From assembly GCA_965207065.1 (NCBI GenBank), contig OZ242260.1, positions 3,328,001 through 3,392,000 on the forward strand: a stretch of DNA of 64,000 bases, written 5' to 3'. This stretch comes from a bacterium (GTDB lineage: Bacteria; UBA8248). Position numbers and translations under genes: made by a program. Position 1 is the stretch's first letter, and each line of letters opens with the position of its first letter. Below are positions 1 to 64,000 of the stretch, one piece after another. The notes beneath the pieces were generated by a model, which had not been told where the DNA came from, did no database searches, and saw only the letters and a list, made by a program, of their open reading frames with translations.

Positions 1-1136
1 CCCTCGGATCGAGGAGGCGCACCGCATTCCTGCCGTGGCTCTTTGTTTTGCTGCTCACCGCGCTCTGCGCCGCGCCGGGGTGGGCGGCGGTGCGTCAGAC
101 GGCGGCAGGCCCGGTATCGGTCGAGAAGATGGCGGGGGACCTCGATACGCCCTGGGGGCTGGCGTTCCTGCCGGGCGGGGCGTTCCTCGTCACCGAGCGG
201 GGCGGCGCGCTGTTTCACTTCGACGCAAAACGCCGGAGGATAAAAATCTCGGGCGTCCCGGAAGTCTATGCGTGGGGGCAGGGCGGGCTGATGGACGTCG
301 CCGCCGCGCGGGATTTTCAGAAAACGCGCGAGATATTCCTCACCTATTCGAAACGCCACGCTCGAGGCGGCGGAGGCACGGCGCTCGCCGTCGCGGCGCT
401 TTCAGCCGACAATCGAAAGCTCGAGAACCTGCGCGTCATCTTCGAGATGGCGTCTCCCTCACGAGGCGGACGGCATTTCGGCTCAAGGGTCGTGGAGGCG
501 GGGGACGGCACGCTATATCTCACGCTCGGCGAGCGGGGAGACCCCGATACGTCGCAGAACCTCTCCTTACACCACGGCAAGATAATCCGCGTCCGGCGCG
601 ACGGGAGCGTACCGCCGGACAATCCCTTCGTGGGACGGGCGGGGGCGCGACCCGAGATATGGAGCCTGGGTCACAGGAACCCGCAAGGCGCCGCGCTCGA
701 CGCGAACGGCGCGCTCTGGGCCGTCGAGCACGGCGCGCGGGGCGGGGACGAGATAAACCGGGTGCGGAAGGGCGCGAACTACGGCTGGCCGGTCATTTCC
801 TACGGACGCCACTACTGGGGCGGTAAGATCGGCGTTGGAGTGGCGAAAGAGGGGATGGAGCAGCCTGCTTTCTACTGGGACCCTTCCATCGCGCCTTGCG
901 GCATGGCGATTTATTCGGGGAAACTCCGGCCGGCCTGGCGCGGGCATTTCTTCGTCAGTTCTCTGAAATACGACCATATCTCGCGCCTGGACCCGGCAGG
1001 CGGTTTCCGGGAGGTGGAACGGCTCGCTTTCCCCGAAACGGGACGCGTGCGCGACGTGATTGAGGCGCCCGACGGAGCGATCTGGTTTTTGTCCGAGGAG
1101 AGAGGAGCGGTCTACCGGATCACGCCTTTGCGGTAG
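1..1136 (+). CDS. PQQ-dependent sugar dehydrogenase (glucose/sorbosone dehydrogenase, YliI-like), secreted; 5'-partial
   Basis: Motifs PWGLAFLP, GQGGLMDV, GRHFGSR, SLGHRNPQG, EHGARGGDEIN, GANYGWP. The frame is open back to the window edge (LGSRRRTAFLPWLFVLLL...), so the true start is probably upstream of base 1. Confidence 0.9.
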   Translation, partial: LGSRRRTAFLPWLFVLLLTALCAAPGWAAVRQTAAGPVSVEKMAGDLDTPWGLAFLPGGAFLVTERGGALFHFDAKRRRIKISGVPEVYAWGQGGLMDVAAARDFQKTREIFLTYSKRHARGGGGTALAVAALSADNRKLENLRVIFEMASPSRGGRHFGSRVVEAGDGTLYLTLGERGDPDTSQNLSLHHGKIIRVRRDGSVPPDNPFVGRAGARPEIWSLGHRNPQGAALDANGALWAVEHGARGGDEINRVRKGANYGWPVISYGRHYWGGKIGVGVAKEGMEQPAFYWDPSIAPCGMAIYSGKLRPAWRGHFFVSSLKYDHISRLDPAGGFREVERLAFPETGRVRDVIEAPDGAIWFLSEERGAVYRITPLR

Positions 1137-1242
1137 GTGTCAGTTCCGGGCGGGGAGGGGATGTCGGAAAAGTCCAGGTTTCGTGATTTGACGAATGGAA
1201 CCAACCGAGGAAATGGGATCCATAAGGACAGATCGCGGCCCC

Positions 1243-1268
1243 GGACAGGCACAGGGGCCTGTCCCTAC
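1243..1268 (-). repeat. GTAG-type REP palindrome
   Basis: The minus strand reads GTAGGGACAGGCCCCTGTGCCTGTCC; an identical copy is at 43694-43719. Confidence 0.85.
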
Positions 1269-1786
1269 AAAGGCGCAATTCCAATTTCTAAATCGAACCA
1301 AACATCATCATTCCGGTGAAGGCAGCCGAGCACGTATGACGCATTTCCGCGCATTTGGCGTCATGGCGCGCGGCGGGCGTTTCGCTAGAGTGGCGCGGCC
1401 GGTTCGCCCCCCAGAGGGCGAAGTGGCCGGAGCAGGCGAAGTGGCCAATACGCCCAGGCTTCATGAGGAAAAGGCGATGGAGAAGGCAATCCCAGGCGAA
1501 GTTTTCATCCCGGCGAAGCGGGTGAATTTCGCGCGCTGTCCCCACGTCGGCGACCTCGCCGGTGCGGTGGAATCCTCGTACGGCAGGAGTGAGCGCGCGG
1601 ATTTCGAATTTCCGGAAAATAAGATAAATATAGATAAATTCCCGAAATGATTTGCAGGTCAAACTAACCATAAAAATTCATTGAATTTAACGAATTGTCA
1701 GGATATATTAAAGTATTACATTAGGTAATTATCGAAATTTATCGAATTTAAAAACTTTTTTGGAACCCCGCAGTTCCCCGCATTTG

Positions 1787-2890
1787 CTACGCGAAGCGCA
1801 TCGGGTCGTAGGGGGCCGGGTCGAGCGGGGGGGCGTCGCCCAGATAGAGCGCCGTCGCCAGCCTCACGCTCGCGGGCGCAGGTCCGATGCCCGAAGGCCC
1901 GTGCCCGGTGCAGAAGTAGAGGCCCTCGAGCGCGCCCAGGCCGATGAGGGGGAGGTAGTCCGACGAGGTGGGCCGGAAGCCGCTCCAGGTCTCCTCGATG
2001 GCGCAGGCGGCGATTCCGGGCGCGATGCGGGTCCCCTCACTCAGCAGCCAGGAGAGGCCGCCCACGGTGAGCCTCGGGTCCTCGCCGGCGAACTCCCGGG
2101 TCGCGCCCAGTATGACGCGGCCGTCGGCGCGGGGCACGAGGTAGGGGTCGTTCACGGTCAGCACGACGCGCTTCAGCCCGAGCGCGCGGGCGTCCAGGGC
2201 GAGCATCTGACCGCGCTGGGGGGTGATGGGCGGCCTCGGGGCGGCGCCGGGCACGCTCCGGCTGCCGATGCCCGCGCAGACGAAGACGGCGGGCGCCTCA
2301 TGAACTCCGGCGTCGGTACGGACCCCGGTGACTCTCTCGCCGTCGCTCAGGATTTCCTCCACCGCGCAGCCGGTGAGGATTTCCACACCCTGCCGCCTGC
2401 AGGCAATCTCGAGCGCGGGCCCCAGCTTTCTGACTTCGAGGTTTCCGCCCGTGACGTGCAGCGCTCCCAGCAAATCAGTCGAAAGACAAGGCTCTTCGCG
2501 CCTCAACACATCGGGCGGCATCCACTCCGTGTCGCCCCACTCGCGCGCACGGGCTTTTTGCTGGATGGACTCCGCCTCCTCCTCATCCAGGGCGATGAGC
2601 AAAACGCCGGTGAGGCGGTATTCGATGTCCGTTCCACTCTCCTCGGCGAGGGCTTCCGCGAGATGGGCCCAATCCTCATCGGAGGCGGCCCGGAGCCTCA
2701 GGCCCGGCAGGCCGGCGATATCGGCGGAGCCGCTCGTCCCGTGGGCGGAGATGATGCCGGCGGAAGCCCAGGTGGTTCCCGCTCCGGGCCTGCCCTTTTC
2801 GATGATGGTGACGCTCCTGCCCGTTTTGCGGAGTTCCCGCGCCGTCAGGAGACCCATGATGCCGCCACCGATGATAATAACGTCGCGCAT
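1787..2890 (-). CDS. FAD-dependent oxidoreductase, glycine oxidase ThiO / D-amino acid oxidase family
   Basis: MRDVIIIGGGIMG FAD motif, TWASAGII, RGQM, WSGFRP, TGHGPSGI. Start trimmed to the ATG at 2890. Confidence 0.85.
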   Translation of the reverse strand: MRDVIIIGGGIMGLLTARELRKTGRSVTIIEKGRPGAGTTWASAGIISAHGTSGSADIAGLPGLRLRAASDEDWAHLAEALAEESGTDIEYRLTGVLLIALDEEEAESIQQKARAREWGDTEWMPPDVLRREEPCLSTDLLGALHVTGGNLEVRKLGPALEIACRRQGVEILTGCAVEEILSDGERVTGVRTDAGVHEAPAVFVCAGIGSRSVPGAAPRPPITPQRGQMLALDARALGLKRVVLTVNDPYLVPRADGRVILGATREFAGEDPRLTVGGLSWLLSEGTRIAPGIAACAIEETWSGFRPTSSDYLPLIGLGALEGLYFCTGHGPSGIGPAPASVRLATALYLGDAPPLDPAPYDPMRFA

Positions 2891-2994
2891 GAGATGCCTT
2901 TCTGATTTATCCGCCAGATGGATAGCCCAACCGGTCGGGTTATAACATGGAGGCTCGACCTCCCCGCAAGCAGGGGAGGGATATATCGGTAGAT

Positions 2995-3027
2995 AAAAAA
3001 ACGACGGCCCGGATGAGCCGTCGTTTT
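2995..3027 (-). terminator. Rho-independent terminator after the cold-shock gene
   Basis: Minus-strand stem ACGACGGC...GCCGTCGT followed by a T-tract. Confidence 0.75.
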
Positions 3028-3047
3028 GGGTTCTCTCTGAATGAGGG

Positions 3048-3263
3048 TTATTCTTCGGAGTCACCCCCTTTTGTGACGTTTGCCGCCTGAAGCCCTTTCG
3101 GGCCTTGGACAATTTCGAAGTTCACGTTTTGTCCTTCCTCCAGGGTTTTGAAGCCCTCTCCCTGGATCGCGGAGAAGTGAACGAAAACGTCGTCACCATC
3201 CGTCTGCGAAATGAAACCATAGCCCTTGGCGTCATTGAACCACTTCACTGTTCCTTCTGGCAC
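3048..3263 (-). CDS. Cold-shock protein (CspA family)
   Basis: [15 protein letters not shown] and DVFVHFSAI motifs; GTG start with an AGGAGA RBS upstream. Confidence 0.95.
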
Positions 3264-3480
3264 TTGCTGATCTCCTGCATGTTTGGAAATGGGTAGAGAT
3301 GAAACTGGTGGGGGCCTTTCACTCCAAGTACATTTCCAGAAATTCAAGTTGGCCGCGCCGGCCGCAGCCTTTGTAATTGCTTATCAAACTAAACATCGCC
3401 TTGCAACCTGTGAGATTCTTATGTAGCAGGTGAGTTTCACCGAACGCTCGTACCTCAAATTAACAGGAGAATTAAAGTCG

Positions 3481-4029
3481 ATGACTCGTTTGATCGAAAT
3501 CCCGATAGAAAAGATGACGGAACCGCAAAGAAAACTCCATGAAAAAATCGCCTCCGGTCCCAGGGGAGGAGTGCGTGGCCCGTTTCTGGCGTGGCTCAAA
3601 AGCCCGGCTTATCTGGAAAAACTGGAAGAAACTGGACGTTACTTGCGCTATGACACCCTATTCGAGCCTAGACTAAGCGAGTTTGCGATCTTGATAACCG
3701 CCCGGTACTGGGGCTCTCAATATGAGTGGTATGCCCATGAGCCCTTAGCTAGAAAAGGGGGATTGTCGCCGGAGGTTATCAAGGCGGTTCAGGAGAACAG
3801 GCGACCCGCTGATATGGCTGCCGATGAGGAAGCAATCTATGATTTTTGCGTTGCACTGCACGGAGATCATTTTGTGAGCGATGAAGTTTATCAGAATGCA
3901 TTCGAGCATTTCGGAGAGCGTGGGCTGGTGGAGTTGATCGGCCTGATTGGACATTACACGACTGTTTCGATGACGCTCAACGCATTTGAACTACAAGTGC
4001 CAGAGGGAGAAGAACCTCCGTTAAAGTAA
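3481..4029 (+). CDS. Carboxymuconolactone decarboxylase (CMD/AhpD-like) family protein
   Basis: GPRGGVRGPF, RLSEFAILITAR, YEWYAH, LVELIGLIGHY; AGGAGA RBS upstream. Confidence 0.85.
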   Translation: MTRLIEIPIEKMTEPQRKLHEKIASGPRGGVRGPFLAWLKSPAYLEKLEETGRYLRYDTLFEPRLSEFAILITARYWGSQYEWYAHEPLARKGGLSPEVIKAVQENRRPADMAADEEAIYDFCVALHGDHFVSDEVYQNAFEHFGERGLVELIGLIGHYTTVSMTLNAFELQVPEGEEPPLK

Positions 4030-4043
4030 AGGGGTCACTCGAT

Positions 4044-4805
4044 ATGCGATTGCGGCTAGAAGGTAAAACTGCATTCATTACAGGAGCCTCTGTGGGGATC
4101 GGCTCCGCCATAGCGAGGCGTTTCGCCGATGAGGGATGTTCACTTTATTTGGCAGGTGGTAGAAACCAAACAGCTTTGGAGTCGACCCTCGCGCATTGTA
4201 AGACCCAAGGAATATCTGCGGCTGGCGAGGGGGTTGACTTGTCGAATCTGGCGAATGCGGCCCCTTTAATGAGTCGCGCCCTGATGCATCTGGGTCATCT
4301 CGATATTTTGGTGAACTGCGCTGGAATCCGCTGCAACAAGCCCGTGGAAGAAATCACGCATGAAGAGGTAGTTGCGCTTTTTCAAGTCAATGCGATGGCC
4401 TCGTTTATTCTGAGTGGGTTGGCAGCCAAGCACATGATTCCCAGGACAGGAGGTCAGATCATCAACATTGGCTCGACATCTGGAGAAGCGGGAGTTCCCG
4501 ATAATTCCCTCTACTGTGCGACGAAGGGCGCCATGCACCTGATGACGAAGGCGCATGCCGCCGAACTCGGGCCCAAAGGGATTCGGGTAAATGCGATAGC
4601 TCCGGGAACGACTTTGAGTGAGGGGACGAAGTATCGCGTGGAAACGCAAGCAGATAGACGAGAGAAACTGATGAGCAATATACCGTTGGGACGATTTGCT
4701 GTTCCGGAAGAAATCGCCGATTGCGCTGTATTCATGGCTTCTGATGAAGCATCATATATGAATGGGACAGTCATACTGATTGATGGCGGTAGATTATGCC
4801 AATGA
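4044..4805 (+). CDS. Short-chain dehydrogenase/reductase (SDR)
   Basis: TGASVGIG, NCAG, catalytic YCATK, IRVNAIAPG. Confidence 0.92.
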   Translation: MRLRLEGKTAFITGASVGIGSAIARRFADEGCSLYLAGGRNQTALESTLAHCKTQGISAAGEGVDLSNLANAAPLMSRALMHLGHLDILVNCAGIRCNKPVEEITHEEVVALFQVNAMASFILSGLAAKHMIPRTGGQIINIGSTSGEAGVPDNSLYCATKGAMHLMTKAHAAELGPKGIRVNAIAPGTTLSEGTKYRVETQADRREKLMSNIPLGRFAVPEEIADCAVFMASDEASYMNGTVILIDGGRLCQ

Positions 4806-4842
4806 ATATGTTCAAAGATATGGAATTAATGAAAGGTTTGAT

Positions 4843-5841
4843 ATGACGCATCGCCTCGGGTTTTGGCTCCTCACTTTTGCGGACATTTCTTTCGAGGGAT
4901 TGGGAGAGGTTTCCAGGCTTGGCGAGGAATTAGGATATGATCGAGTTTATACGACAGAATCTCTAACGGACACTTTGGCCATTAATCAGTTGATGGCGAC
5001 ATACACATCCAGGATTGAGATCGGAAGTTCGGTAGCCATCATTTATCTGCGCCATGCCTCCATGGCGGCTCAAGGCGCGGTGGCGATTAACGAAATCTCC
5101 GGCGGCCGTTATATCCTAGGTCTCGGACTTGGGCACCCGCCCCGGGTCAAAGCGATGGGGATAGAGCCCGGAAATCCTCTGGAAGATATGCGGAAATATG
5201 TGAGTGAGGTAAAGGGAGTATTGGATGGCGAGCCTGTATATCCTCTGCCTGTGCAGACTTACCAGGGGGAGGAATTGAAATTCAGGCGCTCAAACTATCC
5301 GGTCCGAATATACATAGCGGCTGTCGGCCCCAAAATGACAGAGCTTGGCGGAGAAATTGCCGATGGATTATTGCCGTACATGGTTCCGCTATCAAGAATG
5401 AGCGCCTATATGGAAGCGAGAGACACTGGTGCGAAACGAGCGGATAGAAATCCTCGTAATGTAGAAGTTGATCTTGGTTTGCATACCTTCTTATGTGACG
5501 ACCTCAACTTCGCGAGAGAAGCTGCTCGCCAAACATTGACATATTGGCTAGGACTGCCGGCATACAACAATTCGATTCGGGAAAGTGGTTATGAGCAAGA
5601 GGCAGAATCCATAAAGCGAGCCTTCGAAAGTGGCGATCAAAAAGCTTTGAGAGATGGTATTACAGATGCCATCATTGATGAATTTTGTCTTGTTGGCCCG
5701 CCGGAGAGGTGCCGGGAACGGTTGGCCGCTTTCCTTGAGGCCGGAGTGGATATGCCCGCCTTGATGATTGACCCCGTGTTGGCGGATGAAAGCTATCAAG
5801 ATGCCGTCGAGCGCACTCTAAATGCCTTGGCGCCAAGGTAG
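4843..5841 (+). CDS. Luciferase-like (LLM class) flavin/F420-dependent oxidoreductase
   Basis: EELGYDRV, TSRIEIGS, SGGRYILGLGLG, IYIAAVGPKM, GEIADG, LVGPPERC. Confidence 0.88.
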   Translation: MTHRLGFWLLTFADISFEGLGEVSRLGEELGYDRVYTTESLTDTLAINQLMATYTSRIEIGSSVAIIYLRHASMAAQGAVAINEISGGRYILGLGLGHPPRVKAMGIEPGNPLEDMRKYVSEVKGVLDGEPVYPLPVQTYQGEELKFRRSNYPVRIYIAAVGPKMTELGGEIADGLLPYMVPLSRMSAYMEARDTGAKRADRNPRNVEVDLGLHTFLCDDLNFAREAARQTLTYWLGLPAYNNSIRESGYEQEAESIKRAFESGDQKALRDGITDAIIDEFCLVGPPERCRERLAAFLEAGVDMPALMIDPVLADESYQDAVERTLNALAPR

Positions 5842-5843
5842 AT

Positions 5844-7058
5844 ATGAATAACCCTCAGAATAAAGAAAAGCCATCCTTTCGAACTTTACCCTGGACCGGG
5901 ACAGGTCTCATTTTCTTCGCGCATTTTGTGGTCGATAGCCAGGCGAATTTTTTTGCGCCCCTTGTGCCATTGTTGAAAGAAAAACTCGGACTCAGTATCA
6001 CTACAATCGGATTTTTAATTTCATGTCAGGCCGTGAGCGGCTCAATCACACAGCCTATTACCGGTATAGTTATCGACAAGTGGCCCTGGTTGCCCTGGCT
6101 TGCCGTAGGTCTAATCGGGAGCTCCGTTGCTTTTACGGCGATCGGATGGGTGACTAGCGTCTATGGCTTGGCCGCCGCAGTAATCATGGGTGGTATTCTT
6201 TTTGGTTTATGCCATCCGGATATGGCCGCGCGTGCGGGCAGGCTGAGTTCCGAGCATGCCGGCTTTATCGTCAGCTTGTTCGTTACAGCGGGGAGGCTGG
6301 GTTTTGCAATTGGCCCGTTGATTGCCATCTTCATCGCGGAAACGATGGGGATGGAACATTTGTGGGTATTCATCCTCGTGGCGGTGCTCGCGATGGCGGG
6401 TGTGAAATTAGGGATGCCGGCTCCACCTCGGAGAAAGAGAAAAGATGAAAAAGCGCTCGAGCGGGAAGGATTGGTCGTTGCGCTTAAGCATGTCCGTGGA
6501 CCCATGCTTCTCCTGTTTGGCATCGCTGCCGTTAGGGGGACGACTTTGGCGAATTTGGGGGGATTTTTGCCTGCGATATTTGTTGATAAGGGTTTAGGGC
6601 TTTGGCGCGGCGGCATGGCCAATACGGTCATATTTTTCTCGGGTGCCATCGGTGTGATGCTCGGGGGTATACTGGGTGACAGGTACGGGAAGCCCAAGGT
6701 GATTGCCATCGGCGTCGGATGCGCCTTGGGCGGTATGGTGGCGTTTCAGTTATCTTCCTTGGAGTGGGCTTATATATCTCTCGCCATCATTGGCGCCGGT
6801 GTATTTGTGCCGATGGGGGTATCCGTTGCCCTGGCGCAAGAATATTTGCCCGAACACCGGGGGTTCGCAAGTTCATTGATATTGGGTGGTGGTTGGATAT
6901 TTGCCGGATTAACGGCGATTCCCCTTTCTTTGCTTGGGGAGAGAATCGGGATGCTGAATGCTTTTTGGACACTTCCAATAGTATTGCTTGTGGGCTTTGT
7001 TTTGGCTGTGTGGTTGCAAAGACGACAACCCGATCCTGATCCCGTTGTCACCGATTGA
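5844..7058 (+). CDS. MFS transporter (Fsr-like)
   Basis: AHFVVD start motif, about 12 hydrophobic segments, GGILGDRYG motif A. Confidence 0.85.
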   Translation: MNNPQNKEKPSFRTLPWTGTGLIFFAHFVVDSQANFFAPLVPLLKEKLGLSITTIGFLISCQAVSGSITQPITGIVIDKWPWLPWLAVGLIGSSVAFTAIGWVTSVYGLAAAVIMGGILFGLCHPDMAARAGRLSSEHAGFIVSLFVTAGRLGFAIGPLIAIFIAETMGMEHLWVFILVAVLAMAGVKLGMPAPPRRKRKDEKALEREGLVVALKHVRGPMLLLFGIAAVRGTTLANLGGFLPAIFVDKGLGLWRGGMANTVIFFSGAIGVMLGGILGDRYGKPKVIAIGVGCALGGMVAFQLSSLEWAYISLAIIGAGVFVPMGVSVALAQEYLPEHRGFASSLILGGGWIFAGLTAIPLSLLGERIGMLNAFWTLPIVLLVGFVLAVWLQRRQPDPDPVVTD

Positions 7059-7271
7059 TGGGAGCATGGGTAATTTTCTGAGTCCGATAATGACCGGCGA
7101 ATTTCAAACACAAGGAGTGGGATGCAAAGGTATTTCCAAGTGTGATAATGTTTTCTGATAACAGCGAAAGTATATAGATTTTTGGTTTTGGATTTGTTCC
7201 CATATTGCGGGTTTGCCGCTTTATCATCTGAAAATGCCTTCGGGCTCATGAATCTCAAGGAGGATTATGTA

Positions 7272-8267
7272 ATGAATCGCAGAGGCATGTTTCTTGTCGT
7301 CGCTATGGCCGTGGCAGGAGTTCTGTTGAGTGCATTTTCTGCCAGTGCGGCACCGTTCCGCATCGGCCACCATCGCTCTGTTATGGGAGCGGTCACCATC
7401 GTTGCTCATAAGATGGGCTATTATAATCAGACTATCGGCAAGGGAAAATACACCATTAAACAATTCGCTCAGGGGAAGTTGATGCGCCAGGCGATTTTGT
7501 CGAATTCACTGGATGTCGGCGGCGCCGCCGATCGTGCCTTTTATTCGGCGATATCAAAGAAAGCGAATGCACCTGGAATCGGAAATGCAAATTATTGGTG
7601 CAAGGCAAACAAGATTCTCACATCTCCAAAATCACCTGTGAAAACCTTGCATGACTTGAAGGGCAAAAGACTTGGCGTAGGTAAAGCTACTGGTACATAT
7701 TTCACGCTGACAACCTTCATTCTGCCGGAATATGGTTTAAGCGTGAATGACTTCACGACCGTGAACATGAACAATGATACCCGCATGGCGGCGCTTAAAT
7801 CCCGGACGGTGGATATGATAGCTTTGAACAACCCGCAAGCTGCCATAGCCATCGATAGGGGATATGCCCGCACAGTGGAAACTTTTTGTAAATATGCAAA
7901 CAACCTGTGGATAATCATGGCCAATGGAAAAACCCTCAAAAAAGGCAGAGATGTATATACGCAATTCTTGAGAGGATTCATTCGTGGCATGAAATTGCAC
8001 AGAGACAATCGCGATAAGTTTGCGCGTGTATACCTGAACCACTTGCAATCGAAAGGCTCAAAAATAAAGCTTAAAATAGTAAAAGCCTCTGTGAACGATC
8101 TGACTTTTGGCCTTCTCCCATCAGAGGCGGATTACAAATGGTTTGATCACATGGGCAAAGTTCTTCTGAAAAAACGTAAAGCGAAGAGAACAGTGGATCT
8201 TCGCAAGGAAGGCATGGATTTGAGCATGGTGAAAGAGGCCATGGCAGCAGAGGGTTGGAAAAACTAA
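7272..8267 (+). CDS. ABC transporter substrate-binding protein, NMT1/SsuA/TauA-like
   Basis: Signal peptide ending ASA; SPVKTLHDLKGKRLGV motif; AGGAGG RBS. Confidence 0.8.
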   Translation: MNRRGMFLVVAMAVAGVLLSAFSASAAPFRIGHHRSVMGAVTIVAHKMGYYNQTIGKGKYTIKQFAQGKLMRQAILSNSLDVGGAADRAFYSAISKKANAPGIGNANYWCKANKILTSPKSPVKTLHDLKGKRLGVGKATGTYFTLTTFILPEYGLSVNDFTTVNMNNDTRMAALKSRTVDMIALNNPQAAIAIDRGYARTVETFCKYANNLWIIMANGKTLKKGRDVYTQFLRGFIRGMKLHRDNRDKFARVYLNHLQSKGSKIKLKIVKASVNDLTFGLLPSEADYKWFDHMGKVLLKKRKAKRTVDLRKEGMDLSMVKEAMAAEGWKN

Positions 8268-8287
8268 GTCTTTTGATTAGAAAGCAT

Positions 8288-8325
8288 AAAGAGCCGCGGC
8301 CAGCATCGGCCGCGGCTCTTTCTTT
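8288..8325 (+). terminator. Rho-independent terminator, possibly bidirectional
   Basis: AAAGAGCCGCGGCC-loop-GGCCGCGGCTCTTT followed by CTTT, between convergent genes. Confidence 0.8.
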
Positions 8326-8389
8326 CTCTCGACTAGAAGTCAGCCCTGCACCCTTTCAATGCGCCCATCGGCAGGTGCAGAGTCTATAC

Positions 8390-9046
8390 TCACGGTTGTT
8401 TTACGACCCGGATATAAGGCAGGGGTGACTCCCATCCTTCCGGGTATTTCTTCTTGGCATCCTCATCGGATACGGCCGGCAAAATGATCACGTCTCCACC
8501 TTGCTGCCAGTTTGCCGGAGTTGCCACCTGTTCACTGCTCGTCAACTGGCAGGAGTCCAGTAGTCTCAGGATTTCGCTGAAATTCCGGCCAGTGCTCATC
8601 GGATAGGTGAGTGTTGCCTTGATTTTCTTGTCCGGGCCGATAACGAACACCGAGCGGGCCGTCGCATTATCAGCGGCCGTCCGGCCTTCGGATGAGTCGC
8701 CCGAATCAGCCGGCAGCATGTCATAGGCTTTGACTACTTTAAGTCCAGGGTCGCCAATCAAGGGATAATTCACGGCATGGCCCTGTGAACTTTCGATGTC
8801 TTCCGACCATTTTTCATGATCGGAAACCCCGTCGACGCTGATGCCGATCACCTTGCAGTTTCTTTTGTCGAATTCGGATTTAAGTCCGGCCATGGTTCCG
8901 AGCTCAGTGGTGCAGACTGGAGTAAAGTCCTTTGGATGTGAAAACATTATAGCCCAACCCTCGCCAATCCATTCATGAAAATTGATGGGGCCTTGGGTTG
9001 TGTCTGCAGAAAAATCCGGAGCTTCATTATTGATTCTTAAAGCCAT
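8390..9046 (-). CDS. 1-Cys peroxiredoxin (Prx6 family)
   Basis: FSHPKDFTPVCTTELG, YPMSTGRNF, VATPANW. Start at MALRIN; the ORF-track extension runs through the tRNA. Confidence 0.95.
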   Translation of the reverse strand: MALRINNEAPDFSADTTQGPINFHEWIGEGWAIMFSHPKDFTPVCTTELGTMAGLKSEFDKRNCKVIGISVDGVSDHEKWSEDIESSQGHAVNYPLIGDPGLKVVKAYDMLPADSGDSSEGRTAADNATARSVFVIGPDKKIKATLTYPMSTGRNFSEILRLLDSCQLTSSEQVATPANWQQGGDVIILPAVSDEDAKKKYPEGWESPLPYIRVVKQP

Positions 9047-9121
9047 TGTCCTCTCCTTGCATAAAGAATTAGAGAAAACTACGAATTCCCGTGTGCTGGA
9101 TGTGAAAACGAAAGAACTAAG

Positions 9122-9195
9122 TGGCTGGGGGAGGAGGATTCGAACCTCCGTACCCAGATCCAGAGTCTGGTGTCCTGCCGCTAGACGATCCCCCA
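9122..9195 (-). tRNA. tRNA-Gln (anticodon CUG), CCA encoded
   Basis: Minus strand TGGGGGA...CCAGA-CTCTGGA-TCTGG...GGAGG-TTCGAAT-CCTCC-TCCCCCA-G-CCA forms a complete cloverleaf. Confidence 0.95.
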
Positions 9196-9252
9196 AAAAG
9201 ACCTAGATGTTTATATGTATGAGTTCTTTATTCGTCAAGGACGATACCGGAA

Positions 9253-10665
9253 TCACGATTCATCGATTTTGGCCAATGCAGTGTTGAGTCGAAGGATAGT
9301 TCTGTCTTTCCCGAGAAGGCTGATCGTTTCAAAAATACCCGGACTGATGGTCCCACCCGTAATGGCGACGCGCACCGGTTGAGCCAGTTTGCCGAGCTTT
9401 ATTGTCTCTTCTTCCATAACTAGATGGAAAACTGATTTGACGTTTTCAGTTGAAAATGTCTCGATTTTGGTTAATTCATCCCGCAACTTCATTATCAAAC
9501 CCGAGTTTTCTGGATTTAAGAATTTTGAAGCGGCCTTCTCGTCAAACTCGATTTCATTTTCAAAGAAAAAACGAGCACCATCAATCATATCCGATATAGT
9601 TCTCGAGCGTGTTCTGAGCTCATTCACAATTCCCTTGCGTGTTCCGTGCGTCAGTAAATCTGGTAATAAGCCTCGCTCTTTAAGGCCTGTATCGAGCGAT
9701 TCGACAAGAAAATCGCCATCGGCCGATTTGATGTATTCCTGATTCAACCACAATAATTTCTCGGGATTAAAGATTGCGGCGGATCTGTTTAAATGTTCCA
9801 AAGAAAAGTTTTCGACGATCTCTTTTTTGGTGAAAATCTCCTGATCTCCATGACTCCAGCCGAGCCGAACGAGATAGTTGATCAGCGCTTCAGGGAGAAA
9901 CCCCCGGTCTCTATATTCCAGTACCGAATCTGCACCATGGCGCTTAGATAGTCTTTTTTTATCAGGTCCCAATATCATCGATATGTGTGCGAAATTTGGC
10001 GTAGGTTCTTCCAGGGCTTTATAGACCAGGACTTGTTTTGGGGTATTGGATAGGTGATCGTTGCCACGTATCACGTGAGTGATCTTCATATCGATGTCAT
10101 CGATGGCCACGCAGAAATTGTATGTTGGCGTCCCGTCGGTGCGAACAATAACCATATCGTCGAGTTGTGAGTTCTCGAACACTACCTCCCCGGCGAGGAT
10201 GTCGTCGACTATCGTTTCCCCGGCATCGGGCGTACGGAGTCGAAGACAAAATGGGACATTCGGGTCTTTGTCGTATCGACCTCGACATGTGCCGTCGTAT
10301 TTCGGAGTTTTACCCTCGGCGCGAGCTTTTTCACGCATGGCGTTCACTTGGTCTGGCGTGCATGTACACCGATAGGCGGCGCCGGACGACAGGAGTTTGT
10401 TGACTGATTCCTTATAAATATCCATCCGTTGAGATTGACGATATGGACCTTCGTCCCACTCGAGACCCAGCCAGTCGAATGCCTCCATGATTGCGTCGTA
10501 GTATTCTTCCGTAGATCGTTGGCGGTCGGTATCTTCGATTCTCAAAATAGCTGTTCCTGCATGATGTTTCGCAAAAAACCAATTGAACAATGCGGTGCGC
10601 GCACCGCCGATATGGAGGTGGCCCGTGTTGGATGGAGCAAATCGAACTCGGATATCTGAATGCAT
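9253..10665 (-). CDS. gltX: Glutamate--tRNA ligase
   Basis: RVRFAPSNTGHLHIGG (HIGH), RIEDTD, RLSKR (KMSKS-like), C-terminal anticodon-binding domain. Confidence 0.97.
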   Translation of the reverse strand: MHSDIRVRFAPSNTGHLHIGGARTALFNWFFAKHHAGTAILRIEDTDRQRSTEEYYDAIMEAFDWLGLEWDEGPYRQSQRMDIYKESVNKLLSSGAAYRCTCTPDQVNAMREKARAEGKTPKYDGTCRGRYDKDPNVPFCLRLRTPDAGETIVDDILAGEVVFENSQLDDMVIVRTDGTPTYNFCVAIDDIDMKITHVIRGNDHLSNTPKQVLVYKALEEPTPNFAHISMILGPDKKRLSKRHGADSVLEYRDRGFLPEALINYLVRLGWSHGDQEIFTKKEIVENFSLEHLNRSAAIFNPEKLLWLNQEYIKSADGDFLVESLDTGLKERGLLPDLLTHGTRKGIVNELRTRSRTISDMIDGARFFFENEIEFDEKAASKFLNPENSGLIMKLRDELTKIETFSTENVKSVFHLVMEEETIKLGKLAQPVRVAITGGTISPGIFETISLLGKDRTILRLNTALAKIDES

Positions 10666-10836
10666 AAATTAATTATCCTCAATTAAACTGCGGAGGTTTC
10701 GAGACAGCAGGTGTGGATTCTAGGGATGATGAGTGGGTGATTGCAAGGAGGGTCTTGCGATGACCTTGCGTTTGGGGCTCTAAAAGTCAACAATCGGAAA
10801 ATCAATTCGAAACGAAAACCAAGGAGGAGTGGGCGG

Positions 10837-11166
10837 ATGCAGTATTTCTATGATCTGGCGGAAATTGAACCCCAAAAGATGCCGGGCAGGGAGCGTAGGC
10901 TAGTTGTCGGTGAACAGGTCATGATGTTGTATATCGAAAGAGAAGGCGGAACGGAGCAGAACCATACTCATGATGTAGAGCAGCTTGTATATCTCATGAA
11001 AGGCGAAGCTACATTTACAGTCGCCGGTGAAACGCGCAAGGTCAAAGCGGGTCAGGTGGTTCACATACCGAAAGGGGTGCCGCATCAGCTGGATGCGCCG
11101 ACACCCATTACATATATCGGTATATATTCTCCTTTGCGTGAGGAAGCGATTCGAGCAGATGCGTGA
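10837..11166 (+). CDS. Cupin domain protein
   Basis: HTHDVEQ and IPKGVPH metal-binding motifs; AGGAGGAG RBS. Confidence 0.85.
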   Translation: MQYFYDLAEIEPQKMPGRERRLVVGEQVMMLYIEREGGTEQNHTHDVEQLVYLMKGEATFTVAGETRKVKAGQVVHIPKGVPHQLDAPTPITYIGIYSPLREEAIRADA

Positions 11167-11187
11167 GTGTTGCCAATAAAAGTCTTG

Positions 11188-11583
11188 TTAGTCGGGATAT
11201 TTCCAGCCCTCTTCTTTGAGTTCATCCATTGCTTCAAGCATGCAGGTGACCCCATAGGTGAGCACCTTGGAGCCTGCAGGGTTTACACATACCATGAGCG
11301 CTTCTGCAATTTCTTCTGGATGCAAACCTAGCTTGAGCCCTTTTTTCAGATGTTGTTTGAGGTGAGGCTGGTTATGTGGGTTAGAACCCTCAACGGCGAG
11401 GGCTAATATATGAAAGAGTTCATGCATTGTTTCATCGAATCTTCTCTCTTTCGCACGAATGATCTCATCGAGATGTAAAAGCGCTTCCATGTAGTCGGGA
11501 AATTTTTCGGCAATGAATTCATGGGCCGGGTATCTGCGTCCTCTGCGTTCGGCGATTTCTTCCGCTAAATTTTTTTCTGGCAT
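11188..11583 (-). CDS. CMD/AhpD-fold protein without CxxC
   Basis: HELFHILALA...HLKKGLKLGLHPEEIAEAL matches the CMD helical pattern. Confidence 0.7.
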   Translation of the reverse strand: MPEKNLAEEIAERRGRRYPAHEFIAEKFPDYMEALLHLDEIIRAKERRFDETMHELFHILALAVEGSNPHNQPHLKQHLKKGLKLGLHPEEIAEALMVCVNPAGSKVLTYGVTCMLEAMDELKEEGWKYPD

Positions 11584-11604
11584 TGTGAACCTCACTCTAA
11601 GGAA

Positions 11605-11970
11605 TCATTCGATTTCGTCAAAAAAATCAAGATCGTCCAATGGTTTCTTCCGGCCTTGCAGCGTGTCGAGCAGTACATTCCTGAGAGCGCGAATGGCGCG
11701 ATTCCTGGCTTGGCGGTCAATCATTTCGTAGACGATTTCGGTAGCTTCGTCATTTTGGGAGTCTAAAATTCTACGAGAAGATTGCTCCGCCCATTCGTCA
11801 GCGTACCTCTGGAGAACCTGGCGTAAACTGGCCTCGTAAATTCTGTTTTGTGTTATGCGGTCAAGAATGTGAACGATATCCGACGTGAAGGCATCGACGG
11901 TTTCTCTCGAAACATCGACTTCTCCAAGATGAAACATTAGTCTTTGGTAAATCTGTTCACGAAAATCCAA
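11605..11970 (-). CDS. Hypothetical helical protein
   Basis: 121-aa ORF co-oriented with its neighbours; GGAG RBS before the TTG start; no family recognised. Confidence 0.6.
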   Translation of the reverse strand: MDFREQIYQRLMFHLGEVDVSRETVDAFTSDIVHILDRITQNRIYEASLRQVLQRYADEWAEQSSRRILDSQNDEATEIVYEMIDRQARNRAIRALRNVLLDTLQGRKKPLDDLDFFDEIE

Positions 11971-12043
11971 GTCTACTCCGAGATATGGCCGCAGGAGACG
12001 AAACTATCAAATTGTTGTGCTTTTGCGAAAGTAGGCGAACACA

Positions 12044-13339
12044 TCATTTCCTCTGGCTATGCAGAGTCGACTTCCTGGTTTCCGGCGTTAGCCATAGCAA
12101 GGCGCCACCTACAAGGAAAAAGACGAGCACGGATAATATTGCTGTTCTTTGCTCTCCAGTTAGGGCGGAAACACCGCCGAAAACAAGTGGACCGAGAACT
12201 GAACTCATTTTGCCGCAAATACCATAAAACGAAAATGATTGTGCGGATCTTTTCTCAGGAATGTAGCTGGCCATCAGTGCGCGGCTTGCGGATTGGCTGG
12301 AACCGAGGGAAAGCCCCGCCAGTAACGAGACGCCCAGAAAGACATATTTCGTTTCAGTGAAATAGGCCACGATGACGACAATACACCAATTCACCAGAGT
12401 CAGAAGAATCGTTTTTCGCGGTCCCCAGGCATCCGTTAAATATCCGAGCGTAAACGCGCCGATGCCGGCCGAGACTTGGACCATAATGAATAAGCTTAAC
12501 ACTTCGCCCATACTGAACTTCAGTGTTGAGACTGCATAGATCGAACTGAAAGAGATGACGGTGACAATTCCGTCGTTATAGAGGAAAAAGGCAATCAGGA
12601 ATCTGAGTGCGCCTGGAGTCTTTCTCGTGTCCCGCAGTGTTTTCAATAATTCTGCGAAAGCGCCTTTTTCGCTTTCTTTGGCGGAATTCATTTTGGCCTC
12701 GTGAAGCCAAAAAATTAAAGGGAGTGTAAACAGGCCATAAAACCCAGCGACCGCAACGAAGCTCATGCGGAACAAGGGAAGATTTTCCGGTGAGAAGCCT
12801 CCGGCCAACAAAGGTTTGACTAAAAAAAGACAAAGTAGTCCACCCAAATATCCAAGCCCCCAGCCCCATCCGCTCACTTTCCCGATGGTTTTAGGTGTAG
12901 AGACGTCAGGCAAAAAAGAGTTGTAGAAGATGAGAGAACTCTCGAATGCAGCGGTGGCGATAATGAATAGCGCCATGCCAGTGAAGATCATGCCGGCGGT
13001 TACATTCCCCAAAAGAGCGGTGGCCATAACGCAAATATAGGCGAAAAGAATCAAGAAGCGTTTCCGGGCGCTTTGCCTGTCAGCGATTGCACTTAAAGGT
13101 GGGGTGATGGTCACGCTTACAATCATGGCTATGGAGAGAGATACTCCCCACAGGAAGTCTCCACTCCCACCACCGCCCGCTACGATTTGCTTGAAATAGA
13201 CGCTATACGCAACAGTTACGATTAAAGTTGGAAAGGCAGAGTTTGCGAAGTCGTACATGCACCAGGAGAAAATTTCTCGTCCTTGGCTTGATTTCAGTCG
13301 GTAGGGGTTTTTGTCAGGTCCATCGGAATTTTTCTTCAT
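12044..13339 (-). CDS. MFS transporter, UMF1/Atg22-like
   Basis: SWCMYDFANSAF, FYNSFL, SGWGWGLGYLGG, FLYNDG, QSASRA. Confidence 0.9.
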   Translation of the reverse strand: MKKNSDGPDKNPYRLKSSQGREIFSWCMYDFANSAFPTLIVTVAYSVYFKQIVAGGGGSGDFLWGVSLSIAMIVSVTITPPLSAIADRQSARKRFLILFAYICVMATALLGNVTAGMIFTGMALFIIATAAFESSLIFYNSFLPDVSTPKTIGKVSGWGWGLGYLGGLLCLFLVKPLLAGGFSPENLPLFRMSFVAVAGFYGLFTLPLIFWLHEAKMNSAKESEKGAFAELLKTLRDTRKTPGALRFLIAFFLYNDGIVTVISFSSIYAVSTLKFSMGEVLSLFIMVQVSAGIGAFTLGYLTDAWGPRKTILLTLVNWCIVVIVAYFTETKYVFLGVSLLAGLSLGSSQSASRALMASYIPEKRSAQSFSFYGICGKMSSVLGPLVFGGVSALTGEQRTAILSVLVFFLVGGALLWLTPETRKSTLHSQRK

Positions 13340-13499
13340 ATAGGTGCTTTATCGGTATGGGGAAAGGTTCTATCGAAAAAATCACAGGAGAAACAAAATA
13401 TTTATATTCCTCTAATGTTATATTATCAGGGAGTGGAGTGAAATCTAAATTATTCTTTGAGCCACGAGCCGCCTTCGATTTTTCCTATAAGAGTTCCGT

Positions 13500-16400
13500 A
13501 TGTATCGATTCCTAAAATGGGCAGTCTGGTGTGCTGGCTTATTTTTCGTTTTCGTCATTGTTGTGATCATAGCTGTGCAAATATTTCTTTCCTCCGATGA
13601 AATAATCAGAATCGCGGAGAGGGAAGGACAAAAAATCCTAGGAAGAAAAGTATCCATCGAGCGGCTGAATGTGGGATTGTTCAAGATCGAAGCGAGTGGA
13701 ATCGTCATCGACGGGCAAACAAAAAAAAGCGGGGTTAAGGGAAATGCCCCATTTGTTCGATTCGACGATGTTGAAATACTACTAAATCCATCGACCCTGA
13801 TATACAAGCGTATCAGCATTCTCCAATTTACTATCAAAAGCGCCTCCGCCCGCGTGCATCGGGATGCGCACGGCAGGTTCAATTTCCAAGACATCATCGA
13901 CAACCTGAACCAGGGAACCAGCAAAGCGGCTTCGGCGCGTGGGGGAAATACGTTTTCATTCATAAAGTCCGCCGAGGCGGCGGAGAGCGTCTCGCAAGGT
14001 TCTGAATCAGAATTCAGTTTTATCATTCACGAACTCGACCTTTATGACGTAAAAGCCGAATTGCGATTCGATACCGGTGACGCCACGCTGGCTATCGATG
14101 GTTCATGTTCTTTTGCTCACATTGAAGTCGACAAAATAACGTCTGGTAAGCCCCTGGACGTTTTTCTCGACGGAAAATGCCGGAGGCCGGACGGACAACA
14201 ACTCATCGAATTGAAAGGCAATGCGCGTGTTGACATGAAAGGCCCGAGTTATCGAGCATCGTTCGAGGTGCCCCTGCTTGATTCGTCTGTCCTGCCTGTG
14301 GTGGCGCCGACAATCCCTGGTTATCGATTCAGGCAAGGAATTTTCTCTGGAAAATTGAAGTTCGATTATGTCGCCGACAAACCTGTTGCCTGGGATATCG
14401 ATTTGAATGGCCAAAATATATTCGCGGATTATCAATTATATCAACGAGTAAATCTGCGAAAGTTGGCGTTGCCCAAGTTGAAGTTGAAGACTAAGGGCCG
14501 ATTCAATCCGCTCGATGGCTCCGCTCGGATCGAAACTTTCTTTTTCGAAACGACTTTTTTGGATTCGAAACTGACAAAACCTTTCCTTTGGAACGTCTCG
14601 GCGCGAGATGAAGTTCATGCGGAAGTGAACATCCGCGATATGAGAGAGGTGGGCAGCTGGATTTCCCAAATCATGGACATTCCTCTTCCAAGTCTAAAAG
14701 AGAGCGCGACGGCTCAAATTCTGGTATCGGCGAAGCGGGACCGCAGGATTTCGGACGATTTCTCCCGAATAGAGTTGGACTCTCGTTTCGATCCGGTTGA
14801 CTTGGCCCAGTTTAGTGGATTCTTCCCCTCCGTTGAAAACGTCGAGAGACCCAAAGGAATTGTGGGCGGAAAAGCGCGCGTGGTTTTTGTCTATGGCGAG
14901 CGGGTTCAGTGGGATGTGGCTTTGGAAACCAGGGACTTCGGCGCGAGCGTAAGAGTGAACAAGGGAAAGCAATGGGAGACCCTAGAACTGGGCAGCGGCA
15001 TTCTTCATACGAGAGGAAAATTCGACATGAAGAATGGTTCCGCGGATGTCAACGCTCTGGAAATCAAGTTGCCATTCGCCACGGCGAAACTCGAAAGGCC
15101 AGCGAAATGGAACGTAGATGGCAATGATGAAGCCGCATTTTCTATAGATGTGCGTGATTTCTCATCCGCGAGTGTTCTGCTGGAGCAACTAGGGCTGGTA
15201 TCGCTGGAAGGTATTCCGAGAGATGCCAAAATCCGTTTTCACACAGCCGTGTCGAGAAACCGGACTATTCCCTCGGCCTTCAGGGTAGATACGAAGGCGC
15301 GATTTGAATCTTTGCCGGCCGCGCCACTCTTTGATTTGGTCCCCTTGCCCGGCTATGTGCAACATGCCACCGGCTGGTTGAGCGGTGAGTTGCAGGTGGC
15401 CTCAACTCCGGAGGGCGCTCTTAGGTGGGAAGCGGATATCGTCGGAAAGAAACTCCGTGCGAGAACCAGGATAATTGCCAAGGAACAATGGCAAGATGTA
15501 GCACTGGAATCTTTGCGAATTCAATCGAGCGGTTCTTATCTCGCCTCAGAAGATTCTTCTGAAATACAAACTCTGGATTTGAAGCTTCCCTTTGCGAGAG
15601 TGTATCTGGACCGCGTGGCTATGTGGAATCAAAGAAGTCAGGATAAATTTTCGTTGACGCTCGATGTCACGGATTTGAGTGCTGCAAAAGTATGGTTGGG
15701 TGAGTTGATAGAGCGTCCCATTAAAGCAGGACCAAAGAATAAAAAATTGAAAATTTCGTTATCGGGGACGAGAAACAGAAAAGATGGACCTGGGTTTTCC
15801 TTTAACGGATCCGCGTCCTTCGATCCTGTTCAAGTGTCTCCCTGGATGCCATTCGTGAGCCTCCCAACTGCTTTTCGTAATCCGACCGGAGAGATTGCCG
15901 GGAAAATTGGGTTTTCATACATTCCCGAGAAAAAGGCAAATTGGAATCTCGTCCTTACCAGCGAAGATATGAGAGGGGAATTCCTTGCGCTGATGAGCCG
16001 CAATTGGAGGCCGCTTCGCACGGGCAAGTTCCGCGTGGAGACTGTGGGTTCTTATGACTTTCGTAATCAAACCGGGACGCTTCACAATCTGAACCTGAAC
16101 ATGCCTTTCGGACATGTTCAGACATCCAGGCCTGCCATTTGGAGCACGAACGGATTCCATTCGGGCCGATTCCAATGGACGTTATCGAGCCTAGGTGGCG
16201 CGGCCCGGTTCGCCGGAAATATTTTGGGAGCTCCGATTTCGAAGTTTTCGATGATCGGCTCCGCCAATGGTTCTATGGAAATTTCGAGAGGCGGAAAGAA
16301 AACGCAATCAACTTCCACTAAATGGTCATTTTCGGCGAATCTCTCATCGCTTGCGCATTTTGCTTACCCGAATTTGAATGTAGCGGGAAGTTTTTCGGGG

Positions 16401-17612
16401 CAGGTGGATGAAGAGGTGATAGAAATTCGGATTCCGATGCTCAAGACAATTAATATCAGCAAACCGAATCCAGAACCCGACGTTATTCTTCGAAACTTGA
16501 GCACAACACTGGATCGTTCGTCAATCTTGCGCGGAGAGATACGGTCGTCAAGCGTTCTGATCAAAAAATTAAACCTCCGATACGTGCGACATGAAAAGGG
16601 ACAGACGAATTTCGACTCTTTGCTCAAGACTGCGAAAGCGGCTGAGAAACGAACTCGGCGAGGTGATGGCCGAGAAAAAATGGCAACATCAGACAGGGAA
16701 ACCACATCCAAGCAACTCCAGAAGACCGGGAAAAATGAGAATGGGTCACTTTTCCCGGCGGTCAACATCGCGAAATTCGAAGTAGCCAGGATGAAATTTC
16801 ACTTTCAGGATTTTATCGCTGCGGACAAACCGCCCGTAGTTTTGAGGATTCCAGACGCCAGGCTTTCGATAAGAAACCTAGATACGTTGATGGCTCCGAA
16901 CTTACGGAAAACGCACCTGGAGTATAGAACACTCGGAAAATCTCCATCGCTCCTCGTGAAGGCGAACCTGAATCCCGCTTCGGCGCCCCCTGATGCGGAT
17001 GGAATTTTCAACCTCTCGCATTTCGACCTGCGCAAAATTTCTCCTTATATCCGAGACAGCAAAGGAGAGAGTGCAAGCGCCTTGTTGATGAGAGGGAGCG
17101 AGATCACGAGAGGCGCGCTGGAGTTCAAGTCCACATATTCGTTGAGAAAGAGCCAATTGAATTTAGACGGGAAGGCGAAACTAATCGGATTGCGCATGAA
17201 ACCAGACGAGACGTTTCCCTTGGTCGACATCGTGGTGAAATTGCTCCGTGAGACGGTGTTCCGTCTTTTCGAGAGGCCGGACGATACGATTGAATTGAAC
17301 GTTCGGGTAACCGGGCGTTTGGATGACCCCGAGTTTCATGTTCTGGACGCGATTGTGGAGCCCTTGTTTGTGAACCTGTTCGAGAAGGCGCTGAACCTGG
17401 GAGGCAATGTAAAGGATATCGTAACAGGTATTCTCGATACCGCCATTGAGGGGGTGCAAAAAATAGTACCGACGCCGGAGGATGGACGAACAGCGCCCGA
17501 CAATAGTTCTGGAAAAGAACCTGGGGGAGAAGGAAGTAAACTCGAGCAGTTTGGGAAAAAACTCGAAAAAACCTTGCAAAAAGGACTCCGCGGCTTATTC
17601 GGCGTCAAGTAA
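13500..17612 (+). CDS. Large AsmA-like / DUF748 domain protein (putative bridge-like lipid transfer protein)
   Basis: N-terminal TM anchor, HRDAHGRFNFQDI AsmA-type motif, beta-rich body, C-terminal IELNVRVTGRLDDPEF motif. Confidence 0.75.
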   Translation: MYRFLKWAVWCAGLFFVFVIVVIIAVQIFLSSDEIIRIAEREGQKILGRKVSIERLNVGLFKIEASGIVIDGQTKKSGVKGNAPFVRFDDVEILLNPSTLIYKRISILQFTIKSASARVHRDAHGRFNFQDIIDNLNQGTSKAASARGGNTFSFIKSAEAAESVSQGSESEFSFIIHELDLYDVKAELRFDTGDATLAIDGSCSFAHIEVDKITSGKPLDVFLDGKCRRPDGQQLIELKGNARVDMKGPSYRASFEVPLLDSSVLPVVAPTIPGYRFRQGIFSGKLKFDYVADKPVAWDIDLNGQNIFADYQLYQRVNLRKLALPKLKLKTKGRFNPLDGSARIETFFFETTFLDSKLTKPFLWNVSARDEVHAEVNIRDMREVGSWISQIMDIPLPSLKESATAQILVSAKRDRRISDDFSRIELDSRFDPVDLAQFSGFFPSVENVERPKGIVGGKARVVFVYGERVQWDVALETRDFGASVRVNKGKQWETLELGSGILHTRGKFDMKNGSADVNALEIKLPFATAKLERPAKWNVDGNDEAAFSIDVRDFSSASVLLEQLGLVSLEGIPRDAKIRFHTAVSRNRTIPSAFRVDTKARFESLPAAPLFDLVPLPGYVQHATGWLSGELQVASTPEGALRWEADIVGKKLRARTRIIAKEQWQDVALESLRIQSSGSYLASEDSSEIQTLDLKLPFARVYLDRVAMWNQRSQDKFSLTLDVTDLSAAKVWLGELIERPIKAGPKNKKLKISLSGTRNRKDGPGFSFNGSASFDPVQVSPWMPFVSLPTAFRNPTGEIAGKIGFSYIPEKKANWNLVLTSEDMRGEFLALMSRNWRPLRTGKFRVETVGSYDFRNQTGTLHNLNLNMPFGHVQTSRPAIWSTNGFHSGRFQWTLSSLGGAARFAGNILGAPISKFSMIGSANGSMEISRGGKKTQSTSTKWSFSANLSSLAHFAYPNLNVAGSFSGQVDEEVIEIRIPMLKTINISKPNPEPDVILRNLSTTLDRSSILRGEIRSSSVLIKKLNLRYVRHEKGQTNFDSLLKTAKAAEKRTRRGDGREKMATSDRETTSKQLQKTGKNENGSLFPAVNIAKFEVARMKFHFQDFIAADKPPVVLRIPDARLSIRNLDTLMAPNLRKTHLEYRTLGKSPSLLVKANLNPASAPPDADGIFNLSHFDLRKISPYIRDSKGESASALLMRGSEITRGALEFKSTYSLRKSQLNLDGKAKLIGLRMKPDETFPLVDIVVKLLRETVFRLFERPDDTIELNVRVTGRLDDPEFHVLDAIVEPLFVNLFEKALNLGGNVKDIVTGILDTAIEGVQKIVPTPEDGRTAPDNSSGKEPGGEGSKLEQFGKKLEKTLQKGLRGLFGVK

Positions 17613-18095
17613 TTCAACGAGAAGATCCCTTTTTGAGGCGCAGTGTATTGTGAGAATGCCCTTATCAACAAAAAATGAAGGAGAGTTGAACCGTCAGGCG
17701 CCAAACATTTTTGGAGTCGGGAGTGGGGGTGTGGAGAGCGCGTATTCGGTTTGAGCACCGTTAGATGCTGCGCTTGGTTGGAAAATGGACAATGCGCTTT
17801 TGATGTCTTGGCATATACTAAAGTGGATACAAATAGTATCTGCTGGCACGGGTTAACAGATAATACGCTTACCTTACCTGCTTTCCATTCTTAGCTTGTA
17901 GTTACTTCGGCATGGAGCATGAACGCCAGCCATGTCACTCAACTTTGCCATGATGATGACTATATTTTAGTGAGTTTGATTAACCTCAAACTTTTCTTGC
18001 ATTTCCCGCCTTAATTTGATAGTGTTTCTAGGTATTCCTCTGCCCGAGGACACATATCCCATTCTGTAAGTGGGTGGGAAAATAGGATTCAGTTT

Positions 18096-21077
18096 ATGCC
18101 TACTCGTCGCTCGGGTATCCAAGCCGGACCTTTCCCGGTTTCCCAAAGAACCAATGAGATTATAGGTTTATCCTTAGTTGGTTTTGCTGTTTTTCTTGCG
18201 ATATCGCTTTGGACTTTTGATTCCGGCGATCCGACTTGGGGTTCATACGTCACTCAAAAATGGCGGATTCGAAATTATGGGGGAGCCGTAGGCGCATATG
18301 CCGCAGGTGCATTGGTCCAGGCGGTGGGTGCATTCTCGGTATTGATGCCCATCGGATTCCTTGTTTGGGGCGTAACCGCGTTTGCAGGTTTACGTTCATG
18401 GCGGCCAGGTTGGCGCGAACTGGTTGGCTTGTTCTTTCTTTTGAGCGCCTCGGGATTATTTTACAAGGCATTTACAACCGATCCTCTTTTTGGGGCTACG
18501 ACATTGGCCGGTGGAATTGTCGGCTATGGTGTCGTGATGTTGCTGAACGCTTATCTGGGTAATGCGGGCAGTTGGGTTTTGCTTGGATCCGTATTGCTGG
18601 CTTCGTTTGTAGGCATAACGGGTTTCTCATTCAAAAAGATGATATTAGGGCTGGCGATTGCGCATTGGTGGTTCTTTTCGCGCATTTTTTCAGTTTTCAA
18701 AAGGACGGTACTCGGAGCGGTAAGGGGCGCAGTATTCTCGACCCGAAAATTGTGTTCCGCAATCGCAGGTCTTCCGTCATCTCTGCGTAAGAGGGAGATG
18801 TATATCGGGTATGCCGAGACAATAGCCGGCAGTGAGGACGCAGGAACGGGATCTTTCGTGCAGGATGGCATGGACGGCGGGGATCCGCGGCGGCACCTCA
18901 TGCAAAAAGATGCTGATGACTCAATTTTGGAACCGAAAGGAACTTACCGGTCAAATCAAAAAAATGGCAGGCATGTTTTTCGACCATCGGAACAAAATGG
19001 CCCTTCGCTTTTTGGAGGAGAGAAATTTCCAGAGCCAAGCTTGCCTGCGCTTCGCGGCCCGGCGGCCGGCGAGGAGGAAGTCGAACTCGCGGAAAGTCCG
19101 AAAAGCCATTTCAACGAAACAATGCCTGGCTCGGTGCTGGATAAGCTTCTCCAAGATGATGGAGATATACCCCCAACCGGCGATGGAGCGCATATTGGCT
19201 TGCCTTCGAATGTGGTGGAAGAGCATACGCCGATGACGGGTATGAATATCAATGATGAAGTAAAACATGTGGGTGCCGCAAGAAAATCGGTAACTGGCGG
19301 GCTTCGTATTAAACGGAAGAAAAATCTTGATGGCAATTGCGGAATATCGCCCGCTCCGCAGGGCGAGTCTCCCGCGATTGAGGAGTCTACGGCCGCGCAT
19401 CCCGATTCACTTTCGACTCGTGTTGAAGGTTCGATGAAAAGTGGAGAATCAGAAGAGAATATAAAAGTTCGACATGCGGGAACTGTTGGCGAGTCGGATG
19501 CTGTACAGATTCAAGACCATTCTCTGGTCCGCTCCAATTCGCAGACGGAAAATCGGAACAAGCAGCAAGGAACCTCTGAACCGAAGACAGAATACGTTCT
19601 TCCATCGTTAGAAATTTTTGCGGACCCACCTTCCGGCGGACTGATAGTAGACGAAGCTGGTATTCGCGAAAAGTCCTTGCTTCTTGAACAAACGCTGAAA
19701 GAATTCGGCGTCATCGGAACAGTGAGGGAAGTAAAGACAGGCCCGGTCATTACAAGTTTCGAGTATGACCCGGCCGCAGGAATCAAGGTTTCCAAGATTT
19801 CCGGCCTCGCGGACGATCTCGCCCGGGCATTGTCCGCATTAAGTGTACGCATTGTTGCGCCGATCCCTGGAAAATCGGTTGTAGGCATCGAGGTGCCCAA
19901 TCTCAAGCGTGATGCTGTATTTGCGAAGGAAGTGCTCTCCTCACAAGAATTCAAGCACGCCGAAGATAAACTCACCATGGGCTTGGGTAAGGATATTTTA
20001 GGAAGAACGGCGTTTACTGATTTGGCCAAGATCCCCCATCTCTTGATTGCGGGGACGACTGGTGCAGGAAAAAGCGTTGCCCTGAACATGATGATATGTA
20101 GTCTCTTGGCCAGATGTACGCCAAGAGAGGTTCGCTTTTTGATGATCGATCCCAAAATGCTGGAACTGTCGATATATGGAGGCATCCCTCATCAACTTGT
20201 GCCTGTCGTGACTGAACCCAAGAAAGCATCGGCAGGGCTAAGGGGTGTCTTGGCGGAGATGGAACGGCGCTACAAGATAATGAGTGAAGCGGGAGTGAGG
20301 AATATCCAAAGCTACAATGCCTCCGTGGCGCAGCAATTGGGTGAGCGAGAGGCGATTAGAAGATGGAAAGAACCTCTGTCCGAAAAGGAATATTCTCTTG
20401 ATTTTCTTCCTTATATCGTTGTTGTGATTGATGAGTTGGCCGATCTCATGATGGTCGCGCCACGTGAAGTGGAAGAGTCAATGACGCGCTTGGCCCAAAT
20501 GGCCCGCGCTTCAGGGATCCATTTGCTGGTGGCGACCCAGCGTCCTTCTGTGGATGTTCTCACGGGTCTCATCAAAGCGAATTTTCCGTCGAGAATGGCG
20601 CTCCGCGTCGCTACTCGAACGGACTCGCGAACCATCCTGGATTCGAATGGAGCGGAGCGCTTGTTGGGTAAAGGGGATATGCTTTTTGTTCCTCCCGGGT
20701 CCAGCGTGCCAGTTCGCATCCATGGCGCGTATGTTTCTGACTGTGAGATTTCTCAACTCGTTGCGCACTGGAAATCCCAGGGGGAAGCGGTGTTCCGTGA
20801 GGATTGGTTCGTGGAGGAGGAGAACTCATCTCAAGATGGGGTAAGTGGTGATGAAGAGTATGACGAGCGATATGATGATGCGATTGCGCTTGTCTCCAGG
20901 ACGAGCGAGGCATCCATTTCTCTCATCCAGAGACATTTGAGGATTGGGTACAACAGGGCTGCGCGCATGATCGAACGTATGGAGCAAGATGGAATCATCG
21001 GCCCGGCAGATGGCGTGAAACGAAGACAGGTATTGATTAGCGAGATACCGGGCGAAGAACAGGTAGAAGCGTCCTGA
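18096..21077 (+). CDS. ftsK: DNA translocase FtsK
   Basis: 4TM N-domain (NYGGAVGAY), long linker, PHLLIAGTTGAGKS Walker A, IDELADLMM, LATQRPS-like motif, gamma domain LRIGYNRAARMIE. Confidence 0.97.
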   Translation: MPTRRSGIQAGPFPVSQRTNEIIGLSLVGFAVFLAISLWTFDSGDPTWGSYVTQKWRIRNYGGAVGAYAAGALVQAVGAFSVLMPIGFLVWGVTAFAGLRSWRPGWRELVGLFFLLSASGLFYKAFTTDPLFGATTLAGGIVGYGVVMLLNAYLGNAGSWVLLGSVLLASFVGITGFSFKKMILGLAIAHWWFFSRIFSVFKRTVLGAVRGAVFSTRKLCSAIAGLPSSLRKREMYIGYAETIAGSEDAGTGSFVQDGMDGGDPRRHLMQKDADDSILEPKGTYRSNQKNGRHVFRPSEQNGPSLFGGEKFPEPSLPALRGPAAGEEEVELAESPKSHFNETMPGSVLDKLLQDDGDIPPTGDGAHIGLPSNVVEEHTPMTGMNINDEVKHVGAARKSVTGGLRIKRKKNLDGNCGISPAPQGESPAIEESTAAHPDSLSTRVEGSMKSGESEENIKVRHAGTVGESDAVQIQDHSLVRSNSQTENRNKQQGTSEPKTEYVLPSLEIFADPPSGGLIVDEAGIREKSLLLEQTLKEFGVIGTVREVKTGPVITSFEYDPAAGIKVSKISGLADDLARALSALSVRIVAPIPGKSVVGIEVPNLKRDAVFAKEVLSSQEFKHAEDKLTMGLGKDILGRTAFTDLAKIPHLLIAGTTGAGKSVALNMMICSLLARCTPREVRFLMIDPKMLELSIYGGIPHQLVPVVTEPKKASAGLRGVLAEMERRYKIMSEAGVRNIQSYNASVAQQLGEREAIRRWKEPLSEKEYSLDFLPYIVVVIDELADLMMVAPREVEESMTRLAQMARASGIHLLVATQRPSVDVLTGLIKANFPSRMALRVATRTDSRTILDSNGAERLLGKGDMLFVPPGSSVPVRIHGAYVSDCEISQLVAHWKSQGEAVFREDWFVEEENSSQDGVSGDEEYDERYDDAIALVSRTSEASISLIQRHLRIGYNRAARMIERMEQDGIIGPADGVKRRQVLISEIPGEEQVEAS

Positions 21078-21330
21078 GTTTTCTCATGCGCCCCGTGTGC
21101 ATATTGCTGTTTGCTTCATTGTGTGGCAAGGCGATCTGGGTCTGGGTCGCGAATCCCCCAACGTCCGACAAGTTGTGTGCGTGGTGTTGACTCCGTTTAG
21201 CCAATAAGGAATGATATTCCACGCTTTTCATCGAATAGTCATGCCCGCCTGAGACAAATAGTTCTTGGCATGCTTTTAGATACTCATCAATTATTCCAGC
21301 CAGTTGGAATCTGCTCCCGGAGGAAATGAA

Positions 21331-21657
21331 ATGGCGGAAGGTGTTTTCGAGTTTACTGACCAGAACTTCGATACGGATGTGATCGGCTCAGATACTCCCA
21401 CATTAGTCGATTTTTGGGCAGAATGGTGCGCTCCTTGCAAAATGATAGCGCCTACTGTTGAAGCGCTTGCCCAGGAATACGAAGGGAAAGTGCGCATCGG
21501 GAAGTTGAATATAGATGAGAATCCATCGATTCCCACGAAATTCGGAATCCGCGGTATCCCGACATTGATGTTGTTCAAGGGAGGCGAGGTAGTAGAGCAA
21601 GTCGTAGGAGTTAAATCCAAAGCCGACCTGAAGGCCACCATAGATCGTGCTCTTTAG
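21331..21657 (+). CDS. trxA: Thioredoxin
   Basis: DFWAEWCAPCKM and IRGIPTL; GGAGG RBS. Confidence 0.95.
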   Translation: MAEGVFEFTDQNFDTDVIGSDTPTLVDFWAEWCAPCKMIAPTVEALAQEYEGKVRIGKLNIDENPSIPTKFGIRGIPTLMLFKGGEVVEQVVGVKSKADLKATIDRAL

Positions 21658-21700
21658 GTCTCAAATCTAAAGCTTGCTGACTGTTTAGGAAACCCTCTAC

Positions 21701-22483
21701 TTGTCTTGGTTGCGTTCAGGTGCTCTGAGTTTATCCGATTATAAAATCGCTTATTGTGAGGCGGGCCCCCCGGTTTCAGGTAGCGTAGTCGTGTGTGTTC
21801 ATGGAGCTGGGGCGAATCGGGATAGCTGGATTCCTTTGATGCGGAATTTGGCGGAACGGGGAGTGAGCAGCCTGGCCCTGGAGTTGCCCGGTCACGGTGA
21901 ATCTGATGCGGCACAAATCTCGGATATCAAAGAATACAGCGGCATTGTTCTTGAATTCTTACATGCCAAGAATTTGAAATCGGTTTGTCTGACTGGGCAC
22001 TCAATGGGGGGCGCCGTAGTTCTTGCAAGTGTTTTGAAGCATGCCAAGTTAATGAGAGGTGTGATTCTTATTGGCTCTGGCGCAAAACTGAGGGTGAAAG
22101 ATTCTATTTTAGAGGGCGTGAAAAGCGATTTTGCAAAAACTGTGCATGAAATCATTGGTTATGCTTTTTCCCCGGCAGCGAACCCATCTCTAATCCAAGA
22201 AGGTACTCGTGGCCTGTTACGATGCAATGCGGATACCATGCTCAATGACTTCATAGCGTGCGATCGATTCGATGTGCTTTCCGAACTGGATTCAATTGCT
22301 ACGCCCGCCCTGGTCGTGTGTGGGGAAGAAGACCTTTTAACGCCCCCGAAATATTCGCAATTTATGTCTGAGAAGATTCCAAATGCGAAATTAACCATTG
22401 TCCCACAGGCAGGTCACATGGTAATGCTGGAGCAACCGGCTGTGGTCGGGGATTTGATATCGCAATTCATGAATGGGTCATAA
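21701..22483 (+). CDS. Alpha/beta fold hydrolase
   Basis: VHGAG, LPGHG, GHSMGG nucleophile elbow, GEED, AGHM. Confidence 0.9.
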   Translation: MSWLRSGALSLSDYKIAYCEAGPPVSGSVVVCVHGAGANRDSWIPLMRNLAERGVSSLALELPGHGESDAAQISDIKEYSGIVLEFLHAKNLKSVCLTGHSMGGAVVLASVLKHAKLMRGVILIGSGAKLRVKDSILEGVKSDFAKTVHEIIGYAFSPAANPSLIQEGTRGLLRCNADTMLNDFIACDRFDVLSELDSIATPALVVCGEEDLLTPPKYSQFMSEKIPNAKLTIVPQAGHMVMLEQPAVVGDLISQFMNGS

Positions 22484-22534
22484 AAACCTTTCAATTTCAA
22501 AGAAACACTACACCTGCGCCTAGTTCCTAGAAGC

Positions 22535-23395
22535 ATGAAAATTCCCGTTTATTTCTATTTGTTCTTTGGCGTCATCGCCTTGGGATGCTCCGCCATACTC
22601 ATACGATTGGCTGATGCCGAACCCTTGGCGATAGCAGCGTATCGCATGGGAGGCGGCGCTTTACTCCTGCTGCCGTTTACAAGGCACAATGTGATGGAGA
22701 TATGGGGTGCCTTATCGTTAAAAGAGAAGATTATTTGGGCGGGTTCCGGTATTTTTTTGGCGTTTCATTTTGCGTTTTGGATAGAGTCGCTGTCGCATAC
22801 GTCCGTAGCCAGTTCCGTCGTGCTTGCAACGACAAACCCCATATTTGCAGGTATTGGTGGTGTCGTGCTTTTAGGAGAAAAAGAAGGGCGGAATTTCTGG
22901 TTGGGTGTGTTGTTGGCTATTGTAGGCAGCTCAGTTTTGGCGTATTCCGACTTTGTGGGATGGGAAGGGAGTTTCTGGGGGAATTCTCTCGCGTTGTCCG
23001 CGGCGGTGATGGCCTCCGCTTATATGCTGTGCGGTCGCAAGCTTAGAATGAGAATTCCCGTAGCGGCATACGTTACAGGTTGTTATGGATTCAGCGGGGT
23101 TTTGCTATTCGGCACGGCTTTAATTTTGGAGCAACCTCTCGCCGGATACTCCAATGATACCTGGCTTCTTTTGCTGGCCATGATACTCATTCCCACCTTG
23201 ATCGGTCATACTTCCATAAATTATGCCTTGGGTCATCTGCACCCAGGAAAAGTGGCGCTTGCCGTTGTGGGAGAGCCATTGGTGGCTACGGCATTGGCCT
23301 GGTGGCTGCTTCAGGAAGTTCCTACGTCGAGTCGACTGTTCGCTTGTTCAATCATATTGATGGGCATCGTCTTAGGCGGAAGGTCAAAAAGTTAA
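22535..23395 (+). CDS. DMT (EamA) family transporter
   Basis: About 10 TM segments; HFAFWIESL, TSVASS, GEP motifs. Confidence 0.9.
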   Translation: MKIPVYFYLFFGVIALGCSAILIRLADAEPLAIAAYRMGGGALLLLPFTRHNVMEIWGALSLKEKIIWAGSGIFLAFHFAFWIESLSHTSVASSVVLATTNPIFAGIGGVVLLGEKEGRNFWLGVLLAIVGSSVLAYSDFVGWEGSFWGNSLALSAAVMASAYMLCGRKLRMRIPVAAYVTGCYGFSGVLLFGTALILEQPLAGYSNDTWLLLLAMILIPTLIGHTSINYALGHLHPGKVALAVVGEPLVATALAWWLLQEVPTSSRLFACSIILMGIVLGGRSKS

Positions 23396-23595
23396 CATTT
23401 CTGGTGTTTAGATGTATTTTCGTTGTATTTTCAAATTGCAGAAAAGAATATGCAGAAATGTGCGATTTATGAGTTATGAGAAAGAACACTAATAGCGTCT
23501 ATCCTGCTTCATGGACATGAGCTTCTCATTCCTCTTGCGAAAGCGAGGGTTCAATCCAACAATTTTTCCGGAAGTACCGGGTAAGGCGATAAAAA

Positions 23596-24126
23596 ATGAC
23601 TTCGAGCGTCAGATTATGCGTCTTGTCGGATACCCATGGTCGTCTCACTCGAGACGTGCTCGAATTTTGCCATGGTGCAGACCGTATCCTGCATGCCGGC
23701 GATGTGGGTTCTGACTTCATTCTGCCGGAACTAGAGTGCATCGCTCCCGTCGCCTGTGTTTCGGGAAATGTGGATTCGCCCTCTTTGGCACCAATACGGC
23801 TTCAAACTGTCATAGCAGACTGGAACATTATGATTCAGCATATCGTCTGGCACCGTGGAGGGCCGTCCCGGGAATTCAAGATGCTTTTAGAACAGGAAGC
23901 AATGGATTTGGTGATTTTCGGTCATAGTCACCAACCACTTTGCCAAATGATCGGCAAGACCGTATTTTTCAATCCTGGCAGTTGCGGTCCAAGGAGATTC
24001 AATCTCCCCAGCACGATTGGCGAGATGATTCTGGATACTTCCGGTGGATGGTTTCGAATCTGCGATCTCGTACATTTTCAAAAAGCGCCGCCTATCATCG
24101 AATTTCGCTTTGAACGACCCTGCTAA
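23596..24126 (+). CDS. Metallophosphoesterase (YfcE/MJ0936 family)
   Basis: SDTH, HAGD, GNVD, GHSH, NPGS motifs. Confidence 0.92.
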   Translation: MTSSVRLCVLSDTHGRLTRDVLEFCHGADRILHAGDVGSDFILPELECIAPVACVSGNVDSPSLAPIRLQTVIADWNIMIQHIVWHRGGPSREFKMLLEQEAMDLVIFGHSHQPLCQMIGKTVFFNPGSCGPRRFNLPSTIGEMILDTSGGWFRICDLVHFQKAPPIIEFRFERPC

Positions 24127-24246
24127 TCGCATGCAAGTTAACTGTTATTTTTTATTGCGCATGAAACAAGAGTAGGGCTATAGTGTGCGTATGTTGATGT
24201 GGGAATGGCCAAATTGCATTTGTTATTTTGCTCAGGAGGAGTGTAA

Positions 24247-25965
24247 TTGAGAGTCAAGCTGGCGAAGACGGCTGGTTTCTGCTGGGGGGTGGAAAGAGCA
24301 CTCGACATTGCTTTGGACACTGCCAATGACGCATCCAGCGAAGTTCTCACGCATGGGCCACTAATTCATAATCCACAAACGGTGGAATTGCTGGAGCAGA
24401 AAAGCGTTATCGTTTCCGAGCCCCAGGAGACGCCGAGCAGTACGAGTCTAGTCGTCATCCGGGCGCATGGCATCTCGCCCCAAGTTCGTGATCGGTTAAG
24501 GAGTTCAGGTGCCGGTATTAGAGATGCGACTTGCCCCTTGGTTGCTAAAGTACATGGGGTGATTAGAAAACATTCCCGCATGGGTGCCTTCACAGTAATT
24601 ATTGGAGAAGAAGACCATCCGGAGGTGGATGGTCACAAGGGCTATGCGGAGGCAGGCAGCCATTTGATCACGTGTATGGAAGATGTGTCAGGGCTCCCTG
24701 ACATCGGCGACCGCCCCGTCGTGGTGGTCGCGCAGACGACCATCAACATGCGCGAGTGGAAAGATGTGGAAGAAGCGATTTTGCGGAAATATCCCCAGGC
24801 CCAAATGTTTAATACGATTTGTGATGCAACGGAAGTTCGCCAGGAAGAGGTAAAGAAGCTAGCCCCCGATGTAGATCTGATGGTCGTTGTCGGAGGACGC
24901 AACAGCGGCAACACAAACCGATTGATGGAAGTGGCGAAGGAGGGAGGCGCGGATTCGATTCTCGTCGAAACCGAAGATGAGATTGACGAGAAATTCCTGC
25001 AGCAATACAAAAACATCGCCGTAACGGCGGGTGCCTCTACACCGGATTGGATGATCAGGCGCGTTGTCAACCGTATCGAAGCGATTCCCGATCCGAATCC
25101 GAATATCGCTGATAAGCTTTTTGATATTCTCAAGGTGTTGTCGAGAGCGAATGTTCTTCTTTTCTTATCCGCGATATTGGGTAGCATCGCCATCATGAAA
25201 TTGGGTGGATTCCCCCTCTCTATGAAACTCGCTGTGACGGCAGGTCTTTACCTCTTCGCGGCTCACACGATAAATCGTTGTGTCAGCTATGAGGCGGATA
25301 GATACAATGAACCCAATCGGGCTCTTTTCTATGAAAAGCACAAACCCATTCTGTTACTCATGTCCGGGGTCGCCGCCTTGGTATCCATCGCGTTCGGGAT
25401 GAGTATCTCCTACCTGACCGGGGGTATTCTGGTAGCCGGACTGATGTGGGCCATCTTTTGCAGCCTGAAGCTCGAGCCTCGTGCAGTCGTGGGGCGGGTG
25501 CTGAATTTCCCAGCTTTGAAGATTCTTGTTCTCGCGTCGGGCTGGACCTTCAGCTTGGCGGTTTTGCCCGCGCTAGCGAATTCACAAGCGGTTTCCGCAG
25601 GCTGGATGGTGTCGATTTTCTTCGCTTTCGGTTTAATTTTCTTCCGAACCGGCTTGATGGAGTTGAGAGACATTCAAGGCGATAGAATCGTGGGCAAGAG
25701 GACATTGCCGATCGTTTTCGGCAAAGTGCAGACTGAAACGCTTATGGGGGTGATCTGCGCCGCATTGGCTGTCACTCTCGTTAGCGCTTGTGTAAACGAG
25801 TGGGTGACACCGTCGTTTGGCTACTTGATGCTTATTCCGGTTATGTATGCGGGTGCATGTCTATACTGGTATACTCGAAAAATACTGGGTCATAGCGGAC
25901 TCATGGAAGTGGCCGCCGATCAGATATTCATTATTGCAGGAGTTTTGGCCCTTCTGATGGTTTAG
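24247..25965 (+). CDS. ispH: IspH (HMBPP reductase) fused to a C-terminal UbiA-like membrane domain
   Basis: AGFCWGV, DATCPLV, TICDAT, SGNT, TAGASTP in the first ~280 aa; then ~8 TM helices with DRYN and RDIQGDRIVGKRTLP. Confidence 0.92.
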   Translation: MRVKLAKTAGFCWGVERALDIALDTANDASSEVLTHGPLIHNPQTVELLEQKSVIVSEPQETPSSTSLVVIRAHGISPQVRDRLRSSGAGIRDATCPLVAKVHGVIRKHSRMGAFTVIIGEEDHPEVDGHKGYAEAGSHLITCMEDVSGLPDIGDRPVVVVAQTTINMREWKDVEEAILRKYPQAQMFNTICDATEVRQEEVKKLAPDVDLMVVVGGRNSGNTNRLMEVAKEGGADSILVETEDEIDEKFLQQYKNIAVTAGASTPDWMIRRVVNRIEAIPDPNPNIADKLFDILKVLSRANVLLFLSAILGSIAIMKLGGFPLSMKLAVTAGLYLFAAHTINRCVSYEADRYNEPNRALFYEKHKPILLLMSGVAALVSIAFGMSISYLTGGILVAGLMWAIFCSLKLEPRAVVGRVLNFPALKILVLASGWTFSLAVLPALANSQAVSAGWMVSIFFAFGLIFFRTGLMELRDIQGDRIVGKRTLPIVFGKVQTETLMGVICAALAVTLVSACVNEWVTPSFGYLMLIPVMYAGACLYWYTRKILGHSGLMEVAADQIFIIAGVLALLMV

Positions 25966-25976
25966 GAATCATTCAT

Positions 25977-26012
25977 CAACTAAGCCGCGTATTTCAGAGC
26001 GCGGCTTAGTTG
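25977..26012. terminator. Hairpin between convergent genes, probably a bidirectional terminator
   Basis: CAACTAAGCCGCG / CGCGGCTTAGTTG perfect 13-bp stem. Confidence 0.7.
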
Positions 26013-26048
26013 TGGCGTAAAGCATTCCTCAGTAAATATGTTTGCCCT

Positions 26049-26369
26049 TTAGTTTCCTCGCGCAGCCCGTTTTGAGGCTTTCAGTGGGTTGAGTTTTTTC
26101 TCCAGAGGGGCCTCGAAGTCTACCTTGATATGCGTCGCGAGAGGGCATCTACCGCGTTCCCAACGGTTTTCCGGATTTGGAAATTTGGAGCAGAACTTTC
26201 CTTTTGGAAACTCCAGGACGTGCTCGCATACATTCTCGTCATCGCCTGTAAGGCAATCCTCGACGACGGGGAGGCAGGAACTCCCGTTGTATGAGCATTG
26301 GTTTTGTCCATTGGAGCCTTTCGATGAAAAATGACATTCTACTGGTGCTTCTAATAGCGTGCACTCCAT
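26049..26369 (-). CDS. PxxKW-family cysteine-rich small protein
   Basis: Nine Cys; PENRW...CPLATH...KKLNPLKASKR C-terminal signature; AGGAG RBS. Confidence 0.75.
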   Translation of the reverse strand: MECTLLEAPVECHFSSKGSNGQNQCSYNGSSCLPVVEDCLTGDDENVCEHVLEFPKGKFCSKFPNPENRWERGRCPLATHIKVDFEAPLEKKLNPLKASKRAARGN

Positions 26370-26679
26370 TGCTGAAATTCTCCTACGGAATTGAATAAAG
26401 GGCCTTAAAATTAATGGGAATACGAAAGAACCAGCAACGAAGTGTAAGGAAAAGCCCCGTCTCACGCAACCTTCAGGCGGTGCGATTCGAGGAAATTTCC
26501 AGGATTACATGAAAACCTGAAATCGTTCGCCATCCTCATGTAACACCATGGAAACATATTTCGTGTAAATTACCTGTTTGAGTGAACACAGAGAGTAGCT
26601 GTTCATGGGGTTTATTGATTGACGACCAACCATTGCGTGTTATAGTCGATAAAAACCATCCCATTGGAACTTCACTTGA

Positions 26680-27036
<357 letters not shown>

Positions 27037-27048
27037 CGATATCTTCCG

Positions 27049-29790
27049 ATGACGCCATCTCTCAACCATTTATTAAAACTTCAAAACGATATTCGAGAAA
27101 CTACTCTTGCCGCCAGCGGGTGGGAACGAAGCGGATTTCTCCGTTACATCAAGGAGTCGTACGCACAGGCGGGCGAACATATATGCAATGCGCAGCATGA
27201 GGGCGCGGGTGGATACGAGTTGTGTAAAGCCCATGCGAATTTCATGGATGCTTATATTGCTCAAGTTTATGCGTACGCTTTGGAGGGAGAAAGGAGAAAA
27301 TCCGGCCAAGACGATCAGGCGTTTTCATGCACTCTGGTAGCGATTGGCGGATATGGGCGAGGGGAATTGTCTCCTGGCTCGGATATTGACCTGTTGTTTC
27401 TATTTTCAGGACATGAGGGACAAATCAGTGAATTGATACGCTCTGTCTTGTATCTGATGTGGGATGCAGGTCTAACGATAGGTCATAGCGCCAGAACCAT
27501 TTCTAATTGTCTGAAAATTGCCAAGGAAGATTACCAAAGCGAAACCGCCATGCTGGAGAATCGTTTATTGGCGGGCAGCAAAGAAGTTTTCCGTGAATTC
27601 AATAAAAAATTTGATAGTTATCTACAGCGTGTCGCGAAAAGTTCTCATCTTCGAAATCGCCTTGAAGAGCGAATGAGACGATACCGCTCATGGGACCCAT
27701 CGGTTTATGTACTGGAGCCGAACGTCAAGGAAAGCGCGGGGGGCTTGCGGGATTTCCATGCCGTCTGTTGGTTGGCCAAGGCTTTTGGCTTGAAGGAAAT
27801 AGACGAAATATGGCGCAAGGGCTGGGTGCCCCAAGCCGAGTTCGAAAAAGCGATGAAAGCGTATGATTTTCTCCTTCGGATCCGAGCCCAACTTCACATC
27901 CGCGCAAAAACTAAAAATGATATGCTGAATTTTCCGGCGCAAGCCGAGATCGCTCCCGCGTTGGGTTATGCAGACGAAGAAAGCGCTCTGGCCAGCGAGT
28001 GCTTGATGCGCGATTACTTCTTGCATGCCAGAGACCTGCACATTTTTTGCCGTGATTTTTTTGAAAGCCTAGAAGACCATCTGAAGAGCAGAAGATGGGT
28101 CAACAGAAAACCCAGGTTCCAACCCCTCGAAGATGGATTGGCTTTGCAGGACTACCATTCGCTCGTTCTGGATGAATCCAATTCTGAAGCAATCCTTGAA
28201 AATCCTACGGGCCTGATGAAGATCTTCGAGTGTCAATATCGCTTCGGGTGCCGTTTATCCCCGAACGTAAGGAACTTTGTTCGAGTCCACCTGGATACCG
28301 TCGATGATAATTTTCGCTCTTCGCCGGATGTAAGGGACAGCTTCTTGCGGATATTGAGCGGTAAGGCCGGGGTGACGACTACGATGCACGAAATGCACGG
28401 CCTCGGTCTGTTGGGGCGTTATATCCCTGAGTTTGAGCCTTTGACGTGTTTCGTCCAGTACGATCATTACCATCGATATACTGCAGATGAACATACTTTG
28501 TTGACCCTGGCGGCATTGGATGAGCTCACATATACGAAAGACGTGTCCTTGCAACAAGTGGCCCACATTCACCGAGAGATGGAGCGCACCAACATATTAA
28601 GGCTTGCGCTTTTGTTTCACGATATCGGAAAGGCTAGGGGGCCGAGGCATGTGCACAAGAGTTCATCCGCGCTCCCCGATATCATAATGCGCATGGGCCT
28701 GCCGGCGGACCAGGGGAGCATCATCGAATTTCTGGTGGCTTGCCATATTGAAATGAGCATTACGGCTGAAAGACGCGATATCGACGATCCTGTCCTGATC
28801 AGCAATTTCGCCGATAAAATGGAAACGGTCGAAAGGCTTCAAATGCTGTATCTATTGACGTATGCAGATATTTCTGCCGTAGCTCCCGGCATATGGAATG
28901 AATGGCGAAGCGCTTTAATTTATGAACTGTACAAGCGAGTGCTCAGGGTGATGGAAACCGGAGAGGATTTGTATAGGAGAAAGCGCAAGGGAGACATCAT
29001 AGAGCAGGTGAGTTTGGAAGCGAGAGCGGGAGGAAGCTGGGTAGATCGCGAGGATATCGTCGGACATATGGAATCTATGCCGGAAAGATATCGCACCGGG
29101 ACTTCGCCGCAAGGTATCCTGCGCCATATTGAGCTTGGTGCCCGCATTTCAGAAGAAACGATATGCGAGATAGATATCACGCATCGCAGGAGGCGGGGAC
29201 ATACGCTCTTAACGCTTTTCTGCAAGGATCAACTTGGATTGTTCGCGCTAGTCGCAGGCGCATTTGCAGTGTATGAACTCAATATTCTGGATGCGAAAGT
29301 ATATACGCGCGAAGATGGTTTGGTGATAGATACGTTTGAGGTAGTGGATGCCGATGGAAAGGCCGTCGTCGACGAAGGGCTATGGAAAAAATTCCGGAAA
29401 TCGCTGGAAGAATTACTATCGGGAAAACTGGGTTTGTCGGAATTCTTGGGACGGAGCAAAAAATATCTGCGCTTGAAGAAACGGATGTCGTTCGATCTAC
29501 CGATACTGGTCGAATTCGACCAGACGGCGAGTGAGGACGCGACAGTTCTGGAGGTCGTAGCGCCCGATAGATACGGCCTTCTGGCGCAAATCGCTCAATT
29601 TTTTGCGCAAGAAGGCATATCCATATCCCGTGCCAAAATTACCACGGAAGGCCAATGCGCTGTGGATGCTTTCTACATCACGGACGACAACGGTCGAAAA
29701 TTAGAAGATACGACCAGACTGAAGGAGTTGTGCGGAAATCTTAGCGAAATCCTGGAGGAAGGACGCCCGGTTGGCGTCATCATGTCATAA
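27049..29790 (+). CDS. glnD: [Protein-PII] uridylyltransferase / uridylyl-removing enzyme
   Basis: GGYGRGEL...SDIDLL NTase, EPNVKESAGGLRD, HRYTADEH and HDIGK HD domain, two C-terminal ACT domains. Confidence 0.95.
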   Translation: MTPSLNHLLKLQNDIRETTLAASGWERSGFLRYIKESYAQAGEHICNAQHEGAGGYELCKAHANFMDAYIAQVYAYALEGERRKSGQDDQAFSCTLVAIGGYGRGELSPGSDIDLLFLFSGHEGQISELIRSVLYLMWDAGLTIGHSARTISNCLKIAKEDYQSETAMLENRLLAGSKEVFREFNKKFDSYLQRVAKSSHLRNRLEERMRRYRSWDPSVYVLEPNVKESAGGLRDFHAVCWLAKAFGLKEIDEIWRKGWVPQAEFEKAMKAYDFLLRIRAQLHIRAKTKNDMLNFPAQAEIAPALGYADEESALASECLMRDYFLHARDLHIFCRDFFESLEDHLKSRRWVNRKPRFQPLEDGLALQDYHSLVLDESNSEAILENPTGLMKIFECQYRFGCRLSPNVRNFVRVHLDTVDDNFRSSPDVRDSFLRILSGKAGVTTTMHEMHGLGLLGRYIPEFEPLTCFVQYDHYHRYTADEHTLLTLAALDELTYTKDVSLQQVAHIHREMERTNILRLALLFHDIGKARGPRHVHKSSSALPDIIMRMGLPADQGSIIEFLVACHIEMSITAERRDIDDPVLISNFADKMETVERLQMLYLLTYADISAVAPGIWNEWRSALIYELYKRVLRVMETGEDLYRRKRKGDIIEQVSLEARAGGSWVDREDIVGHMESMPERYRTGTSPQGILRHIELGARISEETICEIDITHRRRRGHTLLTLFCKDQLGLFALVAGAFAVYELNILDAKVYTREDGLVIDTFEVVDADGKAVVDEGLWKKFRKSLEELLSGKLGLSEFLGRSKKYLRLKKRMSFDLPILVEFDQTASEDATVLEVVAPDRYGLLAQIAQFFAQEGISISRAKITTEGQCAVDAFYITDDNGRKLEDTTRLKELCGNLSEILEEGRPVGVIMS

Positions 29791-29872
29791 CAAAGCCTTA
29801 GGGGCTGAACAAATCCCGGTTTTGTGCGGATAATTTCTTACAAAACCACAATTCCGTATGGAGGAGTAACAG

Positions 29873-31285
29873 ATGGTTGCAGATGTCTTGAAGCTAGCTA
29901 AGGAAAGTGGCGCTAAAATAGTTGACTATCGTTTCATAGACATGCCTGGCATGTGGCAGCATTTCTCAGCGCACATCGATACGCTTGAGGAAGATACCTT
30001 CGAGGAAGGTGTTGGCTTCGACGGCTCGAGCATTCGGGGATTTCAAAGCATCGATCAAAGCGACATGCTCCTCATTCCGGATCCAACGACCGCTTTCATC
30101 GACCCGTTCATGAAAATTCCTACCCTGGTCCTTATCTGCGACATCAAGGATCCGGTTACGCTCGAGCTCTACGATCGCGACCCGCGGCATATCGCCATCA
30201 AAGCAGAGCAGTACATGAAGTCTACCGGTGTCGGGGATGTCGCTTATTTCGGTCCCGAAGCCGAGTTTTTCGTGTTCGACGATGTGCGCTATTCGGGTTC
30301 GGAAAATCACGCTTTCTACGAGGTCGATTCGTCTGAGGCTGCCTGGAACACAGGTGCTAACGAAGATCCGAACCTCGGCCACAAGAACCGCTACAAAGAA
30401 GGCTATTTCCCCGTACCCCCCAACGACACGCTCCAGGACGTCCGCTCGGAGATGATGCTGACAATGCTGGATTGTGGCGTCGAGTGTGAAGTGCATCATC
30501 ATGAAGTGGCCTCCGCCGGGCAATGTGAAATCGATATTCGATTCGACACCCTGGTGACAACGGCGGATAAGCTGATGAAGTACAAGTACATCGTCAAGAA
30601 CGTGGCGAGAAAGCACGGAAAGACGGCGACCTTCATGCCGAAACCCGTTTTCCTAGACAACGGCACCGGGATGCACTGCCACCAGAGCATCTGGAAGGAT
30701 GGCAAGAACATCATGTATCGCGCTGGAACTTATGGCGATCTGAGCCCTGACGCGCTTTACTACATCGGTGGCTTGTTGAAGCATGCGCCTGCGTTGTTGG
30801 CTTTCACCAACCCGACGACGAACAGCTACCGCCGCTTGGTTCCTGGCTATGAGGCGCCGATCAACTTGATCTATAGCTGCCGCAACAGGAGCGCGTGTGT
30901 ACGCATTCCAATGTATTCCTCAAGCGAGAAGGCCAAGAGGGTCGAATTCCGTTGCCCGGATCCCTCATGCAATCCCTATATGGCCTTCGCCGCGATGTTG
31001 ATGGCTGGTCTGGATGGTATTCAGAATAAAATCATGCCGCCCGAGCCAATCGACAAGAATCTCTACGATCTTGGTCCCGAAGAAAAAGGAAGCGTGCAAC
31101 AGACGCCTGGTAGCCTACCCGAAGCTCTGGACGCGCTTGAGGCTGACTATGAGTTCTTGTTGAATGGCGACGTGTTTACAAAGGATGTCATCGATAACTG
31201 GATCGAATACAAGCGTGAAGAGGAAGTGGATGCGATTCGCCTGCGCCCGCATCCCCACGAATTCCACCTCTACTATGACATTTAA
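29873..31285 (+). CDS. glnA: Type I glutamine synthetase
   Basis: [44 protein letters not shown] adenylylation site. Confidence 0.98.
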
Positions 31286-31321
31286 ATTTTGGTGTCACCG
31301 ATTCTGAGTTGCCGAGTATAG

Positions 31322-31361
31322 AAAACCCCCTCGAGTAGATTATTTCTCGAGGGGGTTTTTT
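31322..31361 (+). terminator. Rho-independent terminator after glnA
   Basis: AAAACCCCCTCGAG / CTCGAGGGGGTTTT stem followed by a T-run. Confidence 0.85.
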
Positions 31362-31430
31362 ATCGTATCGGAATAAATGTTTCATTTCAGACTTGTGCTG
31401 ATGGGTTTCCTTCTTTGCAAACAGGGATGT

Positions 31431-33551
31431 TTACTGGCTTCGTGCGATGAGCACGTCAGGAACGATAATCGCAAAAACATCGCGCGGACCATGCACACCT
31501 TTGATGAGAGTCAGAGCGATGTCGGCCGAACGACTAGGTCCCGTGATGATGTTCACGCAACTGGCCGAATGGCCTTCTTCTTGCTTGAATACGCTTTCGA
31601 GCTCAGGACCCAGTGAGGAAATATGCGGCAATATGTTATTTGCGGGAACAAGAGCCAGGTGAGTTTCCGGAAGTAAGGAATGAAGACGCGGATGGCCCGG
31701 TCCGCTCCGCAAGACGATGCTGCCTGTTTCCGCAATCGCCCAGTCGCAACCCGTGATCCCGATGCCGCAGCGGGCGATGGCATCTCGATTATCCCCGTCA
31801 ATCGATGGGGAAATCACGTCGAAACCTTCTTCCATGAGCCAACCGGCTACTTCAACCGGAAGGCCATCGCTGATGGCAACGGGGTATTCTTTCCATTTCG
31901 CCGCCATGTTAAGGACATATTCCCGGATGTCATCGATGGAACTTGGTTGTAGAGCGGGGTTCGCCACCGCTTCGAACTCTGTAGCGAAACGTACGACGGT
32001 GTCCGGGACGCTGATTTCCGGCAAGGGGCCATCGGGGCTATCAATATGGCCGTGTGATAATCCATGCGCCAATTCCAGGGCATGATGGGTTTTTTCGATT
32101 ATCGCATCCGGGCTGTCCGCTTGCGATACGCCATTAGCCGCTGAAGAGGAATCGACGCCCCTTCGTTTTTTTTCTCGCCAGCGCGTGCGGAAACTTTTTT
32201 TTGCGATTCTTGGAAGTTCGCGTCCCTGCGCCCACGCTCCCAGAGGTCCCGGTAGCCTTGCGGCAACTTTGGCGTTCAGGAATCTTGAGAAAACCGAACC
32301 CAACTTGAAACCCGTCTCCCAGACAAAGGGTTTGCGCATCACCATACCGAGCATGCGAAATGAAAATCTCTCCATTAGCGCGTTGTTTTTTTTGACCGTT
32401 CTCGCTTCTCTCATTTCCAGCAACATGCGAGGGATGTCTACAAATACGGGGCAGGCATCCATGCAGGCGCCGCATAGACTCGATGCAGCGGGAAGTTCTC
32501 CGGAAACGTCTAGACCGCGGAGCATCGGACTTAAGATCGACCCGATTGGTCCCCCGTATACGGAGTCGTATGTATGGCCTCCGACTGTTTGGAAAACCGG
32601 GCAGGCATTTTGGCAGGCCCCGCATCGGATACAATGAAATGCTTCCTGAAAAGGAGTTCCTAGATGCCTGGAGCGTCCTCCGTCCAGGAGCAAGAGATGA
32701 ACCTCATCGGGACCGTCAGCCTCGTTTTCTCTTCTTGGTCCGGTGAGCATGGTGAAATAACTGGTAAGTTTTTGACCCGTTGCGCTACGCGGGAGCACTG
32801 ACAGGAGTGTAAGCGTATCTCGTAACGTGGGCACTACTTTTTCGAACCCCATAATCGCCACGTGGACTTTGGGTAAAGTGGTGACGAGTCGTCCGTTCCC
32901 CTCGTTCGTAACGAGACAAAGGGTTCCGGATTCCGCTACGGCGAAATTCACGCCACTGATTCCCATGCCCGCCCGCAGAAATTCCGTTCTGAGTTTCTCA
33001 CGAGCGATTGACGTGAGTTCCTGGGGGTCAGAGCCGGCATTGGGGTCTACTTTTGCGCGGAAAAGGTCTTGCACCTGCTTCAACGTCTTATGTATGGCCG
33101 GCGCCACGAGGTGGCTCGGTGTCTCGTTGGCCAACTGGAGTATCCATTCGCCCAGGTCTGTTTCGTATGGGGTGATTCCCGCCGCCTCCAGCGCCTGATT
33201 CAGATGGATCTCCTCAGAAGCCATGGATTTGCTCTTGACGACCGTTTCGACATTGTGCTTGCGGGCGATTTCTAGGACGATTCGCTTTGCGGAATCCGCA
33301 TCGGGCGCAGAGTGAACATGCACGCCGAGATTCTGGAGGTTTGTGAATAAGGTTTCCAGATGCTTGTCGATCTCATCGAACGTTTTCCTGCGGATTTCCC
33401 TTGCTTTTGCCCTTAAGGCGAGCGGTGCCGCAGTCGATTCGAAGGCATGCGCGCGCTGGTTGGCGAATTTGCCTGTAGCCGCTTGAAGAGCATCCTGCAA
33501 AGGGATATTGACTAATGCGGAATTTGCGCGCTGATTGAAAGGTGAGCTCAA
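31431..33551 (-). CDS. lutB: Lactate utilisation LutB-LutC (LldF-LldG) fusion
   Basis: VKSKSMASEEI, ETDLGEW, PSHLVAPAIH, CIRCGACQNACP, SSLCGACMDACP; then a second LUD domain (AIAETGS...GPSRSADI...GVHGP). TTG start just after the lutA stop. Confidence 0.85.
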   Translation of the reverse strand: MSSPFNQRANSALVNIPLQDALQAATGKFANQRAHAFESTAAPLALRAKAREIRRKTFDEIDKHLETLFTNLQNLGVHVHSAPDADSAKRIVLEIARKHNVETVVKSKSMASEEIHLNQALEAAGITPYETDLGEWILQLANETPSHLVAPAIHKTLKQVQDLFRAKVDPNAGSDPQELTSIAREKLRTEFLRAGMGISGVNFAVAESGTLCLVTNEGNGRLVTTLPKVHVAIMGFEKVVPTLRDTLTLLSVLPRSATGQKLTSYFTMLTGPRRENEADGPDEVHLLLLDGGRSRHLGTPFQEAFHCIRCGACQNACPVFQTVGGHTYDSVYGGPIGSILSPMLRGLDVSGELPAASSLCGACMDACPVFVDIPRMLLEMREARTVKKNNALMERFSFRMLGMVMRKPFVWETGFKLGSVFSRFLNAKVAARLPGPLGAWAQGRELPRIAKKSFRTRWREKKRRGVDSSSAANGVSQADSPDAIIEKTHHALELAHGLSHGHIDSPDGPLPEISVPDTVVRFATEFEAVANPALQPSSIDDIREYVLNMAAKWKEYPVAISDGLPVEVAGWLMEEGFDVISPSIDGDNRDAIARCGIGITGCDWAIAETGSIVLRSGPGHPRLHSLLPETHLALVPANNILPHISSLGPELESVFKQEEGHSASCVNIITGPSRSADIALTLIKGVHGPRDVFAIIVPDVLIARSQ

Positions 33552-33553
33552 AG

Positions 33554-34324
33554 TTAATACCCCTCGGGCCAGCCCGGATTGTGTGGTCCAGCCAGGGCTT
33601 GTGCAATGTGGAGGAGTTTGATTTTCGATTTTCGCCTTGATAATCCACCCGCGATATTCAACATGCAGCCGGCGTCTGCTGCTACGAGCCAAGTCGCGTC
33701 TACTTCCTCGGCGGATTTGATCTTATCTTCAAGCATTGCGCACGAAACTTCTGGGAATTTTACGCAAAACGATCCACCGAACCCACAACAGCGATCACTG
33801 TTGGGCAACTCTTCGCGGTTTTCCGCTACGTGGTCGAGGCACTGGCGGGGCGTTTGGTTTTCTCCCAACCCACGGAGCAGGTGACAAGAGTCATGATAGA
33901 CGGTTTTACCGGGAAGTGTGGAACCGAATTCCCTCATCTCAATTTGGCACAGGAATTGGGACAACTCGATCACCCGCCCGGCGATTTGTGCCGCTTTTTC
34001 ACGCGCCCACGGGTCGTCTTGGAACAAGGTGGGCAAAACGCATTTGAGCATCCAGCCGCATGAACCGGAGGGGGCGATAATCGGAATGTCGCCCTCCAGT
34101 AGATGTAATTGGGTGTCGAGAGTTTTTCTTGCCTCTCCCCTGAAACCATTGTTGAAATGAGGAAGTCCGCAACAGGTGAGCCCTTCCGGAAAAATTACCT
34201 CGATATCTGCTTTCTCAAGCAAATGAACTGTGGCCTCACCGACTTCGGGAAAAAACTGGTCCACCAGGCAAGTGGCGAAGAACAAGACGCGCTTGGGTCG
34301 ATTATCAGGAGATTCAATATCCAT
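33554..34324 (-). CDS. lutA: Lactate utilisation protein LutA/LldE (CCG Fe-S protein)
   Basis: FATCLVD, TCCG, PSGSC, YHDSCH, CCGFGGSF, DAGC. Confidence 0.9.
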   Translation of the reverse strand: MDIESPDNRPKRVLFFATCLVDQFFPEVGEATVHLLEKADIEVIFPEGLTCCGLPHFNNGFRGEARKTLDTQLHLLEGDIPIIAPSGSCGWMLKCVLPTLFQDDPWAREKAAQIAGRVIELSQFLCQIEMREFGSTLPGKTVYHDSCHLLRGLGENQTPRQCLDHVAENREELPNSDRCCGFGGSFCVKFPEVSCAMLEDKIKSAEEVDATWLVAADAGCMLNIAGGLSRRKSKIKLLHIAQALAGPHNPGWPEGY

Positions 34325-34540
34325 GTCCGCTTTCCCGCTAAAGAGTACGTACAGCCTAACAAGAGCATATTATGCTGTTTTACAGCTTCAATTCAAATAA
34401 AGATTTAGGAGATTCCCGTTGAATGGACACTTCATAAATGTTAGCTTCCATACGGTGTCCGCAGAAAGCCAAGGGTAGCTTTCGCATCTTTATGGGAATT
34501 ATGGATATCCTTTTCATCGCCAAACCCCGGGGCAGGAAAG

Positions 34541-34882
34541 ATGTTTAGAGAAAAGCGCTACGTTTTGGTATGTACGAACGAGCGTGAGGCGGACCACCCC
34601 AAGGGAAGTTGCACCAACTGCGGTTCCTTGGAAGTCCGCGAGCGGATGAAATTACTTCTGGAAGAGAAAAATCTCAAAAGCCGTGCCCGCATACTGGCAA
34701 CGAGCTGCATGGATGTTTGCGAGAATGGAGCAGTTGTTTGTGTGATGCCTGACAACGTCTGGTACGGCGGCGTCAGGCCCGAGGATGCCGAAGAAATCGT
34801 GGAAAAACATTTGGAAAACGGAGAGCCCGTGCAACGGCTCCTGATACCCGAAGAGATGAGCGGGCTTTCGTTGTTCGGTTGA
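34541..34882 (+). CDS. Thioredoxin-like [2Fe-2S] ferredoxin
   Basis: VCTN...GSC...TSCMDVC...PDNVWYG...IVEKHL. Confidence 0.88.
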   Translation: MFREKRYVLVCTNEREADHPKGSCTNCGSLEVRERMKLLLEEKNLKSRARILATSCMDVCENGAVVCVMPDNVWYGGVRPEDAEEIVEKHLENGEPVQRLLIPEEMSGLSLFG

Positions 34883-34924
34883 TAATAGAAAGCTGGTATC
34901 GCTTGTAACTCCAGGAGCACTGAA

Positions 34925-36079
34925 ATGGATGTTCAGTTGAACGAGTTTCAGACCGCGCTGCAGAGCAGTGTCCGGCAATTCGTGAACCAGGAAGTCATAC
35001 CCGTCGCCAGCGAGTATGAGCATAAAGACGAATACCCGCATCCACTGGTCAATCGGATGAAGGAACTGGGGTATTTCGGTGCGCTCGTGCCGGAGTGCTA
35101 CGGCGGCAGCGATATGGATGCGATGAGCTTCACCGTTCTGACCGAAGAGTTGGCGCGGGGCTGGATGAGCCTGACGGGCGTGCTCGGCGGCCATTCGATG
35201 GTGGGATGGATGATCAACGAATTCGGCAACGACGAGCAGCGTCAGGAGTGGCTCCCGGAAGTGGCCGAGGGGAAAATGCGCTTCGGCATCGGCATCACCG
35301 AGGCGGATGGCGGCTCCGACGTCGCGGCTTTGAGAACGTCCGCCCGCCGGGAAGGGCAGGATTACATCGTCAACGGCGCCAAAATGTTCATTACCAACAG
35401 CGAGAACGCCACACATTTCGCAATCATGGCCCGCACGAACCCCAAAGCGGAAAAACCCACCCGGGGTATCAGCTGCATCCTCATGGACAGGAATCTGCCC
35501 GGTTTCAGCGCCAGCCGCCATCTGGACAAGATGGGCTATAAGGGCCTTCGGACGGGAGAACTGGTTTTTGATGATTGCCCGGTCCCGGCTTCGTACCTGA
35601 TCGGAGAGGAAAACAGGGGATTTCATCAGCTCATGGCGGCACTGGAATTGGGCCGTATTCAGGTGGCCGCCCGGGCGGTGGGGCTTCATGCCGCCTGTTT
35701 TGAGGATTCCATTAAATACGCCCAGCAGAGAAAGAGCATGGGCAAGCCCATCGCCGAGTATCAGGCCATCCAGATTAAACTCGCGGATATGGCCACATCC
35801 CTCGAAGCGGCCCGCCAGCTCACCTACCGCGCGGCGCGCATGAAAGACCAGGGCGTGCGGTGCGATCTCGAGGCCGGCATGGCGAAGCTCTTCGCCTCCG
35901 ACGCCTGCCAGCGGGCGTCCGAGGCGGCCATTCACATTCACGGGGGGTACGGCTACATCAAGGAGCTGCCGGTCGAGCGCTATTACCGCGACTCCATTCT
36001 CCTGCAGGTGGGGGAGGGCACGAATGACATCCAGCGCATCGTCATTGCGAAGCGCCTGGTGGAGAAATACCCCGCTTGA
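34925..36079 (+). CDS. Acyl-CoA dehydrogenase
   Basis: ITEADGGSD, NGAKMFITN, KMGYKG, GMAKLFAS, IHGGYGY, GEGTNDIQR. Confidence 0.95.
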   Translation: MDVQLNEFQTALQSSVRQFVNQEVIPVASEYEHKDEYPHPLVNRMKELGYFGALVPECYGGSDMDAMSFTVLTEELARGWMSLTGVLGGHSMVGWMINEFGNDEQRQEWLPEVAEGKMRFGIGITEADGGSDVAALRTSARREGQDYIVNGAKMFITNSENATHFAIMARTNPKAEKPTRGISCILMDRNLPGFSASRHLDKMGYKGLRTGELVFDDCPVPASYLIGEENRGFHQLMAALELGRIQVAARAVGLHAACFEDSIKYAQQRKSMGKPIAEYQAIQIKLADMATSLEAARQLTYRAARMKDQGVRCDLEAGMAKLFASDACQRASEAAIHIHGGYGYIKELPVERYYRDSILLQVGEGTNDIQRIVIAKRLVEKYPA

Positions 36080-36901
36080 ATTTTACATAACCCTTGAACT
36101 TTTTTTACCCCGAATTGCCCTGGAAACGGGCGTCTGAAATCCGTAACCCGTTGAATATGCTTTAGTAAAAAGTCCCGAAATTTTCCGGTAATTTATCGAA
36201 AAACCCCGTGAATTTATCGATATTTATCGAATTGTTCAGGCCGGATGCGCGTGGGGAGCGAGCGTCTGCGGCAGGGCGGCGAGCGCGATTCGACAAGCGA
36301 TACGGGTGGCGCCGCCGGGTGAGAGAGCGCCGGCCAGGAAGTGGAGTTTGCGCCTCCCCGAAGAGGGGAAGTTCGCGCCGCCCGATCCGGATCGTCCGTT
36401 CCATTGATTCCTTTCCTGTCATCGCCGTGCTCCTCCATTTTCCGCGCGGGGATTCTCGCGCATCTCACCCGAAACGCATTAGCGGCAATTGCGGGGAAAT
36501 GCGCGCCCTCTCGACCGGGGAGGCGGAGAGCGGGGTCGTCCTCCGGGCGTGCCCGGGTATTCGTTTGCGAGGGGCATTTTCGGCCGGACGCGAAGAATCG
36601 TGATTTTGAAGGATGATCTTCTTCCGTGCTGCATCCTTCCCGCATCGTTTATGGGCGACCGTATGGGGCGCATATGGGGCTGTTGAAAAAACCCTGATTC
36701 TGTGATTCGCTGATGGGTCTTTTGCGCTTGGGAGGAGGTCGCGAGATGTTGGGACGCAAGAACTGCGGCCAATCGGCAACACCGGGGCGAGCATCGATGC
36801 CGGGAGAGGCGGGCAGGGCGGCTTCCGAAGAGCTTCAGGCCACTTCCGGCAACTTCATTCCGGTCGGCGGAAGTACTGGTGATCGTCCAACGAGCGGACC
36901 G

Positions 36902-38728
36902 ATGATGGCAGGGCGGCGGATACTGCGCGAAACCTTCGGGTTCAACGAGTTCCGGCCCGGCCAGGAGGCTGTGATCGGGGCGCTTTTGGCGGGGCGCAAC
37001 GCGCTTGTCGTCATGCCGACGGGTTCGGGCAAATCGCTGTGTTTCCAGATACCGGGACTGGTCGTGGACGGACTGACGGTGGTCGTTTCACCGCTGGTGG
37101 CGCTGATGCAGGACCAGATAGCGGCGCTGAGGCTCATGGGCGTCGCGGCGGAGAGCATCAACTCCGGCAACAGCCGGACGGAGAATGTGGCCGCCTGGAA
37201 GCGCGTGGCGGAGGGCCGGACGCGCTTTCTCTACATGGCCCCGGAACGGCTGATGACCGAGCGCATGCTGGCGGCCCTGAAACGGCTGCCGGTGAGGCAA
37301 TTCGCCATAGACGAGGCTCACTGCATCTCGCAATGGGGCCCGGCTTTCCGCCCGGAATACGCCGACCTTTGCCGGTTGCGGGAGCTTTTCCCCGGGATAC
37401 CGCTCGTTGCGCTGACGGCGACCGCCGACGAGGTGACCCGCGACGACATCGTCGAGCGATTGTTCGACGGTCGGGTCGAGCAGTTCGTGCTCGGCTTCGA
37501 CCGGCCCAATATCACGCTCATGGTGGAGATGAAGCGCAACTGGAAGCGGCAACTCCGGAGCTTCGTCGCGCGCCATGAGGGCCGAAGCGGAATCGTCTAC
37601 TGCCTCTCGCGCAAGAAGACGGAGGAGGCCGCCGCCATGCTGGCGGCGGATGGCGTGCGCGCGCTGCCCTATCATGCAGGTATGGAGGCCGGTGAGCGTG
37701 AAGCCCACCAGAACGTCTTCATGACCGATCCCGGCGTCGTGATCGTGGCGACCATCGCTTTCGGCATGGGGATCGACAAGGCGGATGTCCGGTATGTCTT
37801 CCACACGGATCTTCCGGGCAGCATGGAGGCCTACTACCAGGAGATCGGTCGGGCCGGGCGAGACGGCGACCCCGCCGAAGCTCACATGCTCTATGGGCTG
37901 GATGACATTCGGATGCGCCGCCGGTTCATCGAGGAGGAGGACGCGGGTCCGGAGCGCAGGCGCCGGGAGCACAAGCGGCTCGACGCGCTTCTCGGCTATT
38001 GCGAGGTGCCGGCCTGCAGGCGAGTGGCGCTGCTGCATTATTTCGGGGAACGGATCGAGCCTTGCGGTAACTGCGATGTCTGTCTCTCTCCGCCCGAGCT
38101 CATCGACGGGACGGAGGAAGCGTTGATGATACTCTCGGCGGCCAGGCGGTCGGGGGAACGCTTCGGCGCGGCGCATCTGATCGACATCCTGCGTGGGACA
38201 GAGAGCGAAAAGGTCACGCGCTTCGGGCATCATCGTCTGCCGGCTTTTGGAGTGGGGACGAATCGGGGCAAGAACGAGTGGCGCTCCTTGATTCGCCAAA
38301 TGGTCGCTGCGGGGTTTCTGCGGCTTGACATCGGTGGCTTCGGCGGGCTCGGGGTCACCGACAAGGGAGGCGCGCTGCTGCGCGGCGACGGAGCGTTCAT
38401 CTATCGCGAGGACGCGGCGGTTACGCGCAGCCCCGCGAAGACGCGAGGGCGGAGCGACGGGCGGGCGGAGCGGCCCCTGACCGGCAGGGAAACGATGCTG
38501 CTGGATGTTCTCAAGGCGTTGCGGCTGGAACTGGCGAGGGAGCGCGGGGTGCCCGCCTTTGTCGTGTTTCACGACCGCACGTTGATCGACATGGCGCGTC
38601 GCTGGCCGCGCACCGAGGCGGAGTTCGCCGAGGTCAGCGGTGTCGGGGAAGCGAAACTGAAGCAGTTCGCCGGGCCGTTCCTGGCCGCGATCGACGCTGC
38701 TGTGTCCGATACGGACAAGAGTGTTTGA
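36902..38728 (+). CDS. recQ: ATP-dependent DNA helicase RecQ (start uncertain; 36797 is an alternative)
   Basis: MPTGSGKSLCFQ, DEAHCISQWG, ATIAFGMGIDK, QEIGRAGRDG, Zn-binding CRR...CGNCDVC, RQC and HRDC domains. Confidence 0.95.
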   Translation: MMAGRRILRETFGFNEFRPGQEAVIGALLAGRNALVVMPTGSGKSLCFQIPGLVVDGLTVVVSPLVALMQDQIAALRLMGVAAESINSGNSRTENVAAWKRVAEGRTRFLYMAPERLMTERMLAALKRLPVRQFAIDEAHCISQWGPAFRPEYADLCRLRELFPGIPLVALTATADEVTRDDIVERLFDGRVEQFVLGFDRPNITLMVEMKRNWKRQLRSFVARHEGRSGIVYCLSRKKTEEAAAMLAADGVRALPYHAGMEAGEREAHQNVFMTDPGVVIVATIAFGMGIDKADVRYVFHTDLPGSMEAYYQEIGRAGRDGDPAEAHMLYGLDDIRMRRRFIEEEDAGPERRRREHKRLDALLGYCEVPACRRVALLHYFGERIEPCGNCDVCLSPPELIDGTEEALMILSAARRSGERFGAAHLIDILRGTESEKVTRFGHHRLPAFGVGTNRGKNEWRSLIRQMVAAGFLRLDIGGFGGLGVTDKGGALLRGDGAFIYREDAAVTRSPAKTRGRSDGRAERPLTGRETMLLDVLKALRLELARERGVPAFVVFHDRTLIDMARRWPRTEAEFAEVSGVGEAKLKQFAGPFLAAIDAAVSDTDKSV

Positions 38729-38821
38729 ACTTCCGGGATCGAAATTTTCAAGTGTGCAACAGATATTTCCACACCTGTCATGGAATCAAAAAACACTGCC
38801 CAAAGCTGAATCGAAGCCGAT

Positions 38822-38998
38822 GGGGGTTGTTGAAAAAGGCCTCGTTGGGGGTGTGATGGTTTTGTAGGGGCCGCATATTATGCGGCCCGTGTGCCCCTAA
38901 CGGGGAGGGTCGCATAATATGTCGGACATATATGTCCGACATACAACTTCACATCCGTCGAACCGAACCGCAGAGTCGGGACTTTTTCAACAACCCCG
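38822..38998. mobile_element. MITE-like element with IS-type ends enclosing REP palindromes
   Basis: GGGGTTGTTGAAAAAG ... CTTTTTCAACAACCCC 16-bp inverted repeat, with palindromes inside at 38864-38888 and 38921-38944. Confidence 0.6.
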
Positions 38999-39109
38999 AG
39001 GAACGAGCGTTTGCATAAGCCATTGACGAGAAACGCATCGGCTCGCAAAACCTCCCTCTTCGGTCGGTTTTGACCCTGACAAGGGGGGGGGGTAGGGGGG
39101 GTTGGTTTT
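38978..39109 (+). repeat. ~130-bp direct repeat, copy 1
   Basis: Near-identical to 41620-41749 (GAGGAACGAGCGTTTGCATAAGCCATTGACG...TTTTGACCCTGACAAGGGGG). Confidence 0.92.
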
Positions 39110-39338
39110 CCAGTTGGGAGGGGCGTTCCCTCTAGCCCCTGAAAAGAGGTCTTTTTCAACACCCCTCCTGATGGGACGGTCTGTGTTCGTTGCCAGTCGG
39201 AGCCGATTGGGTTCGCAGGTGCGCCGGAATGGCGGGTTGATTTCTACCCGTAGTGTCAGCACCTCCTCGGGACTATCACACAAACCCCCGCGCCCCTCCT
39301 CACGCGGGACGACCACGGGGGGGCTGCCAGGTTCGTTC

Positions 39339-41195
39339 TCAACCCCCGCCGTTGCTTGCCAGCGCTTCGGCCACGTCGTCGAGCTTGAGCCTCCCGAGCG
39401 TCGCCGCCGTCGGGAACCCGTTCTCATCCCAGCCTCTGATGCCATAAAACTCGTTTTTCATGCCCTCCAGTTCATCGGGCGGGCAGTGCATCCCCTTGTG
39501 GGGGCCGTCGGGAATCGGCTCGTGCATCACCTTGTACGGCAGCATGTCGTCCGCGCGGCTCACCCCTTCGCGCACGTGCAGGGCGCGCTCCAGGTTGCAG
39601 ATGCGCTCGCCGGTTTCTTCCAGCTCATCCGCCGTCGTATCCCACCCCGTCACGAGGTTGAGCATTTCCGCGTATTTCTCGTTTATCATCGCCCCGTAGC
39701 CACGCTCCGCCGTGAAGCGGCACTGGGTGATGGAGTCGCCGAGTGCGGTGAAGTTCTGCGTGCGCACGGCGAACTCGGGCTTGCCGTCGGTCGAGGTGTT
39801 GTCGTGGTCCGAGGCGTATTGCAGGGTGGGGCGGGTGTCGTGGTGGCTCCCGCCCCGCGTGCCCGTGGCGTAGCCGATGGACATGCCCTTGAGCGCGCGC
39901 GCGCTGTGCGCCGGAAGCTCGAGCCCGCGCGAGGCATACAGCAGATTCGGCGCGTCGCCGCCGATTTCCGCGGCCAGGCGCTTGCCGCCCTCCGCCAGCC
40001 TGTCGCCGAAGCCCTTGCGGTGGGTCATGTCCTCGAGGAGCCTGAGCATGGTGGCCGAATCGCCCCAGTTGAGCGGCTCGCCGACTTCCGCCTCGCTCAA
40101 TAGTCCTTTCTCCATGCTCTCGAAAGCGAGCGAGAGCGTGACGCCTGCGGATATCGTATCCAGCCCCAGTTCGTCACACAGCATGTTCGCCTGGAGCATC
40201 ACCCCCGGGTCGCCGATGCCCAGCATGGTCCCCAGCGCGAAGATGGTCTCGTACTCGGGGAGTTTCCAGACCAGGCCGTCGAACTCGCCGCCCTTCATCA
40301 GGTAATTCTTGCCGCACGCCACCGGGCATTTGAGGCAAGTGGTGTGCTTGTCGAGGAAATTGTCGTGCATGTATTCGCCGCTGATGGGTTCGCAGTTCTC
40401 GAAAATCTCGCTCATGAGGTTCCGCGTGCCGAGCGCGCCCATCTTGTTGATCATGTTGACGAGGATCGGCGTGCCGTATTTGTGGAGCGCCGCCGTGCCC
40501 GTCCGCACGTCCTCGGCCGTCTCGTTCACGTAGGTCCTGAGCGCCTTGGCGTCCGCCCAGGCGGTTTTCGCCTTGCCGCGGGCGGCGATGGCCTTGACGT
40601 TCTTGCTGCCCAGGACGGCCGCCATACCCCCACGTCCGCTGATGCCGTCGCGGCTCTTGCGCCAGGTGTGCGCCATGGCCGCGAAGCGCACCTGGTTCTC
40701 GCCGGCGGGGCCGATGGCCAGAACGTCGGTGCCGCCCTCGTCCTCGGTGATGGTGTCGCACGTCTCGCGGATCCATTTCCCCTTCAAATGGCTAGCGTCC
40801 TTGAACGCCACGCCGTCTTCCGTCAGCATCAGGTAGACGAGGGAATCCGCCTTTCCGTGCAGGACGACGGCGTCGACCCCTGTGCGCTTGAGCGTGATGG
40901 GCCAGGCTCCGCCGAACGTGGAGTCGAAGAAAAGCCCGGTGAGCGGGCTGATGGCGGCGGCGCACGCGCGGCTCGCGCTCGGCACGGCGGAATCCGTATA
41001 GGGACCCACGGCGAAGACGATGACGTTTTCAGGCGATAGCGCGTCGGTGCCGGGCTTCAGGTGGTCCCAGAGGATTTTGGCGCAGAAGCCGTTGCCGCCC
41101 AGGTACTTGCGGCCCATCTCCTCACCGAATTCCTCGGTGCGGGAGGTGCGGTTGCTGAGGTCGATGTGCAGTATTTTTCCTTGATATCCGAGCAT
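39339..41195 (-). CDS. Aldehyde:ferredoxin oxidoreductase family (tungstopterin AOR/WOR)
   Basis: GYQGKILHIDLS, SPLTG, IGPAGEN, GRGGMAAVLGSKNVKAI, CLKCPVAC, EYET, DELGLDTIS, YGIRGWD. Confidence 0.93.
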   Translation of the reverse strand: MLGYQGKILHIDLSNRTSRTEEFGEEMGRKYLGGNGFCAKILWDHLKPGTDALSPENVIVFAVGPYTDSAVPSASRACAAAISPLTGLFFDSTFGGAWPITLKRTGVDAVVLHGKADSLVYLMLTEDGVAFKDASHLKGKWIRETCDTITEDEGGTDVLAIGPAGENQVRFAAMAHTWRKSRDGISGRGGMAAVLGSKNVKAIAARGKAKTAWADAKALRTYVNETAEDVRTGTAALHKYGTPILVNMINKMGALGTRNLMSEIFENCEPISGEYMHDNFLDKHTTCLKCPVACGKNYLMKGGEFDGLVWKLPEYETIFALGTMLGIGDPGVMLQANMLCDELGLDTISAGVTLSLAFESMEKGLLSEAEVGEPLNWGDSATMLRLLEDMTHRKGFGDRLAEGGKRLAAEIGGDAPNLLYASRGLELPAHSARALKGMSIGYATGTRGGSHHDTRPTLQYASDHDNTSTDGKPEFAVRTQNFTALGDSITQCRFTAERGYGAMINEKYAEMLNLVTGWDTTADELEETGERICNLERALHVREGVSRADDMLPYKVMHEPIPDGPHKGMHCPPDELEGMKNEFYGIRGWDENGFPTAATLGRLKLDDVAEALASNGGG

Positions 41196-41434
41196 TTGCG
41201 GTCCCCACGCGAACGAATGAGCGAAATCTGATTCTGTTGGAAGCCCTAGTGTAAACATTTAGGCGTTTTGTGCAAGACCGGACCCGACGGAGGAGGGGTC
41301 GTTGAAAAACCGTTGCTAAACGAGTAACCCCCCAACCCCCCTTGTCAGGGGTCAAACGCGAGTGAGGAGGGGCTGTTGAAAAATCCCTTATGGATCGCGC
41401 CAAAACATTCTCCCCTTGTAGAACCCCCAACAAC

Positions 41435-41597
41435 CACTCCCCCCTTGAGGGGGAGTCGAAGAGGCCGAGCGGTTTATGCGAAGGCCGATTCGGTGGGGGG
41501 TGAATCGCGTTTTATCGCCACTCCGAGTTATACCCCCCACCAGTTCACTTTCGGGCTTACGCCCTCAGTTCACTGACTCCCCCTCAAGGGGGGAGTG
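41435..41597. mobile_element. MITE-like element with palindromic 23-bp terminal inverted repeats
   Basis: CACTCCCCCCTTGAGGGGGAGTC ... GACTCCCCCTCAAGGGGGGAGTG, plus an internal GGTGGGGGGT / ACCCCCCACC pair. Confidence 0.75.
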
Positions 41598-41619
41598 AAA
41601 TTCAGCGCGCTCCCTCTGT

Positions 41620-41749
41620 GGGACTTTTTCAACAGACCCGAGGAACGAGCGTTTGCATAAGCCATTGACGAAAAACGCATCGGCTCGCAAAACCTCCCTC
41701 TTCGGTTGGTTTTGACCCTGACAAGGGGGGGGTAGGGGGTGTTGGTTTT
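41620..41749 (+). repeat. ~130-bp direct repeat, copy 2
   Basis: Matches 38978-39109. Confidence 0.92.
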
Positions 41750-41925
41750 GTAGGGACAGGCCCCCGCGCCTGTCCGAGGCCCCCGTGCCTGTCCGGCAAA
41801 GGGGGCGGGCACAGGGACCCGCCCCTACGGGTCTTTCCGTTTCTCCGTCGGGACAGGTCGTGACCTGTCCCTGCAAATGAAATGACAATCAAGACGGTTT
41901 GCCGTCATTCCGGCGAAAGCCGGGC
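41750..41925. repeat. Cluster of GTAG-type REPs plus one CGTC-type REP
   Basis: GTAGGGACAGGCCCCCGCGCCTGTCC, GGGCGGGCACAGGGACCCGCCCCTAC, GGGACAGGTCGTGACCTGTCCC, CGTCATTCCGGCGAAAGCCGGG. Confidence 0.8.
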
Positions 41926-42000
41926 TGGTATGGGCAGGGACGACCACGAGGAGGGTCTCGTACCCCTGCGCTTCATTTCCCACGGGTTGAACGTAGGCCC

Positions 42001-42711
42001 CTACCCCGGAACCTCCATGCGCCGGTAGGACTCGGCGCAATCGAGGCCGCCCTCCTCGCCGGAGCGCTTCGCCCAGTTGCGAAGATGGGGAACCAGTTCT
42101 TCAAAATCCTCGACTTGGCTCTTGTGGCATCTGAGCGCTTTAACTTTGAGGTCGAACGTATCGGTGATGTCCACCCAGGTATCCGCGCCGCGAATCGTCT
42201 TGAAATAGACTTCCTTGGGCGTGTGCGGCTCCAGTCCTTCCGCAAGCAGTTCCGGAAAATAGTTCTCGTTCCCCACGGCGGGATAGAGCGCATCGAAAAC
42301 CGCCCTGGCGATGGCGCGGTGATCGCGGTGGTAGCCGTAGAAACTGTCGAAGGCGTCGTTCGCCGGGTCGTCGGCGATCACCAGGTCCGGCTTGCATTCT
42401 CTCATCACGTGCACGAGGTCGCGCCCGAGTTCCGTGGTGTTGCGTACTTCCCCGTCCGCGTGGCGCAGGAAATAAATTTGCTCCACGCCCACGACGGCCG
42501 CCGCCGCGCGCTGTTCGCTCTCGCGAATCGCTCTTTTATCGTCAATGGTCAACCGGCGCGATTCGGGGCCGTTCACGCCCTTGTCCCCGCTCGTGGCGAG
42601 GCAATACTCGACCCGCCTGCCTTCGCGGGTCCACTTGGCGGCCGAGCCTGCACAGCGGAACTCGATATCGTCGGGGTGCGCGCAGATGATGAGGATTTTC
42701 TGATGTTCCAT
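42001..42711 (-). CDS. PIG-L/LmbE family deacetylase
   Basis: AHPDDIE, TSGDKG, RESEQRAAA, HRDH, KALRCHKSQ. Confidence 0.92.
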   Translation of the reverse strand: MEHQKILIICAHPDDIEFRCAGSAAKWTREGRRVEYCLATSGDKGVNGPESRRLTIDDKRAIRESEQRAAAAVVGVEQIYFLRHADGEVRNTTELGRDLVHVMRECKPDLVIADDPANDAFDSFYGYHRDHRAIARAVFDALYPAVGNENYFPELLAEGLEPHTPKEVYFKTIRGADTWVDITDTFDLKVKALRCHKSQVEDFEELVPHLRNWAKRSGEEGGLDCAESYRRMEVPG

Positions 42712-42805
42712 CGGGGATTCCTTATGTGGGCCGTGCGGCAAGGCGACTTATAGCAGGGGGCGAAGCGCATCGCAAAGAGGTAAGGAGTAACCCGCCGCTC
42801 CGCCT

Positions 42806-42937
42806 TACCCTGAGTAGCGGCGAAGCCGCGTATCGAAGGGTGAAACTCGCGCCCGCCGGGGTCAGTTCCGACCGTGTAGGGAGGAACTGCCTGCCATCCT
42901 TCGATACGGCGCTTACGCGCCTACCCAGGATGAGGCG
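42806..42937. repeat. Inverted pair of palindromic REP-like units
   Basis: ACCCTGAGTAGCGGCGAAGCCGCGTATCGAAGG ... CCTTCGATACGGCGCTTACGCGCCTACCCAGGATG. Confidence 0.7.
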
Positions 42938-43032
42938 TCAGGGTTCTGTTGGTCGCTACCCCGAAAATCTGCTAAATATAACGAAAAACACCTGTGCGAG
43001 ATTTGTTGCGAACCCTATATGAGGAGACAGAG

Positions 43033-43623
43033 ATGTCGAGAATCACGCCGGTGCCCGATGACGCCACGGGCGATCATGAACCGCTCTTTGAACAATCGAG
43101 GGAAAGATGGGGCACGGTGCCCAGCTTCTACCGCGCCCTGGCCCATTCGCCGGAAGCATTGCGCCACATCATGAGCCTGACGGTAGCCCTGAGAAGCCAG
43201 TGGCGGGCCGATCCGTCGAGAATGCGCCTGATGCAGCTTGCGATCCTGACGCCTTCTCTCATCAACGACTGCGAGATATGAACGAACCACAACGTCAAGC
43301 TTGGTCAAGCTGCCGGTCTGAATGATGAGCATGTAGCGTTGATAGTCGATGGATGGGAAAAGAGTGACCTGTTCGATGAGCGGGAAAAGGCGGTAATCCG
43401 CTGGGCGACCGCATTGACGAGAAACACGGCCGCCGCCGATGATGCCTGTTTCGCGCCGCTCAAGGAGTTTTTCAGCGAAAAGGACATCGTGGAACTCACG
43501 TTGTTCACCTGCCTGTTCAACGCCTGGAACCGTCTGCAGGACGGCCTCCACAACCCCGTGGAGCCGCCGGACGACATCATCGGCTGGAAGGAATGGGAGG
43601 AAGTCGTGCAGGTGTCGGGTTAG
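43033..43623 (+). CDS. AhpD/CMD-like peroxidase-related protein with in-frame TGA (probable selenocysteine, CxxU), 196 aa
   Basis: Track ORFs 42994-43281 and 43339-43623 share a frame. Read-through gives SLINDCEI-U-TNHNVKLGQAAGL...FDEREKAVIRWA...IVELT...NAWNR. GAGGAG RBS before the ATG at 43033. Confidence 0.85.
43282..43318 (+). promoter_or_regulatory. Candidate bacterial SECIS element
   Basis: Hairpin AGCTT-GGTC-AAGCT with the apical loop starting 21 nt after the TGA and G in the first loop positions. Confidence 0.6.
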
Positions 43624-43661
43624 GTGGGGGTGAGGAGCAACGGTTTCGTATGAGCGCTCCT

Positions 43662-43869
43662 GTAGGGGCGACCCCCCGTGGTCGCCCATTGTCGGACAGG
43701 CACAGGGGCCTGTCCCTACCGGAGATAGGAAATTGCTGTTGTAGGGGCCGCATATATGCGGCCCGCGCAGACGAGAAAAATCCATGCGTGTCGACAATTC
43801 CCAGATTACTGTCCGTCCTGGTGCAAGCGGCGGGGATTCACCCGTGGGTCGCATATATGCGACCCCTAC
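43662..43869. repeat. Two REP doublets (GTAG-type)
   Basis: Pairs 43662-43687 / 43694-43719 and 43741-43764 / 43846-43869, each bounded by GTAG...CTAC. Confidence 0.85.
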
Positions 43870-43893
43870 AAGTTTCTCCATGAGAGGAAAACC

Positions 43894-44688
43894 GTGGACT
43901 TAGGCATTAAAGGAAAATCGGCCCTCGTGACGGGCGGCAGCCGGGGCATCGGCCGCGAGACGGCGAGGCGCTTTCTCGAAGAGGGTGCGCGCGTGTTCAC
44001 CTGCGCGAGAAACGAAGTGGCTCTTGCCGAGACCTGCGCCGGGCTCGCCGCTGAGACGGGAGGTGAAATCCATTACGCCGTGGCGGATACCTCGAACGAG
44101 ACGGAACTCGCGCCCCTGGTCGAGCGCGCGCAGGAAAAACTCGGTTTCATCGACATTCTGGTGAACAATGCGGGCACCATGAGTTCGGGCAGGTTCGAGG
44201 CGCTCGATGACGCCGCTTTGCAGAAGCAGCTCGACACCAAGCTGTTCGGCTTCCTGCGCCTCATTCGCCTCGTGGAGCCGGGTATGCGCGCGAATGGATG
44301 GGGCCGCATCGTGAACATGATCGGCGGCGCCGGGAAGGAACCCGACCCCTACATGTTCGGCAGCGGCATGACGAACAGCGCGCTCCTGAACATGACGAAA
44401 TCGCTTTCCACCGAATTCGGAGAGGCCGGGATACATGTGAACGCGGTATGTCCCGGCTGGGTGGATACCGCGCTATGGCGGATGAACGCCCAGGGGCTTG
44501 CGGCGGAGCTCGATGCCGGTTCCGAAGATGAGGCCCGCCGCCGCGCGGCGCGAAAGAACGCGCTGGGCCGTTTCGGCAAGCCCGAGGAGTTGGCCGACGC
44601 CATCGTCTTTCTCTGCTCGGAACGTGCGAGCTACATCACCGGAATTTCCTTGAATCTTGACGGCGGCAGGCTCAAGTCGCTCTGGTAA
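43894..44688 (+). CDS. SDR family oxidoreductase
   Basis: DLGIKGKSALVTGGSRGIG, NNAG, VNAVCPG, GRFGKPEELA; GTG start after GAGAGG. Confidence 0.92.
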   Translation: MDLGIKGKSALVTGGSRGIGRETARRFLEEGARVFTCARNEVALAETCAGLAAETGGEIHYAVADTSNETELAPLVERAQEKLGFIDILVNNAGTMSSGRFEALDDAALQKQLDTKLFGFLRLIRLVEPGMRANGWGRIVNMIGGAGKEPDPYMFGSGMTNSALLNMTKSLSTEFGEAGIHVNAVCPGWVDTALWRMNAQGLAAELDAGSEDEARRRAARKNALGRFGKPEELADAIVFLCSERASYITGISLNLDGGRLKSLW

Positions 44689-44736
44689 GTCAGTCGCGAC
44701 CGGAGTGGAAGCGATTGCTCCGCTTGGGATTTTGCC

Positions 44737-44764
44737 CGTCATTCCGGCGAATGCCGGACTCCAG
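44737..44764 (+). repeat. CGTC-type REP
   Basis: CGTCATTCCGGCGAATGCCGGACTCCAG, near-identical to the copy at ~41903. Confidence 0.7.
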
Positions 44765-45026
44765 CGGCTTTGCCCTTGTTTTTTCAATACTGTCCAGGGT
44801 GTATCGGTTGTTCGGGGTTGACGTGTTTGCCGGCAGATGAGTCAACCCTTCCATGAGTCATTCTGCGTCGTCGCCTGGTTCATTCCCGGGGTCCTGATTT
44901 GAGATTTCAGAGGAGCAGATCGTGCGTCTGGAGCTTGAGAGCGTCCGGTTTCAGGAACGGATTTTGTAGTGGGAGTGTCGTCTTGGTCTGGACGGCGCCT
45001 GCCGCGGTCATCCGACGATAAAAATA

Positions 45027-45086
45027 TTGACTTAAGAAGAATAGGTGGTCTATATTTCCTCTTGTTCTGGTATATTCTGGTATAAT
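45027..45086 (+). promoter_or_regulatory. Candidate sigma70 promoter(s) for the secreted Ig-like gene
   Basis: TTGACT-N18-TATATT, and an extended -10 TGgTATAAT at 45078-45086. Confidence 0.5.
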
Positions 45087-45121
45087 TATCAGATATAGCC
45101 CGAATCGGGGAGGAGAACATC

Positions 45122-45517
45122 ATGAAGTTCATCGCCAGTGCCGCAATCATCGCGCTTACGATGTTCGCAGGCGCCGAACTGAGTTGGGCGGAGGAATCGA
45201 CGGACAATAAAGCACCGGTCGTTAACGGCCATATTCCCGGTTACTCTTTTAAGCTGGGGGGCATTTCGATGTCGGTTGACCTGGGGATCTACTTCAGCGA
45301 TCCGGACGATGATGACCTGAGCTATACGGTCACCTCGCTCGACACCAGCATAATTACGGCCAGCTTGTACGGAGACACCGTCGATCTCTCGCCGGTTGGA
45401 CTGGGCCCGACGAACGTGGAGGTGACTGCCGAGGACCCGGGTGGCCTGAGCGTGACAGATTACATCTCGATTCACGTGTCTCCCGGCGAGCCCACCGTCA
45501 TCGGCATCAGCCAATAA
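45122..45517 (+). CDS. Secreted protein with one Ig/cadherin-like domain
   Basis: Signal peptide; NKAPVV...VDL..YFSDPDDDDLSYTVTS...VTAEDPGGLS; strong GGAGGAG RBS. Confidence 0.75.
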   Translation: MKFIASAAIIALTMFAGAELSWAEESTDNKAPVVNGHIPGYSFKLGGISMSVDLGIYFSDPDDDDLSYTVTSLDTSIITASLYGDTVDLSPVGLGPTNVEVTAEDPGGLSVTDYISIHVSPGEPTVIGISQ

Positions 45518-45737
45518 GGGTCCGGGCCGCGGTCATGGCCCGGAGGCGATGGAGAGCGCACCTTACACCGCCGCATGATCGGCGTTCCGCACAACATCCT
45601 GGGCAGTTACGACTTTCTTTCTTTCCGTGTAATCGCTTTTCGAAGTCGCCCCACAGTGTTGTCATTTTCATCGGTTCTGGCCAACCTGTCGATTGTCACC
45701 GGCATTCGCCGGAATGACGAACAAAACCGCGAGTACT

Positions 45738-45813
45738 GTAGGGACAGGCCTCCGTGCCTGTCCTATATAGGGGTGTATATGACCGAAGGGCGGCCACGGG
45801 GGGCCGCCCCTGC
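45738..45813. repeat. GTAG-type REP doublet
   Basis: GTAGGGACAGGCCTCCGTGCCTGTCC ... GGGCGGCCACGGGGGGCCGCCCCTGC; same arms as 56227-56316, inverted. Confidence 0.85.
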
Positions 45814-45885
45814 GCAAGACGCAATGGTTCTGTAGTGACAGGCCCTCCTCGGGGCTGTCACGATTCCCCGCTCAAATACCAGGAA

Positions 45886-46197
45886 TCACCCCATCGTCGA
45901 ATCGACGGCTTCCAGGAATTTCACGCCCACGGGCTCCGCGAGCAGGTCGGGCAGTTTCTCCCTGAAAACCTTGTAGTGCGGCTCTTCCCGGTGCGCGTCG
46001 AGTGCGGCCTGCGATTTCCAGCACTCGATGAAATGGAACGCGCCCGCCTCATCCGTCGACCGGTACAGGTTGTAGAAAATACAGCCTTCCTCGGCGCGCG
46101 ATGGGGCGCACATGCCGCCCAAGAGTTCGGCCATTTCGTCTTCTTTTCCGGGTTTCGGTTTGAGCCACGCAATCAGGAATACCCTCTCATCCGCCAT
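45886..46197 (-). CDS. Antibiotic biosynthesis monooxygenase (ABM) / quinol monooxygenase family
   Basis: KPGKE, SRAEEGCIFYNL, ECWKSQAALDAH...PHY; AGGAGG RBS. Confidence 0.9.
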   Translation of the reverse strand: MADERVFLIAWLKPKPGKEDEMAELLGGMCAPSRAEEGCIFYNLYRSTDEAGAFHFIECWKSQAALDAHREEPHYKVFREKLPDLLAEPVGVKFLEAVDSTMG

Positions 46198-46287
46198 TTT
46201 CCGCCTCCTGTTCAAGGAATGAAAATTTGATTTTTCGGGCGTATTCTATCCGTTGAACCGGGCCGTGACCAGATGGTTCCCTACTCC

Positions 46288-46316
46288 TCGCCTCATGGGA
46301 ACTTGAGGTGTATAGT
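46288..46316 (+). promoter_or_regulatory. Candidate promoter of a leaderless transcript
   Basis: TCGCCT-N17-TATAGT-N6-ATG; the same elements and spacing occur at 50428-50456. Confidence 0.6.
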
Positions 46317-46322
46317 CCGCCC

Positions 46323-47162
46323 ATGGTCGAGTGGATATCATCATGGGGGAGTCCCGAGTTTCTCGCTTTGGCGACCTCGTTCAGCTATTCCATCACGCTC
46401 ATAACGGTGCGCCGGGCGATGACGACCGCCCTCGTGCTGGGCACCCTGGCCTCGACCAACGTGAGGGCGCTCGGCTGGTTCGCTCTTACGGGCGTGGCCG
46501 GCCACGGAACGGGGAGCCTCATCTTCTTTTCGGCCATCGAGCGCCTGGGCGTGAACCGGGCAACGGCGGTACACTCATCCGCTCCTTTGTGGGGCGTGGT
46601 ATTCGCGATCATCATCCTGGGCGAGCAGCCGGGCGTCTACGTGCTCATGGGGACGCTCGGGATCGTGGGCGGCGTTTTTCTGCTCTCCTGGCCGGAGAGA
46701 AAGCGCGCGGGAGGCGGGTCTCCGAACTGGAGCCGGAAGGATTACCTCCTGCCGCTTTTCTCTTCTTTGTGCTATGCGATGGTTCCGGTGTTCGCCAAGC
46801 TGGGTCTCGCCGAGCAGCAGGCGCCCTATCTGGGATTCGGCGTGGCGTTCGGCTCAGGCCTATTGCTCATGCTGGCGGCGAGGCGCATGACGCCCGGCGG
46901 CGGGGTGATAAGAGGCAACGCTCAGACGGTGAAAGCCCTCCTCGTCGGGCTTCCGTTCAACATCATCGCCGCTTTTCTGATGTGGACGGCGTTCGTGGCG
47001 GGCATGGTGTCGAGCGTATTGCCGCTGAGCCGGATGACGCCCCTGTGGGTGATCCTGTTCAGTTTTCTGTTTCTGGGGAAAATAGAGCGCGTGGCCGCGA
47101 GAACGGTCCTCGCAGCGTGCCTCGTCGTATCCGGCGGGGTGATGATCACCCTGTTCGGCTAG
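46323..47162 (+). CDS. DMT (EamA) transporter with an apparent in-frame deletion of ~21 aa
   Basis: LGEQPG and VLPLSR motifs shared with the paralogues at 47197 and 50464; the second TM segment is missing. Confidence 0.8.
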   Translation: MVEWISSWGSPEFLALATSFSYSITLITVRRAMTTALVLGTLASTNVRALGWFALTGVAGHGTGSLIFFSAIERLGVNRATAVHSSAPLWGVVFAIIILGEQPGVYVLMGTLGIVGGVFLLSWPERKRAGGGSPNWSRKDYLLPLFSSLCYAMVPVFAKLGLAEQQAPYLGFGVAFGSGLLLMLAARRMTPGGGVIRGNAQTVKALLVGLPFNIIAAFLMWTAFVAGMVSSVLPLSRMTPLWVILFSFLFLGKIERVAARTVLAACLVVSGGVMITLFG

Positions 47163-47196
47163 CAGTCCCGATAGCGAGGCGCATCATCAAGGAGCA

Positions 47197-48108
47197 GTGA
47201 GTCATAAAATGTCGGGACTTTTCGCACAAGCAGGCTTGGGGGAATTACTCGCGGTAGGGGCGTCCTTGTCTTATTCGACGTCTCTCATCGCCATCCGCCA
47301 GGGGGTGCGCAGCGCGACGCCGATAGCGGGCGTGCTTATCTTGAGTGCGACGGTTTCCGTTCTGGGCCTCACCATCGCCGCCGCTCGCGGTACGCTCCAG
47401 GAATCCATGCTCACGCCGGTGTTGATATTCATGCTCGGCGGCTGCCTGGGGCAGGGCGTGGGACAGCTCACGAACGCCATCGGCATCGAGAAGATGGGCG
47501 TGAGCCGCTCGGTGCCGATTCAATCCTCCACCCCCATCTTCTCGGTCACCTTCGCGATGATATTCCTGGGCGAGCGGCCCGGCGTCGGCGTGGCGATGGG
47601 GACGGTTCTCATCGTGGCGGGCGTCTGCCTGCTCTCACTGGGCGAGCGGCGCAGCGGTCAGAGCTTCAAGAGCTTCTTTCAGGGCGGGCTCGTCTACCCG
47701 CTCACATCGTCGCTCTCCTATGCGCTGCTGCCCGTGCTGGCGAACGTCGCGTTCTCCTACCAGAAAACCCCCATCCTGGGCTTCGCATGCGCCTTCACGG
47801 CGGGAACCATCCTGCTCGCGGTAACGCGCCCCCTCCTGCCCGGCGGCGGCAAGCTCGAAGCCGACAGGAGGGCCGTCTACCTTTTTCTCGGCGCGGGGGT
47901 CACCACGACGCTGGCGGCCATCATGTTCTGGACGGCGATGAGCATCGCGCCCGTCTCGACGGTACTGCCGCTGAGCAGGCTCGTGCCCCTGTGGGTGGTG
48001 CTGTGGACATATCTGTTTTTAGGCGGGCTCGAGCGCATCACCTCGCGCATCGTCTTCGCGGCGGGGATGGTCGTGGCCGGCGGCGTGCTGATCACCGCTT
48101 TCAAGTAA
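47197..48108 (+). CDS. DMT (EamA) transporter
   Basis: About 10 TM segments; GCLGQG, LGERPG, VLPLSR. Confidence 0.88.
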   Translation: MSHKMSGLFAQAGLGELLAVGASLSYSTSLIAIRQGVRSATPIAGVLILSATVSVLGLTIAAARGTLQESMLTPVLIFMLGGCLGQGVGQLTNAIGIEKMGVSRSVPIQSSTPIFSVTFAMIFLGERPGVGVAMGTVLIVAGVCLLSLGERRSGQSFKSFFQGGLVYPLTSSLSYALLPVLANVAFSYQKTPILGFACAFTAGTILLAVTRPLLPGGGKLEADRRAVYLFLGAGVTTTLAAIMFWTAMSIAPVSTVLPLSRLVPLWVVLWTYLFLGGLERITSRIVFAAGMVVAGGVLITAFK

Positions 48109-48278
48109 AAACGCCTGTGTGTGGTTGAAAATAACTGGAAATGGACGGAAGCGGGTTAAACCGGTCAAATCCGCACAATAAATAGATCCCCTGGGAAAAC
48201 CTCTCGATTTTCCGGCCCTTTTCTGCATTGGGGAAATGCCGGGTTTCGGAGCATTCGCAATTTTTGGGTCGGCTGCAA

Positions 48279-49511
48279 TCAGCTCTCGTCCAGCGCGAGA
48301 CGGGGGACCGGCTTCTCGTCAATGGCCAGATGGAGGATGGCCGCGAACGCCGCGAAGAACACGGCGGCCCACCACATCAGGTCGTACGAGCCGGTGCGAT
48401 CGTAGATCACCCCGCCCATCCATACGCCGACGAAGCTTCCGATCTGATGGCCCAGCAACACGATGCCGGAGAGGGTCGCCATGTATTTCAACCCGAAGAG
48501 CTGCGCGACGATGCCGGTGGTCAGCGGGACCGTCGAGAGCCACAGCACCCCCATCGATGCCGCGAACAGGTAGATCGTCAGGTCACTCGCCGGGGCCATC
48601 AGGAGCGCGACGATGACCAGCCCCCGGCCCAGGTAGATGACGGAAAGACTCATCTTCTTGCTGAACCGTTGGCCGATGGCGCCCGACATGAACGCGCCGA
48701 AGATGTTGAGCAGCCCGACGATCGAGAGCGCATAGGCGCCGACATGCGGCGAGAGGCCGAGATCGGTGACGTAGGCGGGGAAGTGCACGACGATGAACGC
48801 GACGTGAAACCCGCACACGAAGAACCCGATGGTGAGGAGCACGTAGCCGCGATGGCTCATGGCCTCGCCGAGGGCTTCCCCGAGGGTCTGGCCCGACTCC
48901 GGCTCGCCGACCGCCTTTCCCGTGCCCCGGAGGGTGAACGCGAGCGGAATCATGACCAGCGTGATGAGAGAGATCAGCAAGAGCGAGTCGTACCATCCGT
49001 AGCTCGATATCAGGGCCTGGCTGAGCGGTGAGAAAATCACCTGGCCGAGCGAGCCGGCCGCGGTTCCGAAGCCGAGGGCGAGCGAGCGGCGTTCCGGCCC
49101 CACGACCCGCGCGATGGCGGCGAGCACGAGCGAGAACGAGGTGAACGCGACCCCGAGGCCGACGAGGAGGCCGCCGCTCAACAGGAGTGTGATTCCGCTG
49201 TCCGACACCGCCATGCCTGCAACGCCAATGGCGAAGACGACAGCGCCAAAGGCGATCACCAGCGCGGCTCCGTACCGGTCCGCGATGGCCCCGGCGATCG
49301 GGACGCCGATTCCCCACAATAGATTCTGGACCGCCATTGCGAACGCGAAGGTCTGGCGAGACCACCCGTTCGAAACCGTCATCGGATCGAGAAAGAGCCC
49401 GAAGCTCCCGCGGACCCCGAATCCGATGAGCGAGATCAGACAACCAGCCACGACCACCGCGAGCACGGCGCCACGACCCGGGTGGATGTCGGAGGTGACA
49501 ACGCGGCTCAT
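48279..49511 (-). CDS. MFS transporter
   Basis: GAIADRYG, GFFVCGFHVAF, WLSTVPLT, HQIGSFVG, DRTGSYD. Start trimmed to the ATG at 49511. Confidence 0.9.
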   Translation of the reverse strand: MSRVVTSDIHPGRGAVLAVVVAGCLISLIGFGVRGSFGLFLDPMTVSNGWSRQTFAFAMAVQNLLWGIGVPIAGAIADRYGAALVIAFGAVVFAIGVAGMAVSDSGITLLLSGGLLVGLGVAFTSFSLVLAAIARVVGPERRSLALGFGTAAGSLGQVIFSPLSQALISSYGWYDSLLLISLITLVMIPLAFTLRGTGKAVGEPESGQTLGEALGEAMSHRGYVLLTIGFFVCGFHVAFIVVHFPAYVTDLGLSPHVGAYALSIVGLLNIFGAFMSGAIGQRFSKKMSLSVIYLGRGLVIVALLMAPASDLTIYLFAASMGVLWLSTVPLTTGIVAQLFGLKYMATLSGIVLLGHQIGSFVGVWMGGVIYDRTGSYDLMWWAAVFFAAFAAILHLAIDEKPVPRLALDES

Positions 49512-49738
49512 GGGGATGCGGTCTCCATCTCGAGCAATGGTCGAGGCGCGGCGCGCCAGCCTGTCTGTCTCGGCGGCGCGTACACAAAGCGCGCAATGTA
49601 GCACGCCTGGAGTCGATATCGAATCCGGAACATCCGTCTCGCATGCCGTCGTCGTGGAGCGCGCTCTGATTGACGCTCTTTCCCGCCTGAAGGACAATGA
49701 CCCGCATCGGGTAAAACCATCGTGAGGCGGACGGAGCC

Positions 49739-50254
49739 ATGAAGACCCTTTTCCTGCTGCGGCACGCCAAGTCGAGCTGGTCGGAGCCGGGGCTGGCCGA
49801 TTTCGACCGCCCGCTGAACGAACGTGGCAGCTGCGCGGCGCCGCTTATCGCCCGGCATCTTGCGCGTGGCGGCCTGTTGCCCGACCTCATCCTGTGCTCG
49901 GCCGCCCTGCGCACCCGCGAGACCCTGGCCCTGATGCTGCCCGGACTGGCTCGCGACGCCGTCGTGCGCATCGAGAGCGGCCTCTACGGGGCGGACGCGG
50001 GAACCTTGCTGAGACGCCTCGAACGGGTCGAAGCCGCTGTTGATTGCGTCCTTCTCATCGCCCACAACCCGGGGCTCGAAGACCTCGCCGCCGGGATTTG
50101 CGGCGGCGGACCCGAGCCGATGCGACGGCGCATGGACGAAAAATTCCCGACCGCCGCCCTGGCCGCGTTCGCGCTCGACGCGGCGCGCTGGTCCTCGCTG
50201 CGCGAAGGGGCGGCGATTCTCACCGACTTCGTCCTGCCGAAAGAGCTCGCCTAG
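49739..50254 (+). CDS. sixA: Histidine phosphatase, SixA family
   Basis: LLRHAKSSW, DFDRPLNERG, CSAALRTRET, AHNPG, FPTAA. Confidence 0.85.
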   Translation: MKTLFLLRHAKSSWSEPGLADFDRPLNERGSCAAPLIARHLARGGLLPDLILCSAALRTRETLALMLPGLARDAVVRIESGLYGADAGTLLRRLERVEAAVDCVLLIAHNPGLEDLAAGICGGGPEPMRRRMDEKFPTAALAAFALDAARWSSLREGAAILTDFVLPKELA

Positions 50255-50427
50255 GCCCGCCGGAAACCACGCCCGGCGCGGCGCCGCTTCCAGGCCGCGC
50301 CGTGTGCTTTATCGGTCAGGAACGCCCCTCGGAAAAGTGATTTTTTCAGGCGAAAACGGCCGGGAAATCGAGAGGATTCCCCGGGACATTCGCAATTGGT
50401 TTTGATTCACCACAACGCCCGCTCTTC

Positions 50428-50456
50428 TCGCCTAAATATCCCGGTGCGTGTATAGT
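50428..50456 (+). promoter_or_regulatory. Candidate promoter of a leaderless transcript
   Basis: TCGCCT-N17-TATAGT-N7-ATG, with no Shine-Dalgarno sequence. Confidence 0.6.
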
Positions 50457-50463
50457 CGCGCCC

Positions 50464-51369
50464 ATGAACGCGCAAGTTCCCTTTTTCATGGCGGGCGAAG
50501 TCCTCGCTCTCTCATCTTCGTTCATCTACTCGGCGGCGCTCATCTCCTTCCGCCGGGGGCTGAGGAGCGCCTCCCCCATCACCGGGGTGCTCATCACCAA
50601 CGCCGTGGCGAGTATCCTCCTCTTGAGCATCGCCTTTTCCCTGGGCACGCTGCAGACCTCATCGCTCCGGCCCGTCCTGTGGTTCATGCTGGCGGGCTGT
50701 CTGGGGCAGGGGATGGGCCATCTGGCGTCCTACACCGCGATTCAGCGCATCGGCGCGAGCCGGACGAGCCCCGTCCAGGCTTCGGCCCCGATATGGGCGG
50801 TTTTTTTCGCCGCCTTCTTCCTGGGGGAAGAGCCGGGCGTGGCGGTGGTGCTCGGCACGCTCTCCATCGTCGGCGGCGTGGCGCTCATCTCGATGGGCGA
50901 GAGCAAGGACGTCGCCAAGGGCGGCATGGGGCCCGAATTCCGCCGCGCGCTGATGTTTCCCGTCTTCGCCTCGTTCATGTACGCCGCCATGCCGGTCATC
51001 GCGAAAATCGGCTACGCCGAGCAGCGAACGCCCTTCGCGGCGGTGGGCTTCGCCTTTCTGGCGGGTTTCCTCTTCCTGCTGGTGGCCAAGCCGTTCCTGG
51101 GCGCGAGCGGCAGAATCCACGTGGGCCGGCGAGACGTCTCCTGGATACTGTTGGGCTCGGTGTTCTCCGCCACGGCCACGGGGCTTTTGTGGTACACCCT
51201 CACGTTCTCGGACGTCACCGTCGTCCTCCCCCTGAGCCGCACCGCCCCGATATGGGTGGTGCTCCTGAGCCTCATCTTCATGGGCGACATGGAGCGCGTG
51301 AACGCGCGCCTTTTCGGCGCGGCGGGCCTCGTCGTGCTCGGCGGATTCCTGATCACGAGTTTCCGGTGA
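50464..51369 (+). CDS. DMT (EamA) transporter
   Basis: About 10 TM segments; GCLGQG, LGEEPG, VLPLSR. Confidence 0.88.
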   Translation: MNAQVPFFMAGEVLALSSSFIYSAALISFRRGLRSASPITGVLITNAVASILLLSIAFSLGTLQTSSLRPVLWFMLAGCLGQGMGHLASYTAIQRIGASRTSPVQASAPIWAVFFAAFFLGEEPGVAVVLGTLSIVGGVALISMGESKDVAKGGMGPEFRRALMFPVFASFMYAAMPVIAKIGYAEQRTPFAAVGFAFLAGFLFLLVAKPFLGASGRIHVGRRDVSWILLGSVFSATATGLLWYTLTFSDVTVVLPLSRTAPIWVVLLSLIFMGDMERVNARLFGAAGLVVLGGFLITSFR

Positions 51370-51427
51370 AAACAATCAGATATTATTGAATAACGTCAAT
51401 AGAAGCAGAGTTTGATTCAGAAATGAT

Positions 51428-51451
51428 GTAGGGGCGGCTCGCGAGCCGCCC
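51428..51451 (+). repeat. GTAG-type REP
   Basis: GTAGGGGCGGCTCGCGAGCCGCCC. Confidence 0.75.
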
Positions 51452-51584
51452 TGTTGTTGTTTTTGGTGAAATTTTCTGCAAGAGGAATAGGCATTTCTTA
51501 GTGTCATTTAACTACAGATATTTACAGTCAATACATACAGCAATACTATAGCAGAAATCGCTTGAAATTCCTGACTGGGTTACC

Positions 51585-54344
51585 CTATCCCCGCCGTTTC
51601 CTCGTCTTCCTCACCCGCACGGCGCAGAACTTGAACTCCGGGATTTTCCCGTAGGGGTCTAGGTCGTCTACGGTGAGCAGGTTCGCGGCGGCTTCCACGT
51701 AGTGGAAGGGGATGAACACCTGCCCGGGCCGCACGCGCGAAGAAGACCGGGCGGGGAGGGCGATCTCCCCGCGCCTCGATTCCACGCGAACTTCCGAATC
51801 GTCTTTGATCTTCAGGCGTTTCAGGTCATCGGGCGCCATTTCCACGTAGGGGCCAGGTTCCGCGGCTTCCAGCGCCTGCGCCCTTCTGGTGATGGCCCCC
51901 GTATGCCAGTGGTAGATGTTGCGACCCGTGTTGAGCACGAAGGGGTAGTCCTCGTCCGGCATCTCCTTGGCGGGGGCGTACTGGACGGGGATGAGCTTTC
52001 CTCGGCCTGACGGGAACGATCTCGAGAACAGGATTTCCGTGCCCTGGCGATCGGGCCTGGTGCACGGCCAGACGAGTCCGTGCCCTCCCAGTCGGTCGTA
52101 CGACATGCCCGCCATGAAGGGAGTAAGCGATGCGATTTCCTCGAAAATCTCCGCTTCCGACTCATATTCCATCGGGTATCCGAGGCGTTCCGAGAGTTCG
52201 GCCACGATGCGCCAGTCCTCGCGCGCCTCGCCGGGCGGGTCGACCGCGCGCCTTCCGATCTGCACCCTCCTGTCCGTGTTCGTATAGGTGCCCGTTTTCT
52301 CCGGGAACGCCGTGGAGGGGAGCACCACGTCCGCGAAATAGGCGGTTTCCGTCAAAAATATGTCCTGGACGACGAGGAATTCGAGGTTTGCGAGCGCGCC
52401 CCGCGAATGATTGAGATTGGGATCGCTCATGGCCGGGTTCTCGCCCATGATGTACATTCCCTTTATCTCGCCCCGGTTGGCTGCGTCGGCGATTTCCATC
52501 ACGGTCAGGCCGGGTTCCGGGTCGAGCTTCCGGCCCCATGCCTCCTCGAATTTTTTCCGGATTTTCGGGGAAGATACGTCCTGATAGGCGGAATAGACCA
52601 TGGGGATGAGTCCCACGTCCGATGCGCCCTGCACGTTGTTCTGCCCCCGCAGGGGGTGTAAGCCCGTTCCCTCGCGGCCGATCTGGCCGCAAATCAGGCA
52701 AAGGGCGATGAGCGCGCGGCAGTTGTCCGTCCCGTGGGTGTGCTGGGAGAGTCCCATGCCCCAGAAGATGATGCTGCGCTCGGCCGTCGCATACCCTCTG
52801 GCCAATGCCCGGAGCGTGTCCGGGGCAACGCCTGTAAGTTTGGCGACGTTTTGGGGCGTATAGGGCTTTACGTTCTCAGCGAGTTCTTTGAACCCCTCGG
52901 TGCGCGCGGCTACGAAATCGGCGTTATAGAGTTTCTCTTCGATCACCACGTTCAGAAGCCCGTTGAACAGCGCCACGTCCGTACCGGGGCGGAACTGCAC
53001 GAAGGTGTCCGCATGGTCGACGAGGTCGATTCGCCTCGGGTCGATGACGGCGAGCGTGGCGCCCTCTTGCGAGGCCTGCTTGATGAAGGTGGCGGCTACG
53101 GGGTGGTTTTCGGTGGCGTTGGCGCCTGCGACTAAGATGAAATCCGCCTTGAGCGCGTCCGAGAAGGGGTTGCTTACGGCGCTCGACCCGATGGTCTGGA
53201 ACAAAGCGGCCACAGAGCTTGCGTGGCAAAGCCGCGTGCAGTGGTCCACGTTGTTCGTGCCGAATACGGCGCGGATGAGTTTCTGGAAGAGATAGTTGTC
53301 CTCGTTCGAGCATTTCGCCGAACCGAAGCCGGCCATGCTCGATGGGCCGTGGTCCTCATGGATTTTCTTGAGTGAACTTGCGGCGAGTTCCATGGCTTCA
53401 TCCCAACTCGCCTCGCGGAAGAGGGAGAGCGGGTTTCCCGGAAGTTCCTTCGTCTTTGGCGCGCCTTCCTTGCGGATGAGGGGGGTCGTGAGCCGGTCGG
53501 GGTGATGGGCGTAGTCGAACCCGTAGCGCCCCTTGACGCAGAGCCTTCCCCGGTTCACGGGACTGGTTTCATCCCCTCGGACGCTCAGGAGTGTGTTGCC
53601 CGCCACCTGGTAGGAGATGGAGCAGCCCACGCCGCAGTAGGGGCAGACGGAATCGACCTCTTTTACCTTGCCGGGGGCGATTTGCAGCGTGAGGGATTTG
53701 TCCGTGAGCGCGTCCGTGGGACAGGCGGCCATGCATTCCCCGCAGGAGACGCAGGTGGATTCTCCCATGGGCATATCGGTGTCGAACACGATTTTTGCGC
53801 TCGCGCCCTTGCCGCCGCGTCCGATGACGTTGTTGCCCTGGACGTCCGTGCAGGCGCGTATGCAGCGGTCGCACAGGATGCACGCGCTGTGATCCACGGC
53901 GATGACGGCGGATGAGAAATCCTGCGCTCGCCCCGTCTCCTTGGGGGGCAGGGCGCTTACGCCGTTTCGGGCTTTCATCTGCTCGGCGAGCGCGGTGAGT
54001 TCGCAGTTCTCAGGCTCGGACTGAACGCCGTGGTCGGCCATCAGCATGGCCACCAGCGTTTTCTGGGCGCGCAAGACGCGCTCGCTTCCCGTTTGGATCA
54101 CCATGCCGGGCTCAATCTTCCGGTGGCAGGAGGGAACCAGCGTTCGCGCGCCCTCGACCTCCACGGCGCACACGCGGCACACGCCCACGGGCTCCATGCC
54201 GGGTTGGTGGCAGAGCCTGGGGATCTCGACGCCCGTCGACTGCGCCACCTCCCAGATGGTCGCGTCTTCTCGGGCCTTGATTTCCCGGCCGTCGATGGTG
54301 ATGGAGATCATCTTGGCGTCGGACATTTCTCGTTTCGCCGTCAT
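51585..54344 (-). CDS. fdhF: NAD-linked formate dehydrogenase alpha subunit (Mo/W-bisPGD, Cys-ligated)
   Basis: N-terminal 2Fe-2S, CILCDRC and CVSCGEC 4Fe-4S motifs, CPYCGVGC, VDHCTRLCHASS, PLRGQNNVQG, KIPEFKFCAV. Confidence 0.93.
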   Translation of the reverse strand: MTAKREMSDAKMISITIDGREIKAREDATIWEVAQSTGVEIPRLCHQPGMEPVGVCRVCAVEVEGARTLVPSCHRKIEPGMVIQTGSERVLRAQKTLVAMLMADHGVQSEPENCELTALAEQMKARNGVSALPPKETGRAQDFSSAVIAVDHSACILCDRCIRACTDVQGNNVIGRGGKGASAKIVFDTDMPMGESTCVSCGECMAACPTDALTDKSLTLQIAPGKVKEVDSVCPYCGVGCSISYQVAGNTLLSVRGDETSPVNRGRLCVKGRYGFDYAHHPDRLTTPLIRKEGAPKTKELPGNPLSLFREASWDEAMELAASSLKKIHEDHGPSSMAGFGSAKCSNEDNYLFQKLIRAVFGTNNVDHCTRLCHASSVAALFQTIGSSAVSNPFSDALKADFILVAGANATENHPVAATFIKQASQEGATLAVIDPRRIDLVDHADTFVQFRPGTDVALFNGLLNVVIEEKLYNADFVAARTEGFKELAENVKPYTPQNVAKLTGVAPDTLRALARGYATAERSIIFWGMGLSQHTHGTDNCRALIALCLICGQIGREGTGLHPLRGQNNVQGASDVGLIPMVYSAYQDVSSPKIRKKFEEAWGRKLDPEPGLTVMEIADAANRGEIKGMYIMGENPAMSDPNLNHSRGALANLEFLVVQDIFLTETAYFADVVLPSTAFPEKTGTYTNTDRRVQIGRRAVDPPGEAREDWRIVAELSERLGYPMEYESEAEIFEEIASLTPFMAGMSYDRLGGHGLVWPCTRPDRQGTEILFSRSFPSGRGKLIPVQYAPAKEMPDEDYPFVLNTGRNIYHWHTGAITRRAQALEAAEPGPYVEMAPDDLKRLKIKDDSEVRVESRRGEIALPARSSSRVRPGQVFIPFHYVEAAANLLTVDDLDPYGKIPEFKFCAVRVRKTRKRRG

Positions 54345-55990
54345 TTGAGCCTCGATTCAATGTCCGGTTCGAAGTATTCGAAAAGCGAGAGATAGGGGAT
54401 CGGCGCGGCCTGGCCCAGGCCGCATATAGATGTGTCCTTCATCGTCTCGCATATCTCGCGCATGGCGGTCAGTTCCGACGCCCGTCCCTCTCCGCGCAAC
54501 ACCCGCTCCAGAAAAGCGGTGAGTTTTTCCGTTCCCAGGCGGCAGGGCACGCACTTGCCGCAGGATTCGTCCCTGAAAAAGCGCACTACGTTGTGGGCGA
54601 GCGCCACCATGTCCACCCCCTCGGGGATGACGACGAGCGCACCGCTTCCCAGCATGCTGCCCGCCTCCTGAAGGGGCGTGAAATCATAGGGAACATCAAC
54701 GAGGTTCGCGGGCAGAAACCCGCTGCTGGCGCCGCCCGGGGAAAACGCCTTCAGGTGCGCTCCAGCATGCAGCCCGCCCGCCGGTCCCTCGATGATCTCC
54801 CGGATGGGCGTCCCGAACTCCACCTCGTAGATCCCCGGTTTTCGCACCGCGCCGCTAACGCCCACCACCTTGAAGCCTTTTGTTCCGTTTCGCCCGAATG
54901 AGGTGAACCACGCGGCTCCTTTTTTGAGCACCGCCGGGATGAGCGCGAAGGTCTCGACGTTGTTGATGAGTGTGGGCTTGCCGAAAAGACCCGCCGTGCC
55001 GGGGAAGGGGGGTTTGTCGCGGGGTTGGGCGCGCTTGTCTTCCAGCACTTCCAGGAGCGCGGTCTCCTCGCCGCAGATGTAGCCGCCGGGGCTGGTGAAT
55101 ATCTCGAGCCTTGGGCTTTTCTTCGTTCCGATGAGGCGGGCCTTGCGAGCGCGCTCGATGGCCTGTTCCAGCTTTCTCGCCTGTGCGCCGTATTCGTGGC
55201 GGATGTAGATAATAGCGCGCTCAGCCCCCACGGCCCGGCAGGCGATGAGAATCCCCTCGACCACGAGTTCGGGGTGCGAGTCCATGATGGCGCGGTCCTT
55301 GAACGTGCCCGGCTCGCTCTCGTCGGCGTTGCAGATGACGAATTTTTCCGTCCCCGGCGCACCCAGGACGAAACTCCACTTGAGGCCGACCGGAAAACCC
55401 GCCCCGCCCATGCCGCGCAGGCCGCTCTCCTTCAAGACGTCGATGACGCTTTCTGGCTTTTCGCTCTTCATCAAAGCCCGCAGGACGCCGTAGGCTTCGT
55501 TTTTCCGGTAGGGATTGATGCGCGTTGCGTTTTTGAGTTTCTGCGATCTCGAAGCGGGGCTGGGCGCTCCATTTTTCCAGGAGGCGAGAACGTCTTGAAA
55601 CTTCTCATGCGTGAGAGCTGAGTAGATGCGGCCCTCAATCTCGGCGGCGGGTCCCTTGTCGCACCGGCCCAGGCACGCGCAGCTCTCGGGCTGCAGGTTT
55701 CTGACACCGGCGCGTCGGGCGAGGGTTTTCGCGTTGTCGAGCAGCGAATCGCCGCCTGCGAGCAGGCAGCTCATGTCCCGGCAGATATGGACTTTCGGTT
55801 TCGCGGGTTTTTCCAGATGGAAGTGCGGGAAAAAACTGGCGATGCCATATGAATCGTAGATGGGCACGCCCAGGTCTTTCGAAATCTCGGTGATCGCTTC
55901 TTTTGAGAGGTAGCCTTCTTCTTTTTGGCGGGAGAGCAGGGCCTCGATTTTGGCGGGAGACTTGTAGGCCGTGGAAGCGTTTTCTGTCAT
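54341..55990 (-). CDS. Formate dehydrogenase diaphorase subunit, NuoE-NuoF fusion
   Basis: CRDMSC and CLGRC 2Fe-2S; GLRGMGGAGFP, NADESEPGTFKDR, YICGEET, ESCGKCVPCR. Overlaps the alpha start (ATGA). Confidence 0.92.
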   Translation of the reverse strand: MTENASTAYKSPAKIEALLSRQKEEGYLSKEAITEISKDLGVPIYDSYGIASFFPHFHLEKPAKPKVHICRDMSCLLAGGDSLLDNAKTLARRAGVRNLQPESCACLGRCDKGPAAEIEGRIYSALTHEKFQDVLASWKNGAPSPASRSQKLKNATRINPYRKNEAYGVLRALMKSEKPESVIDVLKESGLRGMGGAGFPVGLKWSFVLGAPGTEKFVICNADESEPGTFKDRAIMDSHPELVVEGILIACRAVGAERAIIYIRHEYGAQARKLEQAIERARKARLIGTKKSPRLEIFTSPGGYICGEETALLEVLEDKRAQPRDKPPFPGTAGLFGKPTLINNVETFALIPAVLKKGAAWFTSFGRNGTKGFKVVGVSGAVRKPGIYEVEFGTPIREIIEGPAGGLHAGAHLKAFSPGGASSGFLPANLVDVPYDFTPLQEAGSMLGSGALVVIPEGVDMVALAHNVVRFFRDESCGKCVPCRLGTEKLTAFLERVLRGEGRASELTAMREICETMKDTSICGLGQAAPIPYLSLFEYFEPDIESRLK

Positions 55991-56139
55991 GGCAATCTCC
56001 CCGTGAGCCGCGATGCCTCGTAAATCATTCTAAGTGTTCGCGCCGCGCGGTGTCCAGCAATGCTTTGGGGCGATGCGCCGCCTGCTCAGGGCGCCAAAAA
56101 ACAACCTTCCCATCCCTCCTTGCCGTGAACCCCCTTGTC

Positions 56140-56408
56140 GGGGTGTTGTTGAAAAAGCCCAGATTTTGTGTTTCGGCGTACGGAGCCGACCGTCTAGGGT
56201 ATAATTACCCACCCATGTTTTGAGACGTAGGGGCGGCCCCCCGTGGCCGCCCGTATCGAATATGTCTATCCCCGTTGTTGCGCTTCGCATGGACAGGCAC
56301 GGGGGCCTGTCCCTACAAACCCTCTTCTTGCAGTGGCCCTCAATACGGGGTTTTTCAACAACCCACAGGAGGGGGAACAACCCCATAAGGATTTTTCAGC
56401 AGCCCCAT
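56140..56408. mobile_element. MITE-like element with GTTGAAAAA ends enclosing a REP doublet
   Basis: GTTGTTGAAAAAGCCC ... GGGTTTTTCAACAACCC and TTTTTCAGCAGCCCC; REP arms at 56227-56252 and 56291-56316. Confidence 0.6.
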
Positions 56409-56500
56409 TTTGAGCCGGTGGCTTGTGAGCCATGAGGCTAGTCGAGTAAATTGCAAGCTATTGCACGGGAGTATCCGATAACCAGGATGAGGAATCCGCC

Positions 56501-57040
56501 TTGACCGTCTTGATTCGCTCGTTACATTTCGCTCTTCTCGTATCGTGGCTGGCGCTTACGCTGGGCGTCTGGTGGGCTGCGACGAATTCCTTCGATACGT
56601 TCGACGCGCAGAAGAATCCGGTGGCGTCGAAGCTGTTCGAACCCGCCTCGACGACGAAGCTCAAGGGCCGCATGGCCGCGCGAGAGGTGAACGCCCGCAT
56701 ATTCGAGGCCTGGAACCGCTTGCAAATCGTTTTCTGTCTCTTGTTGTTTTATTTCATCTGGCGGGCAGGGCGGATGAGCGTTGCGTCGCTCGTGCTGGCC
56801 GGGTGTCTGCTTCTCATCGTGGGAGCGCACGTCTTTTGGTTCTCTCCGAAAATAGAAGCGCTCGGGAGAATTCTCACGAGTGCGGAGGCTTCGGCAGGCG
56901 CGCCCACCGTGCAGAGCGAATTCGGGCGCTACCACGGCGCCTATGTCATCTCGGACGTGCTCAAGGCGTGCCTCCTGGCCGCGGCGATATGGATTTCCCC
57001 CTGGCGCAGGACCGCTCGAAGCGAGCCGTCGCGTGGGTGA
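56501..57040 (+). CDS. Membrane protein, DUF4149/TMEM205-like
   Basis: Four TM segments; F..WN.LQ, PKIEAL, FGRYHG pattern; GAGGA RBS. Confidence 0.65.
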   Translation: MTVLIRSLHFALLVSWLALTLGVWWAATNSFDTFDAQKNPVASKLFEPASTTKLKGRMAAREVNARIFEAWNRLQIVFCLLLFYFIWRAGRMSVASLVLAGCLLLIVGAHVFWFSPKIEALGRILTSAEASAGAPTVQSEFGRYHGAYVISDVLKACLLAAAIWISPWRRTARSEPSRG

Positions 57041-57235
57041 AAAAGCCGCCACATCTGTTTTTTACCCTATAGCGGCGCGCGACTATCCACAGGGTGGACA
57101 AATGCGCTAGAATTTCCCATTCGCGCCGCCGCGCTGTCGCTTTCGTTGAGTAGCGATTTCGTTTTGGGGGACGACATATTGAACCCCGCCTATGAGAAGT
57201 GTCGCTCATTTCCGCGCCGGGAAGCCCGTTCTCCG

Positions 57236-58060
57236 GTGAGGAAAATTATCTCGCTGAATCTGTTCGTCTTCTTGGCGGTCATCTTTTCGTCAACGCTCGC
57301 GTGGGCGGTGGACGGCATCTGCAAGCCCGGAATCGTCCAGCGCGACGGACGCTTCATCCCCGTTTCGATGAGGGGGGGGTGGGAGAGCGTTCGGCAGGCG
57401 CGTGAGGTTCGGCTTAAATTTCTTGGACATTCGAGCTTTCTGATCGAAGCCCCGGGCGGCGGGCGGGCTGTGATGGACCCCTACGTCATACCTGTTCTGG
57501 ACCCGCCGCCGGATGCCGTCACCGTGAGCAATTTCCACGAAACCCACTCCATGACGGGGCCTTATGTCGGCAAATCGGAGATTTTCTTCAGCGTGACGCG
57601 GGAGGGAAAACCCAACGCCATCGACGAGAAATTCGGGAACCTGCGAATCGCCTCTTTTCCCCAGGTGGACGGGGACGAGAACCATCCCTTCGTGCTCAAC
57701 ACCATTCATGTCTTTCAGGCGGGCGGGATTTGCGTCGCGCATTTCGGGAACGCGCGCTTCGGGCCATCGCCCGGACAGATCCGCGCGCTGGGGAAAATCC
57801 ATGTGCTCCTGCTTCCGATCGATGGCTCTTTCACCGTGCCTCACGAAGTGGCGGCCAAGATCGTCAAGCGCATCGGTCCCAACATCGTGATACCGATGCA
57901 CTATTTCGGTCCCGAATTGACCGGGGAGTTCGAAAGGGCCCTGAAGGCGGAGGGAATCACGAGAGTCCTTCGCCCGAAGGGAACCGAGCTCGTGCTCACG
58001 CGAAAAAGACTGCCGCCGCCCACGACCTACGTGGTGTTGCCCGATGTCAATGTCCCATAA
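57236..58060 (+). CDS. Secreted MBL-fold metallo-hydrolase-like protein (start uncertain)
   Basis: Signal-like segment ending AWA; FLGHSSFLIE, MDPY, LLLPIDG, VIPMHY. Confidence 0.8.
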   Translation: MRKIISLNLFVFLAVIFSSTLAWAVDGICKPGIVQRDGRFIPVSMRGGWESVRQAREVRLKFLGHSSFLIEAPGGGRAVMDPYVIPVLDPPPDAVTVSNFHETHSMTGPYVGKSEIFFSVTREGKPNAIDEKFGNLRIASFPQVDGDENHPFVLNTIHVFQAGGICVAHFGNARFGPSPGQIRALGKIHVLLLPIDGSFTVPHEVAAKIVKRIGPNIVIPMHYFGPELTGEFERALKAEGITRVLRPKGTELVLTRKRLPPPTTYVVLPDVNVP

Positions 58061-58892
58061 ATCATTCTTGAGCCGCCGCGCGTTCATCGCGCGCACGGTA
58101 GTGGCTGCGGCCGCGCTGCTCGGCCTCCCCGGCGGAGTGAGAGCGCAATCCCCTTCACCCCTGAGCGAGTGGCAAAAGAATCTTTTCCCGCGCTCCTCCG
58201 AGGAGGAGAAGACGTTACTTCCCGATTTCACACCCGCGCAATTGCGCTACTCCGGTGGACGCTGGCGGGAATATTCCACGGCGATGGCTTCATTTCTCGA
58301 TGAGGTGAGGAAGCGCACGAGCATCGAAACCGCAGGGGATGCGCAGGCGGTGGACATCTCCTCGCCCGAGATTTTCGAATATCCTTTCCTGTATATGTCG
58401 GGGCGCTACGAGTTCGAGATGCCCGGCGCGAAAGCGATAGAAAATCTGAGGCGCCACCTCACCTACGGGGGGTTTTTGCTCATCGACGACGGGCTCGGGC
58501 TCGAAGGAGAAGCCTTCGGCGGCGCCGTCAAAGAACTCATGCGCCTGGTCTTTCCGAGAACTTCCTTCGAAGCGCTCCAGCGCGAGCACGCCGTATTCAA
58601 GAGTTACTATCTGATTCGCTCCATCGGCGGGCGACAGGCTGTCAGCCAGGACCTGCAGGGAATCCACGTGGGCATGTTCACCCCCGTCATCTTCTGCCGG
58701 AACGACCTGGGCGGCGCGTGGGCGAGGGGTCCCGGCGGCGGATGGCTCGAAGAATGCACGCCCGGCGGGGAAACGCAGCGACTTGCGGCTTTTCAACTTG
58801 CAGTCAACATCTCCCTCTACGCGATGACGGGCAACTACAAGCAAGACCTCATCCACCATCCCTTCATCCAGCGCAGGCTGAACCAGGGCTGA
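58044..58892 (+). CDS. DUF4159 domain protein with Tat signal peptide
   Basis: SRRAFI Tat motif; YPFLYMSG, LRRHL..GGFLLIDD, HAVFKSYY, NDLGGAW, YAMTGNYKQDLIH. Confidence 0.85.
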   Translation: MSMSHKSFLSRRAFIARTVVAAAALLGLPGGVRAQSPSPLSEWQKNLFPRSSEEEKTLLPDFTPAQLRYSGGRWREYSTAMASFLDEVRKRTSIETAGDAQAVDISSPEIFEYPFLYMSGRYEFEMPGAKAIENLRRHLTYGGFLLIDDGLGLEGEAFGGAVKELMRLVFPRTSFEALQREHAVFKSYYLIRSIGGRQAVSQDLQGIHVGMFTPVIFCRNDLGGAWARGPGGGWLEECTPGGETQRLAAFQLAVNISLYAMTGNYKQDLIHHPFIQRRLNQG

Positions 58893-61238
58893 ATGATGGA
58901 CTGGTCCACACTCCACTGGCCCGGCGGCGCACCCTGGTGGGTGCTCGTCATCGTTGCGGCCGGGCTGGGCTGGGCGCTCGTGCGCAGGCATCGCGATTTG
59001 TCCGAAAAACTCCCGATGCGGCGCGTCTGGATACTTCAGGTACTGAGGGGTCTGCTGTATGCGGCGGTCGTCTTTTTCCTCTCGGGCCCCACGCTGATCG
59101 ATAAACGCGAGCGCTCCCTGCCGCCCAAGCTGCTCGTGCTCCTCGACAGTTCGGCGAGCATGAGCGTTCAGGACGTGAACAGCAAGAAAGCGCGCATCGA
59201 TTTGGCGAAGGATTTTCTGCTGGTCCCGAAAAAGCTCGGAAAACCACAAACCCCCGAAGAGGAGGACGGGGGAGATGCGCCCACGAGCCTCCTCGCAGAC
59301 CTCAGAAAACTCTACGACGTGCAGCTCGCCCACTACGATGCCCGCAGAACCCCTGTTGGAGTCCGGGAATTTGCAAACATTAATGCCCAGGGTGTGGGCA
59401 GCGATCCCCTGGGAGCTATCCGCAGCGCTCTGCACAGCGCCCGGGAGTCGCGCGCTCCGGCCGGGGAGGAAGAGCGAAAAAACCAGGACGGACCCCTCGG
59501 CATCCTGATGCTCACAGACGGCGGCGACACGACCGAGGCGGTTCTTCCGCCCGGGGACGTGAAATCCTTTCCGCCCCTCATCGGGGTGGGTTTCGGAACG
59601 CCGGATTCTTTTCGCGACATCGCCATTCAGGACATACAGGCTCCGCGCATCGCCTTTCAGGGCAAAGAGATGAGTCTGGAGGTTACGCTTTCGGTGAAGG
59701 GCTATTCAGGCCGCAAGCTGCCAATCGCCTTGACGCGCGAGGGCCGCATCATCAGAACCCAGTCGATAGACGTCAGGCGCAGTCCGTTGCGCCGTCTCGT
59801 GAAATTCCACTTCACGCCGAACGAAGTGGGGAGCCAGGTGCTCGGCGTGGTCACGCCCGTTCAGCGCGGTGAAATCGTGGAGTCGAACAACCGCGTCGAG
59901 ATCCCCCTGGAGGTGAGGCGGGACAAGATTCGGGTGTTGACGATTACGGGTTCCCCCAACTGGAACTACCGCTTCTTGCGCATGGCGCTCAAGCGGGATC
60001 CCGCCATCGACCTCGTGTCGTTCGTCTTTCTGAGAACGTCAGAAGATGACCCGGGCGTTCCGACCAGGCACCTGAGCCTCGTGCCCTTCCCGGTGGACAA
60101 GCTGTTCCTGGAGGAACTCAAGAATTTCGAAATCGTGATTTTCGATAATTTCTCCGCCCAGGAGTATTTCAGCAACTACTACCTCGAGCGCGTGGGGGAA
60201 TACGTTCGCAATGGAGGCGCCTTGCTCATGTTCGGCGGCAGGCAATCCTTCAGTGCGGGCGGATATTACCGCAGCCCCATCGAGGATCTTCTGCCCGTGC
60301 GATTGCAGCAGCAGAGTGACTATCAGGATCAAAGGCGCCTGCTCGTTCAGCTGACGTCCACGGGCGGCAGACATCCCATCACGCAGCTATCCTCGGATTT
60401 GGAGGAAAATAAAAAAATATGGGCCGCTTTCCCTGCTTTGAGGCGCGTCAATTCAACGACGCCGTTCGGGAAGGGGCAGATTCTCGTTTCGACGAAAGAG
60501 GGGAAAGTGCCTCTGCTCGGCACGAAGCGGATCGGCGAGGGCAGGGTGGTGAGCATCTTCTCCGATGATATCTGGCGATGGAATTTCGGGATGGTGGCGG
60601 CGGAGAAGACGAATCGCCTTTACATCCGCCTGGTGGCGCAGATGATTCGCTGGCTCTCGGGCGACCCCGGAAGCTCGCAGGTCCAGATTATTCCCGAGGC
60701 GGAACAGGCGAAGGACGGAACCTACGTCCTCAGGATGCAGGTGAGGGACGAATCCTATCAGCCCGCCCAGGCGGCGCAGGTGCAGGTGCAGCTCCGCGAC
60801 CCCTATGGCGTCACCAGCCGGTATCGCGCGGCATACCGTCCGGATTCCCGGGAATTCGAGGTACGCTTCCGCCCCCGGGGGAACGGGAGTTACCGGGCGA
60901 GAATGACGGCCGTCCAGGGCGGGCAAGTCATCGGCGAGGCGGTGCGCACGATCGGCATCGGTCGCGAGGCGGGCAAGGCGGAGTGGGCCGACGTCAGCCC
61001 GCACTGGGAGAATCTGCAAACGCTGGCGAAACATACGGGCGGGTTGTTTTTCCGGGCCGACGCGGTGGGACAGGAAGATTTGACCGCCCGCGTCCTGGAG
61101 GCTTTGAAGGGCAAGGTGCCGCACAGGGTGATGGAGGTGCGTGACGTGAGGCTCTGGAGCATTCCCTGGATCGGGATGATTCTCATTCTGTTGCCGGCTC
61201 TGGAGTGGACCGCCCGCAGGCTTTGGGGGTTGGCTTGA
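58893..61238 (+). CDS. Membrane protein with vWA-like, Ig-like and GATase1-like (DUF1355) domains
   Basis: Two N-terminal TMs, LLDSSASM MIDAS, LTDG, ESNN, WNYRFLR, GGALLMFGG, IWRW, C-terminal LEWTARR. Confidence 0.8.
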   Translation: MMDWSTLHWPGGAPWWVLVIVAAGLGWALVRRHRDLSEKLPMRRVWILQVLRGLLYAAVVFFLSGPTLIDKRERSLPPKLLVLLDSSASMSVQDVNSKKARIDLAKDFLLVPKKLGKPQTPEEEDGGDAPTSLLADLRKLYDVQLAHYDARRTPVGVREFANINAQGVGSDPLGAIRSALHSARESRAPAGEEERKNQDGPLGILMLTDGGDTTEAVLPPGDVKSFPPLIGVGFGTPDSFRDIAIQDIQAPRIAFQGKEMSLEVTLSVKGYSGRKLPIALTREGRIIRTQSIDVRRSPLRRLVKFHFTPNEVGSQVLGVVTPVQRGEIVESNNRVEIPLEVRRDKIRVLTITGSPNWNYRFLRMALKRDPAIDLVSFVFLRTSEDDPGVPTRHLSLVPFPVDKLFLEELKNFEIVIFDNFSAQEYFSNYYLERVGEYVRNGGALLMFGGRQSFSAGGYYRSPIEDLLPVRLQQQSDYQDQRRLLVQLTSTGGRHPITQLSSDLEENKKIWAAFPALRRVNSTTPFGKGQILVSTKEGKVPLLGTKRIGEGRVVSIFSDDIWRWNFGMVAAEKTNRLYIRLVAQMIRWLSGDPGSSQVQIIPEAEQAKDGTYVLRMQVRDESYQPAQAAQVQVQLRDPYGVTSRYRAAYRPDSREFEVRFRPRGNGSYRARMTAVQGGQVIGEAVRTIGIGREAGKAEWADVSPHWENLQTLAKHTGGLFFRADAVGQEDLTARVLEALKGKVPHRVMEVRDVRLWSIPWIGMILILLPALEWTARRLWGLA

Positions 61239-61349
61239 GAGCGCGCAAGTCGGAGCGCGATATTTTTTGCGAACGTGCGGTAATTTTGGTCATGTAATAC
61301 AATTCAAATTTCTGCTCCTCGCCGTTCACTCATATAAGGGAAACGGGAG

Positions 61350-64000
61350 ATGGCTGAGCGATCTTTCAGGAAGATAATCGAGTTTCTCGATTCCGTAATT
61401 CACGCGCGCCTCAAAGTGAGGCGTCTCGAGGCAGGGATGGTTCTGTTGCTGGGCGTCCTGGCCGTTTTGCTGCTCGCACCGGCGGCGGTCGTCTCCCAGT
61501 TACAATTTGGATATTCCGCCATCATCTACGCCGGGCTGACGGTTCTTCTGCTGAGCGCGGCGCTCATCCGATGCTGGTGGCTGACGACCCGCCGACCGAG
61601 GCGCGAGAGGGTCGCCCTCGACATCGAAGAGACCCACCCGGACCTGGGCAGCAACCTCATCAGTTCGCTCCAGCTATTCCCGCGTAAAGGGGAGCTCGGC
61701 GGCGACGATCCCACTTCGCCCGCGCTTATCGACGCACTGGTGAACGACACCAGCCGGGAGGTGGAATCGCTCGAACCGGAGTCTTACGTCTCGCAGGCTG
61801 GATTCCAGAGGCTCGGGCGGCTCGCCGGCGTTCTGGCCATCGTCGTGATGCTCATGGCGTTCATCTGGCCGGGTCTCTATCCGCGCGCGGGTTATCTTCT
61901 GGCGAACGCGGCCGACCTCATGCCCTCGCGCATCACCCATCTGGAGATTTGGGCGGAGCGCACGACACTGCTTCCCGGAATGCCTGCGACCTTGGAAGTG
62001 AGAACCAGGGGGCGTGAGGCGGGTTCCGTGGAGTTGGAGGTGCGCCAGGGAGCTGAATCCGTGGCGAGCATCGCCATGGAGAAAACGGCTCCTCACCAAT
62101 TTCGCGCCCGCTGGCTGGCCGCGGGAGCTGATACGCAAATCACCGCGCGCACGGGCAGGTTCCGCTCCCGTACGATCGAGGTTCGCGTGGTCGCCCCGCC
62201 GAGGGTGGAGTCCATCGAGGTGGTTCAGTATCCGCCCGAATATACGAAGCTCAAACCCGGAAAGGGGAAGAACGGAGGCCACATTCGCGCCTATATGGGG
62301 TCCGAGGTTCAACTGGCCGTGAAGACGAACAAGCCGGTTCAGGAGGCGCTCATCGCGTTGGCCGACGGGTGGCGATTGCCCCTCAATCCCGCCGAAAGCG
62401 GCGATTCGCTGGGCGGCAAGATGATCCTGGGCGGCGCGGGCTCCTACCAGGTTCGGCTGAAGGATACGCACGGATTTTCGAATCTGGCGCCCCAGCGCTA
62501 CCAGATCGACATCATTCCCGACGCCTATCCCGATGTGCTGGTGACGCATCCGGGCAAGGACCTCACTGTGGAGGCCGACGAGCGGGTGACCGTGAAGTAC
62601 CGGGCGTCCGACGATTTCGGAGTCAGGGGCGTGTACCTCGAAGTCAGGCTCGGCAGCGGACGCCCGAGGAGAATCAAGGTATGGAGCGGCGAGAAACCCC
62701 AGAAAGACGTGCTCGGCCGCTATGAGTTCGACCTCAGGTCCATGGGCATCAAACCGGGGGGAGTTCTCTCCTACCGTTTCATTGCGCCCGACGTGGACAC
62801 GGTGAGCGGCCCCAAGTTCGGGACAAGTAAAATCTATCGGGTCAGCATCCGTGACAGGGAAGCCGTGATGGCCGGGCTCGACAGGAATCTGGGCGAAATT
62901 TCAAACGAGCTTCTCGATTTGCTGGGCGATTATCTGGAGAAGGACCTTCCGCCGGAAGAGAGGGCGAAAGAGGCGAAAGAAACCGGCCGGCTTGCAGGGA
63001 AAAACGGTTCCATCGAGGCGAAGGCCACAAAAATTATGGAGCGCATCAAGCGGACGAGAGCGATGCTCCGGCCCAAGAATCCGCGCGAGACGCTCTCCGA
63101 CATGGATCTTTCCACAATGGAAATACAACTGCGGAATGCGATTTCGGATTACCTCAAACCCCTCACGCGCTTGTCGAAGCTGGATAAGAACGCGAAGGCG
63201 GAAAGGGCAAGGCTGAAACGCGAAATAGCCGCCCGGCAGGAAGAGGCGACGGAAACGCTGGAGCGCCTCGCTACGATGGGTGAGGAAATGCAGCGCAACG
63301 TCCGGATGGACAGGGCGGGCCGCACGACGGAATCGATGATTCAACGACAAAGGTCTATCGAGCAGGCGCTGGAAAAGATGCGCAGTATGGGCGCCGACGA
63401 AGAAGCGGTCCGGCGTGTGGAAAGGGAGTTGAGAAAACTCAGGGAACAGTTGGGTGAGCTGATGCAGCAGATGGCTTCGCTGGCGCAGCGCATGCCGGCG
63501 GAGTTCATGAATCAGCGCAGCATGCGCGAGATGCCCATGCAGGACATGATGCGCTCATTCGAGAAGATTCGCGAGATGATGCGCCAAAACAATTTCCAGG
63601 GGGCGCTGGAGCAGCTCCGGCGCCTGATGAGCCAGTTGCAGAGGATGCGAATGGCATTGCGCGGGATGCAGCGCCAGCAGATGATGAGCCAGCGCGGCGG
63701 CAGGCCTATCCGGCGCCAGCAAAGCGAACTGGCCAAAATCGTGGAGGAGCAGCAGGCTATACTCGGCGAGACGGTGGGTGTTCTGGAGAACGTGGTGGAT
63801 CGCCTCGAGAAGAAATGGCCCGAAGACGTCGCCGCCGTGACGCGATACACGCGTGCGTATTGGAAAAAAAGCAGCGAGTCGGCCGCAAAGCCGCTCCCGT
63901 CCGATTGTTTCGTGGATGCCGAACCCGGGAAGCAAGCCGAACAGGCGAAAAAAACCGACCCGGCAGAGCCTGAGATTTCGATGCTGGGCAAGCCCGAACC
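61350..64000 (+). CDS. DUF4175-like large membrane-anchored protein; 3'-partial and missing from the ORF track
   Basis: ATG at 61350 after GGGAG; MAERSFRK...; TM segments; IEETHPDLGSNLISSLQ; YPPEYT; IPDAYP; ASDDFGV; then a Q/M-rich coiled coil. No stop seen before the window end. Confidence 0.8.
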   Translation, partial: MAERSFRKIIEFLDSVIHARLKVRRLEAGMVLLLGVLAVLLLAPAAVVSQLQFGYSAIIYAGLTVLLLSAALIRCWWLTTRRPRRERVALDIEETHPDLGSNLISSLQLFPRKGELGGDDPTSPALIDALVNDTSREVESLEPESYVSQAGFQRLGRLAGVLAIVVMLMAFIWPGLYPRAGYLLANAADLMPSRITHLEIWAERTTLLPGMPATLEVRTRGREAGSVELEVRQGAESVASIAMEKTAPHQFRARWLAAGADTQITARTGRFRSRTIEVRVVAPPRVESIEVVQYPPEYTKLKPGKGKNGGHIRAYMGSEVQLAVKTNKPVQEALIALADGWRLPLNPAESGDSLGGKMILGGAGSYQVRLKDTHGFSNLAPQRYQIDIIPDAYPDVLVTHPGKDLTVEADERVTVKYRASDDFGVRGVYLEVRLGSGRPRRIKVWSGEKPQKDVLGRYEFDLRSMGIKPGGVLSYRFIAPDVDTVSGPKFGTSKIYRVSIRDREAVMAGLDRNLGEISNELLDLLGDYLEKDLPPEERAKEAKETGRLAGKNGSIEAKATKIMERIKRTRAMLRPKNPRETLSDMDLSTMEIQLRNAISDYLKPLTRLSKLDKNAKAERARLKREIAARQEEATETLERLATMGEEMQRNVRMDRAGRTTESMIQRQRSIEQALEKMRSMGADEEAVRRVERELRKLREQLGELMQQMASLAQRMPAEFMNQRSMREMPMQDMMRSFEKIREMMRQNNFQGALEQLRRLMSQLQRMRMALRGMQRQQMMSQRGGRPIRRQQSELAKIVEEQQAILGETVGVLENVVDRLEKKWPEDVAAVTRYTRAYWKKSSESAAKPLPSDCFVDAEPGKQAEQAKKTDPAEPEISMLGKPE

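What the first reader, a model, noticed from the sequence alone, without database searches (positions are those of the whole stretch)
43033..43623. Hidden selenoprotein: AhpD/CMD-like gene with CxxU and a SECIS-like hairpin
Seen: two track ORFs share a frame and are separated by one TGA (43279-43281). Read-through gives a continuous 196-aa protein, ...SLINDCEI[TGA]TNHNVKLG..., with the TGA at the second Cys of the AhpD-type NxCxxCxxH motif (residue 83). A hairpin AGCTT-GGTC-AAGCT follows, its loop beginning 21 nt downstream. Known: bacterial SECIS elements lie just 3' of the UGA with G early in the apical loop, and AhpD-like CxxU selenoproteins are known from marine metagenomes. Inference: a Sec-dependent redox enzyme that standard annotation would split or call a pseudogene; its substrate is unknown.
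Basis: partly seen in the sequence, partly recalled or inferred. Interest (0 to 1): 0.85.

Follow-up and report, generated by a model that had tools for sequence, protein, structure and literature searches.

The report
AhpD-like selenoprotein gene, real but ordinary
The two "half genes" are one gene for a small redox enzyme whose internal TGA encodes selenocysteine, a genuine but already known kind of selenoprotein that gene callers routinely split.

Summary
Window 43033-43623 (+) is one 196-codon frame with a single TGA (43279-43281) at the second Cys of a CxxC redox motif, giving C80-E-I-U83.

- **TGA conservation:** it is kept in 29 of 29 orthologues (59-99% identity). The downstream half is under the same purifying selection as the upstream half (dN/dS about 0.06-0.09).
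- **Cys homologues:** 107 of 131 database homologues spanning that column carry Cys.
- **Hairpin:** it is weak on its own (5 bp, -2.7 kcal/mol). It sits in a fixed register with a GGUC loop 21 nt after UGA in 57 family genes, and the stem covaries (0 of 500 shuffles reach the observed score).
- **Sec machinery:** the genome has selA, selB, a Sec-containing selD and tRNA-Sec(UCA).
- **Fold:** the predicted structure (pLDDT 93.6) is AhpD/CMD-like.

It is not new in kind. AhpD-like CxxU selenoproteins have been described since 2005-2008, and this lineage (MAGs titled Nitrospinota, GTDB UBA8248) is listed among the most selenoprotein-rich bacteria. The same genome holds ten TGA-bearing paralogues. 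This scan had already judged a paralogue here, and an orthologue in another genome, the same way.

The gene belongs to a distinct orthogroup (CxIU instead of CxYU) that falls below every curated family cut-off. Its substrate is unknown.

The parts
43033..43623 (+). Complete coding sequence of the AhpD/CMD-fold selenoprotein (196 residues, stop TAG 43621-43623)
   Evidence: One frame with a single TGA. Orthologues align over residues 1-196. dN/dS is 0.06-0.13 on both sides of the TGA. AF2 model pLDDT 93.6.
43021..43026 (+). Shine-Dalgarno-like GAGGAG, 6 nt before the ATG at 43033
   Evidence: Read directly. Orthologue identity starts at residue 1. This favours 43033 over the upstream GTG at 42994.
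43270..43272 (+). Cys80 codon (TGC), the resolving partner of the CxxU motif
   Evidence: The column is at least 90% conserved in alignment A2.
43279..43281 (+). In-frame TGA read as selenocysteine (U83)
   Evidence: TGA in 29 of 29 orthologues. Cys in 107 of 131 spanning homologues. It is the only invariant column of A2. No variant was seen in the contigs laid over it.
43288..43290 (+). His86 codon (CAC) of the CxxUxxH motif
   Evidence: Columns 10-11 of A1 (the first two bases of this codon) are invariant in 57 genes.
43298..43311 (+). SECIS core hairpin: 5' arm AGCUU (43298-43302), loop GGUC (43303-43306), 3' arm AAGCU (43307-43311)
   Evidence: Fixed register in 57 family genes. 83.4% of cells are paired against 70.5% in shuffles, covariation score 0.435 against 0.219, 0 of 500 shuffles as high. 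7 of the 8 genome-wide occurrences of this pattern are family genes. In this copy the stem is only 5 bp, -2.7 kcal/mol.
42001..42741 (-). Divergently transcribed PIG-L/LmbE-type deacetylase gene; a conserved neighbour, with no functional link shown
   Evidence: Pfam PF02585 94.9 bits. Best NCBIfam match is BshB1 at 98.1 bits, below its 182.5 cut-off. It lies next to the orthologue in 19 of 25 orthologue loci examined.

Best explanation
Window 43033-43623 encodes one 196-residue AhpD/CMD-fold thiol-selenol oxidoreductase.

**Decoding.** Its UGA codon 83 is decoded as selenocysteine. SelB carrying Sec-tRNA(Sec, anticodon UCA) is recruited by a short in-frame SECIS hairpin with a GGUC apical loop that starts 21 nt after the UGA.

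**Inferred chemistry.** This follows the AhpD family.
- The selenolate of U83, in the first turn of helix 81-93, attacks a hydroperoxide or an oxidised partner such as a peroxiredoxin-type sulfenate or disulfide.
- Cys80 then resolves the intermediate as a selenenylsulfide.
- A thiol donor (thioredoxin, lipoamide or a low-molecular-weight thiol) recycles the enzyme.

**Shown here:** gene integrity, Sec/Cys correspondence, a conserved and covarying SECIS, Sec machinery, and the fold.

**Inferred only:** actual Se incorporation, peroxidase-type chemistry, the substrate and the reductant.
For: **Gene integrity**
- Single TGA in a continuous frame.
- TGA kept at the same column in 29 of 29 orthologues, spanning 21 genomes of the genus and 8 of the family. 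This holds even though synonymous divergence exceeds 1.
- dN/dS of the part after the TGA is 0.06-0.09, against 0.07-0.13 for the part before it, where dS is unsaturated.

**Sec/Cys correspondence**
- The genome holds 10 paralogues with TGA at that column and 2 with Cys.
- 107 of 131 spanning database homologues have Cys, and 89 have CxxC.
- C83 is the only invariant column of the 65-row alignment A2.

**SECIS**
- 57 family genes align without gaps over 48 nt from the TGA, with G25, G26 and C28 of the loop invariant.
- The stem covaries: pair 20:33 is AU 28, CG 11, GC 8, and pair 24:29 is UA 30, CG 20. 0 of 500 shuffles reach the covariation score, and slid partners pair in at most 55.7% of cells against 83.4%.
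- Loop length, stem length, G position and spacing meet the published bSECIS constraints (PMC13188914, passages).
- The selD gene of the genome has its own hairpin with a GGA loop 17 nt after its UGA.

**Machinery**
- selB 386 bits, selA 579 bits, selD 334 bits with its own TGA, and tRNA-Sec 75.9 bits with anticodon TCA. All are above their cut-offs.

**Genetic code**
- TGA is the commonest terminator of long frames: 382 TGA, 240 TAG, 194 TAA.
- The only UCA-anticodon tRNA is tRNA-Sec.

**Fold**
- AF2 pLDDT 93.6 and pTM 0.89.
- Foldseek matches D. radiodurans AhpD 6k40 at TMq 0.78 and Atu0492 2gmy at TMt 0.83-0.86, with 30 PDB chains at E<=0.001, essentially all AhpD/CMD proteins.
- Profile search against PDB gives E=1.7e-33 to PA0269.

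**Reads**
- Contigs of two DNA runs from other studies, and one contig of an RNA library (43235-43501), cover the TGA unchanged.
Against: - The hairpin of this particular copy is thermodynamically weak: 5 bp and -2.7 kcal/mol, or -5.3 with a bulged extension in 45 nt. It is absent from the free MFE fold, where the z-score is +1.34.
- The published model's MFE criterion of <= -7.5 kcal/mol is not met by the core hairpin.
- No curated protein model is reached: Pfam CMD 17.4 against 23, TIGR01926 71.2 against 81.8, NF053654 53.9 against 310.
- Tyr82, conserved in at least 90% of A2, is Ile here, so the active site differs from most relatives.
- 24 of 131 spanning homologues do not have Cys at the column (Glu 9, Ser 5, others 10).
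- No direct evidence of Se incorporation or of any enzymatic activity exists. The RNA-library contig does not prove transcription.
Confidence: 0.92

Rival explanations
1. The TGA is a true stop. The locus is a pseudogene, or two separate small genes (an 82-aa N-terminal product and a roughly 94-aa C-terminal product), or the TGA is an assembly error.
For: Table-11 ORF calling gives two ORFs. Public protein collections hold exactly such pieces: P0007 (82 aa), P0002 (109 aa), and in all 4 N-terminal and 18 C-terminal pieces among 153 proteins. The hairpin is weak in this copy.
Against: - TGA is kept in 29 of 29 orthologues at 59-99% identity, with no frame change or second stop.
- The downstream part has dN/dS 0.06-0.09 in the same frame.
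- The first start codon after the TGA (TTG at 43339) would discard the conserved His86 and helix 81-93.
- Neither half alone forms the AhpD fold.
- Independent contigs keep the TGA.
Confidence: 0.03
2. The TGA is read through, but as a standard amino acid (Trp, Cys or Gly, by code change or near-cognate suppression) rather than selenocysteine.
For: Read-through alone would explain frame conservation. One of 131 spanning homologues has Trp and 2 have Gly at the column.
Against: - TGA ends more long frames than any other stop (382 against 240 and 194), and it ends the neighbouring RecQ and AFOR genes.
- tRNA-Trp has anticodon CCA, and the only UCA tRNA is tRNA-Sec.
- A complete selA/selB/selD/tRNA-Sec set is present.
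- A covarying hairpin at a fixed distance has no role in plain suppression.
- The column is Cys in 107 of 131 homologues.
Confidence: 0.03
3. It is a genuine selenoprotein whose chemistry is not hydroperoxide or peroxiredoxin reduction. It would instead be another thiol/selenol-dependent reaction of the CMD fold, such as reductive dehalogenation like the debrominase Bmp8, or reduction of a low-molecular-weight-thiol conjugate.
For: - Bmp8 (6ohi/6ohj) is among the closest solved relatives: TMq 0.75 and profile E=3.1e-30.
- Bmp8 is a CMD homologue described as a dehalogenating enzyme (PMC7918430, passages).
- The orthogroup has Ile or Leu where at least 90% of relatives have Tyr.
- A BshB-like deacetylase gene is a conserved divergent neighbour in 19 of 25 loci.
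- Near-identical DNA occurs in runs labelled sponge metagenome.
Against: - Equally close or closer relatives are annotated AhpD or antioxidant proteins (6k40, 7xw1, 2gmy, 3c1l).
- I could not print the alignment to Bmp8 to see which of its residues meets U83.
- Neighbourhood alone is weak evidence, and the neighbour is below the BshB cut-offs.
Confidence: 0.12

Closest known systems
AhpD-like selenoprotein family ('AhpD-like protein' of the Sargasso Sea 2005 study, PMC1088965; 'AhpD-like 1', COG2128, CxxU, of the GOS 2008 study, PMC2398784; 'AhpD-like protein, TIGR01926, CxxU' in the 2026 review PMC13188914)
   Same: - CxxU motif with Sec at the second Cys.
- Best NCBIfam match is TIGR01926.
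- Cys homologues are abundant.
- In-frame bacterial SECIS.
- The GOS table lists 299 Sec forms and 902 Cys homologues (passages).
   Different: - It scores 71.2 bits, below the 81.8 cut-off of TIGR01926.
- It forms its own clade of 13 rows, all Sec, with SH-aLRT 99.
- It has Ile or Leu, not Tyr, before Sec.
- COG2128 membership was not tested.
NCBIfam selenoprotein models NF053654 (GroundWater_YciW, YciW-related (seleno)protein) and NF041238 (AhpD_rel_CFYUT)
   Same: Homologous AhpD-related proteins for which NCBI already expects Sec. The alignment covers residues 1-173 of the query.
   Different: Scores are far below the cut-offs: 53.9 against 310 and 20.6 against 175. None of the 8 paralogues tested reaches them either. 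These models would therefore not rescue the gene in automatic annotation.
Solved AhpD/CMD-fold proteins: Atu0492 (2gmy), PA0269 / P. aeruginosa AhpD (2ijc, 2o4d, 7xw1), D. radiodurans AhpD (6k40), 'peroxidase-related proteins' (2oyo, 2pfx, 2prr), debrominase Bmp8 (6ohi)
   Same: All-helical AhpD fold, with TMq 0.60-0.78 and TMt up to 0.86. In the alignments printed, CxxC sits at the same place (INGCAFC in 2gmy, INGCAYC in 2ijc).
   Different: All solved relatives have Cys, none Sec. Sequence identity is 17-31%. His follows the second redox residue at +3 here (U83..H86), but at +4 in 2gmy and 2ijc.
E. coli-type bacterial SECIS / the bSECISearch consensus model
   Same: A hairpin inside the coding sequence. 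It has a 4-nt apical loop beginning GG, a 5-bp upper stem and a 21-nt spacing. All of these lie within the published ranges.
   Different: - The core hairpin energy of -2.7 kcal/mol is weaker than the model's -7.5 threshold.
- No Rfam family matches.
- That the E. coli fdhF loop also reads GGUC is my recollection. A search for it found no paper.

Membership tests
Bacterial selenoprotein gene (SelB/SECIS-dependent UGA decoding) | In-frame UGA aligned with Cys (or Sec) of homologues | tested here: met
   58 of 60 fetched loci have TGA and 2 have Cys. 107 of 131 spanning database homologues have Cys. C83 is invariant in A2.
Bacterial selenoprotein gene (SelB/SECIS-dependent UGA decoding) | bSECIS geometry: 3-9 nt apical loop, 4-16 bp upper stem, G in the first two loop positions, 16-37 nt from UGA to loop (as quoted in PMC13188914) | tested here: met
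   Loop GGUC (4 nt), stem 5 bp, GG first, spacing 21 nt. Covariation: 0 of 500 shuffles as high.
Bacterial selenoprotein gene (SelB/SECIS-dependent UGA decoding) | bSECIS minimum free energy <= -7.5 kcal/mol | tested here: inconclusive
   The core hairpin is -2.7. With a bulged extension in 45 nt it is -5.3, and in 60 nt with flanking helices -9.5. The passage read does not say over which stretch the model computes the MFE. Relatives range from -14.0 to +2.3, median -4.0.
Bacterial selenoprotein gene (SelB/SECIS-dependent UGA decoding) | selA, selB, selD and tRNA-Sec in the genome | tested here: met
   All are above curated cut-offs in the 4.48-Mb single-contig genome: selB 386.1/242.25, selA 579/267.9, selD 334.5/125, tRNA-Sec 75.9/47, anticodon TCA.
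Bacterial selenoprotein gene (SelB/SECIS-dependent UGA decoding) | Selenium actually incorporated at the UGA | not testable with these tools
   This needs 75Se labelling or mass spectrometry.
AhpD-like CxxU selenoprotein family (TIGR01926 / COG2128) | CxxU redox motif at the N-terminus of a helix | tested here: met
   C80-E-I-U83. Helix 81-93 in the model.
AhpD-like CxxU selenoprotein family (TIGR01926 / COG2128) | Score over the curated cut-off of TIGR01926 | tested here: not met
   71.2 bits against 81.8. It is the best-scoring family but below trust. The gene is therefore filed as a relative (new orthogroup) and not as a certified member.
AhpD-like CxxU selenoprotein family (TIGR01926 / COG2128) | COG2128 assignment | not tested
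   No COG library is among the tools.
Pfam CMD (PF02627) / AhpD fold | Pfam gathering score | tested here: not met
   17.4 bits against 23.
Pfam CMD (PF02627) / AhpD fold | AhpD/CMD three-dimensional fold | tested here: met
   Model pLDDT 93.6. 30 PDB chains at E<=0.001, with TMq up to 0.78 and TMt up to 0.86, all AhpD/CMD proteins in the rows shown. Profile against PDB E=1.7e-33.
NF053654 GroundWater_YciW and NF041238 AhpD_rel_CFYUT (seleno)protein equivalogs | Score over the curated cut-off | tested here: not met
   53.9 against 310 and 20.6 against 175.
Alkylhydroperoxidase AhpD (functional sense) | Hydroperoxide or AhpC-reducing activity | not testable with these tools
   Inferred only from homology to proteins deposited as AhpD (6k40, 7xw1, 6e8l).

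The most novel reading that the evidence does not exclude
The CxIU orthogroup is a functionally specialised member of a roughly ten-fold battery of Sec-containing AhpD-like paralogues in this uncultured Nitrospinota-labelled (UBA8248) lineage. It is conserved next to a BshB-like deacetylase gene. In this reading it is not a peroxidase. It would be a selenium-dependent reductase for another substrate class: organohalogens, giving a bacterial CMD-fold analogue of Sec-deiodinases like a Sec version of the debrominase Bmp8, or low-molecular-weight-thiol conjugates.
Probability: 0.1. Interest if true: 0.6.

Novelty: new member of a known kind. Interest (0 to 1): 0.25.

Why it matters
The main value is practical.
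- The gene is real, but automatic annotation splits it. Public collections hold the halves, while only 3 full-length relatives were found near this length among 5.8 billion proteins.
- None of the curated selenoprotein models reaches it or 8 paralogues tested. Selenoproteomes of this lineage are therefore under-annotated.

The fixed-register GGUC hairpin shared by 57 genes is a clean, covariation-supported SECIS example that could seed a family-specific model.

Biologically, ten Sec paralogues of one redox family per genome point to heavy investment in selenium-based redox chemistry. That fits the lineage's published rank among the most selenoprotein-rich bacteria (PMC13326102). The kind of protein and the mechanism are long known.

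Tried and rejected
- **Single-sequence RNA folding** gave no support for the hairpin (z +1.34). Thermodynamics alone cannot call this SECIS.
- **Rfam scan** of 43200-43400 at E<=10 gave only two sub-threshold archaeal snoRNA chance matches and no SECIS family.
- **Promoter and terminator scan** of 42700-43950 found no terminator and one promoter-like site inside the gene. No transcript boundaries could be set.
- **Bmp8 alignment.** I tried to see which Bmp8 residue meets U83. The profile search ranked Bmp8 sixth, and only five alignments are printed. A 95-residue N-terminal query did not retrieve it.
- **Bmp8 paper.** The recalled DOI is not held, and 'Bmp8 + debrominase' found 0 papers. Only review passages were read.
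- **E. coli loop.** 'SECIS + GGUC + SelB' found 0 papers, so the likeness of the loop to E. coli fdhF stays a recollection.
- **Reads.** RNA run X16 has no contig over the TGA, and RNA-library contigs cannot prove transcription.
- **Distant paralogue L062** (C1:1906567) was left out of alignment A1. Its hairpin (7-bp stem, GGC loop) sits in another register.
- **Not used:** Complex prediction, the protein atlas and the second structure job, because no open question needed them.
- **Supplements** of the selenoproteome papers and the BSepDB database itself could not be consulted. Whether this exact orthogroup is already listed there is unknown.

Full report
**The observation.** Window 43033-43623 (+) is one reading frame. 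The table-11 ORFs 42994..43281 and 43339..43623 share the frame of the ATG at 43033, and the only stop between them is the TGA at 43279-43281. Reading TGA as U gives 196 residues with N78-D-C80-E-I-U83-T-N-H86. A GAGGAG at 43021-43026 sits 6 nt before the ATG.

**Is the TGA a conserved feature?** A search of 61 genomes (the window's own plus 60 relatives) found matches at E<=1e-10 in 44. That included 36 of 36 other genomes of the same family.
- Every row listed carries a TGA inside the match. 175 further matches were not listed.
- Twenty-nine rows are orthologues (59-99% identity over at least 189 residues). They come from 21 of the 23 genomes of the genus and from 8 others of the family. The two genus genomes lacking one are 79% and 87% complete.
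- In all 29 the codon at column 83 is TGA.
- Where synonymous divergence is not saturated, dN/dS is 0.06-0.09 for the part after the TGA and 0.07-0.13 for the part before it.

The downstream half is therefore translated in the same frame. In the window's genome, tblastn finds 12 family members. Ten have TGA at exactly this column and two have Cys (CHFC, CPRC).

**Sec or something else?**
- Of the 153 database proteins returned by the two protein searches, 131 span the column. 107 have Cys there (89 as CxxC, 14 as SxxC). The rest have Glu 9, Ser 5, Thr 3, Gly 2, Ala 2, Asp 1, Trp 1 and Leu 1.
- In the 65-row alignment A2 of full-length relatives that I selected, C83 is the only invariant column.
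- The genome is a single 4.48-Mb contig, 96% complete. It has selB (386.1 bits, cut-off 242.25), adjacent selA (579, cut-off 267.9), selD (334.5, cut-off 125, itself with a TGA in KAGG*GSK) and tRNA-Sec (75.9 bits, cut-off 47, anticodon TCA).
- TGA is the commonest terminator of long open frames (382, against 240 TAG and 194 TAA), and it ends the neighbouring RecQ and AFOR genes.
- tRNA-Trp has anticodon CCA, and the only UCA tRNA among 46 is tRNA-Sec.

A code change is excluded.

**The SECIS, single sequence.** Alone, the hairpin is unconvincing.
- It is not in the MFE fold of 43279-43340, and 188 of 200 shuffles fold at least as well.
- It is 5 bp and -2.7 kcal/mol.
- 0.85% of all 132,636 TGA triplets in the genome have a 5-bp stem in that register.

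**The SECIS, comparison.** Comparison changes the picture.
- Fifty-seven TGA-bearing family genes align without a gap over 48 nt from the TGA: 29 orthologues, 8 in-genome paralogues and 20 paralogues from other genomes. One distant paralogue, L062, was left out because its hairpin is in another register.
- T1 G2 A3, C10 A11, A13 A14, T23, G25 G26, C28 and G37 G38 are invariant.
- For the stem I named (columns 18-24 with 29-35), 83.4% of cells pair, against 70.5% in shuffles and at most 55.7% when partners are slid. The covariation score is 0.435 against 0.219, and 0 of 500 shuffles reach it.
- Pair 20:33 is AU 28, CG 11, GC 8. Pair 24:29 is UA 30, CG 20.
- In pair 24:29 the third base of a Leu codon changes together with a Gln/Arg replacement. 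That pattern points to an RNA constraint and not a protein one.
- Genome-wide, the pattern "5-bp stem plus GGTC loop at this distance" occurs 8 times, 7 of them in this family.
- The element meets the loop, stem, G and spacing rules of the published bacterial SECIS model (PMC13188914, passages). The energy threshold is not met by the core hairpin of this copy, whereas more distant orthologues reach -7 to -10.7 kcal/mol.
- selD of the same genome has a hairpin with a GGA loop 17 nt after its UGA.
- Rfam has no matching family.

**What the protein is.**
- Single-sequence family searches are all sub-threshold: Pfam CMD 17.4/23, TIGR01926 "peroxidase-related enzyme" 71.2/81.8, NF053654 53.9/310, NF041238 20.6/175.
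- The AlphaFold2 model built on A2 is confident (pLDDT 93.6, pTM 0.89). It is all-helical, and U83 lies in the first turn of helix 81-93.
- Foldseek finds 30 PDB chains at E<=0.001. Those shown are AhpD/CMD proteins: Atu0492 (TMt 0.83-0.86), D. radiodurans AhpD (TMq 0.78), Bmp8 debrominase (0.75), Mlr4105, PA0269 and "peroxidase-related proteins".
- The profile of A2 hits the same entries at E=1.7e-33 to 5e-24.

By analogy with AhpD, I infer a selenolate nucleophile at U83 resolved by Cys80. That the second Cys is the attacking residue in M. tuberculosis AhpD is recalled and not checked here.

**Place in the family.** In a quick ML tree of 74 rows, the window's gene sits in a clade of 13 orthologues, all Sec (SH-aLRT 99). 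I chose the rows: 13 of the 29 orthologues, 31 paralogue rows (29 Sec and the 2 in-genome Cys forms) and 30 Cys proteins from the searches. The clade's sister (SH-aLRT 95) is a 15-row clade with CNNU-type motifs, comprising 13 Sec and 2 Cys rows. At least 6-8 Sec/Cys changes are needed on the tree. The orthogroup has Ile or Leu before Sec, where at least 90% of A2 has Tyr. None of the 8 paralogues tested reaches a whole-protein curated cut-off either. One passes the short ahpD_dom domain model.

**Surroundings.**
- Upstream and divergent lies a PIG-L/LmbE deacetylase gene at 42001-42741 (PF02585). Its best NCBIfam match is BshB1 at 98.1 bits, below the 182.5 cut-off.
- Downstream lie an SDR (43891-44688) and two EamA transporters. 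Further upstream lie an aldehyde:ferredoxin oxidoreductase and RecQ.
- The deacetylase is next to the orthologue in 19 of 25 orthologue loci examined. It is absent in 5 distant ones, and one contig ends too early to tell.
- This is a lead for a link to low-molecular-weight thiols and nothing more.

**Reads.** Twenty of the 24 listed runs, from 12 studies, hold at least part of the stretch. In the four runs laid, contigs of X3 (whole stretch) and X9 (42949-43750) cover the TGA with no other letter at 43279-43281. So does a contig of RNA library X15 (43235-43501). X16 does not cover it. This argues against an assembly error. It does not prove transcription.

**Comparison with what is known.**
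- AhpD-like CxxU selenoproteins were described from the Sargasso Sea (PMC1088965, search listing and abstract only).
- In the GOS survey, "AhpD-like 1" (COG2128, CxxU) is the fourth most abundant family, with 299 Sec forms and 902 Cys homologues (PMC2398784, passages).
- The 2026 review lists "AhpD-like protein, TIGR01926, CxxU" (PMC13188914).
- BSepDB's Table 2 places three MAGs of GTDB phylum UBA8248, named Nitrospinota, Nitrospinaceae and Nitrospinae, among the ten bacteria with the most selenoprotein genes: 54, 50 and 48 (PMC13326102).
- The orthologues found in genome contigs carry the same kind of titles.
- Earlier notes of this scan reached the same verdict for a paralogue in this genome (e1-356722, e1-356723) and for an orthologue in another genome (e1-3115721). 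I re-derived the evidence independently.

**Verdict.** This is a genuine selenoprotein gene (confidence about 0.92) of a known kind. It is a new orthogroup below curated cut-offs, and its substrate is unknown. Interest is low to moderate. Its use lies in correcting annotation and in giving a well-supported family SECIS. The boldest reading still open is a non-peroxidase chemistry, such as Sec-dependent dehalogenation or thiol-conjugate reduction, at about 10%.

Noticed in passing
G000:C1 at 235548, 478755, 571320, 1383132, 1673393, 1906567, 2851726, 3286979, 3675745 (TGA positions; outside the window): Nine further AhpD-like genes in the same genome carry TGA at the same CxxU column. Eight have the same GGUC/GGCC-loop hairpin register. 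Two Cys forms lie at 3022243 and 2076168. Relatives hold 2-16 matches per genome.
   Followed up: partly
window 43693-43720 and 43741-43760 (also 43661-43690): The intergenic space after the gene holds short GC-rich palindromic repeats. Their 16-mers occur 21-24 and 18 times in the genome. They attract many unrelated contigs in the laid runs, so they look like REP-type elements.
   Followed up: partly
window 42001-42741 (-): A PIG-L/LmbE deacetylase gene, closest to the bacillithiol deacetylase BshB1 but below its cut-off (98.1 against 182.5 bits). It is kept divergently next to the selenoprotein gene in 19 of 25 orthologue loci.
   Followed up: partly
G000:C1:543537-544499 (-) (locus L019): selD is itself a selenoprotein here (KAGG*GSK). 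It has a strong hairpin with a GGA loop 17 nt after its UGA.
   Followed up: partly
window 39339-41258 (-): An aldehyde:ferredoxin oxidoreductase (tungsten-enzyme family, AFOR_N plus AFOR_C, 399 and 229 bits). It changes sides relative to the selenoprotein gene among genomes of the genus, while the deacetylase-selenoprotein-SDR core stays together.
   Followed up: no
locus L084 (G024:C381) and proteins P0009, P0015, P0020: Some family members have Ser in place of the first Cys (SxxU in L084, SxxC in 14 of 131 database homologues). The second, Sec/Cys, position is therefore the more conserved one.
   Followed up: no
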